Shown in pieces: positions 1-64,000 of a stretch of DNA of 64,000 nucleotides. The notes beneath the pieces were generated by a model, which saw only the letters and a program-made list of their open reading frames with translations, searched no databases and was not told the origin of the DNA. Each line of letters begins with the position of its first letter. The stretch's first letter is position 1. Both the position numbers and the translations under genes were made by a program. The DNA is taken from NCBI GenBank assembly GCA_965247095.1, contig OZ251997.1, forward strand, positions 2,656,001 through 2,720,000, read 5' to 3'. The stretch is from Candidatus Multivorans sp. (GTDB lineage Bacteria > Acidobacteriota > Thermoanaerobaculia > Multivoradales > Multivoraceae).

Positions 1-1680
1 GCGCGGCAGCAGCGCAGCGAGGTCGTCCTGAACCCCAAGCGCGGGACGATCTACGACTCGCGCGGCAGAACCATGGCGGTGTCGGTCGAGACCCGGACGC
101 TCTATGCCGAAACCGCCAAGGTGGACGATCCGCCGACGCTGGCCGCCTACATTGCTCCGTTGGTGGGCCGCACCGAGGAACGGATCGAGGCGCTGCTGCA
201 GAAGCCCGGGCACGTGCCGCTGGCGCGGAAGCTCGACCGCGCCCTGGCCGACGGCATCGACCTGTCCGCGTTCCCGGGCCTCTACTTCCTGGCCGAGAGC
301 AAGCGCGAGTACCCGATGGGTTCGCTGATGGCTCATGTGCTTGGCTTCGTCGGTACGGACACCAGCCTCGCCGGTATCGAACTCAAGTACGACGGCGAGG
401 TCGCGGGTGAGTCGGTCAAAAGGCACGTACTCCGGGATGGCCAGCAGCGGTTGGTCGTCGTCGCCGGTTCGTTGGGCGAACCGAAGCCGGGGGCGGACCT
501 CCACCTGACCATCGACGCGACGATCCAGCACCTGGCGGAGCGGGCCCTGCGGGAGACGATCGAGTGGTCGAAGGCCAAGGCCGGCAACGTGGTGATTCTG
601 GCGCCGGAGGATTCGGCGGTGCTGGCGATGGCCTCCTATCCGGCCTTCGACCCGAACCAGTTCGGCGACTTCGGTCCCGAGGAGCTCCGGAACAGGGCGA
701 TCCAGGATTCGTATGAGCCGGGCTCGACGTTCAAGACGATCACGGTGGCGGGAGCGTTCCAGCGGCAGGTTGTTCACGCCGACCAGATCATGGATTGCGG
801 CAATGGCCGGATTCGCGTCGGCAGGGCGCGGATCAAGGACCACAAGCCCTTTCCCGAACTCACCTTCCGCACGGCGATCGCCAAGTCGAGCAACGTCTGC
901 GCGATCAAGGCAGGGCTCCTGGCCGGTGAGCAGACGATGCAGGACCTCGTGGCGGCCTTCGGGTTCGGCCAGACCACCGGCATCGACATCGGTGGCGAGC
1001 ATCCGGGCATCGTGCCGCTCCGGGTCTGGGATCGCGAAACGACAGCGTATGCCTCGTTCGGCTACGGCTTGGCGGTGACGCCCCTCCAGCTTGCGAACGC
1101 CTACGCGGCGGTTGCCAACGGCGGGGTGTGGAACCAGCCGTACATCGTGCGCTCCCTGGAGCGCGAAGGTGAGATCGTCGACCAGCGTCCCAAGGATCGC
1201 AGCCGGCGCGTGATCTCGAAGTCGACCGCGTACGAGGTCATCCGCCTGCTCGAGGAAGTGGTCGTGAGCGGCACCGGCCGCAAGGCCGCCATCGCCGGCT
1301 ACCGCGTAGCCGGCAAGACGGGAACGGCCGAGAAGTCGGACTCGGAGGGCTACTCGGAGACCGGTCGCGTCGCTGGTTTCGTCGGTATCGCTCCCGCCCG
1401 GGCGCCCCGACTGGTCTGTCTGGTGATGATCGACGAGCCGACCGTCGCCACCGGTGGCGGTGAAGTCGCGGCGCCGGCCTTCCAACGCATCGTCAGCGAG
1501 GCGTTGTTCTACCTCGGTGCGACGCCTTCGCGGCAGCCGATGGGTTGGAGCCAGCCGGTGTGGCTGCGGCCGGCCGAGCCGGCGGACGTCAAGGTCGCCG
1601 ACGCGGTCGCCGAAGAGGAGGTGAAGCAGGAGGACACGGGGACGGAAGGCGAGCTGTGGACGGCAAAGGCTTCGAGCTGA
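1..1680 (+). CDS. ftsI: Peptidoglycan D,D-transpeptidase PBP3 (5'-truncated by window)
   Basis: Frame is open from position 1 (RGTIYDSRG dimerisation motif). Contains SxxK (EPGSTFK), SxN (KSSNV) and KTG (GKTGT) motifs. First gene of the dcw order. Confidence 0.95.
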   Translation, partial: ARQQRSEVVLNPKRGTIYDSRGRTMAVSVETRTLYAETAKVDDPPTLAAYIAPLVGRTEERIEALLQKPGHVPLARKLDRALADGIDLSAFPGLYFLAESKREYPMGSLMAHVLGFVGTDTSLAGIELKYDGEVAGESVKRHVLRDGQQRLVVVAGSLGEPKPGADLHLTIDATIQHLAERALRETIEWSKAKAGNVVILAPEDSAVLAMASYPAFDPNQFGDFGPEELRNRAIQDSYEPGSTFKTITVAGAFQRQVVHADQIMDCGNGRIRVGRARIKDHKPFPELTFRTAIAKSSNVCAIKAGLLAGEQTMQDLVAAFGFGQTTGIDIGGEHPGIVPLRVWDRETTAYASFGYGLAVTPLQLANAYAAVANGGVWNQPYIVRSLEREGEIVDQRPKDRSRRVISKSTAYEVIRLLEEVVVSGTGRKAAIAGYRVAGKTGTAEKSDSEGYSETGRVAGFVGIAPARAPRLVCLVMIDEPTVATGGGEVAAPAFQRIVSEALFYLGATPSRQPMGWSQPVWLRPAEPADVKVADAVAEEEVKQEDTGTEGELWTAKASS

Positions 1681-3227
1681 TGAGACTCGGCGACGCGATC
1701 GCCGACCTGCCGCTGCGGTCACCGCTGGGCCTTGCCGCCGCCGAGACGGAAGTCATGGGCGTTCAGCACGACTCCCGCCGGGTTGTGAGCGGCGATCTGT
1801 TCGTCGCCTGGCGAGGCGACCTCCACGACGGTCGTGTCTTCGCTCCGGACGCGGTGGCGCGCGGCGCCGCGGCGGTACTGGCCTTCGGCCCGCCGCCGGC
1901 CCCGCCGACCGTACCGTGGCTGGAGGTCGATGATCCCCGTGCCCGCATGGGGCGGGTGGCCGCGAGGCTCTACGGCCACCCGGAACGGGAACTTGTGACC
2001 GTCGGCGTCACCGGCACCAACGGCAAGAGCACGACGTCCCAGTTGATCGGCGCCTGTCTGACCCGGTCGGGTCGTTCCGCCGCAGTGGTCGGAACCCTCG
2101 GCCGCACGGTCCATCGGCCGGGTTCCGCGCCGGCGGCCTTCGAGCCCCTGAGCCGGGCGGCGGAGGACCGCACCACGCCGGAGAGCAGTGACCTGTTCCG
2201 GATGTTGCGCCGGGCCGTGGACCTGGGCGCGCGGTCGGCGGCGATCGAGGTCTCGTCCCACGCCCTCGACCAGGGTCGCATGAACGGCATGAGGTTCGAC
2301 GCCGCGGTGTTCACGAACCTGACCAGAGACCATCTCGATTACCACCCGTCGTTCGAGGCCTACTTTGCGGCCAAGCGCCGCCTGTTCTCCCTGCTCCGGC
2401 TCGAGGGCGCGGCGGTGCTCAACGTCGACGACGAGTACGGCCGTCGTCTGGCGTCGGAGCTCCAGGACAGCGGCAGGGTCGTGCGGTTCAGCGCCTCCGG
2501 ACGCCGGGACGCCGAGGTGCGAGTGGTCCGCGCCGACCTCGATCTTGCCGGGATTCGCGCCGAGATCGAGACGCCCGCGGGCCTCATCGCCCTGAACAGC
2601 CCACTTCTCGGCCGGTTCAACCTCGAGAACCTGGCCGCGGCCGTGGCCGCGGCCGGGGCCCTCGGCGTCTCCGCCGAAGCCATTCGCGACGCGGTAGCCG
2701 ACCAGCCGCCGCTCTCCGGCCGGCTGGAGCCGGTGGAGCGTGGTCAGGAGTTTCCCGTTCTCGTCGACTACGCCCACACGGACGGGGGTCTGCGCGCGGC
2801 CCTGGCGGCGGTGCGCGAACTGAGCGACCGGCGCATTGCCGTCGTGTTCGGCTGCGGCGGCGACCGCGACCGCGGCAAGCGGGAGCTGATGGGACGCGCG
2901 GCGGGAGAACTCGCGGATCTCGCGATCGTCACCGACGACAACCCGCGGAGCGAGGAACCGGCGCTTATTCATGCCGCGATCGTGGCTGGTCTCGAGGCGG
3001 CTCGGGGTTGTGCCTGGGAAGTCGTCGCGGGCCGGCGCGAGGCGATTCGGCGGGCCGTCTCGGTGGCGGCGGCGGCGCCGGGGTGGACGGTCCTGGTTGC
3101 CGGCAAGGGCCACGAGGCGACGCAAACGATCGGTGCCCTCAAGGTGCCCTTTCGTGACCGCGATGAGTTGGAGTCGGCCCTGAACGCACTGAACGGGGAG
3201 CTCGAGGGTGAGACGACCCCTTGCTGA
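1680..3227 (+). CDS. murE: UDP-MurNAc-dipeptide:meso-DAP ligase
   Basis: GTNGKST P-loop, TTPES, NLTRDHLDYH, DYAHT, DNPR (DAP specificity). ATG at 1680 overlaps the ftsI stop. Confidence 0.95.
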   Translation: MRLGDAIADLPLRSPLGLAAAETEVMGVQHDSRRVVSGDLFVAWRGDLHDGRVFAPDAVARGAAAVLAFGPPPAPPTVPWLEVDDPRARMGRVAARLYGHPERELVTVGVTGTNGKSTTSQLIGACLTRSGRSAAVVGTLGRTVHRPGSAPAAFEPLSRAAEDRTTPESSDLFRMLRRAVDLGARSAAIEVSSHALDQGRMNGMRFDAAVFTNLTRDHLDYHPSFEAYFAAKRRLFSLLRLEGAAVLNVDDEYGRRLASELQDSGRVVRFSASGRRDAEVRVVRADLDLAGIRAEIETPAGLIALNSPLLGRFNLENLAAAVAAAGALGVSAEAIRDAVADQPPLSGRLEPVERGQEFPVLVDYAHTDGGLRAALAAVRELSDRRIAVVFGCGGDRDRGKRELMGRAAGELADLAIVTDDNPRSEEPALIHAAIVAGLEAARGCAWEVVAGRREAIRRAVSVAAAAPGWTVLVAGKGHEATQTIGALKVPFRDRDELESALNALNGELEGETTPC

Positions 3228-4677
3228 TGCGGCCAGGATCATGAACGGCTGCCTGATCGGAGAGGTTGACCCCGGCGCCTGTTACCAGGGCGGGGCGATC
3301 GACTCGCGCCGGATCGAGGGCGGCGAACTGTTCTTCGCGCTGCCCGGTGAGCGGACCGACGGCCATCGCTTCGTGGCCGACGCCCTGGCCGCGGGCGCAG
3401 CGGCCTCGGTGGTGGCGGTGCCGGTCGACCGGGCGGGGGGCCCCCAGATCCGGGTCGACGACGTGACGACTGCGCTCCACGATCTGACCCGAGACCATCG
3501 CCGGCAGCTCAAGGCCCGGGTCGCGTCGGTCACCGGCTCGGCCGGCAAGACGACGACCAAGGATCTGCTGGCCCTGCTGCTCGGCGAATGCTGGCGGGTT
3601 CACAAGAGTCCGGGCAATCTGAACAACCTTCTCGGCTTCCCGCTCACGCTGCTTGCCGTAGACGAGGACTGCGAGTGGTTGGTGGCTGAGATGGGGATGT
3701 CGGCGCCCGGCGAGCTGGCCGCGGTCAGCCGGCTAGGCCGGCCGGACGTGGCGGTGTTCACGAACGTCCGACCGGCGCACCTCGCCGGCTTCGAGCAGGA
3801 GGGTGGCGTTGCCGCGGGCATGGAGGCAGTTGCCCGGGCCAAGGCGGAGCTGCTGGAGGGGCTCGCCGACGACGGGTTGGTCGTCGCGAACGCCGGCGAC
3901 CCCCACGTCGTGGCCCTCGTGGAGCGGTACCTGGCCGAACGTGCCGAACGTGCCGAACGTCCGGAAAGCGACCGCGCCGGTGCGGCCGGGCGCGTCGTCT
4001 GGTTCGAGGTGGCGCCCGTGGCCGCCAAGACCCCCGTTGCCGAGGTCACAGCACGTGGCCTCGAGCCGCTGGCGGGAGAACCGGGAACGCGCTTCGTGCT
4101 CGAACGGGGCGGCGCCAAAGCGCTCGTCGAGTTGCCCCTGCACGGCTGGGTCAACGTCGAGAACTTCCTGGCCGCCGCGGCCTGTGCCCTTCGCCTCGGC
4201 GTGCCGATCGAGCGCGTGGCTGCAGCCGCGCGCCGGCCGACATCCGCGGCCGGACGCGGCCAAGTGGTCTCGCTGTCCTCGGGCGCGACCCTGGTCGACG
4301 ACTCGTACAACTCGAACCCGGAAGCCGCGCAGCTTGCGCTTCAGGCCGCTCGCCTGCTCGACGGCCGGCGCCACGTGGCGATCCTGGGGGAGATGCTCGA
4401 GCTCGGCAGCGCCGAACGCCGCTACCACCGGGAACTGGGCAGCGCCGCCGCCGATCTGGGATTCGACCTGGTCGTGGGCGTTGGCGGGTTGACGACCGAT
4501 CTGCTGGCGGCCGCGGCCGAGGGCGGCGCGGAGACCGTCTGGTTCGAGGACTCGCTCGCCGCGAGCGCCGGCACGCCAGCCCTGATCAGGGACGGCGATG
4601 TGGTGCTGGTCAAGGGTTCGCGCGGCTCGGCGCTCGAGCATGTCGTCGGGGCGCTGAGGCAGGAAGGGGCGAACTGA
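3208..4677 (+). CDS. murF: UDP-MurNAc-tripeptide:D-Ala-D-Ala ligase
   Basis: GSAGKTTTK, GNLNN, DDSYNSNP, GEMLELG, KGSRG motifs; dcw synteny. Confidence 0.95.
   Translation: MRRPLADAARIMNGCLIGEVDPGACYQGGAIDSRRIEGGELFFALPGERTDGHRFVADALAAGAAASVVAVPVDRAGGPQIRVDDVTTALHDLTRDHRRQLKARVASVTGSAGKTTTKDLLALLLGECWRVHKSPGNLNNLLGFPLTLLAVDEDCEWLVAEMGMSAPGELAAVSRLGRPDVAVFTNVRPAHLAGFEQEGGVAAGMEAVARAKAELLEGLADDGLVVANAGDPHVVALVERYLAERAERAERPESDRAGAAGRVVWFEVAPVAAKTPVAEVTARGLEPLAGEPGTRFVLERGGAKALVELPLHGWVNVENFLAAAACALRLGVPIERVAAAARRPTSAAGRGQVVSLSSGATLVDDSYNSNPEAAQLALQAARLLDGRRHVAILGEMLELGSAERRYHRELGSAAADLGFDLVVGVGGLTTDLLAAAAEGGAETVWFEDSLAASAGTPALIRDGDVVLVKGSRGSALEHVVGALRQEGAN
3934..3960 (+). repeat. In-frame 9-bp tandem repeat (GCCGAACGT x3, encoding AER x3) inside murF
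   Basis: Directly visible in the sequence. Confidence 0.85.
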
Positions 4678-5753
4678 TGCTGCTCGACCTGCTGTTGCCG
4701 CTCGGCGAGAGGATGGCGCCCTTCAACGTCGTCCAGTACATCACCTTCCGCTGCGCCTGCGCCGCGTTGACGGGTGTCGTGCTGAGCCTGATGCTGGGCC
4801 CCAGTTTCATCCGCGCCGCGCGGCGCCTCTCGATCGGACAGGCGATCCGCGAGGAAGGCCCGGAACGGCACAAGAGCAAGGCAGGCACCCCGACCATGGG
4901 CGGATTGCTCATCCTCGTCGCGGTGATCGTGCCGACCCTGCTGTGGTCCGACCTTTCGAACGTCTACGTCTGGCTTGCGGTCGGCACGACGATCGCGCTG
5001 GGCGCCGTCGGCTTCGTCGACGACCTGCTCAAGGTCCGGCGGCGCCACAGCAAGGGTCTGGGCATGAAGGCGAAGTTCGGCCTGCAGCTCGCGGTGGGCG
5101 CGGCTCTCGGCGCCGGCCTGGTCCACCTGACGGATCTCGACTTGAACCTGAGCTTCCCCTTCTTCAAGACCCTGATGATCGAACTCGGGCCGTTCTACAT
5201 TCCCTTCGTCGCCATCCTGATCGCCGGTTCCTCCAATGCGGTGAACCTCACCGATGGGCTCGACGGCCTGGCGATCGGCGCCACCCTGGTGGCGGCAGCC
5301 ACCTACGCGGTCTTCGCCTACATCGCGGGCAACTCGATCGCCGCCCGCTACCTGCAGGTGTCCTACGTCGCTGGGGCAGGCGAGGTCGCGATCATCTGCT
5401 CCGCCCTGGTCGGGGCCAGCCTCGGCTTCCTGTGGTTCAACGCCCATCCGGCGCAGGTGTTCATGGGCGACGTCGGCTCGCTCGCGATCGGCGGCACGAT
5501 CGGCGCGGTCGCGGTCCTCTCCAAGCAGGAACTGCTGCTGGTGCTGGTCGGCGGACTGTTCGTGATCGAGGCGCTGTCGGTGATCGTCCAGGTGGCGTCC
5601 TACAAGACGACCGGGCGCCGGGTTCTGCTCATGGCGCCGCTCCACCACCACTTCGAACTCCGCGGCTGGAGCGAGAACCAGGTCATCGTGCGGTTCTGGA
5701 TTCTCGCCGTCCTGTTCGCCTTTCTCGGGCTTTCGACCCTGAAGTTGAGGTAG
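4677..5753 (+). CDS. mraY: Phospho-MurNAc-pentapeptide transferase
   Basis: GTPTMGG, NAVNLTDGLDGL, FMGDVGS, APLHHHFE motifs; multiple TM helices. Confidence 0.97.
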   Translation: MLLDLLLPLGERMAPFNVVQYITFRCACAALTGVVLSLMLGPSFIRAARRLSIGQAIREEGPERHKSKAGTPTMGGLLILVAVIVPTLLWSDLSNVYVWLAVGTTIALGAVGFVDDLLKVRRRHSKGLGMKAKFGLQLAVGAALGAGLVHLTDLDLNLSFPFFKTLMIELGPFYIPFVAILIAGSSNAVNLTDGLDGLAIGATLVAAATYAVFAYIAGNSIAARYLQVSYVAGAGEVAIICSALVGASLGFLWFNAHPAQVFMGDVGSLAIGGTIGAVAVLSKQELLLVLVGGLFVIEALSVIVQVASYKTTGRRVLLMAPLHHHFELRGWSENQVIVRFWILAVLFAFLGLSTLKLR

Positions 5754-5758
5754 CGGCA

Positions 5759-7207
5759 TTGGTCGAGTCGAGTAGCAGCACGTCCCCGAACCCGGCGCCG
5801 CCGGTCTCCGCCTGGCGGAGGGCGCTGGTCTATGGGCTGGGCCTGTCCGGCGTGGCGGCAGCGCGCGCGCTTGTTGACCGCGGTATTCGCGTGGCGGCCG
5901 TCGACGGCCGTCCGGCCTCCGGTCTTGGGTCGGCGGCACAGGAACTCCTCCGAACGGGACGGGTTGAGACGTTGCTGGACGAACAGGCGGCGCTGCCGAG
6001 AGGTCTCGACGCCGTCGTGCTGAGTCCGGGCGTGCCGCCCAACCGGCCCCTGCTGCGGAGCGCCCGGTCGGCGAAGACGCCGGTTGTGGCCGAAGTGGAG
6101 CTCGCCTACCGCCTGCTGGAGGTGTCGTGCGCGCCGACCGTGGTGGCGATCACCGGCAGCAACGGCAAGAGCACGACGACCGCGCTCACCGGCGCCCTGC
6201 TCGAAGCGGCGGGTTACCCGGTTGAGGTCTGCGGCAACATCGGCACGCCGCTGAGCGCCCGCGTCGACGGACCGCCCGGGCGGGTGTTCGTCGTCGAGCT
6301 CTCGAGCTTCCAACTCGAGGCGGTCGACCGTTTCCGTCCTCGGGCGGCGGCGCTTCTGAACATCAGCCCCGACCATCTCGACCGCTACCGCAACGTGGGA
6401 GAGTACGCGGCCGCGAAGGCGCGCATCTTCGGCAACCAGGCGCTCGGAGACATCGCTGTGGTGAACGGCGACGACTCCCAGGCGCGCCGGCTCGGGAGCG
6501 ACCGCGGGGGGGCATCGGCCCAGGTCAGGCGGCGCCTCTTCTCACGTCTCCGTCAGGTTGAGGACGGCTGCTACCTCGACCGCGACCGCGTGATCGAGGT
6601 CGGGCCGAACGTCCGGCGCGAGCTGTTCCGGCTCGACGATCTGGCGCTGGATGGGTTGCACAACGTGGAGAACGCGATGGCGGCTGCGCTGCTCGCGTCG
6701 GCTGTCGGCGCCGATCCACACGGTTTCGCCTCAGGTCTTCGCGGCTTTGGCGGCTTGCCCCACCGGATGCGTCTGGTCGAGACCATGGACGGCGTCCGCT
6801 ACTACAACGATTCGAAGGCAACCAACCCCGCGGCGTCCACGCAGGCGCTGGCCGGTTTCGGCGATGGCTCGGTTCACCTGATTCTGGGTGGCCGGGCGAA
6901 GGGGGAGGCCGATTTCGCCGAACTGGCGGCGGTGGCGGCGGCCAAGGCCGCGGCGGTCTACCTGATCGGCGAGGCCGCCGGCGCGATCGAATCCGTGCTG
7001 CTCGACGGTACGGCGCATCGCCGCTGCGGTTCGCTCGACCGGGCGGTCGAGGCGGCGTCCGCCGCGTCGAGCCGTGGCGAGAGCGTGCTGCTTTCGCCGG
7101 CCTGCGCCAGCTTCGACCAGTTCGAGGACTTCGCCGACCGCGGCCGCTGCTTCGAGCGTCAGGTCAGAGCTCTCGCGGCGGCTCGCGGAGGGGGCGGCGA
7201 TGGCTAA
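5759..7207 (+). CDS. murD: UDP-MurNAc-L-Ala:D-Glu ligase
   Basis: GLGLSG, GSNGKSTT, ELSSFQL, NDSKATN, SPACASFDQF motifs. Start placed at TTG 5759 (approximate) within ORF 4943..7207. Confidence 0.93.
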   Translation: MVESSSSTSPNPAPPVSAWRRALVYGLGLSGVAAARALVDRGIRVAAVDGRPASGLGSAAQELLRTGRVETLLDEQAALPRGLDAVVLSPGVPPNRPLLRSARSAKTPVVAEVELAYRLLEVSCAPTVVAITGSNGKSTTTALTGALLEAAGYPVEVCGNIGTPLSARVDGPPGRVFVVELSSFQLEAVDRFRPRAAALLNISPDHLDRYRNVGEYAAAKARIFGNQALGDIAVVNGDDSQARRLGSDRGGASAQVRRRLFSRLRQVEDGCYLDRDRVIEVGPNVRRELFRLDDLALDGLHNVENAMAAALLASAVGADPHGFASGLRGFGGLPHRMRLVETMDGVRYYNDSKATNPAASTQALAGFGDGSVHLILGGRAKGEADFAELAAVAAAKAAAVYLIGEAAGAIESVLLDGTAHRRCGSLDRAVEAASAASSRGESVLLSPACASFDQFEDFADRGRCFERQVRALAAARGGGGDG

Positions 7208-8276
7208 GAAGCTCGCCATCGACAAGGTGCTCTTCACGGTCGTCGTCCTGCTGGTGGTGGGGGGGCTGGTCATGGTCTATTCGGCCAACCCGCCCGACCC
7301 CGACGGCGCCTTCAAGCGGCAGTTCGTCACCCAGCTCGCGGCGGCGATCGTCGGTCTGGGCGCGATGCTGGTGGTGATGAACATCGACTACCGGCGCTGG
7401 GCCAGACCGTGGCTGGTGTACGCCGGCCTCGGCGTCTCGCTCGGGCTGCTCGGCATCGTGCTGGCGTCGCCGCCGATCAACGGCAGCAGCCGGTGGCTGT
7501 CGCTTGGACCGGTGACCTTTCAGCCGTCGGAGCTGGCCAAGGTCGCGGTCATCCTCTTTCTCGCGTACCAGATCCACCGCTGCCCTGAGGGGGTCAGCCA
7601 GCCCCGGGTACTCGTGCCGTGCGGAGTCGGGGTCGGCCTGATGACCCTGCTCGTGATGCAGGCCCCGGACTTCGGCAGCGCCGCGCTGATCCTCGGCATC
7701 TCGGCGGTCATGCTGTTTCTCGCCGGTCTGTCCTGGCGCTGGATCGTGCCCGGGCTGCTGGTGTTCCCGGCGATGCTGGGGCTCTTCATCTGGTCGGAGC
7801 CCTACCGCGTGGAGCGGGTGATGAGCTTCCTCTCGCCGGAGACCGACCCCTCGGGCAACGGCTTTCAGGTGCTGCAGTCGCTGATCGCGATCGGCTCCGG
7901 CGGCGTGACCGGTCAGGGCCTGGGCGAGAGCGCCCAGAAGCTCTACTTCCTGCCGCTGGCGAGTTCCGACTTCATCTTCTCGATCGTCAGCGAGGAGCTG
8001 GGATTGATCGGCGCCGCGGCGGTGCTGGCCGCATTCGTCGTTCTCGCCTGGCGGGGCTACGTCGCCGGGCACCGCGCCCCGGACGCGTTCGGCCGGTTTC
8101 TCGCTTGGGGACTGACGTCGGCGGTGCTCATCCAGGCGCTCGTCAACATCAGCGTCACCGTCGGACTGGTGCCGGTCACCGGTACGCCTCTGCCGTTTCT
8201 GTCGCACGGCGGATCCTCCCTGTTCATGACCCTGGTCGCGTGCGGCCTGCTGCTGAGCGTTTCGGAGCATGGATGA
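7200..8276 (+). CDS. ftsW: SEDS peptidoglycan glycosyltransferase FtsW
   Basis: FQPSELAK, PDFGS, DFIFSIVSEELG, PFLSHGGSS motifs. ATG at 7200. Confidence 0.95.
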   Translation: MAKKLAIDKVLFTVVVLLVVGGLVMVYSANPPDPDGAFKRQFVTQLAAAIVGLGAMLVVMNIDYRRWARPWLVYAGLGVSLGLLGIVLASPPINGSSRWLSLGPVTFQPSELAKVAVILFLAYQIHRCPEGVSQPRVLVPCGVGVGLMTLLVMQAPDFGSAALILGISAVMLFLAGLSWRWIVPGLLVFPAMLGLFIWSEPYRVERVMSFLSPETDPSGNGFQVLQSLIAIGSGGVTGQGLGESAQKLYFLPLASSDFIFSIVSEELGLIGAAAVLAAFVVLAWRGYVAGHRAPDAFGRFLAWGLTSAVLIQALVNISVTVGLVPVTGTPLPFLSHGGSSLFMTLVACGLLLSVSEHG

Positions 8277-9385
8277 GCGCTCGCACTCACCGTCGAACGG
8301 TGGTCTTCTCGGGTGGTGGAACCGGCGGCCACGTGTTCCCCGGCCTGGCAGTGGCCGAGGAACTCCGGCGCCTCGGTTGGCGAACGGCGTGGATAGGGCG
8401 CGGGCGGAGCCTCGAGGAACGGTTGGTCGCCGCGGCCGGGCTCGAGTTCAGGGCGTTGCCGGCGCGGGCGTTCGTGGACCGCGGCGCCCTGGAGCGAGCG
8501 GTCGCCCTGGGTGTTCTGGCGGTCTCGACGCTGCGTGCCGCCGTGCTGCTGCGCCGCCTTGGTGCGGCGGTGGTGTTGGCCACCGGCGGCTACGCCTGCG
8601 CTCCGGCTGCCCTGGGGGCCCGGCTGAACGGTTCCGGCCTCTACCTGCTCGAGCCGAACGCGCAGAGCGGTGCGGCGAACCGGCTGCTGTCGCGGTTCGC
8701 CACGGAGGCGGGGACTGCTTTCGAGTCCGCTGCGAAGCAGTTGGCGTGCGAGGCGCGGCTGGTCGGTGTTCCGGTGCGCCGGGCCTTCCGCCAGGTCGGC
8801 GAACCGCGCCTCCAGAGCGACTGCACGCGGGTGCTGGTGCTCGGCGGCAGCCAGGGCTCGGATGCTCTCAACCGGCAACTGCCGGGCCTGTTCGCCCGGG
8901 CCGCCCGAAAGACAGCCATCGAGGTCACGCACCAGTCGGGACCTTCCCGGGTCGACGACACCCGCGACCGCTATCGAGGTCTCGGGGCGCCGGCGCTCAA
9001 GGCGACGGTCGAGGGGTTCATCGAGGACACCGCCGGCGCGATGGCGGCCCACGACCTGATCGTGTCGCGGGCGGGGGCGGTGACGGTGGCGGAAGTGGCC
9101 GCGGCCGGCCGGCCGGCGGTCTACGTTCCGTTGCCGCTGGCCGCGGGGCACCAGCGCGGCAACACGCAGGCGATGGTCGATGCGGGAGCGGCGATCCTGG
9201 TCGAGCAGGACGATCTGCAGGGCGAGGCGGCGGCGGAGCGATGCGCGGGGCTGATCGCGGATCGCGCCCGGCTTTCGTCCATGGCTCGGGCGGCGCGCGC
9301 CCACAGCCGGGGCGATGCGGCGCGCGCCGTAGCGGAGCGGGTATGCGCGATCGCCGGCGCCTCCAGCGCCGGGAGGACGCGCTGA
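8273..9385 (+). CDS. murG: Undecaprenyl-PP-MurNAc-pentapeptide GlcNAc transferase
   Basis: GGGTGGHVFP, GGSQG, SRAGA motifs. ATG 8273 overlaps the ftsW stop. Confidence 0.95.
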   Translation: MSARTHRRTVVFSGGGTGGHVFPGLAVAEELRRLGWRTAWIGRGRSLEERLVAAAGLEFRALPARAFVDRGALERAVALGVLAVSTLRAAVLLRRLGAAVVLATGGYACAPAALGARLNGSGLYLLEPNAQSGAANRLLSRFATEAGTAFESAAKQLACEARLVGVPVRRAFRQVGEPRLQSDCTRVLVLGGSQGSDALNRQLPGLFARAARKTAIEVTHQSGPSRVDDTRDRYRGLGAPALKATVEGFIEDTAGAMAAHDLIVSRAGAVTVAEVAAAGRPAVYVPLPLAAGHQRGNTQAMVDAGAAILVEQDDLQGEAAAERCAGLIADRARLSSMARAARAHSRGDAARAVAERVCAIAGASSAGRTR

Positions 9386-10806
9386 TGCCTCTGTTCCTGC
9401 GCAGCGCGGGCCTTGAACGGATCCACTTCGTCGGCATCGGCGGCGCCGGAATGAGCGGCATCGCGGAAGTCCTGCTCAACTACGACCTCGCGATCAGCGG
9501 CTCCGATCTGGAGGCGAGCGAAACGACCCAGCGGCTTGCCGAACTCGGCGCGTCAGTCTTCCTCGGCCACTCGGCCGAGAACGTGGGGCAGACCGACCTG
9601 GTCGTCGTCTCCTCGGCCGTCTCCGCCGGCAATGAAGAGGTCGTTGCCGCGCGCCGGCGCGGCGTCCCGATCGTGCGCAGAGCCCAGATGCTGGCTGAGC
9701 TGATGCGGCTCAAGTACGGCATCGCCGTGGCGGGTACGCACGGCAAGACGACGACGACGTCGCTCGTGGGCAGCGTACTGACCGGCGCGGGCCTCGATCC
9801 CACCGTCGTCGTCGGCGGCCGGCTCCGCGTGTCCGGCACGGGAGCGCGCCACGGCAAGAGCGACTACCTGGTTGCGGAGGCGGACGAGTTCGACCGCAGT
9901 TTCCTCGATCTGGCGCCGGTCATCGCCGTGATCACGAACATCGATGTCGATCACCTCGACACCTACCGCGACCTGGCTGACATCAAGGATGCCTTCGTGC
10001 GCTTTGCCACCCGGGTTCCCTTCTTCGGTCAGATCATCGCCTGCGTCGACGACGCGAATGTGCGGGACCTGCTGCCCCGCCTCGCGGACCGGCGGATCGT
10101 CACCTACGGCTTCGACTCGGGGGCGGACCTGCAGGCGCGCGATCCCGAGCCCACCGCCTCCGGCGTGCGGTTCGAGGTAGTGGATTCGGCCGCGGGTCGT
10201 CTTGGCGCGGTCGAGCTGCCGATGCCCGGTCGACACAACGTCCTGAACGCGTTGGCGGCGGTGGCTGCGGCCCGCGCCACAGGAGTCGACTTCGAGACGG
10301 CCGCACGTCTCCTGTCTGGTTTCTCCGGCGTTCACCGGCGCTTCGAGCGGGTGGGCAGTTGGCGGGGTGCGACCGTGGTCGATGACTACGCGCACCACCC
10401 GACCGAGGTCGAGGCGACCCTGCGGGCCGCTCGCGAGGTGCTGGATTTCGCTGGGGAAGAGGGTCGGCCGCGCCGGCTTCACGCCGTGTTCCAGCCCCAC
10501 CTGTTCAGCCGGACGCGGGACCTGGCGGGCGACTTCGGCCGCGCCCTGCTGCTGGCCGACAACGCTCTGGTTACCGACATCTATGCGTCCCGTGAGAAGC
10601 CGCTTCCCGGGGTGGATGGGGGCCTCGTGGTCGCGGCGGCCGCCGGCAGCGGCCACCCCAGCGTCACAGGCTGCGGTCCCTGGTGTACGGTGCCTGAGCG
10701 CCTCCGTCCGGTGGTTCGGGAAGGGGACATGATCCTCACCCTCGGCGCCGGAGACATCTACCGGTTGGCTCGACTCCTCGTGGCGGATGAGGAGGACGGA
10801 AGATGA
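9385..10806 (+). CDS. murC: UDP-MurNAc:L-Ala ligase
   Basis: HFVGIGGAGMSG, GTHGKTTT, EADE, DDYAHHPTE, FQPH motifs. Confidence 0.96.
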   Translation: MPLFLRSAGLERIHFVGIGGAGMSGIAEVLLNYDLAISGSDLEASETTQRLAELGASVFLGHSAENVGQTDLVVVSSAVSAGNEEVVAARRRGVPIVRRAQMLAELMRLKYGIAVAGTHGKTTTTSLVGSVLTGAGLDPTVVVGGRLRVSGTGARHGKSDYLVAEADEFDRSFLDLAPVIAVITNIDVDHLDTYRDLADIKDAFVRFATRVPFFGQIIACVDDANVRDLLPRLADRRIVTYGFDSGADLQARDPEPTASGVRFEVVDSAAGRLGAVELPMPGRHNVLNALAAVAAARATGVDFETAARLLSGFSGVHRRFERVGSWRGATVVDDYAHHPTEVEATLRAAREVLDFAGEEGRPRRLHAVFQPHLFSRTRDLAGDFGRALLLADNALVTDIYASREKPLPGVDGGLVVAAAAGSGHPSVTGCGPWCTVPERLRPVVREGDMILTLGAGDIYRLARLLVADEEDGR

Positions 10807-11732
10807 ATCGCGGCAGGAGTGGGCTGCCGCTTGCGGGACGCCGGACCGTGCGCCGCCGCCGTCCGCGGCCCGTCGTCTGGTTGGCGATGGGAGCGGGGAA
10901 GGTCTTCCTGGGCGTGGTGCCCGTCGTGGCGGTCGGCGTGTGGCTGGCGACGGCGCCGGTGTTCGACCTGAAGCCTGAGATCGGGATCGAGACGGGGGCG
11001 CGCGTGTCGGAGGAGTGGGTGCGGGACCGGCTTGCCGGCCTGGTGGGACGCAACCTTCCGATCCTCTCTCTGGAACGCGCCGCGGTGCGACTCGAGCACG
11101 AGTGGGTGCGTGAAGCGAGGTTGACCAAGCGGCTCCCGAACGAACTCGATGTGCAGATCGTGGAACACGAGCCGGCCGCCGTGTTCGAGTCTGGAGACCG
11201 ATCCTGGATCATCGACCGAGACGGCCGGGCGATCGTGGGATGCGAGCGCGCTGCCGATCTCTGTGAGGGGAGTGCGGTCGCGGTCGCCGAGAGCACCCTG
11301 GTTCGAGTTTCGATTCAGAGCGCGCTGCTCGGGGAGCGTGTCGGGGAGAGTCCGGCGCGGAACCCCGGCGTTACCGGCCTCGCATCGAGAGACATCTCGG
11401 GCGAAGTGCTCGCGCGGACGCTGAAGCGGGCCGTCGATGTCGCGAGCGAGGTCAGGTCGTTCGACTGGGGCCGGGAGGTGTTCGCGGTCGGAGTTCTGAG
11501 CGACGGCGACTATCTGCTCGCGCGGAGCGGTCGGCCGGCGACGGTTCTGGTGCGCGAGAGCGATCTGACCGCAAAGGGCTCGGTGTTCGAGTTGCTGCAG
11601 GCGGCGATCAGGGAACACAGCGATCCCGAGGTCGTCGACTTGCGGTTCAGAGAGCGAATTGTCCTGTCGAGGGAGGCGCCGGGTACAGGCCGCGACCCCG
11701 CCGATGAGATCAATGCCGGAGATCCCTCGTAG
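10803..11732 (+). CDS. ftsQ: Cell division protein FtsQ/DivIB
   Basis: Basic N-terminus, single TM, POTRA-like segment (WVREARLTKRLPNEL), C-terminal VDLRF; lies before ftsA. Confidence 0.8.
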   Translation: MNRGRSGLPLAGRRTVRRRRPRPVVWLAMGAGKVFLGVVPVVAVGVWLATAPVFDLKPEIGIETGARVSEEWVRDRLAGLVGRNLPILSLERAAVRLEHEWVREARLTKRLPNELDVQIVEHEPAAVFESGDRSWIIDRDGRAIVGCERAADLCEGSAVAVAESTLVRVSIQSALLGERVGESPARNPGVTGLASRDISGEVLARTLKRAVDVASEVRSFDWGREVFAVGVLSDGDYLLARSGRPATVLVRESDLTAKGSVFELLQAAIREHSDPEVVDLRFRERIVLSREAPGTGRDPADEINAGDPS

Positions 11733-11748
11733 AGGGGAGGACGAAACG

Positions 11749-12999
11749 ATGCCGAATACGGACACACGTTTGGTAGCCATCGATGTCGGCTCGGCGAAGG
11801 TCGGCGTGCTGATCGTCGAGCGCACCGAGATCGACGGAGAGCCCGGCCTCAAGGTCGTCGGCGTCGGCAGGGCGCCCAACTGCGGCACGTTGAAGGGTCA
11901 CATCGTCAACGTCGAGGCGACGGTGAGCTCGCTGCGGCGGGCTACCGAGGAAGCCGAGACCATGGCGGGAACCGAGATTTCCCGTGCCGTTGTCGGTGTC
12001 GGCGGCAGCGACCTGCGCTCGGCGAACAGCCACGGCACGGCCTACATCGACAGCGGTGACCGGGGCATCTCGCGCGCCGACATCGACCTCGTTCTGAATG
12101 CCGCCCGGGACGTGCCGCTTCCTCCCGACCGCGAGATCCTGCACGCGATCCCGCAGGAGTTCGCGGTCGACGATCACGGTGGCATAGCGGACCCCCAGGG
12201 CATGCTGGGGAGCCGTCTCGAGGCCAAGGTCCACCTGGTCATGGGCCACGCGCCGAGAACGAGGACGCTGATCCGGTGCCTGAACCAGGCGGGTGTGGAG
12301 GCGGCGGAGGTCGTGTTCGAGCCGCTGGCCACGGCGGAAGCGGTCCTGCTTCCCGATGAGCGCGAACTCGGCGTTCTGATGCTGGAGATCGGATCCGGCA
12401 CCTGCGGATTCGCGTTCTTCCACCAATCGGAAGTCCAGCACAGCGGCGTCCTTCCGTTCGGCGCCAGCCACTTCACGGCCGACTTGGCCTCGGTGCTGCG
12501 AACCTCGTTCGCCGGCGCCGAAACGCTGAAGCTCCGCGACGGCTGCTGCCTCCCCGGTTTGTTTGACGGCGACGAGGGAGTGACCGTGCCGAGCGTAGGG
12601 GGAGGCGCCAGCCGGACGATCGCGCGGTCGAGGCTCGCCGAGATCCTGCAGGCCCGCGCCGAGGAGATGTTCCATTTCGTCCAGGTCGAGATGGAGAAAG
12701 CGGGCTGCGCCGATCAGCTCCGGGGCGGAGTCGTTCTCACCGGCGGCGGTTCGAAGCTGGCCGGTCTTCCCGAACTGGCCCAGCAGTTCTTCTCGTGCGA
12801 CGCACGCTACGGAGTGCCGCTCGGTCTCACCAGCGAGATCGAGGGTCTTACCGATCCGACATGGGCGACCGCCGCGGGCCTTGTGCGTTACGCCGTCGCC
12901 GCGGAGCAGGCCCGATTGCCGCTCGTGCGCCAGGGCTCCGTTCGCGGAGTGCGCGGGGTGATGGGCAGCCTGCGACAGATGTTCAGCGATCTTCTCTGA
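11749..12999 (+). CDS. ftsA: Cell division protein FtsA
   Basis: IDVGSAK, GVVLTGGG, amphipathic C-terminal helix; SD GGAGG before ATG 11749. Confidence 0.95.
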   Translation: MPNTDTRLVAIDVGSAKVGVLIVERTEIDGEPGLKVVGVGRAPNCGTLKGHIVNVEATVSSLRRATEEAETMAGTEISRAVVGVGGSDLRSANSHGTAYIDSGDRGISRADIDLVLNAARDVPLPPDREILHAIPQEFAVDDHGGIADPQGMLGSRLEAKVHLVMGHAPRTRTLIRCLNQAGVEAAEVVFEPLATAEAVLLPDERELGVLMLEIGSGTCGFAFFHQSEVQHSGVLPFGASHFTADLASVLRTSFAGAETLKLRDGCCLPGLFDGDEGVTVPSVGGGASRTIARSRLAEILQARAEEMFHFVQVEMEKAGCADQLRGGVVLTGGGSKLAGLPELAQQFFSCDARYGVPLGLTSEIEGLTDPTWATAAGLVRYAVAAEQARLPLVRQGSVRGVRGVMGSLRQMFSDLL

Positions 13000-13040
13000 T
13001 CTTGAGTTACTGAACCGGAGGGTTCGAAAGGGAGAGTGCC

Positions 13041-14321
13041 ATGATTCTGATGGAAGAGCAGCAGCCGGCCGCGATGGAGCCGACGATCGACGATGCGGCT
13101 TCCTCCGAGGAGAGCTTCGGCCCGGCCAAGATCAAGGTCGTCGGTGTCGGCGGCGGCGGCGGCAATGCCGTCAACCGGATGATCGCCAGCAGTCTGAGCG
13201 GCATCGAGTTCATCGCGGCCAACACCGACCTGCAGGCGCTGAGGCGCTGCGAAGCGGAGACGAAGTTGCAGCTCGGCCGCAAGATCACGCGCGGCCTGGG
13301 CGCCGGGGCCGACCCGGACATCGGACGCAACTCGGCGCTGGAGGACACGGACAAGATCCTCGATGTGCTGAGCGGCGCCGACATGGTTTTCCTGGCGGCC
13401 GGACTCGGCGGCGGAACCGGCACGGGCGCGGTGCCCATCATCGGTTCCCTGGCAGCCGAGGTCGGAGCTCTGACCGTGGCGGTGGTCACGAAGCCGTTCG
13501 CCTTCGAGGGCCGGCGGCGGATGCTGATCGCGGAGCGCGGTCTGGAAGAGCTGCACAAGGCGGTCGACACGGTCATCGCGATCCCGAACGAGCGGCTGCT
13601 GAGCTTCGTCGATCGGGGCACGTCGCTTTCGGATGCCTTCCTCACCGCCGACGACGTTCTGCGCCAGTCGGTTCAGGGCATCAGCGACCTGATCACGATG
13701 CCCGGCGAGGTGAACGCCGACTTCGCGGACGTGCGGGCGATCATGTGCGGTCAGGGGATCGCGGTGATGGGCACCGGCCTGGCGTCGGGCGACAACCGTG
13801 CGCTCGAGGCGGCGCAGCGCGCCGTGTCCTCGCCTCTGCTCGAGGACGCCTCGATCGAGGGCGCCAGGGGCTGCCTGATCAACATCACGGGCGGCAGTTC
13901 GCTGACGCTCCACGAGGTAGCCGAAGCGGCCCGCATGGTCACCGAGGCGGTGGATCCGAACGCGAACATCATCTCCGGTCTGGTGGTCGACGAGACGATG
14001 GACGAGGAGATGAAGGTCACCGTGATCGCGACCGGCTTCGCCGAGGATCGGAAGCCTCGCCCGGGCGGCTCGGAATTGATGCCTGAGGGCGCCGGGACCG
14101 ATGAGGCTGCGGATTCGCCCGAGGGTCTCGCTGCCGCCGGGCAGGCGGCGGACGCGGCTCTCAAGGGGGACTCGCCCGCGGACAAGGCCGCCGACGACGC
14201 GGGCTTCCGCGATCGGCTGCTCGCCGAGCGCCACAAGATCGATCCGGGTGGCTTCGGACCGAACTGGCGCAACGTCGACGACTACGACATCCCGACGGTG
14301 CTGCGCAAGCAGATGGACTGA
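13041..14321 (+). CDS. ftsZ: Cell division protein FtsZ
   Basis: [19 protein letters not shown] tubulin signature, NADFAD, C-terminal DIPTVLR. Confidence 0.98.
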
Positions 14322-14456
14322 GCTGGGAAGGGGGTCCGTGAGAGGCCGTACAGCCTGAGAGAAGCCCCTAAGTCAAGCAAGCGAGAGACTTACACGGCGC
14401 GCCGACCGACTTTCTCCTTAGGCGACGCTTCCGCTGCAAGAATGCCTGGAGAACTC

Positions 14457-14465
14457 TGCTAAACT
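14457..14465 (+). promoter_or_regulatory. Putative extended -10 promoter (TGcTAAACT) for the 14510-15394 gene pair
   Basis: TGnTAnnnT match about 45 nt upstream of SD GAGGAG and ATG 14510. Confidence 0.45.
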
Positions 14466-14509
14466 GACAGATTGCCATGTGACCGACGACTGAACCGAGG
14501 AGTGAGAAC

Positions 14510-14707
14510 ATGCCGAAAGAGAAGTCTGCCAGCGCCGACACGCCGAAAGAGCAAAGCGGAGTCGAACTCTACGTGACGAGTCAAGGCGCATGGGGGATCA
14601 AGGACAAAGAAGCTTTCTATCGTAGAGACGACGTGCGAAAGTCCTTTGAGACAGCCTCCCGAATCGTCAAGCAGCAGCGTGACGCGAAGGCCAAGAGCGG
14701 ACAGTAG
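14510..14707 (+). CDS. Small hypothetical protein (65 aa)
   Basis: Strong SD (GAGGAG), lower GC than host genes, immediately upstream of a membrane-protein gene. Confidence 0.7.
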   Translation: MPKEKSASADTPKEQSGVELYVTSQGAWGIKDKEAFYRRDDVRKSFETASRIVKQQRDAKAKSGQ

Positions 14708-14722
14708 CGGCGCGTCGACGGT

Positions 14723-15394
14723 ATGGGACTTGGTCTACTCCTCATCCCAGCCTTGGGTGGCTACTGGCTGCTCACCCACTCCAACCGCTGGAAGTTCACG
14801 GTACTGCTGCAGTCCGGCTATCACGTCTTCTTTCGTTCGGCCGCCAGCGGCCTTGCACTGTTTTCTGCATCCTACGTTCTCGCATTGGTTCTCCCGGGAC
14901 TGGAACGCCTCGGCTCTGTCTTGAAGATAGAACCGGATCACACCGAGTTCGTCCTAGCGATAGTCTTCAGCGCCCTTCTCGCTCTGGCCGTTCCACCCAC
15001 ACTCAATCTGCGCTTTACGGTATTGAAGGGGGCCATCCGCGCCGCCGAGGCCCGTAACGATCTAATCGAGCTGACCCTGCAGCGGGCGGCGCAGATGCCG
15101 ATGACAGTGGAGATCTCACTTCGCAGCGGGAAGTCCTATGTCGGCTGGGTGTTGGACAGCGCCATCTTTCGTTACGGCGGGGCGGACGCCGATATCTCTT
15201 TGCTGCCAACGACTAGTGGCCATCGGGATCCCGAGAACCAACAGCTCCACTTTACGACTGACTACGACAAGTTCTATGATTTCTATGACGCAATTGGCGA
15301 TCCCGGCCGTATGAGGCTCGCCATACCGCTCTCCGAAGTACTCAGCGCAAGGCTGTTCGACATGGACCTCTATGAGGCGGCACGCGCAGGTTGA
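14723..15394 (+). CDS. Hypothetical membrane protein (about 3 N-terminal TM helices plus soluble C-terminal beta domain, LRSGKSYVG)
   Basis: Hydrophobic segments, atypical codon usage, no recognisable catalytic motif. Confidence 0.75.
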   Translation: MGLGLLLIPALGGYWLLTHSNRWKFTVLLQSGYHVFFRSAASGLALFSASYVLALVLPGLERLGSVLKIEPDHTEFVLAIVFSALLALAVPPTLNLRFTVLKGAIRAAEARNDLIELTLQRAAQMPMTVEISLRSGKSYVGWVLDSAIFRYGGADADISLLPTTSGHRDPENQQLHFTTDYDKFYDFYDAIGDPGRMRLAIPLSEVLSARLFDMDLYEAARAG

Positions 15395-15479
15395 CGCGGC
15401 CCCCTCTCTGCCAACGTACGTGACACAGCGGCCATCCCGTTGAATAGTGGAGGGCACACGTTGGCGGCAAGGAGGATCA

Positions 15480-15964
15480 ATGTCAAGACGAGAGCAGAGG
15501 TTTGGCGGCGGCTCGGAGCTCCCGGCCGCGGGTGTTGAGGAGCGTAGCGACGAGGCCCCCGCGGCCGGCGCGGCGCCCGCCGGGGCGGTTCCCGACCCGG
15601 AAGTGCTGGCGAGACCGACCAGGCGGCAGTTCACGGCGGAGTACCGGCTGCGGATCTGGAGGAAGCGGACCGATGCACCCACCGCGGCGAGGTGGGTCGG
15701 CTGCTGCGGCGAGAGGGTCTGTACAGCTCCCATCTGGCCAACTGGCGCAAGGCGCGGCGCGAGGGCGCGCTTTCCGGTCTGAGGCCGAAGAAGCGGGGCC
15801 GCAAGCCGAACGAGGCCAACCCTCTGATGCCGAAGGTGAAGCGGCTGGAAGCGAAGGTCAAGCGGCTCGAGAGGGAAGTCGCCGCCGCGCACACGATCCT
15901 GGACGTCCAGGGAAAAGTTGCAGGGCTGCTGGGATTCAGCCTCGAAGACGGGAAGGACTGCTGA
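15480..15964 (+). pseudogene. IS3 orfA (HTH), split by an apparent 1-nt deletion near 15656
   Basis: RRQFTAEYRLRI continues as (L)EEADRCTHRGEVGRLLRREGLYSSHL only after a frame change (atctgg where atcctgg is expected). Confidence 0.8.
15910..15916 (+). promoter_or_regulatory. Putative -1 programmed ribosomal frameshift heptamer G GGA AAA
   Basis: X XXY YYZ motif in the orfA frame; orfB is open in the -1 frame across it, as in IS3-family OrfAB fusions. Confidence 0.7.
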
Positions 15965-16962
15965 TGGCGGCAAGGTCCCTGGCCCGGCAGGTCGGCGTCG
16001 CGCCGGCGTGCCGGGCGCTGGGCGTATCGCGATCGACCTTCTATCGTCGTGCGAGGCCCGCTCCCGGGCGACGGCAGCCCCGCCCCACGCCTGCCCGGGC
16101 ACTGAGCCAGATCGAGCGGAAACGGGTCGAGGCCACGCTTGCGTCGCCGCGTTTCGTCGATCGTTCGCCAGGAGAAGTGGTGGCCACCCTGCTCGACGAG
16201 GGCCGCTACCTGTGCTCGGAGCGCACGATGTACCGCATCCTCGAAGCGAACCACCCCGTGAGGGACCGCCGCAATCAGCGCGTCCATCCGTCGTACGCCA
16301 AGCCGGAGCTGGTCGCTGTCGCGCCCAACCAGGTCTGGTCGTGGGACATCACCAGGCTGCTCGGACCGCAGACCTGGACCTACTACTACCTCTACGTCCT
16401 GCTTGACCTCTTCAGCCGCTACGCGGTCGGCTGGATGGTCGCCGACCGCGAGAACTCCGCGCTCGCCCAAAGGCTCATCGAGGAGACCTGCCTCAAGCAC
16501 GGCGTCAAGCCCCATGTCCTGACCCTGCATTCCGATCGAGGCGCCCCCATGACCAGCCAGGGTACCGCCCAACTGCTCGCCCGCCTCGGCGTGAACCGGT
16601 CCCTGGGCCGCCCGCGGGTCAGCGACGACAACCCCTACTCCGAAGCACAGTTCAAGACCCTCAAGTACCACCCCGACTTCCCCAGCCGCTTCCCCAACCA
16701 GGACGCCGCGACCGACTACTGCAGGTCCTTCTTCCCCTGGTACAACACGGAACACCGCCATGCCGGCATCGCCATGCTGACCCCCGAGACCGTCCACTAC
16801 GGCCGGGCGCAAGCCGTGATCGAGCAGCGCCAACGCACGCTGAGCGCCGCCTGGGAAAGCTCCCCCGAACGATTCGTCGGCGGCCAACCGATGCACACGC
16901 CACTGCCCCAGGCCGTCTGGATCAACAAGCCCGACAACGAGACTGCAGAGACGACTCAGTAA
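15964..16962 (+). CDS. IS3-family transposase OrfB (DDE integrase core)
   Basis: PNQVWSWDIT (D), HSDRG (D), NPYSEAQFKTLK (E), YNTEHRH. Confidence 0.92.
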   Translation: MAARSLARQVGVAPACRALGVSRSTFYRRARPAPGRRQPRPTPARALSQIERKRVEATLASPRFVDRSPGEVVATLLDEGRYLCSERTMYRILEANHPVRDRRNQRVHPSYAKPELVAVAPNQVWSWDITRLLGPQTWTYYYLYVLLDLFSRYAVGWMVADRENSALAQRLIEETCLKHGVKPHVLTLHSDRGAPMTSQGTAQLLARLGVNRSLGRPRVSDDNPYSEAQFKTLKYHPDFPSRFPNQDAATDYCRSFFPWYNTEHRHAGIAMLTPETVHYGRAQAVIEQRQRTLSAAWESSPERFVGGQPMHTPLPQAVWINKPDNETAETTQ

Positions 16963-17106
16963 ATCCAGAACCCCGCTGTGTCAATGTCGTTGACAGGTTC
17001 CGGCCCGCCCACTAGTAGCAGTACGGATCAGATGCCGCGCTGCCGCGGGGAGCCTTTCGCTCGGCCCGACCACGCGGGCGCCGGCGAGTCGGACCGCTCC
17101 GCAGGC

Positions 17107-19053
17107 CTACATCCTTTCTGGCAACGGCACGCCGAGAATCGCGGCCAGCGCTTCGAGGGAACGCACGAAGATCTGCGTGGCGGCGAGACGCGCGTCGCGG
17201 AGATCGGCGTCCTGCTCGTGCAGGATGGGATGGCGGTGGTAGATGGCGTGGAACTTCTGCGCCAGGTCCAGCCCGTGCCTGGCGATCAGGGACAGTTCCA
17301 GGGTGGCCGCGGCGCGCTCGACGGTGTCCTGGCATTGCGAGGCGAGCAGAACCAGGTCCCAGAGATCGTCGGGCCATGCCTCGGTGGGAAGTTCCGCGGC
17401 GCGGCGCCCGCTCACTTCCTGCGGCAGGCCCTCTTCCACCAGGCGGCGGCGGATGTTCCGGGCGCGCACGATGGAGTACTGCAGGTACGGCCCCGTCTCG
17501 CCCTCGAAGGCCGTGGCTTCGTCGATGTCGAAGGCGATCACCCGGGTCGTGGTTGCCCGCACCATGAAGAAGCGCAGCGCCGCGGTGGCGATCTGGCGTG
17601 CCAGTAGCTCGGCGGCCTGGTCGTTCGCGTCAACGGCGTCGGATTCGCCGCGGCGGGCTGCGATCTCAGCCCGGCTCTTCGCCTCGAGATGGTCGAGCAG
17701 GTCGTCCGCCTTGACGCCGATGCCCTTGCGACCGGACATCTCCAGCCGCGCGGCGCCGCTGAAGCCGAGTTGTTCCGCGGTCCGGGCGGACAGGGCGACC
17801 ATCTCGTAGGCGAAGTGGACGCTCTCGCCGGCCTGGCGCGTGTGACCGAGCGCTTCCAGACCGGCGCGAACGATCCGCTGCAGGTAGGCCTGGCGGGCGT
17901 CGATCACGTTGATCACCCGGGCGCCGGCGCCGAACGCCGGCGCCTGTTCCCGCTCCGGGCCGCTCTGTGTGCTGGCCGGCGCGGTTTCCCACAAGGGTCC
18001 GTCGTCGAACCGGTTGTACTCGAAATCGCGGCCGAGCAGGCCGAACTTCCAAAGCTGGTACGCGATGTCCTTGCCCACGTAGGTCACCGTGCCGTCGGAC
18101 CGCACGATCACCTTGTCCGGATCCTCGAGACCCTGGAACTCCTCGCTCTCGGACAGCGGCATGACCCAGCAGCCGGCGTTCTTTCCGGTCTCCTCGAACC
18201 GCACCGCGCCGCTCTCCTTGAGTTGCTCGAAGGCGGCGACGAAGAAGTCCAGGCGCAGGATCTCGCTTTCCCGGGTCAAGAGGTCGTAGTCGATGTCGAG
18301 GCGGCGCATCGTCGCCAGGTGGCGGCTGACGACTCGTCGCGCGACCAGGCGGCCGGCCTCCGCCCTCCGGCCGTGGCCCGCTTCCAGGGCGTGGAGAGTG
18401 GTGCGCCGGAGCTCCAGCCGTTCGGGATCCGCTTCGTACCAGGGGCCGACCTCGCTGTAGACGTCCCAGCAGATGTAGTCGAACGGCTCGGGGAAGGCCT
18501 CGATGTCGGCCACCGAGCAGCCCCGGAGATCGAGAAAGCCGATCACCACGTCGGCGACCTGGACCCCGGTGTCGTCGATGTAGTTCTGGACTTCGGTGGT
18601 GCGTCCGAGAGCGCGGAGCGCGCGGGCCAGGACATCGCCGAGGACGGCGTTGCGCAGGTGGCCTATGTGTGCCGCCTTGTTCGGATTGATGTTCGTGTGC
18701 TCGACGATGACCTTCGCTGGCTGATCGCCGTCGCGCGAGGGCGCGACCGGAACCGCGTCGAGCATCGCGGCCGCGAATCCGGTCCGGTCGAGGTGGAAGT
18801 TGACGTAGCCCGGGCCTTCGACGGTGACCCGGTCGAATCCCGGCGGCACGTCCATGGCCTCGACCAGACGTTCCGCGATCGCGCGCGGCGCCTGGCGGAG
18901 TTCGCGCGCGAGGTGAAGAGCGCAGGGGCTCGCGAGGTCGCCCAGCCGCCGCTGGGGCGGTACTTCGACGGTCGGGTCGTGATCGAGCCCGAAGGCGTTG
19001 GAAAGGGCGCTTCGCAGCGCGTCGGCGACCAGGGATCTCTTGCGCTGCAGCAT
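17107..19053 (-). CDS. argS: Arginine--tRNA ligase
   Basis: NPNKAAHIGH, MSGRKG, GETGPYLQY, C-terminal PERM. Start placed at ATG 19053 just downstream of a TACACT -10. Confidence 0.95.
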   Translation of the reverse strand: MLQRKRSLVADALRSALSNAFGLDHDPTVEVPPQRRLGDLASPCALHLARELRQAPRAIAERLVEAMDVPPGFDRVTVEGPGYVNFHLDRTGFAAAMLDAVPVAPSRDGDQPAKVIVEHTNINPNKAAHIGHLRNAVLGDVLARALRALGRTTEVQNYIDDTGVQVADVVIGFLDLRGCSVADIEAFPEPFDYICWDVYSEVGPWYEADPERLELRRTTLHALEAGHGRRAEAGRLVARRVVSRHLATMRRLDIDYDLLTRESEILRLDFFVAAFEQLKESGAVRFEETGKNAGCWVMPLSESEEFQGLEDPDKVIVRSDGTVTYVGKDIAYQLWKFGLLGRDFEYNRFDDGPLWETAPASTQSGPEREQAPAFGAGARVINVIDARQAYLQRIVRAGLEALGHTRQAGESVHFAYEMVALSARTAEQLGFSGAARLEMSGRKGIGVKADDLLDHLEAKSRAEIAARRGESDAVDANDQAAELLARQIATAALRFFMVRATTTRVIAFDIDEATAFEGETGPYLQYSIVRARNIRRRLVEEGLPQEVSGRRAAELPTEAWPDDLWDLVLLASQCQDTVERAAATLELSLIARHGLDLAQKFHAIYHRHPILHEQDADLRDARLAATQIFVRSLEALAAILGVPLPERM

Positions 19054-19193
19054 TGGAGGGGCGGAGTGTACCGAAGGCGGGCAATGGGCTCCGGTAGCAT
19101 GTTCACTGATCCAGGGAGCGCCGTGAACGAGAACCGCCATAGCCCCGCCCGGTCGGCCCGACTCCCGCTGGAACCCAGCACCGGGTTGGCGCC

Positions 19194-21053
19194 ATGACGG
19201 GTCTAAAGCGGCCGCTGCCGCCGACCGCGCCGGAGTCGCTGGTGGCTCGCCGCGTGCTCGTGCTGGCGCCCCACTACGACGACGAGGTGCTGGGCTGCGG
19301 CGGCCTCATCCTGCAACTGGCCGCGGGCGGCGCAAGGATCGTGTGTGCCTTCATGAGCGACGGTTCGGGCGGCGTGGAAGGACCGCCGGAGGGGGTGACG
19401 AGGGACCAGTACTCCAAGCGGCGAAGGGAAGAAGCGGATGCGGCCGCCAAAGTACTCGGTATCGGCAGCGTGGAGCATCTGGGTTCGCGCCACAGTCTGA
19501 GAGACGGCGCCATGGCCTCCTCCCTGGACCAATTGACCGGCCATATCGAGGCGTTGCTTCAGCAACACAAGCCGGACCTGCTGCTGGCGCCCTCGCCTCT
19601 CGAAGTGACATCAGATCATCAGACGGCGTTTCGCGCCCTGCACGAGGCTCTGATCAACCGCCGGCGAGGACGAACCCAAGGGGGAGAACCGCTTTTGAGT
19701 CAGGACGACGACTCATCGCCCGGCGATCTGGCGCTGCGTGTTCTCTGCTACGAGGTGAACCACCCCTTCTATCCCGACCTGCTCGTGGACGTGACGGCCG
19801 AGATGGAGGGAATCGCCGGCGCGATGTCCCACTATCGGAGCCAGTTGGACCGCCACGACTACATGGGTTCCTGTCGAGGCCTGCGCCGTTACCGGTCGCT
19901 CAGCCTGCCGGATCCATGCCGCTACGCCGAGGCCTACTGCCAGTTGAAGGCCAGCGACTTCACCACCCGGAGCCCGGCGCAACTGATCGCGTACCTGGGC
20001 GGCGCGCCTTCGCTGGTCGAGGTTGCTTCGCCCCGCCGGGTGTCGATCGTGGTCCGGACGTACAACCGGCCGCGGCGGCTGGCGGAGGCACTGGACAGCC
20101 TGGCGCAGAGCACCTACCGCAACGTCGAGCTGGTTCTGGTGAACGACGGCGGGCGGCGCCCCGAGGTGGCGGACGACTTTCCGTTCGAGGTGCGCCGCGT
20201 CGACCTGGACAGCAACCGCGGCCGGGCCGCCGCTGCCCAGGCCGGGGTGGAGGCGGCTTCAGGCGACTGCATCGGCTTTCTCGACGACGACGACCTGCTG
20301 GCGCCCGAGCACCTCGAAACACTCACCGCGCAGCTTTCCGGCGATGTCGAGGTGGCCTATACCGACGCGGCCGTGGTCAGCTACCAGCCGGGAAAGGGCG
20401 GTTGGGTGGAATGTGGACGGCGGCTTCCCTACAGCCGGGACTTCGACCGGGGAATCCTGCTACTCGACAACTACATCCCGTTCCACACCGTGCTGGCGAC
20501 GCGGGAGGCGATCAAGCGGGCGGGACCGTTCGACGAGCGGTTGCCGGTCTTCGAGGACTGGGACCTGTTGATCCGGTTGTCGCGTTCAACGGACTTCGTC
20601 CATATCGCGCGGACCACCTGCGAGTACCGTCATTTCCTGGGCGGTACGGCGGACGGCGCTCCGGGCGGGCATGCGCTCGGTGGGGCGGCCTCCGACCGCG
20701 GCGATTTTGAAACCCTGAAGGCGCGGGTCCTGAGCAAGCACGCGGCTGAACTCGACTCGGGCTCGCTGGCGCGGGCGGTGACCCGGATGCGGCGTCAGGC
20801 GGTGCTGGCGGGCGATGCGGCGCGGGCGGAGATTCGCGACCGCGAGGCGGAGCTGGAGCGGATGCAGGCGAAGATCGAGAGCATGCGGGCCTGGGAACGG
20901 GAGTTGGAGTCGTCGCACCGGGAACGCGGCGCCGAGATCCACAGGCTTCACGGTCGTGAGCGGGATCTGCTGGCCGAGATCGAAGCGATGAAGGCGACCC
21001 GGGTCTGGCGATTGCACGAACGTATGCAGTCTCTGCGTGGTGCGGGTGACTGA
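19194..21053 (+). CDS. PIG-L deacetylase / GT2 glycosyltransferase / coiled-coil fusion
   Basis: APHYDDEVLGCGG (PIG-L), RTYNR...NDG...FLDDDD...EDWD (GT2), C-terminal heptad-rich region. Confidence 0.85.
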   Translation: MTGLKRPLPPTAPESLVARRVLVLAPHYDDEVLGCGGLILQLAAGGARIVCAFMSDGSGGVEGPPEGVTRDQYSKRRREEADAAAKVLGIGSVEHLGSRHSLRDGAMASSLDQLTGHIEALLQQHKPDLLLAPSPLEVTSDHQTAFRALHEALINRRRGRTQGGEPLLSQDDDSSPGDLALRVLCYEVNHPFYPDLLVDVTAEMEGIAGAMSHYRSQLDRHDYMGSCRGLRRYRSLSLPDPCRYAEAYCQLKASDFTTRSPAQLIAYLGGAPSLVEVASPRRVSIVVRTYNRPRRLAEALDSLAQSTYRNVELVLVNDGGRRPEVADDFPFEVRRVDLDSNRGRAAAAQAGVEAASGDCIGFLDDDDLLAPEHLETLTAQLSGDVEVAYTDAAVVSYQPGKGGWVECGRRLPYSRDFDRGILLLDNYIPFHTVLATREAIKRAGPFDERLPVFEDWDLLIRLSRSTDFVHIARTTCEYRHFLGGTADGAPGGHALGGAASDRGDFETLKARVLSKHAAELDSGSLARAVTRMRRQAVLAGDAARAEIRDREAELERMQAKIESMRAWERELESSHRERGAEIHRLHGRERDLLAEIEAMKATRVWRLHERMQSLRGAGD

Positions 21054-21098
21054 CGGCCGGCTCGTTCGGGAACGAATGAGGGCGACTGGAGGTAGCCG

Positions 21099-22373
21099 TT
21101 GAAGCGTGTCGCCCTGGTGTGCAGCGAGGCGCTGGGAGACCGTGCGGCCGGCATTGGAATCCGCTACCTGGAAATGGCCCGCCGTCTTCCCGACTTCGGA
21201 TTCCAGGTCGTCCTCGTGTCTCCCTGGCGCTCCGGGCAGTCGCCCGACGCCGGGAGCGGGCCGGCTGAAGCGCGCCGGTTCGATTCCGCACCGCTGCCCG
21301 AGTTGCTAGGGGACTGCGACGTCGCTGTGGCCCAGGGACAGTTGGCCAACGACGTGCTCCATGAGCTACCCGAGTTGCCGACCGCTATCGATCTCTACGA
21401 TCCCTTCCTGGTCGAGAACCTGACCCACTTCGACACCTTGGGACTCGATCCCTACCGGAACGACCACCAGACCTGGGTTCATCAACTGGCTCGCGGCGAT
21501 TTCTTCCTCTGTTCCTCGTCGGAGCAGCGCACTTACTACCTGGGCTTCCTGACCGCCCTGGGGCGGGTGAATCCACACCGCTACCGCGATGATCCGAGTC
21601 TCTCCGGCCTCATCGTCGAGGCGCCCTTTGGAGTGCCGGATCCGTTGCCCGACTACCGGCCGGTGTTGCCGCCGCGGGTCCCGGACGAACGGCGGCTGTT
21701 GTTCGGTGGGCTGTACGACTGGTACGACCCGGCGCCTCTGCTGGAGGCCTTCGCCTCGCTGTCCGAGGCGAACGCGCGCCTTCTGTTCGTTCGGCAGCCC
21801 CCGGGGGCGCAGGCGCCTCAGCGGCTGTTGGCAAAGGTGGAGGCGCTGAGTCGGCGTCAGGATCCGGACCGCATCGGTTTCCTCGAATGGGTTCCTTTCG
21901 AGCGACGCTACGACCTGCTGCGGGACGTGGACGCGCTTGCGGCCTGCCATCGACCGGGACTGGAAACCGACCTGTCGCTGCGCACCCGGTTCGTGGATGC
22001 CCTCGCGGTCGGCTGTCCGGTGCTGACCACCGAGGGCGGCACCGTGTCCCGCCTGCTGCAGGAATGGGACGCCGGCCTTGTCGCCCCGTGCGGCGATGTC
22101 GACGCGCTGAGGGCCGGCCTTGCCGAGTTGGTCGCCGGTGGACCGGAAGTCGAGGCGCGGGCTCGTCGCGGCCGGGAGAGGGCCCTGGCGACGTTCTCCT
22201 GGGAGCGCAGCCTGGCGCCGCTTGCGGCCTTCCTGGAGTCTCCGCGGGTCGATCCCACCAAGGAAGAGTTCGCTTTCGTGCCGTCAACCGGGGCCCCGGC
22301 CGACGAACTGGGGTTCCGGCTGCGGCGCTGGCTTCGGACGCGTCTGGTGGGAGCGCAGGCGGCCGGCAGATGA
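21099..22373 (+). CDS. GT-B (GT4-like) glycosyltransferase
   Basis: GGLYDWYDP, ETDLSLRTRFVDALAVGCPV, FSWE motifs. Confidence 0.8.
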   Translation: MKRVALVCSEALGDRAAGIGIRYLEMARRLPDFGFQVVLVSPWRSGQSPDAGSGPAEARRFDSAPLPELLGDCDVAVAQGQLANDVLHELPELPTAIDLYDPFLVENLTHFDTLGLDPYRNDHQTWVHQLARGDFFLCSSSEQRTYYLGFLTALGRVNPHRYRDDPSLSGLIVEAPFGVPDPLPDYRPVLPPRVPDERRLLFGGLYDWYDPAPLLEAFASLSEANARLLFVRQPPGAQAPQRLLAKVEALSRRQDPDRIGFLEWVPFERRYDLLRDVDALAACHRPGLETDLSLRTRFVDALAVGCPVLTTEGGTVSRLLQEWDAGLVAPCGDVDALRAGLAELVAGGPEVEARARRGRERALATFSWERSLAPLAAFLESPRVDPTKEEFAFVPSTGAPADELGFRLRRWLRTRLVGAQAAGR

Positions 22374-23728
22374 TGAGCGGACCCACCGCCGGTCGGAAGC
22401 GGATCGACAGTGTCGACGTGCTGGTGGTGAGCTGGAACGGCCGCCACCACCTGGAGACCCTGCTGCCGGCGCTCGAGGCCCAGCAGGTTCCCGGCGCCGT
22501 GGTGACGGTCAGGCTGTTCGACAACGGTTCGACCGACGGCACGGTGGCCTGGGTTCGGTCCGAGCACCCGCGCGTGGAGGTGCTGGCGAACCCGACCAAC
22601 ATCGGCTTCAGTGTCGCGAACAATCGACTGGCAGAGCAGAGCAGCGCCAGCGCCCTGGCGCTGGTCAACAACGACACCCGGCCGCGGCCGGACTGGCTGG
22701 CCCAACTGGTTGCGGGGTTGGGCGGAGCGCCGGCCGACGTCGCGGCGGTTTCCGGCTGCATTGTCGACTGGAAGGGCAACCGGCTGGACTTCGGCCGGGG
22801 CGTGATGACTTTCGACGGCCACGCGTTCCAGCTCGACTACCACCGACCCCTGGCAAGGGTCGAGATGCCGGAAGAGGGCAGTGAGTTGCTGTTCCCATGC
22901 GGCGGGAACATGATCGTCCGTCGTGACGTCTACCTCGCGGCGGGCGGCTTCGACGAGACGTACTTTGCCTACCTGGAAGATGTTGATCTCGGCTGGCGGT
23001 TGTGGTCGGCTGGAGAGCGTGTGCTGTCCGCGCCGCGGGCAGTCGTCCACCATCGCTCGATGGCCACCAGCAAGCTGCTGGGGAACGCGAACCGTGGACT
23101 GCTGTTCGAGCGCAACGCCTATCTGACCGCGTTCAAGAACTACGATGCGGAGCTGTGGCCGCAACTGATGCCAGTCGTGCAGATGACGCTGATCGCCCGC
23201 GTCCAGTACCTGCTCGCCAACCGCAACCCGCACGGTCAGGAGTTGGCCGTCGACCCGTACGGCGCCCCGGCGGAGGGGTGCGGCGGTGCTCCCGCCGGGA
23301 GCGTTGGTGGGGCCGGCGCCGCTTCTGGCGCGAGGCAGTGGCCGCTCGTCGGCGCCGGGCCGCGCGACGCCTGGGAGCGGCTACGGTCCGTCGTCGCACT
23401 CCGCACCAGGCTCAGGCGGTTCGCGCGACCGCACGCCGGACTGCCCGATGGCGTACCCGCCATTGTCGACGAGCAGACTCTGGCTCACGTGCGGGCGGTG
23501 TCTTCGATCGTCCGCGGACTCGACGGCGCGGCTGAACGCCGGCGCCGGATCCAGGCCAGGCGCCGGCGGCCGGACGGTGAGATCTTCGAGCGTTTCCCGC
23601 TCTACCTGGTGCCGACCTATCCGGGCGACGAAGAACTGTTCGAGAGCGTCGGCTTCGAGTCCATGTGGCCGGAAGGGCTGATGCTGGTCCGTCGCACCCT
23701 GGAGGAGATCATGGAGGTGGAGCGGTGA
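22370..23728 (+). CDS. GT2 glycosyltransferase
   Basis: VVSWNG, FDNGSTDG, NIGF, LVNND, GGFDETYFAYLEDVDLGWR. Confidence 0.88.
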   Translation: MMSGPTAGRKRIDSVDVLVVSWNGRHHLETLLPALEAQQVPGAVVTVRLFDNGSTDGTVAWVRSEHPRVEVLANPTNIGFSVANNRLAEQSSASALALVNNDTRPRPDWLAQLVAGLGGAPADVAAVSGCIVDWKGNRLDFGRGVMTFDGHAFQLDYHRPLARVEMPEEGSELLFPCGGNMIVRRDVYLAAGGFDETYFAYLEDVDLGWRLWSAGERVLSAPRAVVHHRSMATSKLLGNANRGLLFERNAYLTAFKNYDAELWPQLMPVVQMTLIARVQYLLANRNPHGQELAVDPYGAPAEGCGGAPAGSVGGAGAASGARQWPLVGAGPRDAWERLRSVVALRTRLRRFARPHAGLPDGVPAIVDEQTLAHVRAVSSIVRGLDGAAERRRRIQARRRRPDGEIFERFPLYLVPTYPGDEELFESVGFESMWPEGLMLVRRTLEEIMEVER

Positions 23729-24705
23729 CCGGGCCGCCGGCCTGGACCGTCGTCATTCCCACGTTCAACCGCCTTGCGGCGCTCGAGGAGGTTCTCGAGG
23801 CGTTGGACGGTCAGGAAGGACCGCCGTTCGAAGTCCTCGTGGTGAACGACGGCAGCACCGACGGCACGGCCGCCTGGCTGGATGAACGGGTCGCCGACCG
23901 CCACGGCGCCGCGCCCGGACTGCGGGTCATCCACCAGCAGAACCAGGGGCCGGCGGTAGCGCGGAATCGAGGGGTGACGGCGGCGCGGGGACGCTGGGTG
24001 GCCTTTCTTGGTGACGACACTGTCCCCTCGCCGGGATGGTTGGCCGCGCACGACCGGGTCCAGAACGGGGATCTCGCGTGTTCTGTTCGGGCCTCTGGCG
24101 GCTGCGTCGGAGTCATCGGTCGTACGGACTGGCACCCGCGCATGCGCCGAACACCCTTCCTCGACTACATCAACGAGCAGGGACTTCAGTTCGGATTCGC
24201 CCTGATCGAGGACGAGGACAACGTGCCGTTCAACTTCTTCTACACCTCGAACCTGTCGGTCGACCGGGAGGCCATGGCCGCTGAGCCGTTCGACCCGGCG
24301 TTCCCTTTCGCGGCCTGGGAGGATGTCGAGGCGGGCTACCGGCTGGCGGCACATGGCCTGCGGCTGCTCTACCGGCCCGCGGCCCGCGTCGCGCACGACC
24401 ACCCGACCGATCTGACGCGGTTCGCGAAGCGGCAGTACCGATCGGGATACTCGGCGGTCGTGTTCTTCCGGCGCCACGAACAGCTCGGGCCCTTTCTGGG
24501 GATGCAGAACGGCAAGCCCCCTTCGGCGGGAGGCGCCGGGGAGCGAGTTCTGCTGTGGGCCCAGGAGCGGTTGGCGCGGGCGTTGCAAGGAATGCCGGTC
24601 AGACTGCCACGGCTTTGGGAGAAGACGATGCGACATCACTATCTGGAAGGACTGAGGAACGGCTGGTCCGATGGCGTTGGTCTGGACCGGGGAGAGGCAT
24701 CATGA
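23725..24705 (+). CDS. GT2 glycosyltransferase
   Basis: VVIPTFNR, VNDGSTDG, ARNRG, FLGDD, WEDVE. GTG start overlaps the upstream stop. Confidence 0.88.
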   Translation: MTGPPAWTVVIPTFNRLAALEEVLEALDGQEGPPFEVLVVNDGSTDGTAAWLDERVADRHGAAPGLRVIHQQNQGPAVARNRGVTAARGRWVAFLGDDTVPSPGWLAAHDRVQNGDLACSVRASGGCVGVIGRTDWHPRMRRTPFLDYINEQGLQFGFALIEDEDNVPFNFFYTSNLSVDREAMAAEPFDPAFPFAAWEDVEAGYRLAAHGLRLLYRPAARVAHDHPTDLTRFAKRQYRSGYSAVVFFRRHEQLGPFLGMQNGKPPSAGGAGERVLLWAQERLARALQGMPVRLPRLWEKTMRHHYLEGLRNGWSDGVGLDRGEAS

Positions 24706-25658
24706 GGGGACGCCGGCCCTGCACGTTGATTTGCCGGTGGTCGTCGCCGGTGGTCGCCGCGCTGCTTGGACTGGGGCTTGTCGCCAGCGCGGAGGCGACC
24801 CCAGGCGCGCATGGGGCCGTGGCCGGGGTCGCCCCTGCGGTGGCGGTCTCGGCGCCGGTCGCTGCCGCCGCCAGCGACCGGGGCGAACGCCGGGAAGGCA
24901 CGCGCGCCGGACGCCGAAGCCGTTCGCGGGCGGTCTATCGCCCCTACTACGGTTCGTTCGGCCGGTACGGCGGCTTCGGTGCATTCTGGCCCTACTACTT
25001 CTCGCCCTACGCCTTCGGCCAGTACGGTCCCTACGCCTGGGGACGGGGTCCGGCCGGTTTTGCTGTGCCGAACGCGGGCGCGCTGGATATCAACACGAAA
25101 CCCAAGAAGGCGTCGGTCTACCTCGATGGCGAACTGATCGGGCGCGTCGGTTCGTTCGACGGCTTCCCTGGCTATCTCTGGTTGCGTGAGGGCAGCTACC
25201 GGCTGGCGATCTTCATGGAGGGCCATGAGACCCTGGAACGGAGCATCAGCGTTCATCCCGGCCTGGTGATCAAGATCGACGAGGATCTGGCGCCGGGTGA
25301 CGCGGTTCAGCCACAGCCGGCCGCGCCCGCCCTTGTCGCCCCCCGTGCCGCCGAACGGACCGCGCCTCCCGGCGAGCCCTGGAGGGTCGAGAAGCGTGGC
25401 CAGCCGATCGAGCAGGATCAGCGGAGCGAGCCGGCGCGCCTGATGGTCGAGGTGCAGCCCGCCGATGCGGTCGTCTACCTGGACGGGAGGCTGCTGGGTA
25501 GCGGCGCCCAACTCGCGAATCTCCATTCGCCTCTGATCATCGACCCGGGCGCCCACCGCCTGGAGGTGACCCGCCCCGGCTACGCGTCCGAGGTGCGCGC
25601 GTTCGAGGCCGCCAGGAGCGAAGACGTTTCGCTGCACATCGAACTTCGGCAGGAGTGA
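24702..25658 (+). CDS. Secreted PEGA-domain protein (two PEGA repeats)
   Basis: Signal-like hydrophobic stretch, Tyr/Gly-rich linker, two PxxAxVYLDG...G repeats. Confidence 0.8.
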   Translation: MRGRRPCTLICRWSSPVVAALLGLGLVASAEATPGAHGAVAGVAPAVAVSAPVAAAASDRGERREGTRAGRRSRSRAVYRPYYGSFGRYGGFGAFWPYYFSPYAFGQYGPYAWGRGPAGFAVPNAGALDINTKPKKASVYLDGELIGRVGSFDGFPGYLWLREGSYRLAIFMEGHETLERSISVHPGLVIKIDEDLAPGDAVQPQPAAPALVAPRAAERTAPPGEPWRVEKRGQPIEQDQRSEPARLMVEVQPADAVVYLDGRLLGSGAQLANLHSPLIIDPGAHRLEVTRPGYASEVRAFEAARSEDVSLHIELRQE

Positions 25659-25698
25659 CGCGAAACGGCGGCCTGTCAGGCCCCGTGCGGCATCCGCT

Positions 25699-25727
25699 TG
25701 GACACAAAGAAGCCGCCATGCTACCAT
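25699..25727 (+). promoter_or_regulatory. Putative sigma70 promoter of ogt
   Basis: TGGACA-17 nt-TACCAT with TGn extension. Confidence 0.6.
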
Positions 25728-25747
25728 GATTGGCTGTGGTCCAAGAG

Positions 25748-26305
25748 ATGGTGAGCCTTGTGCAGGCGCCGGTCGGTGCGCCGGTCTGGCCTGCGGCGCG
25801 CACGGTTGAGCCACTCCGAGTCCTGATCCCTTCACCGCTCGGCGCCCTGGGGCTTGAGTTCATGGGTCGGCTGGTGACGCGTCTGGTCATCGATCCGGCG
25901 CGCTCAGAGAAGGCCCTGTTCCCCGCGCTCGGCGCGATGAAGACGACCGACTTCATCGACGAGGCGCTGGGCCGGCTGTCCGAGTACTTTGCCGGCGCGC
26001 GGCGAAACCTCGATTTGCCCTATGACCTTGACCGGATCGGCTTGGACTCCCTCTCGCGCCGGATCTTCCAGGAGACGGTGCGGATTCCCTACGGTTTGAC
26101 CCGCACCTACCGCAACGTGGCGACTTCATCCGGCCGGACCGGGGCGTACCGGCTGATCCGGTCGAAGCTGATGGCCAACCCGTTGCCGATCCTCGTGCCG
26201 TGCCACCGTGTCGTGCCGCGCCGGAGCGGCCCGGGTACCTACATCGGCGGTGCGGAACGCAAGGCCCAGTTACTCGCCCTGGAGCGGAGCAACACTGCCA
26301 GCTAG
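25748..26305 (+). CDS. ogt: Methylated-DNA--protein-cysteine methyltransferase
   Basis: IPYG..TY and NPLPILVPCHRV active site. Start moved to ATG 25748, downstream of the predicted promoter. Confidence 0.88.
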   Translation: MVSLVQAPVGAPVWPAARTVEPLRVLIPSPLGALGLEFMGRLVTRLVIDPARSEKALFPALGAMKTTDFIDEALGRLSEYFAGARRNLDLPYDLDRIGLDSLSRRIFQETVRIPYGLTRTYRNVATSSGRTGAYRLIRSKLMANPLPILVPCHRVVPRRSGPGTYIGGAERKAQLLALERSNTAS

Positions 26306-27247
26306 CACCAGGGCTCTCCTGGCATCTTCCCAGATCCCCACGAGAGCCTGATCGAAACCGCGCCGCGGTTTCCAGCCCAGGGCACGGAGACGGCGCCCGT
26401 CACCGCAGAGGACCGGAACGTCCGCGGGCCTCAGGCGGTCGGGATCCTCGCGGATTTCGGTCTCGACGCCACTGATCTCGATCAGTCGCCGGAGCGCCGC
26501 GGCCAGTTCGATCGCTTCGCCGCTAGCGATGTTGTACGCGCAGCCCGGTTCGCCGCGCTCAACGAGCATGGCGTAAGCGTCCGCCCCGTCGTCGATGTGG
26601 ATGAAATCGCGGCGTGAAGTCAGGTTGCCGACGCGAAGCACGGGTTCCTTCCGGCCGGCCTCGATCTCCGCAAGTTGCGCGGCGAAGGAGGGCAATGCGA
26701 ACTGCACGCTCTGGCCGGGGCCGATCAGGTTGAAGGAGCGCACCGCGATGGCGCCGTGGCCGAGAGTCAGCCGCTCGACGGCAGCCTTGGTCACCGCATA
26801 CGGGGACCGGGGGCGGAGGGGCCGCTCCTCTCCGACAGGAAGTTCGCTCTCGGGGACCCGCCCGTAGACCTCGGCGCTCGAGGCGACGACCAGGCGGCAC
26901 GAGCCGGAGAGTGCCCGCGCCGCGGCGGCCACGAACTCGGAACCCTCGACGTTGACCCGGTAGTAGTCGTCGATCCGCCGCCAGGAGGCGCCGACGTCCG
27001 AAAGCCCGGCGAGGTGCACCACCGCGTCCGGCGCGTGTTCCCCAAGGACCCGTTCCACCGCGCCGCGGTCGCAGATGTCGAGTTCCACCCAGTCGCACCT
27101 GTGATGCGGCGGGTTAGCGGCCGGGGAGTCGGCCGGGGCGGTGTCCGGGGCATGGCAGGCGATGACGGTGGCGCCGCGTTCGAGCAACCGGGGCACGAGG
27201 CGCCCGCCGACGAAGCCCTCCGCGCCGGTGACGAGAACGCGGGTCAT
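26270..27247 (-). CDS. NAD-dependent sugar epimerase/dehydratase (GDP-6-deoxy-hexulose reductase Rmd-like)
   Basis: TGAEGFVG, SSAEVYG, SPYAVTK (YxxxK), GNL..RDF, RPAD. Confidence 0.85.
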   Translation of the reverse strand: MTRVLVTGAEGFVGGRLVPRLLERGATVIACHAPDTAPADSPAANPPHHRCDWVELDICDRGAVERVLGEHAPDAVVHLAGLSDVGASWRRIDDYYRVNVEGSEFVAAAARALSGSCRLVVASSAEVYGRVPESELPVGEERPLRPRSPYAVTKAAVERLTLGHGAIAVRSFNLIGPGQSVQFALPSFAAQLAEIEAGRKEPVLRVGNLTSRRDFIHIDDGADAYAMLVERGEPGCAYNIASGEAIELAAALRRLIEISGVETEIREDPDRLRPADVPVLCGDGRRLRALGWKPRRGFDQALVGIWEDARRALVLAGSVAPLQGE

Positions 27248-28122
27248 GACTCGGCCTTGCCTTGCCGCAGGCGTTGGAAGTAGTCGTCGAGACCGGGCCG
27301 CCAGCCCTCGACTTCACGGTTCGTCAGGGCCTCGAAACCTGCCGTATCAAGCACGGAGTAGGCGGGCCGCGCGGCCGGCCGGGTCAGCTCGGAGGACTCG
27401 ATCGGCGCAATAGGCACGTTCAGTCCCAGGGCATCGGCGATGGCGAGGGCGAAACCGTGCCAGGACGTCTCCGGCGTATTGCAGTAGTGGACGATACCGG
27501 AGGCGCCGGCGGAGGCGAGATCGACCAGCGCCCGCGCCAGGTAGGGGGCGTAGGTGGGGCAACCGACCTGATCGGACACCACCCGCAGGGGCTCGCCCTG
27601 GCCGATGCGCGAAGCGATCGCCGAAACGAAGTTCCGACCCTCGGGGCCGAACACCCAGCTCGTGCGGACGACGAGACCGCCGGCGTCGAGAACGCCCCGC
27701 TCGCCGGGGAGCTTCGAACGGCCGTAGGCGGTCTGCGGCGCGGTGGCGTCACCTTCGCGGTAGGGCCGCCGGCCGCGGCCGTCGAACACGTAGTCGGTGG
27801 AAACGTGGATCAGGCGGCAGCCGGACGGCAGGGCCGCCGCCAGCCGCTGAGGCGCTCTGCCGTTGACCTCCATGGCCAGATCCAGGTTGCTCTCGCAGCC
27901 GTCGACATCGGTGTACGCCGCGCAGTTGTAGACGGCGCGGGCGCCGAACCGCGCGGCGAGCGCGGCGGTCCCGTCGGTATCGCAGAGGTCCGCGCGGCCA
28001 CGGTCGGCGGCGAGCACTTCCGCGCCATGCCGCCGGAGTTCGTCGGCCACCTCGCGTCCAAGCTGGCCCGCTGCCCCCAGCACGACCGCCCTGGGTGCGT
28101 CGCCACCGGTGCCTTCGATCAC
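27244..28122 (-). CDS. rfbD: dTDP-4-dehydrorhamnose reductase
   Basis: GAAGQLG, NCAAYTDVDGCE, STDYVFDG, YGRSK, DQVGCPT, RPAYS. Confidence 0.93.
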   Translation of the reverse strand: MIEGTGGDAPRAVVLGAAGQLGREVADELRRHGAEVLAADRGRADLCDTDGTAALAARFGARAVYNCAAYTDVDGCESNLDLAMEVNGRAPQRLAAALPSGCRLIHVSTDYVFDGRGRRPYREGDATAPQTAYGRSKLPGERGVLDAGGLVVRTSWVFGPEGRNFVSAIASRIGQGEPLRVVSDQVGCPTYAPYLARALVDLASAGASGIVHYCNTPETSWHGFALAIADALGLNVPIAPIESSELTRPAARPAYSVLDTAGFEALTNREVEGWRPGLDDYFQRLRQGKAES

Positions 28123-30527
28123 AGGGTTTCGCTCTGGCCGCCAGTGATGTCGAAGAAGGCGCCGACGCTCTTGAGCGTGACCAGCAGCCGGTACTGGGTG
28201 TCCTGGCGCAGGGTGGTGCGGAAGTTGGCGACCTCCAGGCGGAGACCGAAGCAGCAGGCCTGGTAGTCGATTACGTGGCGCTGAATCTGCAGGGCTCTCT
28301 GCTCGATGTCGTAGCTCACCATGCTGTTCAGGCGCAGCTTGCTCGGGATCAGTTCCAGGCCGGCCGAGACCTGTACGTGGTGGCGGCGCGTCCTGTCCAG
28401 TTCGGGATTGCGGCGCACCGCCCAGCGAAGACCGAGCGAACTCGTGTCGCCGACACCCAGAGTTGCCGAGATCCCGGTTGAGGAGAACTGGGAGAACAGG
28501 GTGTCGTAGAGCGCGTCGAAGCGGATGCCTGTGCGCCGGGACGGATTGAACCGCAGCAGGGCGCCGACGGGACCGTTCTGGCTGGTGAGGGAGCGGTCCC
28601 GCGAGCGCAGCAGCGGTTTCTCGCTGTCGAGCGACAGGTCCCGAAAGAACTCGACCGAGAGGATCTCGAAGGCGCCGCCCTGTTCGGGATCGGCAGGCTT
28701 GGCGAGCAGACGGTTGAACAGGCTGAAGCGGGCGACGTTGCGTCCGCGCAGGTTGTCGACCTCGTCGAACAGTGGGATGCGGAAGCGGTCGTCGAAGTCT
28801 TCGAAGTAGGCATAGACGACGCGGGGCTCGATCAAGTGCTTCATCCGCGAGAAGCGCCCACCCTCCCCAAGTTCGAAGATGCGCGAGAACCCGGGGCCGA
28901 CAAGCTCGGCGCGAGCGGTGGGAACGAGCCGCATCAGGTCCTCGCCCCGGAAGTCCGAGTCGCTCATTGCGGCCCGCCGTTCCTGGGCGCTCATCAGGCT
29001 GTCGCCGTACCAGGTCAGATGACCGCCGGCGGTGAGCGACAGGGACAGCCAGGTCGCCATCCGTATGGGAACGCTGATCTCCGGCGCCAGATTGGCGCGC
29101 GCGTAGCGGCCGACCCGCCGGGCTGAGCGGTTGGTGTCGAGATAGTGCAGCGAGCTCTTCAACTGCACGTAGACCGGCGAGTCTCCCAGCCGCGTGGAAC
29201 GCAGCTTGTACTCGATCTCGGGCAGTTGGCGCAGTTGGACGGTGCGGTCAGCCGAGATGAACGTCTTGCGTTGGTCGAGCTGGACGTTGATGGACTGGCT
29301 GCCCCAGTTCCGGGTCATGAAGGCGGTCGAGTAGAGCTGGCGCCGGCTGTTGCGATCGACCCGGCGTTCGAAGTCGCGGAAGAAGTCGAAGTCGGACACG
29401 TCCTCGAAGCGGACCACGCCGCGGAATCCGCCGGGCAGTTGCTGCGACTGGTGGTTCCAGCGCATCCGCCAGCGCTTCTCGCCCCGCTCCGTGTCGTCGA
29501 TCACGTAGCCGTCGAAGATGCCCTCGGTCCCCTCGCTGGGCCGGTAGCGAAACTCGGTTCCCGCGCCCCAGAAGGGCCTCTCCGAGAAGGCACTCTCGGC
29601 GCCGGCCGGGGCGCCGCCGTAGAGGTCGACGTTGAGGGTGGCGTCGTAGCTCCTGTTGATCGCCCAGAAGTAGGCGATGCCGAGAGAGGGACCGCGGCGG
29701 GTGGAGAAGCCGGGCTTCGGCATCAGGAAGCCGCTGACCCGGGAAGTCTTCACCGGCCACAGCATGTAGGGCAGGTACACGAGCGGCACGTTCTTGGCGC
29801 GGAACGACACGCCGCGGGTCTTGGCGTAGCCGCTCGCATTTACGTGGACCTTCTTGGCGCGGAAGCTCCAGTCCGGCGTCTCGCCGTCCTCGACCTCGCA
29901 GGCGGTGAACTGGGCGTCGAGGATCGTGAAGCGCTCCTCGCTGAGCTTGTGCACCGCGGCGCCGGTGAAGAAGTAGTCGGTGCCGAGGTTGCCCTCGACA
30001 TCGAAGATCGAAGCCGTTTCGGTCGCCAGATCGAGTTCGAGGCGTGACCCCCGCAGGACTTCGTTGCCGCGGATGAGAACGATCGACCCCTCGGCCCGGA
30101 TCTGTTCGGTTTCCTGGTCGTAGAACAGCTCGTCGCCCCAGGCCCGGTAGTCGCGAACGCGGACCGAGAACCCGCCCGACAGCGCATGTTCTCCCGGCTC
30201 TCCGATCGGGCCCTGCATGGCGCCGGCCCAGCCGGCGAGTTGGCCGCCCCCGGACTCGTCGTCGATGCTGAAGGTGAACTCCGAAGAGTCGGCGGGCTTG
30301 GGTGGACCGGGGTCGGGTGGCTCTTCGGCGGCGGCCGGTTCGGCGTCGCCCGACTCGTCGGTGGTCGGCTCGGACGACTCCTCGTCGGCCGGTTGGACCT
30401 CGTCTTGTTGCTCCTCCTCCACGGCCGGCGCAGGTTCTTGAACCGGCGCCTGCGCCGCGGCGCCGGTGGCCAGCGCCAGGCTAAACGCCAGCGCGAGGGT
30501 CAGACGCGAGATGTCAGCGGTACGCAT
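28119..30527 (-). CDS. lptD: LPS-assembly protein LptD
   Basis: Signal peptide, FTAC, PDW, SGFLMP, beta-barrel pattern, C-terminal YQACC. Confidence 0.88.
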   Translation of the reverse strand: MRTADISRLTLALAFSLALATGAAAQAPVQEPAPAVEEEQQDEVQPADEESSEPTTDESGDAEPAAAEEPPDPGPPKPADSSEFTFSIDDESGGGQLAGWAGAMQGPIGEPGEHALSGGFSVRVRDYRAWGDELFYDQETEQIRAEGSIVLIRGNEVLRGSRLELDLATETASIFDVEGNLGTDYFFTGAAVHKLSEERFTILDAQFTACEVEDGETPDWSFRAKKVHVNASGYAKTRGVSFRAKNVPLVYLPYMLWPVKTSRVSGFLMPKPGFSTRRGPSLGIAYFWAINRSYDATLNVDLYGGAPAGAESAFSERPFWGAGTEFRYRPSEGTEGIFDGYVIDDTERGEKRWRMRWNHQSQQLPGGFRGVVRFEDVSDFDFFRDFERRVDRNSRRQLYSTAFMTRNWGSQSINVQLDQRKTFISADRTVQLRQLPEIEYKLRSTRLGDSPVYVQLKSSLHYLDTNRSARRVGRYARANLAPEISVPIRMATWLSLSLTAGGHLTWYGDSLMSAQERRAAMSDSDFRGEDLMRLVPTARAELVGPGFSRIFELGEGGRFSRMKHLIEPRVVYAYFEDFDDRFRIPLFDEVDNLRGRNVARFSLFNRLLAKPADPEQGGAFEILSVEFFRDLSLDSEKPLLRSRDRSLTSQNGPVGALLRFNPSRRTGIRFDALYDTLFSQFSSTGISATLGVGDTSSLGLRWAVRRNPELDRTRRHHVQVSAGLELIPSKLRLNSMVSYDIEQRALQIQRHVIDYQACCFGLRLEVANFRTTLRQDTQYRLLVTLKSVGAFFDITGGQSETL

Positions 30528-30672
30528 TCCGACGTTGGCCTAGCTTCGGGATCGGGATGACAGGCGGCAAGTCTCGCGGCGGCACCGGCCCACGGGCATC
30601 TGGGCATTGCCCATCGTACCGCGCCCGACCCGGTTGACAGGCCGTGGCGGCCCGCTTCAGAGTGACGTTGCT

Positions 30673-31082
30673 GTGCGCTTCCTTGGCATCGACATCGGCG
30701 AGAAGCGTGTCGGTGTGGCGGAAGGGGATTCCCAGGTGGGGGTCGCGGTGCCGCACTCGACGCTGCGACGCACCAGCGACCGGCAGTTGATCGCGGAACT
30801 TAAGGCGTTGGCCGTCGATCTGGGCACGGACATGCTGGTGGTGGGCGAACCCCGGCGCCTGGACGGTTCCGTCGGCCCGGCGGCGGAGCGGGCGCGCGCG
30901 TTCGCCCGCAAGCTGGGCCGGGCCTGCGAACTGCCGGTGCAGACGGTGAACGAGTCGCTGACTTCGGTCGAGGCGGAGCGCCGGCTGCGAGCGGCCGGAG
31001 TCGACCCACGCAAGCATCCGGAACGGGTCGATGCCACGGCCGCCCAGATCCTCCTGCAGGAGGCGCTGGACGGGGAGGCCGG

Positions 31083-31086
<4 letters not shown>
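30673..31086 (+). CDS. yqgF: YqgF/RuvX pre-16S rRNA nuclease
   Basis: LGIDIGEKRVGVA, VVGEP, NESLTS, VDATAAQILLQ. Confidence 0.92.
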
Positions 31087-32150
<1,064 letters not shown>

Positions 32151-32151
32151 T

Positions 32152-32243
32152 CCTGGGAACCCGTGTGGCGCGACCCGCGCCACACGCGAACCACTCCGTG
32201 TGCCCGTCATCGGGCGCACGGATGGCACGCGGGCGTCTCGCCC
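32152..32243. repeat. Cluster of three GC-rich hairpins / REP-like element
   Basis: Stems at 32162-32172/32176-32186 (perfect), 32196-32206/32211-32221 and 32231-32235/32239-32243. Shares the CCTGGGAAC head with the element at 48868. Confidence 0.6.
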
Positions 32244-32323
32244 ACATTCCGGCGAGCCGCGGAGCGGTGAGAGGGTGAACGGTGGCATAGCCCCTGCATT
32301 CAACCCGGCTAAGCTCATGCCCG

Positions 32324-32734
32324 ATGCACCTGCCCACCCTCAACGCCATCCTGAACGCCGCCGCGGCGCTGCTGCTCGTTACCGGCTACGTCCTGATCCG
32401 GCGCGGTCACCGCGAGCGGCACAAGCAGGTCATGCTGGCGGCGCTGGGGTGTTCGGCGGCGTTCCTGGTCTCCTATCTCTACTACCACTACAAGGTCGGT
32501 TCGGTTCACTTCGAGGGCGAGGGGACGGTGCGGACCGTCTATCTCGGCATCCTCCTGACGCACACGGTGCTGGCCGTCGCGGTGCCGCCGCTGGCGCTGA
32601 TCACGGTCTTCCGGGGCCTTCGAGGCAGGTACGACCGGCACAAGAAGATCGCCCGGATCACGCTGCCGATCTGGCTCTACGTGTCCGTGACCGGGGTCGT
32701 TGTGTACTGGATGCTGTACCGGATGTCGTGGTGA
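32324..32734 (+). CDS. DUF420 family membrane protein
   Basis: LPTLNA, HKQVM, FLVSYL, HKKIAR, IWLYVSVTGVVVY. Confidence 0.9.
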   Translation: MHLPTLNAILNAAAALLLVTGYVLIRRGHRERHKQVMLAALGCSAAFLVSYLYYHYKVGSVHFEGEGTVRTVYLGILLTHTVLAVAVPPLALITVFRGLRGRYDRHKKIARITLPIWLYVSVTGVVVYWMLYRMSW

Positions 32735-35271
32735 AGGCGGGACGGAACCGGGTGCGAATCCGCCGGCTGCTTCTGGTTGCCGCCTGCCTCGCGCCGGCGC
32801 TGGCCGGGGCTCAGGAGCCCGCGTGGCGGCTCTCCGAGTGGAGCGACGAGGAGCGGGAGTTCTTTCTCGACGGACCCCAGTACCTGCTGACGCCGGCCGA
32901 GCTGCACCGGGTCCAGGATCTCCACCCGGGGGCGCGCCGCGAGTACATCGAGACCTTCCTGAACCGAGCCCAGATCGCCGAGGGCATCGAGCAGCGTCAC
33001 CGGCGGATCCGCCAGTCGGGCGCTCCGTTCTTCGATGTCCGCGCGCAGTTGCTGTTCCTGCACGGCGAGCCGGACGACATCGAGCCGGTCGACTGCGATC
33101 AGACCTTCCGGCCGCTTGAGATCTGGCGCTACGGGCCGGAGGAGGGCGAGCACGAGAACCTGGTCCTCTTCCAGCCCAAGCCGAACGAGGCGTTCCAGCT
33201 CTGGTTGCCCGAGTACTCCAAGCGGGTTCTGTACATGCCCGAGATGGAGTACTGGCTCGAGCAGTACGAAGAGCTTCGCGGTCTCATAAGAGCTCGCCGT
33301 TTCGACCTGCAGGTGTGCGAGGAGGCGCGGCGGGTCGACCGGGCCACAGGCGTCTGGGGCCTGTTCGACTTCCGGCCGCGGCGGCCTACCAATGCGAGTG
33401 TGCAGGGTTGGTTGAGGCCCCCACAGGATCTCGACGCCTGGGCCGCCGCGGCCGCGGCCGATCATCTGCCGGCGCCGCCCGCGCTGGAGCTCGAGGATCC
33501 GATCGTCACCTTCCCGGCGCGGAGCGGCCAGCGCATCGTGACCCGGATTCTCCTTTCCCTGCCGCCAGGCGCCTCCTTCGAGCCCTTTGTTGACGACACC
33601 GGCAGAGAGCAGGTCCGGATCAACGTGGAAGGCGTCATCGAGCAGCCGGACCGGATCTTCGATGTCTTCCGGGTGCGCTTCCTTTCCGGCACGCCGCCGG
33701 AGGACCGGTCGCTGGCGCTGCCGATGGAGCACCTGCTGCGTCCGGGTTCGGTCGTCCTCGTGAGGTTCCTGGTGCGCGACGAGATCAGCGGCGCCGTGGC
33801 GTACGGGGCGGTGCCGCTCGAGGTGCCGCTGGCGCCGCAGACGGCGCCGGCGAGTCCGGAAGACCGCCGCCGCCTCATCCTGGCGGCGGAGCAGTTGGTG
33901 GCGGACCTGCCGGAGACAGCGCTCGCCGCGGACAGCCGCCTGGTCCTGGTGCCGCCCGAAAGCGAGGTCGTGCTCGGGTTGTGGCGGGCCGAGACCCTGG
34001 TGACCGGGAGCGAGATCGTAGCGATGCGGTTCTTCGTCGACGGCGTGCTCCAGGTCACGCGCCGCCGGCCCCCGTTCAGCGCCGAGGTGCGGCTGGCGAA
34101 ATACCCGGCCGAGCAGGTGGTTCGGGTCGAGGGGCTCGACGAGAACGGCGAGGTCGTGGGTTCGGACGAACTGGTGCTGAACCAGCAGCGCGGCGAGTTG
34201 CGGGTGCTGATCAACGAACCCCGGCGGGGTGTTCGGGTGACGGGCAAGGTGGATGCCGTCGCCACGGTCATCGTGCCCGAGGAGCGCGTGGTTCAGGAGG
34301 TCGAGTTCCGGGTCGGAGAAGAGGTGCAGACCGTGCTGCGCAAACCGCCGTGGCGTGCCGAGATCGATGTGCCCGCGGCCGGCGATCAGGAGCTCGTCTA
34401 CCTCACCGTCGGCGCCACGCTGGACGACGGCAGCCGCGCGGAGGACGTGCGCTTCCTGAACGCGCCCGAGTTCACCGACACGGTAGACGTCGACCTGGTC
34501 GAGCTCTACACGACGGTGGTCGACAGTGCGAACCGGCCGGTGACGACCCTGGTCGAGAGCGACTTCACCGTCATGGAGGATGGGCGCCGGCAGGAGCTTG
34601 CGAAGTTTGAACTGGTCGAAGACCTGCCGCTCACCCTGGGAATCGTGATCGACACCTCGGGATCGATGGAAACGTCCCTCGGCGAGGCGCGCCGGACCGC
34701 GTCGCAGTTCCTTTCCAACCTGATCACGCCGCGCGACCGTTCCTTCGCGGTCGCCTTCGCCTCTCGTCCGGCGCTGCTGATCGGCCGGACGTCGGACGTC
34801 AGCGCGGTCGCTGCCTCGATCGAGAATCTGCGCGCCGCCGGCAACACCGCGTTGCATGATGCGCTGATCACCAGCTTGTACTACTTCCGGGGGGTCAGAG
34901 GCCGGCGCGCTCTGGTCCTGCTCTCCGATGGCGCAGACACGGCGAGCACGGTGTCGTTTCCTGACGTCGAGGATTATGCCCGCCGCTCGGCGGTGGCGAT
35001 CTACACGATCGGCCTCGGAGTCAGCCGCACCCAGATGATCCTGCGCAACAAGCTGAACGGCCTGGCCAAGGTCACCGGCGGCAGGTCGTTCTTCATCTCC
35101 AAAGCCGAGGATCTGGTGCCGGTGTATGACGAGATCGAACGCGAGCTGCGCTCGCAGTACCTGCTGGCGTACAACTCGAACCGGGCCGGCAGCGGCGACG
35201 AGTACCGCCAGGTCGAGCTGAAGGTCAAGGGCCGGTTCAAGGCGCGGACGATCAGCGGCTACTACCCATGA
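32731..35271 (+). CDS. Secreted GWxTD-like / Ig-like / VWA-domain protein
   Basis: Signal peptide; LHGEPD..EIWRY segment; MIDAS DTSGS..T..SDG; ELRSQYLLAY typical of acidobacterial VWA proteins. Start approximate. Confidence 0.8.
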   Translation: MKAGRNRVRIRRLLLVAACLAPALAGAQEPAWRLSEWSDEEREFFLDGPQYLLTPAELHRVQDLHPGARREYIETFLNRAQIAEGIEQRHRRIRQSGAPFFDVRAQLLFLHGEPDDIEPVDCDQTFRPLEIWRYGPEEGEHENLVLFQPKPNEAFQLWLPEYSKRVLYMPEMEYWLEQYEELRGLIRARRFDLQVCEEARRVDRATGVWGLFDFRPRRPTNASVQGWLRPPQDLDAWAAAAAADHLPAPPALELEDPIVTFPARSGQRIVTRILLSLPPGASFEPFVDDTGREQVRINVEGVIEQPDRIFDVFRVRFLSGTPPEDRSLALPMEHLLRPGSVVLVRFLVRDEISGAVAYGAVPLEVPLAPQTAPASPEDRRRLILAAEQLVADLPETALAADSRLVLVPPESEVVLGLWRAETLVTGSEIVAMRFFVDGVLQVTRRRPPFSAEVRLAKYPAEQVVRVEGLDENGEVVGSDELVLNQQRGELRVLINEPRRGVRVTGKVDAVATVIVPEERVVQEVEFRVGEEVQTVLRKPPWRAEIDVPAAGDQELVYLTVGATLDDGSRAEDVRFLNAPEFTDTVDVDLVELYTTVVDSANRPVTTLVESDFTVMEDGRRQELAKFELVEDLPLTLGIVIDTSGSMETSLGEARRTASQFLSNLITPRDRSFAVAFASRPALLIGRTSDVSAVAASIENLRAAGNTALHDALITSLYYFRGVRGRRALVLLSDGADTASTVSFPDVEDYARRSAVAIYTIGLGVSRTQMILRNKLNGLAKVTGGRSFFISKAEDLVPVYDEIERELRSQYLLAYNSNRAGSGDEYRQVELKVKGRFKARTISGYYP

Positions 35272-35939
35272 GGGCCCGGCTGGCGGTGCTGCCGCTGGCG
35301 TTGGTGGCGCTGCTGCTCCTGACCGGGCCGGCCGCGGCTCAGGAAGAGCCCGGCGCCCGCGTGGTGTCCTTCGAGCGTCTCAACCGGGCCTACGAGCACC
35401 TGATCGACGACCTGGTTCCGGTGCGCATCGGCCCCGCCGAGGTCATGCTGCGCTCGCCCGAGCACTCCCTGACCGTGACTCACCACGCGGCGACCCTGAG
35501 TCCCGTTCACGACGGCGTGTTCGAAGCCGCGCTCGAACTGGAGATAGCCGGTTCGGGCCGCATCGACGCGGATGTCACGATCGGCAGCCTGGAGAGCCGG
35601 CTGAGCCAGGAGCTGACCGTTCCGCGCCAGACCCTCTACCTGGAGGGCCTGGTCACGGTGCGGCGGGGCGAGGAAGGTTACTGGATCACCACGGAGCGGA
35701 TGCCGGAAACGGCCCAGGTGAGGATCGAGAGCGAGTTGGGCACGCAGCTCTTCACCGTCTGCCGGCAGATGGCGCTGGTGCTGGTCAGCCTCGACTGCGA
35801 CGCGATCGAGCGCGCCGTCACCCTGATCCTCGTGCCGCTGCCGGAGGCCGGTGGCGAGTACCTTATCGCCCTGGAAGATGCGACGCCGGAGGAGCGCGAA
35901 GAGTTCGACCGCTTTCTTGGGGAGCGCTCGAAGCCCTGA
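35268..35939 (+). CDS. Hypothetical exported protein
   Basis: Signal peptide (AAA-Q cleavage), host-like codon usage, coupled to the upstream gene. Confidence 0.75.
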   Translation: MRARLAVLPLALVALLLLTGPAAAQEEPGARVVSFERLNRAYEHLIDDLVPVRIGPAEVMLRSPEHSLTVTHHAATLSPVHDGVFEAALELEIAGSGRIDADVTIGSLESRLSQELTVPRQTLYLEGLVTVRRGEEGYWITTERMPETAQVRIESELGTQLFTVCRQMALVLVSLDCDAIERAVTLILVPLPEAGGEYLIALEDATPEEREEFDRFLGERSKP

Positions 35940-36047
35940 CGGCGCCCCCGCGCCCGAAACGGCAGCAGGAACCCTCCGGCGGGGCGGCGAATCCGGTAGG
36001 ATTTCGGCCGCTCGGCCGATTAGGGCCGACCCAGGAGTTGACTACGC

Positions 36048-36596
36048 ATGGCTACCCGTCGAATGATCTCGCGCCTCTACTACTTCACGATCGAGGATGA
36101 GGGCATCCTCGCCGAGTCGTTCGCCGGTCTGGACTCGGAGACCTTCGCGATCGCGTACAAGGTTGGGGACACGGACGATGTCTTCGTGATGACCAGCGAG
36201 ACGCGGGACGCCCTCGACCGGGCGGATGTGCCGTACAACCTGCTCGCCGAGGAGGACGGTTCGCGGGTCGCCCTGTACCACTCGCCGCTGTCGCGCGAGG
36301 AGTTGTCCGACTTCGAGGAGCCGCTCAAGGCGCTCGCACTCGCGTACCGGGCGATCGCGATGGCCTGCGTCGGCGTCAACGGCGAATCGGACCTCGGCTT
36401 CGACCTGAGCGAGGGGATGCGGAACTACACGTACTTCACCGCGCCGGCCGGCCACACCTTCATCTGGCGGCTGTTCACACACCGCGACGAGGCGCGACAG
36501 TTCCTGGACAAGCTCACGATCGGCGACAAGAGCGCTCTCGAGTGGGCCGAAGCGATTCCCATGGAGTCGGTGGTCGAACTCAAGGGCTTCCACTGA
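36048..36596 (+). CDS. Hypothetical cytoplasmic protein
   Basis: SD CAGGAG, strong host codon bias, no recognised motif. Confidence 0.8.
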   Translation: MATRRMISRLYYFTIEDEGILAESFAGLDSETFAIAYKVGDTDDVFVMTSETRDALDRADVPYNLLAEEDGSRVALYHSPLSREELSDFEEPLKALALAYRAIAMACVGVNGESDLGFDLSEGMRNYTYFTAPAGHTFIWRLFTHRDEARQFLDKLTIGDKSALEWAEAIPMESVVELKGFH

Positions 36597-37924
36597 GTTC
36601 CGAACTCCCGGCCGGCACCTACACCGTCTCCCAGTTCGCGTGGGAGATGAAGGGTCTCCTCGGCGACGCCTATCCCTCGGTGTGGATCGCCGGCGAGGTC
36701 CAGAGACTCCGAACGGCCGCCCGGGGTCAGCTCTACTTCGAGCTGATCGAGAAGGGGCGGGGAGACCGGGTCCAGGCGAAGCTGGACTGCGTGGTCTGGA
36801 CAGACGACCGGCCCCGGGTCGAGGCGGCGCTGCGGGAGGCGGGCGTTGAACTGGAGGAGGGCGTCGTCCTGCGGTGTGCCGGCCGGCCCGACTTCTGGCC
36901 CGGCGGGGGCAGGTTCCAGTTCGTCGTCGCCGACGTCGACCCCCTGTTCTCGCTCGGCGCCCTGGAGAAGCGGCGCCGCGAGACCCTCCGCGCGCTCGAG
37001 GCGGCCGGTTTGCTCGAACTGAACAAGCGGTTGCCGCTGGCGGCGGTGCCGCTCGACATCGGCCTGGTGACCTCGGAGGGGAGCGCCGCCTACCACGATT
37101 TCCTCGACACGCTCCAGAACTCCGGGTTCGGCTTTCGGGTGTCCCTGGTCCATTCGGCCGTCCAGGGCGCTACGGCCGAGGCGGAAATCGGCCGCGCCTT
37201 CGAGTTGCTGAGCGCGTTCGCGCGCGGCGGGCGCCGGCTCGATGCGATCGCCCTGATCCGCGGCGGCGGGTCGCGGGCCGACCTGGCGACGTTCGACAGT
37301 CGCTCTGTGGCGCGCGCGGTCGCCGAATCGCCGGTGCCCGTGATCTGCGGTGTCGGCCACCAGATCGACGTGTCGATTTCGGACCTGGTCGCGCACACGA
37401 CCTGCAAGACGCCCACGGAGGCGGCCGAGACTCTTGTCGGCCGCGTCCGCGAGGCCGCCGCTCAATGCCATGCGCTGGAGCGCGATCTGACCCGGTCGGC
37501 CGAGCGGACGCTGTCCGCGGCGGAGCGGTCGGTCCGCGACACGGGACGGACACTGGGACGACGCGCGGAGACCGCAGTGGTCCGTGTCGGAGAGCGTCTG
37601 CGCTCGGCGGCGACGCGGCTACCCGGTCCGAGTCGGAGACTCCTGACCGACGCCAGGAAGCAGGAGCGGGAACGCCGGATGCGGCTGCTGCGGGGCGCGT
37701 TCCTGCCCGTGCGCCGGGCGGCGGAGCAGATGGAGGCTCACGGGCGCCTGTGTGATCAACTCTCGCCGGAGCGGACGCTCGCGCGTGGTTTCAGCCTGAC
37801 CCGGCGGGTGGACGGCCGTCTGGTGCGAAGGGTCGACGACGTAGCGGTAGACGCCGAACTGCGGACCCAGGTCTCGGGCGGCACCATCCGCAGCAGGGTG
37901 CTGGGTACGGAGGAGCGAACATGA
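36593..37924 (+). CDS. xseA: Exodeoxyribonuclease VII large subunit
   Basis: YTVSQ, WIAGEV, AAYHDF, RGGGS..DL..F, GVGHQID, TPTEAA. Start uncertain (CTG 36593 or GTG 36542). Confidence 0.92.
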   Translation: MSSELPAGTYTVSQFAWEMKGLLGDAYPSVWIAGEVQRLRTAARGQLYFELIEKGRGDRVQAKLDCVVWTDDRPRVEAALREAGVELEEGVVLRCAGRPDFWPGGGRFQFVVADVDPLFSLGALEKRRRETLRALEAAGLLELNKRLPLAAVPLDIGLVTSEGSAAYHDFLDTLQNSGFGFRVSLVHSAVQGATAEAEIGRAFELLSAFARGGRRLDAIALIRGGGSRADLATFDSRSVARAVAESPVPVICGVGHQIDVSISDLVAHTTCKTPTEAAETLVGRVREAAAQCHALERDLTRSAERTLSAAERSVRDTGRTLGRRAETAVVRVGERLRSAATRLPGPSRRLLTDARKQERERRMRLLRGAFLPVRRAAEQMEAHGRLCDQLSPERTLARGFSLTRRVDGRLVRRVDDVAVDAELRTQVSGGTIRSRVLGTEERT

Positions 37925-38232
37925 GCGCAGACGGCGCCGCCGGCGGGGACGAACTGAGTTTCAGCCAGGCGATGGAGGAGCTCGAGAGCGTGCTCCGGCG
38001 CATCGAGGGTGACGAGATCGACATCGACCAACTGGGCAGGGAGTTGGGGCGCGCCGCTCTATTGCTCGAGATCTGCCGGAAGAAGATCCGGCGGGCCGAG
38101 GTTGAGGTTCAGCAGATTGTCGAAGCGATCGAGGAGGAGGCGGCTGATTCCGGCGACGCGGCGGCCGATCCCCAGGAGGCTTCCGGCTTCGAGACGTCGG
38201 CCGGCGATCAGGACGACGACATTCCCTTCTGA
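37921..38232 (+). CDS. xseB: Exodeoxyribonuclease VII small subunit
   Basis: SFSQAMEELE..I...C...I..AE pattern; coupled to xseA. Confidence 0.9.
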   Translation: MSADGAAGGDELSFSQAMEELESVLRRIEGDEIDIDQLGRELGRAALLLEICRKKIRRAEVEVQQIVEAIEEEAADSGDAAADPQEASGFETSAGDQDDDIPF

Positions 38233-38253
38233 TGTTGTACGACAACCTCTCTG

Positions 38254-39096
38254 ATGTTTGAGCGCCAGCAGACAGGCTCCGTCGTGTGCCCCGGCTGCGG
38301 CCGGTTGGTCGGCGTTCGGGATGAGCGCTGCTGGAACTGCGGCCGCGCCCGGCCCAGCCTGTTCGGTTTCTCCCGCGTGCTGCAGCGAATCGGCAGCGAG
38401 GCCGCGTTCTCCACCTTGGTGATCGGCATTTGCGTGGTGATCTTCGTGCTCGAGCTGGCGATGGCGCCGGGCGGGGTCGGCACCCGGTTGGGCTTCGGCT
38501 TTCTCTCGCCCGACTTCGAGGTCGCTATCCGGTTCGGAGCGAGTGGGGCGCCCATCGTCTTCGAGTACGACCGCTGGTGGACGATCCTGAGCGCCGGCTG
38601 GCTGCACGGCGGTCTGCTGCACATCGGCTTCAACATGTACTGGGTGCATCAACTCGGCCCGGCCATGGCGCGGCTCTACGGCACCGGGCGGGCGGCGATC
38701 ATCTACCTGGTCTCGTCGGCGTTGGGTTTCCTGGTCACCAGCGCCCTGCCGGTCTTCGCTCCGTGGATGCCGCTGACGCATCGCGGTGTGACCCTGGGCG
38801 CGTCGGCGGCGGTGTTCGGTTGGCTGGGGGCGCTGCTCTGCTACTCGCGGAGGACCGGCGGCCGCATGTTCCTGAGGCAGGTGCTGGGCATGGCCATTCC
38901 GCTGGTCCTGTTCGGACTGTTGCTTCCGGGGATCGACAACTGGGCTCACCTCGGCGGTCTGGCGGGCGGCTACCTGCTGGCGAGCATGTACAGCCCGGAC
39001 AAGCCGGAGGGTCCCGGGGAGGTGCTGGTCGCGCTCGTGCTGCTCGTCGTCTCGGTTCTCGCCGTTCCGTTCTCGTTTCTCACCTGGTCGTTCTAG
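38254..39096 (+). CDS. Rhomboid intramembrane serine protease with N-terminal zinc ribbon
   Basis: CPGC..CWNC, LHGGLLHIGFN, GASAAVFG, AHLGG. Confidence 0.9.
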   Translation: MFERQQTGSVVCPGCGRLVGVRDERCWNCGRARPSLFGFSRVLQRIGSEAAFSTLVIGICVVIFVLELAMAPGGVGTRLGFGFLSPDFEVAIRFGASGAPIVFEYDRWWTILSAGWLHGGLLHIGFNMYWVHQLGPAMARLYGTGRAAIIYLVSSALGFLVTSALPVFAPWMPLTHRGVTLGASAAVFGWLGALLCYSRRTGGRMFLRQVLGMAIPLVLFGLLLPGIDNWAHLGGLAGGYLLASMYSPDKPEGPGEVLVALVLLVVSVLAVPFSFLTWSF

Positions 39097-39125
39097 GGCG
39101 CGAGGTCATGGTGAGGGCAGCGCCG

Positions 39126-39163
39126 CGCGAATAATCGTGCGCCGTTGTGGTGTATTATTCGCC
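39126..39163 (+). promoter_or_regulatory. Tandem ARG boxes (ArgR operator) overlapping the arg promoter
   Basis: Cores CGAATAATCGTGCG (39128) and TGGTGTATTATTCG (39148) lie 20 bp apart and form the inverted repeat GCGAATAAT/ATTATTCGC. argR is in the same operon; TATTAT -10 at 39153. Confidence 0.7.
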
Positions 39164-39168
39164 GCCTT

Positions 39169-40212
39169 GTGATTCGGGCAGCGATCGCCGGGGCGTCCGG
39201 CTACAGCGGGGCGGAACTGGTCCGGTGGTTGCACGACCACCCGGACGTGGAACTTGGTGCGCTTGCGGCGGGCCGCAGCGCGGGCCAGCCGGTCGAGGCC
39301 GTTTTCCCGCACCTGGGCGGCGTGGCGGAAGGCGACCTGGTCGAGGCCGACTGGGATCGCCTCGGCTCGGACGCCGATGTCGTGTTCCTTGCTCTGCCGC
39401 ACGGCGAGGCGCTGGCGGCTGCGTCCCGGCTGCTCGATGCGGGCGCCCGGGTGGTTGATCTCGGCGCCGACTTCCGGCTGCGGGATCCGGCCGCCTACCG
39501 GCGCTGGTACGGCGCGGAGCACACGGCGACGGACCTGCTGGCGGAAGCCGTCTACGGGCTCACCGAGTGGCGTCGTGACGCGGTGGCGGGCGCGCGGCTG
39601 GTCGCCAATCCGGGCTGCTACCCGACCGCGTCGTCGATGGCGCTCAAGCCGGTGCTCGAACACTTCGGCGACCGGGTGACCGGCGCGATCGTGATCGATG
39701 CGAAGTCCGGCGTCTCGGGAGCGGGGAGGAAACCGCGCGACGGCTACCAGTACTCGGAGCTGAACGAGAACTTCAAGCCCTATGGCTCGGGAGTTCATCG
39801 CCACCAGCCGGAGATCGAGCAGGAGCTGGCCGCTGGCGGCGGCGCCGGCGCCCAGGTTTTCTTCTCGCCGCATCTCGCCCCGATGACGCGGGGCATCCTC
39901 GCCGCCTGCTACGTGCCAATGTCGGAGGCGCCGAGCCGGGAGGAACTCGAGGCGGCGTTCCTCGATCGCTACGCCGACGAGCCCTTCGTGCGGGTGCTGA
40001 CGCAACAGGTTCTGCCGCAGACGAAGGCGACCCTGGGTTCCAACTACTGCGACATCGCGGTCCGGGTCGACCGGGAGCGGGGCCTGGCGGTCGTGTTCTC
40101 GGCCATCGACAATCTGGTCAAGGGGGCCGCCGGACAGGCGGTGCAGAACATGAATGTGATGTTCGGCTTGCCCGAAACAACCGGTCTTCTGGCCTCTCCG
40201 GTGTTCCCGTGA
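39169..40212 (+). CDS. argC: N-acetyl-gamma-glutamyl-phosphate reductase
   Basis: GASGYSG, ALPHG, ANPGCYPT, SGVSGAG, IDNLVKGAAGQA. Confidence 0.96.
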   Translation: MIRAAIAGASGYSGAELVRWLHDHPDVELGALAAGRSAGQPVEAVFPHLGGVAEGDLVEADWDRLGSDADVVFLALPHGEALAAASRLLDAGARVVDLGADFRLRDPAAYRRWYGAEHTATDLLAEAVYGLTEWRRDAVAGARLVANPGCYPTASSMALKPVLEHFGDRVTGAIVIDAKSGVSGAGRKPRDGYQYSELNENFKPYGSGVHRHQPEIEQELAAGGGAGAQVFFSPHLAPMTRGILAACYVPMSEAPSREELEAAFLDRYADEPFVRVLTQQVLPQTKATLGSNYCDIAVRVDRERGLAVVFSAIDNLVKGAAGQAVQNMNVMFGLPETTGLLASPVFP

Positions 40213-40307
40213 GGATCGCAGTTCTGCGCAGAACATGGCTGTGTCGCTTAGGAATCTTCGGCTTGCCCGAAACAACCGGTCTCTTGGCCGTTCCGGTGTT
40301 CCCGTGA
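40143..40307 (+). repeat. Imperfect direct duplication of the argC 3' end (40143-40212 and 40228-40307)
   Basis: TTCGGCTTGCCCGAAACAACCGGTCT is identical at 40162 and 40257; both copies end TCCGGTGTTCCCGTGA. Confidence 0.9.
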
Positions 40308-41506
40308 GCGCCGGCGTCGCCGCCCCGCGGGGCTTCGTTGCCGCCGGTGTCCACTGCGGCCTGAAGAAGGAGAAGCTGGATCTTGCGATCATCGCTTCGA
40401 CGGCGGCGGCGCCGGCAACGGTGGCGGGCGTGTTCACGCGCAACCAGGTCCAGGCCGCGCCGGTGCTCTACTGCCGCGAGGTGGCGGCCGGCGGCCGGGC
40501 CCGGGCGATCGTTGCGAACAGCGGCAACGCCAACGCCTGTACGGGTGAATCGGGTCTGGCCGATACCTGGGCCATGGCCGCGTGCGCCGGGGCGGCGCTA
40601 GAGATCGACTCAGAACACGTCCTCGTGGCTTCGACCGGTGTGATCGGCGTCCCCCTGCCGATGCCCACGGTGCTCGCCGGCATCGATCTCGCTGCTGCCG
40701 AACTGGGGCCGGACGGCGGCCAACTGGCGGCGGAAGCGATCCTGACCACGGACACGCGGCCCAAGATCGACGCCCTGAAGGTGGAACTCGCGGGCGGCGA
40801 AGTCACCATCGGCGGCATTGCCAAGGGCGCCGGCATGATGGCGCCGGACATGGCGACCACCCTGGCCTTCGTCACCACCGACGTGAAGGTGGCGCCGGCG
40901 GCGCTCGACCTCGCGCTGCGGAGAGCGGTTGAGCCGACCTTCAACAGCGTCACCGTCGACGGCGACACGAGCACGAACGACAGCATCCTGGTTCTTGCCA
41001 ACGGCGCCGCCGGTGTCGAAGCGGCCTCGGGGAAGGACCTGGAACGCTTCACCGACGCACTCGAACGTCTGTTGGGCCGCCTCGCGGTCGCCCTGATCGC
41101 CGACGGCGAGGGAGCGAACCGGGTGATCGAGGTTCGCGTAGGCGGCGCACGCACCGACGCCGCGGCGCGGCAGGTGGCGACGACGATCGCCAACTCCCCC
41201 CTGGTCAAGACGGCGTATCGCACAGGCCAGCCGAACTGGGGCCGGTTCATGGGGGCGATCGGCCGTTCGGGCGTCGACATCGTCGAACAGCGGATCGCGA
41301 TCGCGGTGTCCGTAGCGGACGATACGGTCGAGGTCGTGCGCGGCGGCCTCGGCGTCACGGACGACCTCGAACCCCTGGGCCGGGCGATGCTGGCGGACCA
41401 CTCCGTACTCCACGTCGATCTCGGGCTCGGCTCCGGCCGGTGGACGGTCTGGACCTGCGATCTGTCCGAGGGCTACATCCAGATCAACGCGAGCTACATC
41501 AGTTGA
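40304..41506 (+). CDS. argJ: Ornithine acetyltransferase ArgJ
   Basis: PRGF, NSGNANACTG, STGVIG, TTDT, KGAGMMAPDMAT (autocleavage), DGDTSTND, DGEGA. Confidence 0.96.
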   Translation: MSAGVAAPRGFVAAGVHCGLKKEKLDLAIIASTAAAPATVAGVFTRNQVQAAPVLYCREVAAGGRARAIVANSGNANACTGESGLADTWAMAACAGAALEIDSEHVLVASTGVIGVPLPMPTVLAGIDLAAAELGPDGGQLAAEAILTTDTRPKIDALKVELAGGEVTIGGIAKGAGMMAPDMATTLAFVTTDVKVAPAALDLALRRAVEPTFNSVTVDGDTSTNDSILVLANGAAGVEAASGKDLERFTDALERLLGRLAVALIADGEGANRVIEVRVGGARTDAAARQVATTIANSPLVKTAYRTGQPNWGRFMGAIGRSGVDIVEQRIAIAVSVADDTVEVVRGGLGVTDDLEPLGRAMLADHSVLHVDLGLGSGRWTVWTCDLSEGYIQINASYIS

Positions 41507-41522
41507 GGAACGGTTGCTAACG

Positions 41523-42383
41523 ATGAGAACGGAACGCGATCTGGGCCTGGAGATGGCGGTCGCGCTGCGCTACGCGTCGGCGTGGCGTGGCAAGCGGGTG
41601 GTGATCAAGTACGGCGGCCGCGCCATGGCCCGCGACGAGTTCGGCTCGCTGATCGAGGACATCGTGCTGCTCCGGAGCGCCGGCCTGCGGCCGGTGCTGG
41701 TCCACGGCGGCGGCGCCGAGATCTCGAAGACGCTCCAGATCATGGGGATCGAGCCGCGCTTCGTCGACGGCCTGCGCGTCACCGACCAGGACACGATGCG
41801 GGTGGTCGAGATGGTGCTCGGCGGTTCGGTGAACAAGCGCCTGGTGGGGATGATCCAGCGCGCCGGCGGCCGCGCCGTCGGGCTGACCGGCAAGGACGGC
41901 GACCTGCTGCGCGTGCGGCCCCATCCGCGGTCGGACGAGCTGGGCTTCGTCGGCGAGATCGAGAAGGTCGACACCTCGCTGCTCGATCAGCTCACGAACT
42001 CGGGCTACGTGCCGGTGATCGGGTCGCTCGGCGTCGGCCCGGGCGGCGAGACGTACAACATCAACGCCGACACAGCCGCCGCGGCGCTCGCCGCGGAAGT
42101 GGCGGCGGAGAAGCTCCTGCTCCTGACCAACGTGCGCGGCATCAGCGACAACGGCGAGTTCCGCTCACGGTTGACGCCCGCGCAGGCGCAGGAGCTGATC
42201 GACTCCGGCGTCGTGTCGGCCGGCATGGTGCCCAAGGTGCGGGCCTGCCTGAGCGCGCTCGAGGCCGGGGTCACAAGCGCCCACATCCTCGCCGCGAGCG
42301 AGCCGCACGGGCTCCTGGTGGAGCTGTTCACCGAGGGCGGAGTCGGCACGATGATCAAACAACCTGCGGAACCCGTGGAGTGA
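41523..42383 (+). CDS. argB: Acetylglutamate kinase
   Basis: VIKYGG, VHGGG, GLRVTD, YNINAD, GMVPK. Confidence 0.96.
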   Translation: MRTERDLGLEMAVALRYASAWRGKRVVIKYGGRAMARDEFGSLIEDIVLLRSAGLRPVLVHGGGAEISKTLQIMGIEPRFVDGLRVTDQDTMRVVEMVLGGSVNKRLVGMIQRAGGRAVGLTGKDGDLLRVRPHPRSDELGFVGEIEKVDTSLLDQLTNSGYVPVIGSLGVGPGGETYNINADTAAAALAAEVAAEKLLLLTNVRGISDNGEFRSRLTPAQAQELIDSGVVSAGMVPKVRACLSALEAGVTSAHILAASEPHGLLVELFTEGGVGTMIKQPAEPVE

Positions 42384-42390
42384 CTGAAGC

Positions 42391-43569
42391 ATGACCGAGG
42401 ACAGCCTGTTCGCGAACTACAAACGGATGCCGGTGGCGTTCAGCCACGGCGACGGCGTGTTCCTCTGGGATCAGGGGGGTCGCGAGTATCTCGACTTCCT
42501 GGGCGGCATCGCGGTCTCTTCGCTGGGTCACAACCACCCCGCGCTGACCGGCGCGATCAGACGCCAGGCGGGGCGTTACCTCCACGTATCGAACCTGTAC
42601 CGGATTCCGGAGCAGGAACGGGCGGGCCGGATGCTGGTCGAGGCCACGGGCGGCGTCCTGGACCGGGCCTTCTTCTGCAACAGCGGCGCGGAGGCGGTCG
42701 AGGCGGCGATCAAGCTGGTGCGGCGCTACGCCTACGACCGCGACGGTTCGGGCGATCGGCACCGCATCGTGACCGCCGAGGGCGGCTTTCACGGCCGCAC
42801 CCTCGGCGCGCTTGCAGCGACCGGCACGCCCGCCTACCAGGTCGGGTTCAAGCCCCTGCCCGGGGGCTTCGCCGGCGTGCCGTTCGGTGACCTGGAGGCG
42901 GCCGCGGCCGAGATCGACGACACGACCTGCGCGGTGCTCATCGAGGCCATTCAGGGCGAGGCCGGCGTGATCGAACCGCCGGCGGGCTACCTCGAGGGTC
43001 TGCAGTCTCTCTGCCGGGAGCGGGGCGCCCTGTTTGTTCTCGACGAGGTGCAGACCGGGATCGGGCGGCTCGGCAGCGCCTTCGGCTTCCAGCACTACGG
43101 GCTCGAACCGGATGTGATCACCCTGGCCAAGGGGTTGGGCGGCGGCGTCCCGGTGGGCGCGGTCCTGGCGCGGGAAGAGGTTGCGGCAGCGCTCGTGCCC
43201 GGCACCCACGGAACCACCTTCGGCGGCAACCCCCTGGCGTGCTCGGCGGTGACGGCGGTGCTCGAGACAGTGCTCGATCCGGGCTTCTTGGAGCGTGTGG
43301 CGCGGGCCGGCGAGTACCTGCGCGCGCTGCTCGGACAACTCGGCGCCGGCGGCCTGGTCACCGAGGTACGGGGCCAGGGGCTGATGACCGCGATCGAATG
43401 CACGCCGGCGGCGCCCGCCGTGGCGAACCGCTGCCTGGAGAACGGCCTGATCGTCAACGCGCCGCGGCCGCACAGCATCCGCATGCTGCCGCCCCTCGTC
43501 GTCCACGACCCGGAGATCGAGCGCGCGGTCGGCATTCTCGGCCACGCGCTGGAGGAGGCCGCGGCTTGA
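42391..43569 (+). CDS. argD: Acetylornithine aminotransferase
   Basis: CNSGAEAVE, FHGRT, DEVQTG, AKGLGGG (PLP lysine), TTFGGNP. Confidence 0.94.
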   Translation: MTEDSLFANYKRMPVAFSHGDGVFLWDQGGREYLDFLGGIAVSSLGHNHPALTGAIRRQAGRYLHVSNLYRIPEQERAGRMLVEATGGVLDRAFFCNSGAEAVEAAIKLVRRYAYDRDGSGDRHRIVTAEGGFHGRTLGALAATGTPAYQVGFKPLPGGFAGVPFGDLEAAAAEIDDTTCAVLIEAIQGEAGVIEPPAGYLEGLQSLCRERGALFVLDEVQTGIGRLGSAFGFQHYGLEPDVITLAKGLGGGVPVGAVLAREEVAAALVPGTHGTTFGGNPLACSAVTAVLETVLDPGFLERVARAGEYLRALLGQLGAGGLVTEVRGQGLMTAIECTPAAPAVANRCLENGLIVNAPRPHSIRMLPPLVVHDPEIERAVGILGHALEEAAA

Positions 43570-45086
43570 GCGCGCGAGACCCGGGAGGAAGGGCGGGGCC
43601 GACCGCTGCGCCCCGGTTGTGGGGCGGCGCCTTCGAATCGGAGGTCGATCCGGTCATTGACGCGTATACGCGGTCGCTGCCGTTCGACCACCGGCTCGCG
43701 GCAGCGGACCTGGTGGGGTGCCTGGCCCATGCCCGGATGCTCTCCGAGACCGGCGTGATCGACCGCGAGTCGTCCCGCGCGATCCTCGAAGGTCTCAGTT
43801 CCCTGCTGCGGCGGATCGAGGCGGGGGAGCTCGAGGTCGGCGGTGCGGACGAGGACGTTCACACCTGGATCGAACGGCAGCTCACCGAAGAGGTCGGCGA
43901 CGCGGGCCGGCGTCTGCACACCGCGCGCAGCCGGAACGACCAGACGGCCGTGGCGCTGCGGCTGTGGCAACGGTCCGAGGTCGAGCGCGCGGTCGCGGCG
44001 GCCGCGGGCTTCGCCGGCGCCCTGATCCACCACGCCCGGCAGCACAAAGGTACCGCGCTGCCGGGCTACACCCACCTGCAGCGCGCCCAGCCGACCAGTC
44101 TTGCGCAGCATCTGCTGGCCCACGCGTGGTCCGTTCTGGCCGACGCCGGGCGGCTGCGGCGGGCGCATCGAACGGCGGGACTCTGCCCCCTGGGCGCGGG
44201 CGCGATGGCAGGGTCGCCGCACCGGATCGACCCCCGACGGAGCGCCGAGCTGCTCGGCATGGAGGCGCCGTACCCGAACACCATGTGGGCGGTGGCGGAC
44301 CGCGACTACGCCGCCGAGGCGCTCTTCGCCTGCGCGCTCACCATGGTGCACCTCTCGCGCTGGGCCGAGGAGGTCGTGCTGTGGACGTCCCGCGAGTTCG
44401 GCTTCGCCCGGCTGCAGGACCGGGCCGCCAAGGGTTCGAGCATCATGCCGCAGAAGAAGAACCCGGAGCCGGCGGAGATCCTGCGCGGCAAGTCGGGCCG
44501 CGCGATCGGCGACCTCGTTTCGTTGCTGGTGACGGTCAAGGGCCTGCCGCTCACCTACAACAGCGACCTGCAGGAGGACAAGGAGGCGCTTTTCGACGCC
44601 TTCGACACGGTGTGCGCCTCGCTCGAGGTGGCCCGGGTGCTTGGCGAGAGCCTGGACTTCGATCGTGAAGCGATGGCGGCCGCGCTCGAAGGTTCCTACA
44701 TCACCGCCACCGATCTGGCCGACCATCTCGCCGTCGCCGGCGTGCCGTTCCGCAGCGCCCACGAGCGCACCGGCGCCGTGGTTCGGGCCGCCGAGGAGCG
44801 GGGCGTGGAGCTGTGGCAACTCCCGGCCTCGGAGCTTCGGGAACTCGTTCCCGAGATCGGGGACATCGACGGACTCTTGGCGGCGCTTCGCCCGGAAGCC
44901 TCGCTCGCCGCCCACAGGAGCTACGGCGGGCCGGCGCCGGAACGGGTCGCCGAGCAGATCGAACTCGCCGCGGCACGGTTGGAGGAGGAACGCCGGTGGC
45001 TGGAGGCACAGGAACCGCCGCCGGTCTACCGCGCTCACCTGGACGGCGAGCTGATGGCGGAGGCGATCCCGGGGGACGGCGCATGA
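43566..45086 (+). CDS. argH: Argininosuccinate lyase
   Basis: LWGG, HTARSRNDQ, PGYTHLQRAQP, GSSIMPQKKNP, YNSDLQEDKE. TTG start overlaps the argD stop. Confidence 0.95.
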   Translation: MSARDPGGRAGPTAAPRLWGGAFESEVDPVIDAYTRSLPFDHRLAAADLVGCLAHARMLSETGVIDRESSRAILEGLSSLLRRIEAGELEVGGADEDVHTWIERQLTEEVGDAGRRLHTARSRNDQTAVALRLWQRSEVERAVAAAAGFAGALIHHARQHKGTALPGYTHLQRAQPTSLAQHLLAHAWSVLADAGRLRRAHRTAGLCPLGAGAMAGSPHRIDPRRSAELLGMEAPYPNTMWAVADRDYAAEALFACALTMVHLSRWAEEVVLWTSREFGFARLQDRAAKGSSIMPQKKNPEPAEILRGKSGRAIGDLVSLLVTVKGLPLTYNSDLQEDKEALFDAFDTVCASLEVARVLGESLDFDREAMAAALEGSYITATDLADHLAVAGVPFRSAHERTGAVVRAAEERGVELWQLPASELRELVPEIGDIDGLLAALRPEASLAAHRSYGGPAPERVAEQIELAAARLEEERRWLEAQEPPPVYRAHLDGELMAEAIPGDGA

Positions 45087-45541
45087 GTCCGGCGATTCGG
45101 CGCGGCGCGATCCTCGACATCATCGGCGAGCGGCCGGTGTCGAGTCACAAGGAACTCGTGCGGGCGCTCGACCGGCGCGGTATCCGAGTGTCCCAGGCCA
45201 CCGTGTCGCGCGACGTGCGCCGTCTCGGCCTGGTCAAGGTGCCGCTCGCGGGCGGCGGCTCGCGCTACGCGCCGGCGGAGCAGGCCGCGAGCCCGCCCCG
45301 GCGCGACATCGAGCGGGCGCTGCGCCAGTTCGTGACCGGGTTCGACCAGGGCGAGGCGCTGATCGTGCTCAAGACCCGCAGCGGCCACGCCAACGCCCTC
45401 GCCGTCGCCCTCGACCAGACCGACTGGCCCGAAGTCGCCGGCACCCTCGCCGGCGACGACACTGTCCTCGTCGTCGTCAAGAGCGCCGCCGACCGGGAAC
45501 GCATTCGCGAGTCGCTCGCAGCGCTGCTGGAAGGCGACTGA
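45083..45541 (+). CDS. argR: Arginine repressor
   Basis: SQATVSRD, GTLAGDDT. Confidence 0.95.
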   Translation: MSPAIRRGAILDIIGERPVSSHKELVRALDRRGIRVSQATVSRDVRRLGLVKVPLAGGGSRYAPAEQAASPPRRDIERALRQFVTGFDQGEALIVLKTRSGHANALAVALDQTDWPEVAGTLAGDDTVLVVVKSAADRERIRESLAALLEGD

Positions 45542-45619
45542 GCTGGCGGGAGTAGTATCGAGGTAGCCGTACGGCGTCGGCCGAGCGGCAGGGATAAGAG
45601 TCAGGCGATGTAGTCCGAG

Positions 45620-47136
45620 ATGCCGCGACCAAACGCCTTCAAGGCAAACGCCAGCTTCTTCAGGATGATCGCCCTGGGTGCCGTGGGCGCTCAGGGCGTT
45701 CAGGACCACCTGAGCGCGTTTGGACACGAGATGGTGGAACTAGAGCGCGGTTCACTCTCGACGAAGATCTGGCAAGACGTGAAGAGAAAGCGGGTCCGGA
45801 TACCGGACCTGTGCTGCACGCTATGTGGTGTTCGAGTGGAGTCGCGAGCGAAGACAAGGCCCGACTTGCGAATGTCGCACTCTACGCAAGACGCGGAACG
45901 TGCTTGGGACTACGGCATGCTCGACGGCGACTGGGTTGCATTTCCCGTTCTTTCGTCGCAAGAAGACTACTGGAGCGCGGGGGCGCTTGATGCGGAGCGT
46001 TCGCTCTGGCGCGAGCGGATCCGCACTTCGTGGAAGAGCGACGGCTATCTCAACTTTTTTGAAGTGGCGTCATTTCGAGGTGTGCCGTTTGAGCAAATCG
46101 GGCGCAAGGGGGTCACCGAAGGTTCGGAGATCCAGATCAAATGGTCGGCGCGTTTTGCTCCTGAGGATGGTCGCGTCACACGGCTGGAAGAGAAGAAGAT
46201 TCACTACACGACCGTTGGCGCCCCCGAGCGTCAGAGGCACTATCGCCTCGGCTCGAGCCTGAGTCCGGTTCTTCACGAAGGACAGAGGTTCGAGAAACAC
46301 CAAGTCATAGCTGCCCAGGCGCCTTCGCTGGACGTGGCGGAGCTGCAGTGTCGTGGGGGGTGCGATCGGCGACGCATTGCGGAGATGATTCGGTCGCGCG
46401 AGCGTACGAGTCGCTTTACAGGGTGCAAGCTGGCAAGGCTCCTGAGGAGCGGGACACTGGTGGACGCGATTCGGGAACTGGCTCAGGACGCCGTGGAAGA
46501 CACCTATGTTCGGATGGAAGCGCGGTCGTTTCTCTGTGCTGTAGCGGGCGAGAATGCCGATGTTTGGTTTCGCGAGATTCTGCTCGACCACCCAGACGAT
46601 CAGATGCGGCTGGAAGCCGTTGTCGCGCTTGCAGAGGTGCAGACACCGAGTGCCTTCAGGCTGTTGAGTCTCGTCCTGGAGGATCGGACGCAGGCTCTGT
46701 ACCTGCGGAGCGCATGCGCTTGGGCCATCGGCTGCCACCCCACGCGGGACGCCGCCGAGTGCCTAGTCCGCGCATTCTCGGATATCAGTGTGGAGGTGCG
46801 CAGCGAGGCGCTGGCGGCGCTCGAGAATCTGGCCGACTCAGGGCTCCAGGCTCTCGTTGCCGGCCTTGGCCATAGCTCGACCGGCATAGCTGCGGGTCAG
46901 CCGAGGCAATTCGCAGAATCGGTCGCCTTCCCAGGAGTCAGGTTGAGCGGGTCGTCGAGATGGCGGAGAGCAGCCGGTCAACTTGGCCGACATGGGCCTT
47001 GGGCCATCTTCCGAGCGACGACGTGAAGCCCCTCATCGCGACGCTTCAGGAGAGACGCCCCGACGTTCACTTTGCGCTCTCGGTGTTGTGGACCTTCCTG
47101 GAGAGCTGGGTGTCAAGAGACTGGTCGGCGCGATGA
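45620..47136 (+). pseudogene. Putative restriction endonuclease-like protein with CxxC and HEAT/PBS-lyase repeats; 1-nt frameshift near 46897
   Basis: N-terminal PD..E-x-R-x-K-like motif (IPDLCCTLCGVRVESRAK). HEAT-like repeats (YVRMEA, QMRLEAVVALAE, YLRSACAWAIG, EVRSEALAALE). The -1 frame continues AEAIRRIG..WALG..VLWTFLESW to TGA 47134-47136, overlapping the MTase ATG. Confidence 0.65.
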
Positions 47137-48158
47137 GCGACCTGTTAGGGACTGGCCCTTGCTCCGAACTGAACCTGTGTCACACCCCTGTGTACCAGAC
47201 CCGCTATGGGGCTTGCTACCTCGGCGACTCGCTGAAGCTGATTCGCGAAATTCCGGCCGAATCGGTCGACTTAGTCGTGACCTCTCCGCCGTTTGCGCTG
47301 CTCAGGCAGAAGGCATACGGCAACAAGGGGCAGGCCGAGTACGTGGATTGGTTGTGTGAGTTCGGTGGGGAGGTCCTTCGTGTCCTTCGTGACACGGGGA
47401 GTTTCGTCCTAGATCTCGGTGGCGCCTACAAGCGGGGAGTGCCCGTTCGTTCTCTCTATCAGTATCGTGTTCTGCTGAAGCGATGTGACGAGACTGGCTT
47501 CCACCTCGCGGAAGAGTTCTTCTGGCACAACCCGGCGAAGCTACCTTCGCCAATCGAGTGGGTGAACAAGCGAAAGATACGAGCCAAGGACTCGGTGGAT
47601 ACCGTTTGGTGGCTTTCGAAGACGGAGTGGCCAAAGGCAGATGTTAGACGAGTGGTGGTTCCCTACTCGGAACGTATGAAGAAGCTCCTGCGAAACCCAG
47701 AGAGCTTCTACAGCCCCAAGAAGAGGCCATCCGGCCACGAGATCGGCAAGAGCTTCGAAGCAGAGAACAAGGGCGCAATACCTCCCAATCTCCTTCAGAT
47801 CGCAAACACGGACAGCAACTCTACGTACCTGCGTCTTGCGAAGCTCTTAGGGGTTAAGAGACATCCAGCCCGTTTTCCTCTGGGTCTTCCCAAGTTCTTT
47901 GTCGCCTTCCTTACCGATCCGGGTGATCTGGTTCTGGACATATTTGCTGGGTCAAACACGACCGGAAGAGCCGCAGAGGAACTCGGCCGCAGATGGGTCG
48001 CAGTGGAGATTGACAAGGACTACGCCGCCGGCTCGGCCCTTCGCTTCATGGATCGACTGCGTTCGTCCGAGGTGCGAGAGACGTTTGACCGAGTATGTCG
48101 GGGAGAGGCACCAGATTTGTCGGGACCGCCGTCGTTGTGGGAGCAGGTGGCTCCTTAG
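47133..48158 (+). CDS. Beta-class N4-cytosine DNA methyltransferase, M.PvuII-like
   Basis: TSPPF catalytic motif precedes HPARFP and the DIFAGS AdoMet motif. The LPSPIEWVNKRKIR and RPSGH.IGKSF segments match M.PvuII as I recall it. Confidence 0.92.
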   Translation: MSDLLGTGPCSELNLCHTPVYQTRYGACYLGDSLKLIREIPAESVDLVVTSPPFALLRQKAYGNKGQAEYVDWLCEFGGEVLRVLRDTGSFVLDLGGAYKRGVPVRSLYQYRVLLKRCDETGFHLAEEFFWHNPAKLPSPIEWVNKRKIRAKDSVDTVWWLSKTEWPKADVRRVVVPYSERMKKLLRNPESFYSPKKRPSGHEIGKSFEAENKGAIPPNLLQIANTDSNSTYLRLAKLLGVKRHPARFPLGLPKFFVAFLTDPGDLVLDIFAGSNTTGRAAEELGRRWVAVEIDKDYAAGSALRFMDRLRSSEVRETFDRVCRGEAPDLSGPPSLWEQVAP

Positions 48159-48192
48159 GCCCTAAGGGTGATTCGCGCCGAGGGCGGCAACT

Positions 48193-48822
48193 TCAGCCGC
48201 CCTGAACAGCCCGCCGCACCTGCCAGGACTGCCGCGTCTCCTGCGACGAGAAGCGCTGCTCCGCCCAGGGATCGCCGTAGGTGTGGTACCCGTTCTCCTC
48301 CCAGAAGCCCCGCTCGTCGGCGTTCAGGAACTCGATGCCGGAGACCCACTTGGCGCTCTTCCAGGCGTAGAGGTGGGGCACCACCAGGCGCAACGGACCG
48401 CCGTGGTCGGGCGCCAGCGGTTCGCCGCCGTGACGGTCGGCGAACAGGGCGTGCTCGGACAGCAGGTCTTTGAGCGGCAGGTTCGTGGTGTAGCCGCCGT
48501 AGCAGTGGAGCATCGCGTGGGTGGCGTCGGCGGTGGGCCGCACGGCCGCCAGGACGTCCCGGGTCGAGAACCCCGACCACGGGTTGTCCAGGGTCGAGAA
48601 GCGGGTCACGCAGTGGAAGTCGGCGACGACCTTGCGGCGCGGCAGCGCCTGGAGCGCCTGCCAGTCGAACGCGTGCTCGGATTCGACACGCCCGAACAGG
48701 CGCAGCGCGAACCGGGCCGGATCCACCTCCGGCGTGTCGCCGCAGGAGAGCACGGGCCACTTCTTGGTCACGTACTGGCCGGGGGGCACGCGGTCGTCGC
48801 CGCGATGGGGCGCGTCGTTCAT
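48193..48822 (-). CDS. Sulfite-oxidase-like molybdopterin oxidoreductase (YuiH-like)
   Basis: PPGQ, DFHCVT, HGGPLRLVVP, YAWKSAKW, GFWEENGYH. Confidence 0.9.
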   Translation of the reverse strand: MNDAPHRGDDRVPPGQYVTKKWPVLSCGDTPEVDPARFALRLFGRVESEHAFDWQALQALPRRKVVADFHCVTRFSTLDNPWSGFSTRDVLAAVRPTADATHAMLHCYGGYTTNLPLKDLLSEHALFADRHGGEPLAPDHGGPLRLVVPHLYAWKSAKWVSGIEFLNADERGFWEENGYHTYGDPWAEQRFSSQETRQSWQVRRAVQGG

Positions 48823-48867
48823 CGCGGCGGAGAATACATGGCGACGAGTGCTCGGTGCTGAGTCTGT

Positions 48868-48912
48868 CCTGGGAACGCGGGCATCCTGCCCGCATCGGGC
48901 GCGAAGCGCCCG
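48868..48912. repeat. REP-like double hairpin
   Basis: CCTGGGAAC-GCGGGCA-TCC-TGCCCGC followed by CGGGCGC-GAA-GCGCCCG. Confidence 0.55.
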
Positions 48913-48955
48913 CTCGGTGATCCCTCAAACGCTGCAATACAGGCCACCGGTTGTC

Positions 48956-48980
48956 AAAGGTGAGTATTCTGGTCAACAAT
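48956..48980. promoter_or_regulatory. Putative Rrf2-family (IscR/CymR-like) operator
   Basis: AAAGGTGAGTATTCTGGTCAACAAT matches about 19/25 positions of the IscR type-1 consensus ATASYYGACTRwwwYAGTCRRSTAT; lies between divergent sulfur genes. Confidence 0.55.
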
Positions 48981-49033
48981 TCCCGGTCGCCGCTTTCGCC
49001 GCCCCGTCGGCGCGGTGAACGGGCGTCTTCATC

Positions 49034-50032
49034 ATGATCACCGAACCTTCTCTCGCGGCCTCCGCCGCCCCGCTGGCCGGCCCGCCGATTCCGGCGGGAC
49101 TGAATGACGCCGCCCGGCGGCTGCTGTCCCGGATAGGCAACACGCCGCTGCTCGACCTCAGTCACGCGCTGGGGCCGGCTGCGCGGGCCCTTGGCTCGGA
49201 GCTGCTGGCCAAGGCGGAGATGGCGAACCCCGGCGGCTCGGTGAAGGACCGTCCCGCGCGCCACATGATTCTGGCGGCGCGCGATGCCGGTCGGCTCGAG
49301 GAAGGCCGCCGCATCCTGGATGCGACCTCCGGCAACACCGGCATCGCCCTCGCCATGATCGGGGCGGCGATGGACGTCGGCGTCACGCTGTGCCTACCGA
49401 AGAACGCCTCGATCGAGCGGCGGCGCATTCTGGGCGCGTTCGGGGCCGAGCTCGTCCTCACCGATCCGATGGAGGGCGCGGACGGTGCGATCCGCGAGGC
49501 GCATCGGATGATCGAGGCGTCGCCGGCTGACTTCTGCTACGTCGACCAGTACAGCAACCCCGCCAACTGGCGGGCTCACTTCGAAACCACCGGGCCCGAG
49601 ATCTGGCTGCAGACCGAAGGTCGCCTGACCCACTTTGTCGCCGGTCTGGGGACCAGCGGCACCTTCTGCGGCACCGGGCGGTATCTGGCCGAGCGGGCGC
49701 CTCAGGTCCGGCTCATCTCGATGCAGCCGGACGGACCGTTCCACGGGTTGGAGGGGATGAAGCACATGCCCAGCTCCCTCGTGCCCGCGATCTACGACTC
49801 CAGGATCGCCCACGAGGAGACCGCGGTGAGCACGGAGGACGCGTACGCCGAGGTCAAGGCGCTGGCGCGCCGGAGCGGTCTCCTGGTCGGCATCTCGGCG
49901 GCGGCGAACGTGGTCGCGGCCCGGCGGATCGCCGAGCGCGCGGCCGGGGCCGGGGAACGCGCTGTCGCCGTCACCATTCTCTGCGACGGCGCCGACAAGT
50001 ATCTTTCCGAGCCGTTCTGGGACGAATCCTGA
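49034..50032 (+). CDS. cysM: PLP-dependent cysteine synthase (CysM-like, probably sulfur-carrier dependent)
   Basis: IGNTPL, NPGGSVKDR, ATSGNTG, GLGTSGT; in an operon with JAB and Ubl-E1 genes. Confidence 0.85.
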   Translation: MITEPSLAASAAPLAGPPIPAGLNDAARRLLSRIGNTPLLDLSHALGPAARALGSELLAKAEMANPGGSVKDRPARHMILAARDAGRLEEGRRILDATSGNTGIALAMIGAAMDVGVTLCLPKNASIERRRILGAFGAELVLTDPMEGADGAIREAHRMIEASPADFCYVDQYSNPANWRAHFETTGPEIWLQTEGRLTHFVAGLGTSGTFCGTGRYLAERAPQVRLISMQPDGPFHGLEGMKHMPSSLVPAIYDSRIAHEETAVSTEDAYAEVKALARRSGLLVGISAAANVVAARRIAERAAGAGERAVAVTILCDGADKYLSEPFWDES

Positions 50033-50508
50033 TGATCGCGCTTTCCGCCAGCGACCTGACGCGCATCCGCGCCCACGGCGAGGCCACCTACCCGGAAGAG
50101 TGCTGCGGCATCCTGGTCGGCCGTACCGAGCCGGCGGCCGGCGACAACGGCGATGCCGTGGTCAGCGTCGAGCGGCTGGTCGGCGCCGAGAACGAGCGTG
50201 AGGACGAGAACCGGCACAACCGTTACCTGATCCCGCCCGAGGTCATCCTGCGCACCGAGCGGGAGGCGCGGGCCGACGGCCTCGACGTGATCGGCTACTA
50301 CCACTCCCACCCCGATCATCCATCGCGTCCCAGCGACTTCGACCGCGACCACGCCTGGCCGGGCTACAGTTACCTGATCGTCTCGGTGCGCGAGGGCCGC
50401 GCCCGGGACGAGCGGAGTTGGCGGCTGAGTGGCGACCGCTCCCGATTCGACGAAGAACCCATCCACTGCCCCGAAGCGGCCGCAGCCGGCCGCACGGATA
50501 CGACCTAG
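50032..50508 (+). CDS. JAB/MPN+ (Mec-like) metalloprotease
   Basis: YPEECCGIL and the HSHPDHPSRPSDFD JAMM motif. Confidence 0.92.
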   Translation: MIALSASDLTRIRAHGEATYPEECCGILVGRTEPAAGDNGDAVVSVERLVGAENEREDENRHNRYLIPPEVILRTEREARADGLDVIGYYHSHPDHPSRPSDFDRDHAWPGYSYLIVSVREGRARDERSWRLSGDRSRFDEEPIHCPEAAAAGRTDTT

Positions 50509-50536
50509 AGCCAGTCTGAGTCACACGGAGACCAAA

Positions 50537-51988
50537 ATGACCGTACTCATACAGATCCCCACGCCCCTGCGGGGCTTCGCCGACGAGAGCACCGAGGTGG
50601 CGGTCGCCGCCGCCACCGTCGGCGAGGCGATGGAGCAGCTCGTCACCCGGTACGAAGGACTGCGCCCCCACCTGTTCGGTGACGACGGCAAGCTGCGCAC
50701 CTTCGTCAACCTGTTTCTGAACGACGAGGACGTGCGCTACCTGGAGCGCGAAGCGACGCCGATCGTCGGTGACGCGACGCTGGCGATCATCCCGTCGATC
50801 GCCGGCGGCACGGTGGCCGAGCCGCCGGCCCAGGCGACCGCGACCGAACTGAGCCCGCAGGAGATCCTCCGCTACAGCCGGCACCTCATCATGCCCGAGG
50901 TCGGCGCCGAGGGGCAGTTGAAGCTCAAGGCCGCCAAGGTGCTGATGATCGGCACCGGCGGCCTCGGCTCGCCGCTCGGCATGTACCTGGCCGCCGCCGG
51001 CGTCGGCCGCCTCGGCCTGGTGGATTTCGACATCGTCGACGAGTCGAACCTGCACCGCCAGTTGCTCTACAGCAGCGCCGATGTCGGCCGCCCCAAGATC
51101 GACGCCGCGGTGGAGCGCCTGCACGAGGTGAACCCGCACATTGAACTCGTGCCGCACCCGGTCATGCTCGACTCGAGCAACGCGCTCGAGATCTTCGCCG
51201 ACTACGACCTGGTGGTCGACGGCACGGACAACTTCCCGACCCGCTATCTCGTCAACGACGCCTGCGTCCTGCTCGGCAAGCCGAACGTCTACGGCTCCAT
51301 CTTCCGCTTCGAGGGCCAGGTATCCGTCTTCTGGGGCGCCAAGGGCCCCTGCTACCGCTGCCTGTTCGCCGAGCCGCCGCCGCCGGGACTCGTCCCCTCA
51401 TGCGCCGAAGGCGGCGTCCTCGGCGTGCTGCCCGGCATCATCGGCAGCCTGCAGGCGAACGAGGTGATCAAGCTGATCATCGGCCAGGGCGATCCCCTGA
51501 TCGGCCGTCTCGTGCTCTTCGACGCGCTGCGCATGAGCTTCCGCGAACTCAAGCTGCGCAAGAACCCGGATTGCCCGATCTGCTCCGAGCACCCCACGCA
51601 GACCGAACTCATCGACTACGAAGAGTTCTGCGGCATCCCCGCCGTCCCCGAGGCACCGTCCCTGAACGACTTGATCGACGTGACCCCGACCCAGGTCCAG
51701 TCCTGGATCGACGAAGGCCGCGACGTACATATCCTCGACGTCCGCGGCCCGCAGGAGTACGCCATCTGCCGCATCCAGGGCTCGACCCTGATCCCCGTCG
51801 CCGAACTCGAAGGCCGCGTCGGCGAACTCGATCCCTCCCGCCTCTGGGTCGTCCACTGCCACCACGGTCCGCGGTCGACCCGGGCGACGCACATCCTGCG
51901 TGACCGCGGCTTCCAGCAGGCCTACAACCTGGCCGGCGGGATCGATGCCTGGGCGGAGGAAGTGGATCCGTCGTTGGCGCGGTACTGA
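50537..51988 (+). CDS. Ubiquitin-like sulfur carrier (MoaD/CysO) - E1 adenylyltransferase (MoeB/MoeZ) - rhodanese fusion
   Basis: Ubl domain ending IIPSIAGG, then RYSRH, GTGGLG, NLHRQ, CYRC, CPIC and rhodanese CHHGPRS. Confidence 0.92.
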   Translation: MTVLIQIPTPLRGFADESTEVAVAAATVGEAMEQLVTRYEGLRPHLFGDDGKLRTFVNLFLNDEDVRYLEREATPIVGDATLAIIPSIAGGTVAEPPAQATATELSPQEILRYSRHLIMPEVGAEGQLKLKAAKVLMIGTGGLGSPLGMYLAAAGVGRLGLVDFDIVDESNLHRQLLYSSADVGRPKIDAAVERLHEVNPHIELVPHPVMLDSSNALEIFADYDLVVDGTDNFPTRYLVNDACVLLGKPNVYGSIFRFEGQVSVFWGAKGPCYRCLFAEPPPPGLVPSCAEGGVLGVLPGIIGSLQANEVIKLIIGQGDPLIGRLVLFDALRMSFRELKLRKNPDCPICSEHPTQTELIDYEEFCGIPAVPEAPSLNDLIDVTPTQVQSWIDEGRDVHILDVRGPQEYAICRIQGSTLIPVAELEGRVGELDPSRLWVVHCHHGPRSTRATHILRDRGFQQAYNLAGGIDAWAEEVDPSLARY

Positions 51989-52084
51989 GAAAAGGTGCCG
52001 TCGCCGGATCACCAGAGGCGACGGACGGCGTAACGGTCGAAGATCTGCCGGCGCCCCCGGCATCGTCTACGCTGATCGGTAGCT

Positions 52085-52200
52085 CGGCTGACCAGCACGT
52101 CGTTTCCTTAATCCTCAATCGCACGGCGGGCGGATCGGGACAGCCGTTGGCTTCCGATTGGCCATCACAGGAACGCGTGGGTGTCGAGTAGCAGCCGCAC
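52085..52200 (-). pseudogene. VapC/PIN toxin remnant
   Basis: VRLLLDTHAFL*WPIGSQRLSRSARRAIED*GNDVLVS, with in-frame stops at 52165-52167 and 52108-52110, then truncated. Confidence 0.8.
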
Positions 52201-52203
52201 GCG

Positions 52204-52302
52204 TCACGCTTCCCAGGCCGCCAACTCCTCCTCGGGCAGCGGTTCGAAGAACCGATCGTCGATACGGATCTGCCCCCGCAGGGTGCCGAACTCCTGCTTG
52301 GC
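52204..52302 (-). pseudogene. Antitoxin C-terminal remnant (Phd/YefM-type partner of PIN toxins)
   Basis: AKQEFGTLRGQIRIDDRFFEPLPEEELAAWEA* ends 3 nt before the vapC GTG; no intact N-terminus. Confidence 0.7.
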
Positions 52303-52471
52303 CGGGGGCCGGCAAGCTGAAAGCGGCGATGGGCGTTGAGGTCGGCGGGCAGGTCTAGCCCGCTGCTACGCTCCAAGGCATCGGTCCAGTGACGGCGCAT
52401 GCCGACGGCTCCAGGGAACACCGTCGTCGGGCAGCAGTCTTGCCCTAGGACACGGCAGCCGAGAACCGCCC

Positions 52472-53695
52472 ATGATCAACCGAATCGCCATCAAGGGCTT
52501 CAAGAGTTTTCGCGCCGTGACCGTCGACTTGGGCGGATTGAACCTGTTCGTCGGCACGAATGCCAGCGGCAAGTCGAACTTCTTCGATGCGCTTCGCGTG
52601 CTGCAGGGGATCGGCAACGGCTTCACCGTGAGCGAGATCCTTGACGGCAAGCCGAGAAGCGCGACCAGCGAGGTTTGGGAGGGGATTCGAGGCGGGAGTG
52701 CGAAGGCGTGTTTCGAGGGGCCTGAGCAGCCTGAGATCTTCTGGATTACTGCGGCGGGCCGACTGAGGCTCGGAAAGGCGATTAGGCGATGGAAGTACTC
52801 CGTGACCGTGTCTCCGAACCGAGGCCATGTTGAGCGGGAGAGTCTGGAGTACGGAGGCCGTTCCATCTATGACTCCCGCTATGCCGACAGGGGTGGCGTC
52901 GGGAGCCCGGTTCTCAAAGTCGAGTATCAACACGGAGGACGCGGCCGACCCCGGCACCTACCGTTCGAACGTTCCCGGCCCGTTCTGCGGCAATTTGAAG
53001 GCGCGAATCGGGTGGAGTCGCAGCATGGTGCAATCACTGCGCGGGTGGCCGACGTGTTGGCCGACATGCAGCGGGTCGATCCCACGCCGACGATTCTGAG
53101 GGGTTACTCGCAGGCGCGGCAGGTGGACCGCATGGGCGAACACGGGGAGAACTTTGCCGCCTTGGTCAGGGGAATCTGCGCCGACCCCGATGTGGGTGGC
53201 GGATACCTCGATTGGCTGCGCGAGTTGCGGCCGGCGGAAGTGGACAGCGTAGGGACCTTGTCCGGTGCCGTGGGCGAGCCGCTCTTCATGTTGCGAGAGG
53301 GGGACAGGGAGTTTCCGGCACCGGTGTTGAGCGACGGGACGCTCCGGTTTGCCGCGATCGCTGCGGCGTTCTTTCAGCCCGACATGCCGCAGATCATGAC
53401 GATCGAGGAGCTCGAGAACGGCATACACGCGAGCCGAACGCGCCTGATCCTGGAACTCCTTCGGGCCAACGCCACGGCTGGTTCGACGCAGATTCTGGCG
53501 ACGACCCACTCGCCGGCTGTTCTGGCGTGGTTGAAGCCGTCGGAGTACGCCACGACCTACGTCTGCCGGCGCGACCAGGACACGAGTGAATCAACGATCA
53601 CGCCGCTCCGCGACGTTCCCGGTTTCAGGGAAGTTGCCAAGAGCCACTCGCTTGCCGATCTGTTCACGGAAGGCTGGCTGGAGGCGGCTTTGTGA
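52472..53695 (+). CDS. ABC-type (AAA_21-like) ATPase
   Basis: IKGFKSF, Walker A GTNASGKSN, signature LSDGT, Walker B/D-loop IEELENGIH, H-loop TTHS. Confidence 0.9.
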   Translation: MINRIAIKGFKSFRAVTVDLGGLNLFVGTNASGKSNFFDALRVLQGIGNGFTVSEILDGKPRSATSEVWEGIRGGSAKACFEGPEQPEIFWITAAGRLRLGKAIRRWKYSVTVSPNRGHVERESLEYGGRSIYDSRYADRGGVGSPVLKVEYQHGGRGRPRHLPFERSRPVLRQFEGANRVESQHGAITARVADVLADMQRVDPTPTILRGYSQARQVDRMGEHGENFAALVRGICADPDVGGGYLDWLRELRPAEVDSVGTLSGAVGEPLFMLREGDREFPAPVLSDGTLRFAAIAAAFFQPDMPQIMTIEELENGIHASRTRLILELLRANATAGSTQILATTHSPAVLAWLKPSEYATTYVCRRDQDTSESTITPLRDVPGFREVAKSHSLADLFTEGWLEAAL

Positions 53696-54255
53696 GTGTG
53701 CGGGTTCTGGTCATCCCGGAAGATCCAACTCTCAATGGCTACATTCTGAAACCGCTGGTGGAGATGGTTCTGGCGGAAGCGGGCAAACCCACCGCCAGGG
53801 TGACGGTGCTGACGAACCCCAGAATTCGCGGGTACGATGAAGCAGTTCGGGTGATCCGTCGCGGACTGTCTTCGCGGTACGGCTTCATGGATCTGTGGCT
53901 GTTCTTTCCGGACGCGGACCGGGCCAGCGACGCTGCGATGGGCGATCTCGAGCGGAGTTTGCGGCAGCAGGGCGTCGCCCTGCTCTGCTGTCCCGCTCAG
54001 CCCGAAGTCGAGATTTACGTCTGTGCGGCCTATCGCGAGCAGATTCGCGGTTCGTGGGACGAAGCGCGCTCGAACCCGCGATTCAAGGAAACCGTCTTCG
54101 AACCGCTGCTCAAAGCGCACGGCGATCCTCGACGTCCAGGTGGCGGGCGGAGCGCGATGACCGAGAAGTCGATAGCGCAGCGGCGCCAGTTCCTTCGGCT
54201 TTGCCCGGAGATCGCCGAGTTGCGGAATCGCATCGTCGAGGTCTTGAACGGCTGA
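53692..54255 (+). CDS. TOPRIM-like partner protein of the ATPase
   Basis: N-terminal strand ending in acidic residues (VLVIPED), DxD (FFPDADR), EVE; GTGA overlap with the ATPase stop. Confidence 0.7.
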   Translation: MSVRVLVIPEDPTLNGYILKPLVEMVLAEAGKPTARVTVLTNPRIRGYDEAVRVIRRGLSSRYGFMDLWLFFPDADRASDAAMGDLERSLRQQGVALLCCPAQPEVEIYVCAAYREQIRGSWDEARSNPRFKETVFEPLLKAHGDPRRPGGGRSAMTEKSIAQRRQFLRLCPEIAELRNRIVEVLNG

Positions 54256-54340
54256 GCTGCGATTCCCGCCTCTGCAGACAGGTGGTTCGCCGATTCAACT
54301 GCGGCGAAGAGACGACAGCGCGGATCCGCGACGGCGATCG

Positions 54341-55309
54341 CTATCGCCTGGCCGTTTCGAACCGAGCTTCTCTTCCGCCCACTTGCACCCTCGCCTCGGG
54401 TAGCGCTTCCAGCGCGCGCCGCGGCAGCAGAGCGAAGCCGAGGGCGGTCTGATGCCGGGGTGATTGGCAGACGCTGGTCAACGTAGCCGCGGCGCGGCCC
54501 TTGAACTCGATCTCAGCACCGGCCGAGGGCAGGTGGCCCGCCGCGAATACAAGCCGGCACATCCGCCGCGCCGGCTGGCCGCGGTAGTGGATGCGGGCGA
54601 CGATCTCCTGGCCGAGGTAGCAGCCCTTCTCGTAGTCGACGGCGTCGTCGATCCCGGTTTCCTGTGGCAGGTTCGAGTCGTCGTAGTCGACGCCCCAGAG
54701 GGGGTGGCCGTGCTCGATGCGCAGGGCTTCGGTGGCCTCGGCGCCGACCTCGGGGATGCCCGCCTCGGCGAGGTCTTCGGCCATCAGCGGCGCGATGGCG
54801 GAGGACTGCCAGAGCGAGAAGGCGGGTACCGCGCTGTGGCCTTCGCGGACGAGGCGGGCCTGGTAGTCGAGCACCTCGACCTGGGCGTGGCGCCAGGGTT
54901 CGGTGAGGTCGTTGGCGGCGGTGGCGCCGAGCCCCGCCAGGACCTCGGCGCTCCGCGGGCCGGCCACGCGGACGGACGCCATGTCGCCGAGCGGGAGGAT
55001 CTCGACCTGGTCGGTGACGATGTACTTCTCCAGGTGGTCGATGATGGTCCTGCCTCGGCCCCTGGGGATCTCGAGCCAGAGGCGATCCTCGAGCCCCAGC
55101 ACGGTGGCGCTGGCGAGTACCCGCCCGCGGACGTCGGTGATGAAGCCGAAGACGCCGTGGCCGGGTTCCAGGCCTTCGACGGCCGACGTGACCATGCCGC
55201 CGAAGAACCGTTCCCGGTCGGGGCCCATGAGTTCGAGCCGGGAGGCCCGCGGCGGTTCGCACAGCGCGGCTTCGGTGGTGAGCAGCTCGTAGTCGCGTTC
55301 GAGGCTCAT
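54341..55309 (-). CDS. ygfZ: Folate-binding YgfZ/GcvT-family protein
   Basis: KGCYLGQE signature. Confidence 0.9.
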   Translation of the reverse strand: MSLERDYELLTTEAALCEPPRASRLELMGPDRERFFGGMVTSAVEGLEPGHGVFGFITDVRGRVLASATVLGLEDRLWLEIPRGRGRTIIDHLEKYIVTDQVEILPLGDMASVRVAGPRSAEVLAGLGATAANDLTEPWRHAQVEVLDYQARLVREGHSAVPAFSLWQSSAIAPLMAEDLAEAGIPEVGAEATEALRIEHGHPLWGVDYDDSNLPQETGIDDAVDYEKGCYLGQEIVARIHYRGQPARRMCRLVFAAGHLPSAGAEIEFKGRAAATLTSVCQSPRHQTALGFALLPRRALEALPEARVQVGGREARFETARR

Positions 55310-56010
55310 GGCAGTTCGGGGCCGGCGTGGCGGCCGTCCAGCAGTACGCGCCGGGCGGTCGCGTGGCGGAGGTCGGGCGCGACCCAGTCTGCGCCGGCCG
55401 CGTGCAGCCGGTGGTCGGGGGTGAAGCCGGTGGCGACACCCAGCACGGGTACGCCGTGCGCCTCGCCGCAGGCGACATCGCGCACGGTGTCGCCGATGAT
55501 CACCGTGTCGGCGGGGCCCGCTGCCGCCCCGGTACGTTCCGCGGCGCGGCGGACCGCCACCGGCACCAACTCGTTGCGCCGGACGCCGTCCTCGCCGAAG
55601 GCGCCGAAGTCGAAGAAGCGGTTGAGATCAAAGGGCGCGAGCTTGGCCCGGGCGCCGACCTCCCAGTTGCCGGTGAGCAGGCCCACGCAGGTGTCCTCGG
55701 CGGCGGCCAGCTCCTCGAGCAGTTCGACCACGCCGGGCAGCAGCCTCATCTGCGCCGGGTCGAGCCGGTCGAGCAGATCGGTGTAGTGCGAACGAACCTC
55801 GTCCAGGCGGGCCTCGACCTCGACGCGTGGGATGCCGGCATCGGTCATCAGGTCGATCACCGCCTCGGTGTCCGTCCTGCCGCCGAAGTCGTAGGCCCGG
55901 ACGTTGCCTGTCTGGCCGAAGGTTCGCTTCAGAGCCCCCATGAAGATGGGCCCGATCTGGGGGCCGCAGCGAACCAGGGTGCCGTCGATATCGAAGAGCA
56001 GGAGCCGCAT
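55306..56010 (-). CDS. HAD-family hydrolase
   Basis: LLFDIDGTL, LLTGN, IIGDTVRD. Confidence 0.9.
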   Translation of the reverse strand: MRLLLFDIDGTLVRCGPQIGPIFMGALKRTFGQTGNVRAYDFGGRTDTEAVIDLMTDAGIPRVEVEARLDEVRSHYTDLLDRLDPAQMRLLPGVVELLEELAAAEDTCVGLLTGNWEVGARAKLAPFDLNRFFDFGAFGEDGVRRNELVPVAVRRAAERTGAAAGPADTVIIGDTVRDVACGEAHGVPVLGVATGFTPDHRLHAAGADWVAPDLRHATARRVLLDGRHAGPELP

Positions 56011-56080
56011 CGCGTTGCCGGAGTTCCGAAGTAAGCGGGGAGACTATCCGTAGAGGCGCCGACTGCTAGCCTTTCCCGTC

Positions 56081-56770
56081 TTGATCGTACGCGTGCTGAG
56101 CTTCGCCACCGCTTTGGACGCCGTCGGCAGCGCCGAGACGGAGCACGAACTTCTGGACGGCAGCACGGTCGCCGACCTGATCGAGGGCCTGACTGCCGCG
56201 TACCCGGGTCTGGCGGCTCTGTGGCCGCGGCTGGCGGTGGCCGTCGACGGCGAGGTCGTCGCGGATCGGGCGGCGCCGCTTCACGACGGGGCCGAGGTCG
56301 CCCTCCTGCCGCCGGTGTCGGGCGGATCGTGCGGCGGCCGCGTAGGCCGGCTGCGGGACGGCGCCGTCGACGCGGAAACGGTGGCGGCGGTGCGCGCCGG
56401 TGTCGAGGACGCCGCGAACGGGGCGGTCGTCGTCTTCGTCGGCAACGTCCGCAACTCGTTTAGCGGCCGCCCGGTCGAGCGCATCACATACTCCGCGTAT
56501 CCAGCGATGGCGGAACGCCGCCTGGCGCGGATCGTGAGCGAACTCGAGGCGGCCGAGGCGGGAACCCGCGTGGAGATCGTCCACGGTCTGGGCACACTCG
56601 AAGTCGGCGAAGCCAGCGTGGTGATCGCCACCGCTTCAGCGCATCGGCGGCAGGCCTACGACACGAACCGTGTTGCGCTAGAGCGCCTCAAGGCCGAAGT
56701 ACCGATCTGGAAGCGGGAGCACTACCGCGACGGCCAGTCTGCCTGGCGGGAGGAAGAGCCGCTCGGGTAG
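56081..56770 (+). CDS. Fused molybdopterin synthase MoaD-MoaE (MoaX-type)
   Basis: MoaD domain ending PPVSGG, followed in frame by MoaE (GAVVVFVGNVR, SAHR, VPIWKRE). Confidence 0.9.
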   Translation: MIVRVLSFATALDAVGSAETEHELLDGSTVADLIEGLTAAYPGLAALWPRLAVAVDGEVVADRAAPLHDGAEVALLPPVSGGSCGGRVGRLRDGAVDAETVAAVRAGVEDAANGAVVVFVGNVRNSFSGRPVERITYSAYPAMAERRLARIVSELEAAEAGTRVEIVHGLGTLEVGEASVVIATASAHRRQAYDTNRVALERLKAEVPIWKREHYRDGQSAWREEEPLG

Positions 56771-56857
56771 AGCCGGCGGCCTGGTGGCCCGGACAGCCCG
56801 ACGCCCCACAGGCCCCCGGACGGGCGGGTGCTACCTGCGACGCCGTCTTGGTGCCGC

Positions 56858-57247
56858 CTAGACGGCGAACGACGAGCCGCAGCCGCAGGTGCCGACGGCC
56901 TTCGGGTTCGAGAACTTGAACCCGGTTCCCGCGACGCCCAACTGGTAGTCGATCCTCGTGCCCTTGAGGTAGCGGGCGCTGATCGGGTCGACGTACACCT
57001 GCAGGCCGTCGTACTCGAACACCTCGTCTGCGTCGCGCTGGTTCGTCTCGAAGTCGAGCGCGTACTCGAAGCCGCTGCAGCCGCCGCCGCGGACCGCGAC
57101 CCGCAGGCCGTGATCGGACGAGAGACCCTCGTCCTCGCGTGTGAGCTTGATCATGCGCACCGCCTTGGCGGTCAGGTGCAGCGTTTCCGGCGCCTGCTGC
57201 GGCGCGGGTGGCGGCGAGGTTGGACTCGGGAAATCGATTTCTGGCAT
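56858..57247 (-). CDS. A-type Fe-S carrier (IscA/ErpA/HesB)
   Basis: GGGCSGFEY, CGCGSSF. Confidence 0.93.
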   Translation of the reverse strand: MPEIDFPSPTSPPPAPQQAPETLHLTAKAVRMIKLTREDEGLSSDHGLRVAVRGGGCSGFEYALDFETNQRDADEVFEYDGLQVYVDPISARYLKGTRIDYQLGVAGTGFKFSNPKAVGTCGCGSSFAV

Positions 57248-57431
57248 CGTCTGTGGGCCTCCGCGGACCCGTGATCAAGCCGCTCGGGCGTGGCCGGCCG
57301 TACAGGTAGGGGGGCCGCGGCTCTGGTGCCCAAGGGTATCATCGAACCGTGTTGACAAGGACTTCGGACCGTTCGACACGGCCCCACGGAGGCAGTCACA
57401 ACCACGTTGGGCGCCCCGGGGAGGGCCGGGC

Positions 57432-58064
57432 ATGATCCGGGAACAGGGCCGCGGCGACGGCGGCTGCATCGAGGTGATCACGGGCGGCATGTTCTCGGGC
57501 AAGAGCGAGGAGCTGGTGCGCCGGCTCCGGCGCGCCCTGATCGCCCGCCAGCGTGTCCAGGTGTTCCGGATCGCGACCGATACTCGGGGCGGCGAGGCCG
57601 GTGTCGTGCGGACCCGGGACAACCGGAGCCTGTCCGCGGTGACGGTGACATCGAGCGACGAGATGCGCGAGAAGCTGAGTCTCGGCGTGGAGGTCGTGGG
57701 CATCGACGAGGCCCAGTTCTTCGACGGAGGACTGGTCGAGCTGGTGACGGAACTCGCCGATCTCGGCGTGCGAGTGATCGTGGCCGGGCTGGACCTGGAC
57801 TTTCGGCGCCGTCCCTTCGGGCCGATCCCGGAGCTCATGGCGATCGCGGAGTACGTCGACAAGATGCACGCCGTGTGCATGCGCTGCGGCGCCGCCGCGC
57901 AGTACTCGCTGCGCATCGCGGCCGGCGAACAGCAGGTCCTGGTCGGCGACTTCGAGGCCTATGAGCCCCTTTGCCGCCGCTGCTACGGCTCGTCCAGCGA
58001 GGCCGATCTGGACAGTGACGAGGCGGATGAGAACGAGTCCGCCGACCAGGCCCGCGCGAGCTAG
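57432..58064 (+). CDS. tdk: Thymidine kinase
   Basis: GGMFSGKSEEL, GIDEAQFF, AGLDLDF, two CxxC pairs. Confidence 0.95.
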   Translation: MIREQGRGDGGCIEVITGGMFSGKSEELVRRLRRALIARQRVQVFRIATDTRGGEAGVVRTRDNRSLSAVTVTSSDEMREKLSLGVEVVGIDEAQFFDGGLVELVTELADLGVRVIVAGLDLDFRRRPFGPIPELMAIAEYVDKMHAVCMRCGAAAQYSLRIAAGEQQVLVGDFEAYEPLCRRCYGSSSEADLDSDEADENESADQARAS

Positions 58065-58699
58065 CGAATCAGGCCCTGCAGTGCCTGCCGGATCGTGGAA
58101 CCGAGGTCCGGTGACGACAGGTCGTGGCCTACGCCAGGAACCTCGAGGGCGCCGTTCAGGGTGGGCCAGCGTTTGGGCAGGCGGCGGATCATTGCCGGCG
58201 GAGTGAACCCGTCGAGCTGGCCGTAGACGACGGCGACGGGTACGGAGGCGGTGGCGGCGTCCTCGAAGTCGTAGTGGGTCAAGGGCGGCGCGATGAGCAA
58301 CATGCCGGCGGGCGGGTCCAGGGCGGCGTCAGCCTGCGGGAGCCGCGCCATCGTGACGACGGCGCCGAAGGAGTAGCCGACACCGAGACGCGGCAACCGC
58401 GGGAAGCGGCGACGGAGTTCCTGCTCGCAGGCGGCGAGGTCACAGATCTCGCCGCGGCCCGCGTCGTGGCGTCCCTCGCTGCGGCCGGCGCCGCGGAAGT
58501 TGAAGCGGAGCGCGGCGCCGCCCAGCTCGACCGCGGCCGTGGCGGCGGCGTCCACGACGTGGTTGTCCATGTCGCCGCCGTAGAGCGGGTGGGGGTGCGC
58601 GACGGTGGCGACGAAGGTCGGCGGCGCTTCTGGTTCGACCAGTGTGGCTTCCAACGCCCCGGCGGGGCCCTGGAGTTCGAGAGGCGTGATTCGAGGCAT
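58061..58699 (-). CDS. Alpha/beta hydrolase
   Basis: HPHPLYGG, RFNFRG, GYSFG nucleophile elbow. Confidence 0.88.
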   Translation of the reverse strand: MPRITPLELQGPAGALEATLVEPEAPPTFVATVAHPHPLYGGDMDNHVVDAAATAAVELGGAALRFNFRGAGRSEGRHDAGRGEICDLAACEQELRRRFPRLPRLGVGYSFGAVVTMARLPQADAALDPPAGMLLIAPPLTHYDFEDAATASVPVAVVYGQLDGFTPPAMIRRLPKRWPTLNGALEVPGVGHDLSSPDLGSTIRQALQGLIR

Positions 58700-58861
58700 C
58701 GTCTGACGGTCCGAGCGGTGGGAAGCGCGGAATATACTGCGCTGCGGCGCGGATTGCCCCCCGCAAAGCCGGAAGCGGCGCCTCGTCGTGCCGCGCGCCC
58801 CTTGAAACACCGCCGGTGACGCGCCGTACTCAAAGCGGGCGCTCACCAAGGAGTTCGTTCG

Positions 58862-59551
58862 ATGATCTTCGATCCCATGTACTTCGTGTTCCTGGCCCCC
58901 GGCCTGCTGCTGTCGCTGTGGGCCAGCTTCCGCGTCAAGTCGGCGTTCAAGAAGTACTCCAAGGTGCGGTCGGTGACCGGCATGACCGGCGCCCAGGCGG
59001 CGCAGCGACTGCTTGCCTACGCCGGCATCAACGACGTTCAGGTCGTTGCGACGCGGGGCCGGCTGTCCGATCACTACAACCCCGTGACCAAGAAACTGGC
59101 GTTGTCGGAGCCGGTCTACGGCTCGAACTCCGTGGCCGCGATCGGCATTGCCTGCCATGAGGCCGGACACGCCATTCAGCACGCCAAGAAGTACGCACCG
59201 CTGTGGCTGCGGTCGACCCTGGTGCCGATGGCCGGAATCGGCAGCAACCTGGGCTACCTCGTCATGTTCTTCGGCCTGATTCTGGGCAACATGGGCATGT
59301 TCATGGTGGGTGTGGTGATGTTCTCGGCGGTCGTCCTGTTCCAACTCGTCACCCTGCCGGTCGAGTTCGATGCCACCGCCCGCGCCAAGCGCCTCGCCGT
59401 CGAGCAGGGTCTGATCCTGCAGACCGAGCGGGTCGGGATGGACCGGGTTCTCAACGCCGCCGCGCTGACCTACGTCGCCGCCGCCGTCTCCTCGCTCCTC
59501 ACCCTCGCCTACTTCCTGATGCGAGCTGGTCTTCTCGGTGGCCGCGACTAG
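58862..59551 (+). CDS. Putative neutral zinc metallopeptidase (YugP-like)
   Basis: LSDHYNP, HEAGHAIQH, TLPVEFDA, AAALTYVA. Confidence 0.9.
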   Translation: MIFDPMYFVFLAPGLLLSLWASFRVKSAFKKYSKVRSVTGMTGAQAAQRLLAYAGINDVQVVATRGRLSDHYNPVTKKLALSEPVYGSNSVAAIGIACHEAGHAIQHAKKYAPLWLRSTLVPMAGIGSNLGYLVMFFGLILGNMGMFMVGVVMFSAVVLFQLVTLPVEFDATARAKRLAVEQGLILQTERVGMDRVLNAAALTYVAAAVSSLLTLAYFLMRAGLLGGRD

Positions 59552-60930
59552 ATCGGTTCGCCCAACTGCGCCGTGAGCTCGGCCTGGCGGACGGCGAGTT
59601 CTTCGGGGGTCGAGGCTTCCAGGACGAGCCGCAGCAAGGGTTCGGTGTTCGACGGGCGGACGTTGAACCACCAGTCGTCGAAGTCGATGCGGATGCCGTC
59701 GAGGCGGTCGAGCGTGCCGCCTTGGGCCTCGACGTAGCGCTCGACGAGGGCCGCCATGGCGGCGTCCTTGTCCTCGACTTCGAAGTTGATCTCGCTGCTC
59801 TTCGCGTAGCGGCGAAGGGGCGCGGTGATCTCGGAGAAGGACTTGCCGGAGCGGCGGATCAGGTTGAGAACCGCGACCACGGCCAGGATCGAGCTGTCGG
59901 CGCAGTAGTTCTGGCGGAAGTAGTAGTGGCCGGCGAGTTCGCCGCCGAACAGGGCAGAGGTAGCGCGCATCGTCGCCTTGACGAACGAGTGGCCGACGCG
60001 TTCCGCCAGCGGTGTGCCGCCGTGCTCGCGGATGTACTCGGGCACCGCGCGGGAGGAGCGGATGTCGTGGATCACGGTGCCGCCGGGCACCCTTTCCAGC
60101 ATCAGGCCGGCGATCAGGCCGGTGATCAGGTCGGACCCGATCGGCTCGCCGAGCTCGTCCACGAAGGCGGCGCGGTCGCCGTCGCCGTCGAAACTGACGC
60201 CCAGGTCCGCTTGGCTGCCTGTGACGAGGCGGCTCAGGTCGTGCAGGTTCTCCGGCAGCAGCGGGTTCGCCTCGTGGTTCGGGAAGGTCCCGTCGAGTTC
60301 GAAGTAAAGCGGCAGCAGTTCGACGCCGCAGGCTTCGAGCAGGGACCGGTAGATCGTGCCCATCCCGTTCGCCGCGTCGGCCGCGAGCCGCAACTTCGGT
60401 CCGTCTCTGGCCTCGAACGACCGATCGAGGAAGGAGAGCACGTGCTCGGCGTACGCGGCTTCGATGCTCGTCGCTTCGACCCGTCCGGGCGACGCGGCCG
60501 GCGCCGGTTCCGGGCCGAGGGCGTGCTCCTCGATGATCGGGATGCCGTGGTCTCCCGACACCGGCACGGCGCCGGCGAGGCTGAACTTGAGGCCGTTGTA
60601 CTCGGCCGCGTTGTGGCTGGCCGTGACCTGGATGCCGCCCGCGGTGCCGAGCCGGCCGGTGGCGAAGTAGTTCATCGGCGTGGTGGCGAGGCCGATGTCG
60701 AGGACGTCGAGGCCGGCCCGGGTCAGCCCGTCGCAGAGCGCCTCGGAGAGTGGCACGCTGTGGGACCGCATATCGCGGCTGACGACGACCGTGCGCGGCC
60801 GCTCAGCGCCCTGGTCGCCTTCGAGTTCGACGAGGTGACCGAATGCCATCCCGATCCGGCGCGCCAGCTCCTCGTTCAACTGTCCCGGATAGAGGCCGCG
60901 GACGTCGTAGGCCTTGAAGATTCCTGCCAT
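59548..60930 (-). CDS. Phosphomannomutase/phosphoglucomutase
   Basis: FKAYDVRG, TASHN, FDGDGDR, GELAGH, RPSNTEP. Confidence 0.94.
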   Translation of the reverse strand: MAGIFKAYDVRGLYPGQLNEELARRIGMAFGHLVELEGDQGAERPRTVVVSRDMRSHSVPLSEALCDGLTRAGLDVLDIGLATTPMNYFATGRLGTAGGIQVTASHNAAEYNGLKFSLAGAVPVSGDHGIPIIEEHALGPEPAPAASPGRVEATSIEAAYAEHVLSFLDRSFEARDGPKLRLAADAANGMGTIYRSLLEACGVELLPLYFELDGTFPNHEANPLLPENLHDLSRLVTGSQADLGVSFDGDGDRAAFVDELGEPIGSDLITGLIAGLMLERVPGGTVIHDIRSSRAVPEYIREHGGTPLAERVGHSFVKATMRATSALFGGELAGHYYFRQNYCADSSILAVVAVLNLIRRSGKSFSEITAPLRRYAKSSEINFEVEDKDAAMAALVERYVEAQGGTLDRLDGIRIDFDDWWFNVRPSNTEPLLRLVLEASTPEELAVRQAELTAQLGEPI

Positions 60931-60949
60931 GGGGTTCTCTTGCCCTCGC

Positions 60950-63900
60950 TTAGTGAGGCTGTACTTCGATCACGAAGGCGAAGGACTGACCCTCGATGGG
61001 GGCCTCTTCCAGGCCGTCCGGTCCGTCGCCGTTCACGGCCTGGAGCGTGACAGCCAGGGTCTCGCCGCAGATCCACTCCCGGTGCGCGTCGATGGCCCGT
61101 TCGATCTCCTCGTTCGTCCGGTAGCGGACGGCGATGCGGTCGGCGTAGTCGAGGTCGGCGGCGCGGCGCCGGTTCTGGACCCGGTGGACGACCTCGCGTG
61201 CGAGGCCCTCGGCGATCAGGTCGTCGTCCAGGTCGACGTCGAGGGCCACCAGGAGCTCGCTGTCGCCGTGCACGGCGATCCCGGGCCGCTCTTCGAGCCG
61301 CACCTCGACCTCGTGCGGATCGAGGTACGCGGTGTCGCCGTCGAGGTCGATCGCGATGCGCCCGTGGCTGTCGAGTTCCCGCTTCAGGTCGGCGCCGCTT
61401 CGGGCGGCGAGGGCGGCCCGCACGGCCGGCATGGCGCGACCGAACCGGGGACCGCACTTCGGGTAGTGCGGCACCACGTCGAAGGAGACGTACTCGGAGC
61501 TGTCGGCGGCCCAGCCCACTTCGCGCACGTTCAGTTCGTCCGAGACGAGGTCGACGTAGGGCTCGACCAGGGATTCGAGTTCCGGATCGGCGCTGACCAG
61601 GGTGACGGAGCGGAGCGGCTGGCGGATCTTGATGCTGTTCGCGTTGCGCGCGGAGCGGCCATTGCGCGCTATCTGTAGCACGATTGCCATCGCCGCCTCG
61701 AGCCGCTCTTCGGCGCGGTCGGCGGGCGCCTCGGGCCACGACTCGAGGTGGCAACTGACCGCGCCCTGGCCCTGGCTCGAAAGCAGCCGGCGGTGCAGCT
61801 CCTCGGCCACGAAGGGCACGAAGGGGGCGATCAGGAGGCGCAGCGTGGTCAGGACTTCGTACAGAGTCTGGTAGGCGCTCTCCTTCTCCGTGGCCGGCCC
61901 GCCGGCGCCCGGCGCCTCGTTGGGCGCCCAGAACCGGTCGCGGCTGCGCCGGATGTACCAGTTCGTCAGCTCATCGAGAAACGTCTCGATGCCGCGTGCG
62001 GCGGGCGCCGTGCTGTAGCCGCGCAGATGGTCGGTTGTGGCTCGAACGAGCCGGTAGAGACGGAGCAGGATCCAGCGGTCGAGCTGAGCCCGTTCGGCGA
62101 AGGGGATTTCGGCCCGACCGGGTCTCCAGCCATCGAGGTTGGCGTAGATGGTGAAGAACGACAGCGCGTTCCACAACGGCAGCAGGAAGGTCTGGGCCGC
62201 TTCCCGCACCAGGCGAGCCGAGAAACGGGACGGCTGCTCCGGGTTGTTGACGCAGAAGTACCAGCGCAGGGCGTCGGCGCCGGTCTCGGCCAGCACCTCC
62301 ATCGGTTCGACCACGTTGCCGAGGCGTTTGGACATCTTGCGGCCGTTCTCGTCGTTGACGTGGCCGAGGACGATGCAGTTGCGGTAGGCCGGGCTGTCGA
62401 ACAGCAGGCAGCCGAGGACGTGCAGGGTGTAGAACCAGCCCCGGGTCTGATCGACCGCTTCGGAGATGAAGTCGGCCGGGAAGCGGGAGCGGAAGGTCTC
62501 CCGGTTCTCGAACGGATAGTGGTACTGCGCGAAGGGCATGGCGCCGGAATCGAACCAGGCGTCGATCACGTACTCGACGCGTTTCATGACGCCGGAACAG
62601 GCTGCGGCGCCGCACGACCAGTGGAAGTCGTCGTCGATGAAGGGGCGGTGGGGATCGAAGCTGGCGCGGTCGTACGGGTTGTCGGGCAGGGGCCTTCCGG
62701 CGCGCCGGAACAACTCCTCGAAGGAGCCGACGACCTCGGCCTCGCCGCAGTCGCCGCATTTCCAGACCGGCAGCGGCGTGCCCCAGTAGCGGCTGCGGGA
62801 CAGGGCCCAGTCGACGACGTTCTCGAGCCAGTCCCCGAAGCGTCCCTCCCCCACGTGCTCCGGGTGCCAGTGGACCTGCCGGTTCTTCTCGATCAACCGG
62901 TCGCGGGCCGCGGTGGTGCGCACGAACCAGCTCGTCGTCGCGTAGTAGAGCAGCGGCTGATCGCAGCGCCAGCAGAAGGGGTAGCTGTGGCTGTGCCGTT
63001 CGCCGTGGAGCAGGCGGCCCCGCAGCCGCAGCGAGCGGACGATCTTCGGGTCGGCGTCCTTGAACCAGTCGCCGTTGATCTCGTCGATCAGGGACCGGAT
63101 GGAAGGATCTTCGGAACTTGCGTCGGCGTCGAGCGCGACCCGGCCCTCCGCGTCGACCGCCTGCAACTCCGGCAGACCGTATTCGCGGCCGCTGCGTTCG
63201 TCGTCCTCGCCGAACAGGGGCGCCGTGTGGACCGCGCCGGTGCCCTCGGCCCGGGTGACGTAGTCGGCGAGCAGGATGCGGAAACCGGCGGCGTCCGACA
63301 CCTCGGCGGGCTGGTACGGGCGACTCGGTTCGACGGGGAACGGCCGGTCGTAGAGCAGGCCCTCCAGGGCCCGGCCGGAGAAGCGGGCCACCGTCGCGGC
63401 TTCGCGCAGGTCGAGGCGGGTCGGCTTGCCGTTGCCGGGAACGAGCACCGGAACCGGTCGTTCGAGGTCCTCTGCGATCAGCAGCAGCCGCGCCGGGTCG
63501 GCGGGGTCGGTCACAGCGCGGTAGGTCAGTTCGGGATGCACCGCGATGCCGGCGTGGGAAAGCAGCGTCCAGGGCGTCGTCGTCCAGGCCACGATGGCGA
63601 TCGGCCGGTCGGTGCTGAACGCCGCGTCCCCGTGTGCCTCGTCGCCGATTGCCCCAAACGTCTGGCCGGGCCGTAGCGGGAAGCGCACCCAGATCGACGG
63701 ATCCTCCGTGTCCCGGTAGTTCTGCGCCACCTCGTGGCTCGACAGGGTGGTGCCGCAGCGGGCGCAGTAGGGCTGGATCTTCCGGCCCTCGTAGAGCAGG
63801 TCCTGCCGCCAGAGCTCGGCCAGCGCCCACCACACGGATTCGATGTAGGTGTTCTTGTAGGTCAGGTAGGCGCCGTCCATGTCGAGCCAGTAGCCCACCC

Positions 63901-64000
63901 GCTCGGTCATCCTCCGCCACTGGCGCTCGTAGGCGCTGACGCTCTCGAGGCAGGCGCGGTTGAACTTCTCGATTCCGTAGTCCTCGATCTGCTGTTTGCC
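60950..64000 (-). CDS. ileS: Isoleucine--tRNA ligase (5'-truncated by window)
   Basis: WTTTPWTL, GTGAVH, DWALSRSRYWGTP, DQTRGWF, KMSKR. Frame stays open to the window end. Confidence 0.96.
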   Translation of the reverse strand, partial: GKQQIEDYGIEKFNRACLESVSAYERQWRRMTERVGYWLDMDGAYLTYKNTYIESVWWALAELWRQDLLYEGRKIQPYCARCGTTLSSHEVAQNYRDTEDPSIWVRFPLRPGQTFGAIGDEAHGDAAFSTDRPIAIVAWTTTPWTLLSHAGIAVHPELTYRAVTDPADPARLLLIAEDLERPVPVLVPGNGKPTRLDLREAATVARFSGRALEGLLYDRPFPVEPSRPYQPAEVSDAAGFRILLADYVTRAEGTGAVHTAPLFGEDDERSGREYGLPELQAVDAEGRVALDADASSEDPSIRSLIDEINGDWFKDADPKIVRSLRLRGRLLHGERHSHSYPFCWRCDQPLLYYATTSWFVRTTAARDRLIEKNRQVHWHPEHVGEGRFGDWLENVVDWALSRSRYWGTPLPVWKCGDCGEAEVVGSFEELFRRAGRPLPDNPYDRASFDPHRPFIDDDFHWSCGAAACSGVMKRVEYVIDAWFDSGAMPFAQYHYPFENRETFRSRFPADFISEAVDQTRGWFYTLHVLGCLLFDSPAYRNCIVLGHVNDENGRKMSKRLGNVVEPMEVLAETGADALRWYFCVNNPEQPSRFSARLVREAAQTFLLPLWNALSFFTIYANLDGWRPGRAEIPFAERAQLDRWILLRLYRLVRATTDHLRGYSTAPAARGIETFLDELTNWYIRRSRDRFWAPNEAPGAGGPATEKESAYQTLYEVLTTLRLLIAPFVPFVAEELHRRLLSSQGQGAVSCHLESWPEAPADRAEERLEAAMAIVLQIARNGRSARNANSIKIRQPLRSVTLVSADPELESLVEPYVDLVSDELNVREVGWAADSSEYVSFDVVPHYPKCGPRFGRAMPAVRAALAARSGADLKRELDSHGRIAIDLDGDTAYLDPHEVEVRLEERPGIAVHGDSELLVALDVDLDDDLIAEGLAREVVHRVQNRRRAADLDYADRIAVRYRTNEEIERAIDAHREWICGETLAVTLQAVNGDGPDGLEEAPIEGQSFAFVIEVQPH

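Follow-up and report, generated by a model that had tools for sequence, protein, structure and literature searches.

An M.PvuII-type methylase and a HEAT-repeat, nuclease-like partner: a probable Type II restriction-modification cassette in Candidatus Multivorans

Introduction

Two adjacent genes in Candidatus Multivorans sp. raise a simple question: what is the HEAT-repeat protein encoded directly upstream of an M.PvuII-like methylase, and does this copy of it still work? They lie in a stretch of 64,000 nucleotides (contig OZ251997.1, positions 2,656,001 to 2,720,000), which is called the window below and to which all coordinates refer. An earlier note on this DNA had proposed a candidate undescribed restriction or defence system in which an atypical nuclease takes the place of R.PvuII. 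In our assessment the pair is probably a Type II restriction-modification cassette, made up of an M.PvuII-type methylase (M) and a cognate, uncharacterised nuclease with a HEAT-repeat tail (R), and the R copy in the window is probably inactivated.

An inserted island beside argR

The two genes form an island of 2.65 kb (45545..48192, no strand assigned) between argR (45086..45541, plus strand; PF01316 and PF02863) and a gene for a molybdopterin-binding oxidoreductase (48193..48822, minus strand; PF00174, E = 2.4e-38), both of interest here as context only. The island directly follows argR and is lower in GC than its surroundings, as first described: 0.55-0.66 over 45600-48200, whereas the flanks have 0.70-0.75. 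In all ten same-genus genomes searched, the sequence on the argR side (query positions 1-645) is found close to that on the downstream side (about 3294-3938); the gap from flank to flank, read in five of these (G003, G004, G007, G009 and G010), is 0-8 bp. Since the flanks are nearly contiguous in these relatives, the sequence from about 45545 to 48192 is an insertion, and the island was probably acquired horizontally. No flanking direct repeats were found (the scan gave short, chance-level pairs only and is uninformative), and tblastn searches of plasmid and phage collections returned no match at E <= 1e-5. The argR stop is separated from the start of R by 78 bp; an equally uninformative scan gave no promoter-like sites and four terminator-like sites against 2.1 expected.

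An intact methylase and avoidance of its presumed target site

The downstream gene (47133..48158, plus strand) is intact. It had been read as an M.PvuII-like beta-class methyltransferase from its TSPPF and DIFAGS motifs; both are present, and database comparisons agree. The protein matches PF01555 (E = 2.5e-39), the PADLOC model MTase_II PDLC03323 (E = 3.1e-149) and M.PvuII itself (1BOO; 438.6 bits, E = 1.4e-130, residues 13-330 of 341 aligned). Judged by its sequence, it is an orthologue-grade relative of M.PvuII, a beta-class amino-methyltransferase predicted to make N4-methylcytosine at CAGCTG; because the methylase is such a close homologue, the target of the cassette is presumably the same hexamer. 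Elsewhere in the genus, M.PvuII-like methylases are also found beside an Mrr-type nuclease, ResIII helicases and an unknown 328-aa protein.

The host genome is poor in this site. Of the 64 six-base palindromes, none is as strongly under-represented as CAGCTG (73 occurrences observed, 1244 expected; ratio 0.059), and the 64-kb window lacks it altogether, against an expectation of 18.2 +/- 4.3. It is also the lowest palindrome in the pooled flanks of all three groups of carriers (0.25, 0.25 and 0.36). The avoidance is not specific to the cassette: 21 of 24 same-genus genomes that have no R gene are strongly depleted in CAGCTG (about 100-300 sites, compared with about 5000 for a control word), and an M.PvuII-like gene is present in only five of the 24. 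This genus-wide depletion weakens the attribution of avoidance to the cassette; the count in the host is the lowest in its genus sample.

Linkage of R and methylase across lineages

If R is the partner of the methylase, the two should be found together elsewhere, and they are. An M.PvuII-like methylase, 58-92% identical, follows R directly downstream and on the same strand in 76 of 80 close loci; the remaining four are cut off by a contig edge no more than about 120 nt from the R match. Because it recurs in 76 of 80 related loci, the two-gene unit is more than a chance arrangement. Among 80 distant metagenome loci, in which R is 27-41% identical, an M.PvuII-like methylase is present in 38, where the two genes run in tandem, divergently or convergently, and a further 34 carry a different, divergent PF01555 methylase, about 590-630 aa long, in which FAGSG precedes DPPF. 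The rest consist of four loci with an edge fragment or degraded trace and four that are cut on the relevant side; overall, 72 of the 80 have a full adjacent methylase. The survey thus bears out a constant association with PvuII-like methylases in the close family and adds a second kind of partner further out. Linkage between R and a methylase is near absolute, and essentially obligatory.

The two genes also share a history: pairwise distances for R and M are correlated across 67 loci (r = 0.857, a value reached by none of 999 permutations), with R diverging faster than M (mean distance 0.48 against 0.31). The two genes move together. No further gene is conserved beside them, the largest cluster of flanking ORFs (and so the most widespread flanking family) reaching 7 of 78 loci. 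A C-protein gene is likewise missing, no small ORF being conserved across loci, and Pfam and NCBIfam scans found no ATPase domain in R. The carriers are uncultured Acidobacteriota, Planctomycetota, Gemmatimonadota, Chloroflexota, Cyanobacteria, Verrucomicrobiota, NC10 and Methanotrichaceae: the R family, with members of about 505 aa, is large, unnamed and common in uncultured microbes.

A one-base deletion in the R gene

In the window, R is open from 45620 to 47026 (468 aa) and then continues in another frame to 47136, where an ATGA at 47133-47136 overlaps the start of the methylase. Intact relatives have 505 aa, which agrees with the length of about 505 aa that the earlier note gave for the first gene once its frameshift was repaired. 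The frameshift site is a 1-bp deletion at 46894..46896 (plus strand), where the window has GGG and the related loci L001 and L002 have GGGG. Upstream of it, the 5' part of the gene (45620..46896, plus strand) encodes residues 1-426 in the native frame and, by the ORF list and translation, is continuous; downstream, the 3' part (46897..47136, plus strand; open frame 46876-47136) holds native residues 427-505 and the stop, now out of frame. The effect is to replace residues 427-505 with 42 out-of-frame residues. Homology spans the break: the 5' part is 85% identical to the intact 505-aa protein P0004, the 3' fragment aligns to the C-terminus of P0004 and of P0006, and a genome search recovers that fragment as a separate match to query residues 424-505.

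A break in a short G run invites the suspicion that the gene is functional after all, the missing G being a homopolymer consensus error, or slippage of the ribosome or of RNA polymerase restoring the full-length enzyme. Close relatives do have GGGG, the extra G is present in X5 and X7 (strains about 97% identical, from other studies), and the host has the CAGCTG minimum of its genus sample. We nevertheless regard a working R gene in the window as unlikely. The independently built contigs of two runs reproduce GGG without gaps (depth 66.5 in X1, 32 in X3), and among the contigs listed for these runs no minority one has the extra G. The agreement is not fully independent, because both runs were made from a single sample, possibly the one behind the assembly, and an error in the G run at 46894-46896 keeps a small residual probability. 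A further argument comes from elsewhere in the gene: the sister strain L002 and a minority contig of X3 have a different 1-nt deletion at about 46764, and independent inactivation is therefore occurring in this lineage.

Damage to R recurs in the wider family. Of 76 loci, 6 carry R as two separate ORF pieces and 4 others show an aberrant end to the gene, whereas in all 76 the methylase match falls in one ORF. Deletion variants of R are also seen (P0091, P0093 and P0097). Some of the split genes in metagenome-assembled genomes could be assembly errors. For the window, the reading we prefer is that R is probably a dead restriction gene beside an intact methylase: the nuclease is most likely dead because the deletion removes residues 427-505, which hold most of the dimer interface predicted by modelling (see below).

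A nuclease-like N-terminal domain

Foldseek with the whole model of R returned HEAT/armadillo proteins only, and the N-terminal domain was therefore folded separately. The resulting model has a helix at residues 11-32 followed by strands at 38-40, 64-66 and 72-75. Two conserved elements fall on this framework. The first, E40-L-E42 on strand beta1 (45737..45745, plus strand), contains E42, which is invariant in alignments A1, A2 and A4, the distant subfamily included. The second, D63...C66xxC69...E74-S-R76-A-K78 (45806..45853, plus strand), is a putative PD-(D/E)xK catalytic hairpin (beta2-beta3), and corresponds to the PD..ExRxK-like motif interrupted by CxxC that had been picked out by eye; in the window protein it reads IPD63-LCC66TLC69-GVRVE74SR76AK78. 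D63, C66, G70, R72, E74 and K78 never vary in A1 and A2, nor do the equivalent residues in A4. Residue 76 is R or K, so that the canonical lysine position is mostly arginine. In the model, D63 is placed just before beta2 and E74-S-R76 within beta3.

Structure comparison points in the same direction. The best neighbours of the N-terminal model are the Holliday-junction resolvase Hjc (2wcw; Z 8.3, rmsd 3.4, 115 of 126 residues aligned) and the homing endonuclease I-Ssp6803I (2ost; Z 8.0, 134 of 148 residues), followed by other PD-(D/E)xK-type proteins: NhoI (Z 6.9), MspI (6.7), D212 (6.5), DpnI (5.9) and RecU (5.6). The structures that span the model core are PD-(D/E)xK-type nucleases or tRNA-splicing endonucleases, at scores (best Z 8.3) that the tool itself calls middling. 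Other searches were less productive. Foldseek with the N-terminal model gave no match at E <= 0.001, its sole non-polymerase match being Hjc (E = 0.012), and a second PDB structure search was filled by a polymerase-like insert and silent on the nuclease core. Scans of R against Pfam, NCBIfam and PADLOC yielded HEAT-type matches and no nuclease family; the N-terminal profile found nothing significant among PDB sequences (best E 0.18, RNA polymerase beta'); and the ESM Atlas returned only R's own family, with scores of 0.75-0.76 that are below the usable range. In the host genome PF01870, the Hjc family, has only two weak matches, both in other host proteins. We propose that the N-terminal domain is a PD-(D/E)xK-like nuclease core, with E42, D63, E74, R/K76 and K78 as candidate residues.

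The insert is a barrel-sandwich hybrid (SBHM-like) subdomain at residues 176-233 (46145..46318, plus strand). Taken as residues 176-236, it superposes on an RNA polymerase beta-subunit segment with Z 9-10.4 and 26-28% identity (57-58 residues, rmsd 1.0-1.2), and biotinyl/lipoyl-type domains also resemble the subdomain (Z 5.6-8.2); at the sequence level the match to polymerase is not significant (E of at least 0.46). Just beyond it lies the second distant CxxxC of the earlier note, C244-R-G-G-C248 (46349..46363, plus strand; translation and alignments A1 and A2). C244 is kept by all 44 sequences of A1 and by nearly all of A2. A zinc site formed by the two cysteine pairs is at most a candidate: C66 never varies, but some distant members have S or T in place of C69, and C248 is variable.

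These polymerase-like parts bear on whether R is a nuclease at all. It could instead be an accessory HEAT protein of the methylase, such as a targeting or scaffolding factor that binds DNA, or a regulator in place of the C protein. The fold comparison reaches a Z of only about 8, no nuclease profile matches, and HEAT repeats are typically protein-binding scaffolds; the conserved hairpin weakly resembles the zinc-binding element of RNA polymerase beta' (E 0.18, not significant) and the insert resembles a motif of the beta subunit, both of which contact nucleic acid in a non-catalytic way. Set against this are acidic and basic residues that stay invariant at the beta2/beta3 positions of the PD-(D/E)xK fold in members down to 27% identity. 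Moreover, pairing with two unrelated methylase architectures speaks against a methylase-specific cofactor, frameshifts and deletions arise repeatedly in R and not in the methylase, and the presumed target site is strongly avoided. A non-nuclease role for R thus seems improbable. A Vsr-like repair nuclease was also considered, and was set aside by reasoning only, on size, architecture and the m4C partner.

The HEAT solenoid and a predicted dimer

The C-terminal half of native R, residues about 250-505 (46367..47133, plus strand, interrupted by the frameshift), is a HEAT-repeat solenoid, with helices at 250-500 in the model. The several HEAT/PBS-lyase-like repeats first noticed in the translation are recovered by PF13646 (HEAT_2) in three stretches (E = 7.7e-11; 42.6 bits, above the curated cut-off of 27.7), and alphaRep/HEAT structures match this half by both sequence and fold. 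In PADLOC-DB v2, R matches HEAT-ARM_XIII over the HEAT region (E = 7.6e-06) and RT_UG21 (E = 0.011), and nothing else.

What could such a tail do? Prediction of a homodimer gave ipSAE values of 0.70, 0.67 and 0.70 against 0.00 for the best control; in a benchmark, the same mark was passed by 20 of 30 solved same-chain pairs and by 1 of 23 single chains. At least 63% of the contacts recur between runs, and partner pLDDT is at least 81. The predicted interface takes in residues 391-505 (421-505 included) and mostly involves the last HEAT repeats, so the C-terminus of the solenoid is a predicted homodimer interface. This lends support to the suggestion that the solenoid may oligomerise the enzyme.

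The alternative suggestion, that in a regulated, R-M-like defence system the solenoid detects a phage or host protein and thereby turns on the nuclease, fares worse. HEAT/ARM domains do occur in some candidate defence proteins, the weak match to HEAT-ARM_XIII is of this kind, and R precedes M with no C-protein gene to provide the usual delay. Yet no third gene, sensor or effector is conserved beside the pair, the model predicts that the homodimer interface buries the C-terminal end of the solenoid, and the HEAT region is conserved, not hypervariable, in A1; a classic methylase partner and site avoidance fit plain restriction. With a simpler predicted role available for the repeats, we consider sensing very unlikely.

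Relation to known systems

The obvious comparison is the PvuII system of Proteus (M.PvuII, R.PvuII and C.PvuII). The two systems are alike in having closely homologous methylases and separate R and M polypeptides, and the putative island nuclease, like its counterpart, is predicted to be a homodimer with a PD-(D/E)xK-type core. R.PvuII, however, is a small single-domain enzyme, whereas the island protein is about 505 aa long and multi-domain, with its barrel-sandwich insert and HEAT solenoid. R has no sequence match to R.PvuII (no PvuII chain appeared in PDB sequence searches at E <= 10), and the R.PvuII structure 3ksk superposes poorly on the N-terminal model (Z 6.3, rmsd 9.1). The island family also differs in having no C-protein gene and, in its close members, the order R then M with a 4-nt overlap. 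The earlier note had called R a non-homologous replacement. An undescribed, nuclease-like partner is what we find, but "non-homologous" goes too far, since the structural neighbours share the superfamily fold of R.PvuII; on the modelling, R is better described as differing from R.PvuII in family and architecture rather than in fold.

The other relatives each account for one part of the protein. Archaeal Hjc and I-Ssp6803I, which are minimal PD-(D/E)xK nucleases and the best neighbours of the N-terminal core, share with its model an acidic residue and an E-x-K/R on adjacent strands. They differ in having no detectable sequence similarity to R (PF01870 is unmatched in the Pfam scan of the protein), in their biology of junction resolution and homing, and in having neither an SBHM insert nor a HEAT domain. 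AlphaRep and PBS-lyase-type HEAT proteins (PF13646) resemble the C-terminal half; unlike these, R joins its solenoid to a nuclease-like domain, and the last repeats of the solenoid form a predicted symmetric dimer interface. The SBHM of the RNA polymerase beta subunit superposes on residues 176-236 (Z up to 10.4), but in R this is an isolated 60-residue insert in a nuclease-like domain. No restriction-enzyme model in Pfam, NCBIfam or PADLOC matches R at E <= 1, which agrees with the idea of an undescribed system. The accessible portions of the literature on HEAT repeats, restriction, PvuII and CAGCTG m4C hold no description of this HEAT-repeat family, and a putative entry in REBASE is possible.

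A proposed mechanism and its implications

Taken together, these observations are best explained by a two-gene Type II R-M cassette that would have been gained by horizontal transfer. The methylase would protect host DNA by N4-methylation of the inner cytosine in CAGCTG, and the upstream gene would encode the cognate restriction endonuclease, of an uncharacterised family. Its parts would be an N-terminal PD-(D/E)xK-type core, the inserted barrel-sandwich subdomain and the C-terminal HEAT solenoid. The last HEAT repeats, together with helix 1 and the hairpin at 119-139, may join two subunits in a symmetric dimer, which would place two catalytic centres on the palindrome. In the window strain, the 1-bp deletion in the G run would kill the nuclease, and the methylase would survive as a solitary enzyme. 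More tentatively, the family may represent a new Type II architecture, a possibility to which we give a low probability: the HEAT solenoid, not the core, would build the dimer and might clamp or read DNA, and one target, CAGCTG, would be kept with two unrelated types of methylase (beta-class PvuII and an alpha-ordered enzyme of ~600 aa).

In the output of current annotation and defence-finding pipelines, such a cassette shows up as an orphan methylase next to a hypothetical or "HEAT repeat domain-containing" protein, and a widespread restriction system is therefore being missed. If confirmed, R would be a new restriction-enzyme family with a new domain architecture, a second and structurally distinct CAGCTG cutter, and a clear case of modular partner exchange between nuclease and methylase. 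Should the solenoid help to read the sequence, this would be a new way for restriction enzymes to recognise DNA, one based on repeats. The window itself would illustrate the textbook fate of such a cassette, in which the toxic gene decays and the methylase stays.

Locus and methylase

The upstream gene (R), encoding a HEAT-repeat candidate nuclease of about 505 aa, and the downstream methylase gene (M) share one strand between argR (45086-45541) on the left and a convergent, minus-strand molybdopterin-oxidoreductase gene (48193-48822) on the right. The earlier note described a lower-GC two-gene island directly after argR, and this is what is found: GC is 0.55-0.66 across R and M versus 0.70-0.75 in the surrounding DNA. 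With the region as query, the argR and oxidoreductase sides lie close together in 10 of 10 same-genus genomes (0-8 bp apart in the five read off: G003, G004, G007, G009 and G010), so approximately 45545-48192 is an insertion of about 2.65 kb. The cassette follows argR at the same site in two related Candidatus Multivorans assemblies (loci L001 and L002; Thermoanaerobaculia, Acidobacteriota). Separately, the spacer past the oxidoreductase gene holds a 38-nt element (48863-48900) with about 16 further copies in the host genome at 93-97% identity, probably a small intergenic repeat family.

M (47133-48158, on R's strand) encodes an amino-methyltransferase of the beta class, in which SPPF precedes FAGS. 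Its matches to PF01555 (Pfam, E 2.5e-39), to PADLOC's Type II methylase model PDLC03323 (E 3.1e-149) and to M.PvuII (PDB 1BOO, E 1.4e-130, residues 13-330 of 341) bear out its first identification as M.PvuII-like. M.PvuII produces N4-methylcytosine in CAGCTG.

Frameshift in the upstream gene

The window's R ORF runs from 45620 to 47026 (468 codons), and the last 79 native codons lie in another frame, ending at a TGA (47134-47136) that overlaps the ATG of M; both the frameshift and the overlap had been read correctly at the outset. The break falls in a G run: alignment gives GGG at 46894-46896 versus GGGG in L001 and L002. Contigs aligned to the region reproduce GGG without gaps in the public sequencing runs X1 (depth 66.5) and X3 (depth 32), two runs of one sample, a check that is not fully independent because both may be the assembly's own source. 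The extra G is present in runs X5 and X7, which come from other studies and from strains about 97% identical. A minority contig in X3 (depth 8.8 of 39.4) carries a different 1-nt deletion in R, at 46764, the same lesion as in L002 and the relative protein P0005. Given the reproduced GGG and the separate 46764 lesion, the frameshift looks real, and independent inactivations of R occur in the lineage. The X1/X3 sample appears to contain two strains whose R genes broke independently.

Predicted fold and dimer

The model of P0004 (an intact 505-aa homologue, 85% identical; pLDDT 87, pTM 0.83) is mixed alpha/beta in its N-terminal half and entirely helical in its C-terminal half, and at full length it matches only HEAT/armadillo proteins. 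Residues 1-260 of the window protein were folded with 41 sequences (pLDDT 85) and searched without filtering. The core (matches spanning approximately residues 8-250) resembles several nucleases: Hjc 2wcw (Z 8.3, rmsd 3.4, 115 of 126 residues), I-Ssp6803I 2ost (Z 8.0, 134 of 148 residues), Hjc 1gef (7.3), NhoI (6.9), MspI (6.7), Hje (6.6), Hjc 1hh1 and D212 (both 6.5), PvuII (6.3, rmsd 9.1), DpnI (5.9), a RecU-like protein (5.6) and two tRNA-splicing endonucleases (5.5 and 5.4, only to about residue 155); by the search's own caution, Z of about 8 is common for unmatched models, so a nuclease fold is likely, not proven. The modeled positions of invariant residues add weight to this reading: E42 adjoins beta1, D63 immediately precedes beta2, and E74, R/K76 and K78 lie on beta3. 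In the distant member P0198, residues 74-76 are E-S-K, the canonical form.

The turn between beta2 and beta3 carries the CxxC. Its first cysteine, C66, is invariant, and its second, C69, gives way to S or T in some of the distant relatives. Of the other pair, C244 hardly varies within the close family and C248 shows no conservation. A putative structural metal site at these cysteines is possible. An insert (residues 176-233) matches barrel-sandwich domains of biotinyl/lipoyl and RNA polymerase types, and a second search superposed residues 176-236 on part of the RNA polymerase beta subunit (57-58 residues at rmsd 1.0-1.2, Z up to 10.4). The motif KRKRVRIPDLxCxxCGxRxE (45779-45853, residues 54-78) aligns non-significantly (E 0.18-6) to the N-terminal zinc-binding element of RNA polymerase beta'; R thus holds two separate polymerase-like pieces, this motif and the insert.

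The suggestion that the HEAT solenoid may oligomerise the enzyme gains a concrete form in a predicted homodimer. Two copies of residues 8-505 gave ipSAE 0.70, 0.67 and 0.70, and the highest-scoring of three controls gave 0.00; these scores are model confidence and not measurement. Of solved same-chain pairs, 20 of 30 pass at this ipSAE mark, as does 1 of 23 single chains. At least 63% of the contacts recur between runs, and partner pLDDT is at least 81. The predicted symmetric interface involves residues 9-25, 47-50, 119-139 and above all 391-505, tightest where 482-497 meets 425-459 and 482-489. The window frameshift, by removing native residues 427-505, would remove most of it.

Linkage to methylases and decay

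Constant linkage of R homologues to PvuII-like methylases holds in the close family: an M.PvuII-like gene (58-92% identical to M) begins at the stop codon of R or just past it, in the same orientation, in 76 of 80 loci, and the sequence of the other four ends no more than about 120 nt from the R match. In 14 close loci the first M-ORF start precedes the R stop by exactly 4 nt. Among 80 distant loci from metagenomes the linkage holds in part: 38 have a PvuII-like methylase (placed upstream and divergent, downstream in tandem or, at a single locus, convergent), and 34 (L089-L155) have a different, divergent upstream methylase ORF of about 582-683 aa with PF01555 in permuted order. In 32 of these 34 (the other two are cut), FAGSG at about residue 55 precedes DPPF at about residue 375, and some members have a zinc-ribbon match. 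Four distant loci show only an edge fragment or degraded methylase trace, and four are cut upstream. No other gene family around R is common to more than 7 of 78 loci. Pairwise distances of R and M are correlated (r = 0.857, 67 loci; 0 of 999 permutations as high), R diverging more than M (mean 0.48 vs 0.31). One distant locus has, downstream of R (L081:2201-2896), a gene with a sub-threshold RiboL-PSP HEPN match (E 3.5e-05, 24.2 bits vs a cut-off of 28.4).

Lesions recur in R. In 6 of 76 close loci (L002, L051, L056, L060, L066, L068) it is broken into two ORFs, and in four more (L010, L062, L063, L080) its end is shortened or aberrant; the M match lies within a single ORF in all 76. The database proteins P0091 and P0093 carry internal deletions, and in P0097 (352 aa, on a 2.3-Mb contig) a deletion leaves R residues 1-262 fused directly to the last third of the methylase, disabling both genes. 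Some split or deleted copies could be assembly artefacts.

Family distribution

A word-indexed search found 361 relatives of R at E <= 0.001, the best almost all 488-522 aa; when representatives at 50% identity were searched exhaustively, 1083 scored E <= 0.001, of which 319 reached E <= 1e-10 and 67 reached E <= 1e-30. Length and layout are kept down to about 27% identity. Where named at source, relatives are 'HEAT repeat domain-containing protein', 'HEAT repeat protein' or 'hypothetical protein'. All 80 genome matches kept are metagenome-assembled and come from numerous bacterial phyla and from two archaea (Methanotrichaceae/Methanosaeta); plasmid and phage collections gave no matches.

CAGCTG avoidance

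The host genome (4.62 Mb) has 73 CAGCTG sites where a maximal-order Markov model predicts 1244 (ratio 0.059), the lowest ratio of all 64 six-base palindromes, and the 64-kb window has none versus 18.2 +/- 4.3 in shuffles. CAGCTG is also the most depleted palindrome in the pooled flanks of all three carrier groups: 78 close loci (78 observed, 317 expected, 0.25), 38 distant loci with a PvuII-type methylase (16, 64, 0.25) and 34 loci with the 600-aa methylase (30, 84, 0.36). In the host, the avoidance is not creditable to the cassette alone, because same-genus genomes lacking R are depleted too. R is absent from all 24 examined, and 21 of them (the exceptions being G003, G011 and G013) have about 100-300 CAGCTG sites vs about 4200-5900 for the reversed control word. 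Genomes of the same order contain 305-6800 sites, some being depleted and others not. The host's avoidance is at least partly a genus-level legacy. As a separate observation, AAGCTT ranks second in the host (120 observed, 562 expected, 0.21) and in the pooled carrier flanks (0.47), which hints at HindIII-type restriction pressure.

Five of the 24 same-genus genomes have an M.PvuII-like gene, with differing neighbours: a 486-aa Mrr_cat protein (G002, G005), ResIII/helicase proteins (G001, G015) or an unassigned 328-aa protein (G023). These differences suggest that nuclease partners have been repeatedly exchanged around one methylase type.

Interpretation

R would combine a PD-(D/E)xK-like core that carries a barrel-sandwich insert with a HEAT solenoid that dimerises, and in the window genome it would have been inactivated by a single-base deletion. 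Nothing found points to the solenoid as a sensor of phage proteins, a role the earlier note had raised. Unlike the PvuII system, the window cassette has no C protein and its R is not of the R.PvuII family. The most economical reading is that the cassette is a Type II restriction-modification system and that R represents a new, widespread nuclease family.
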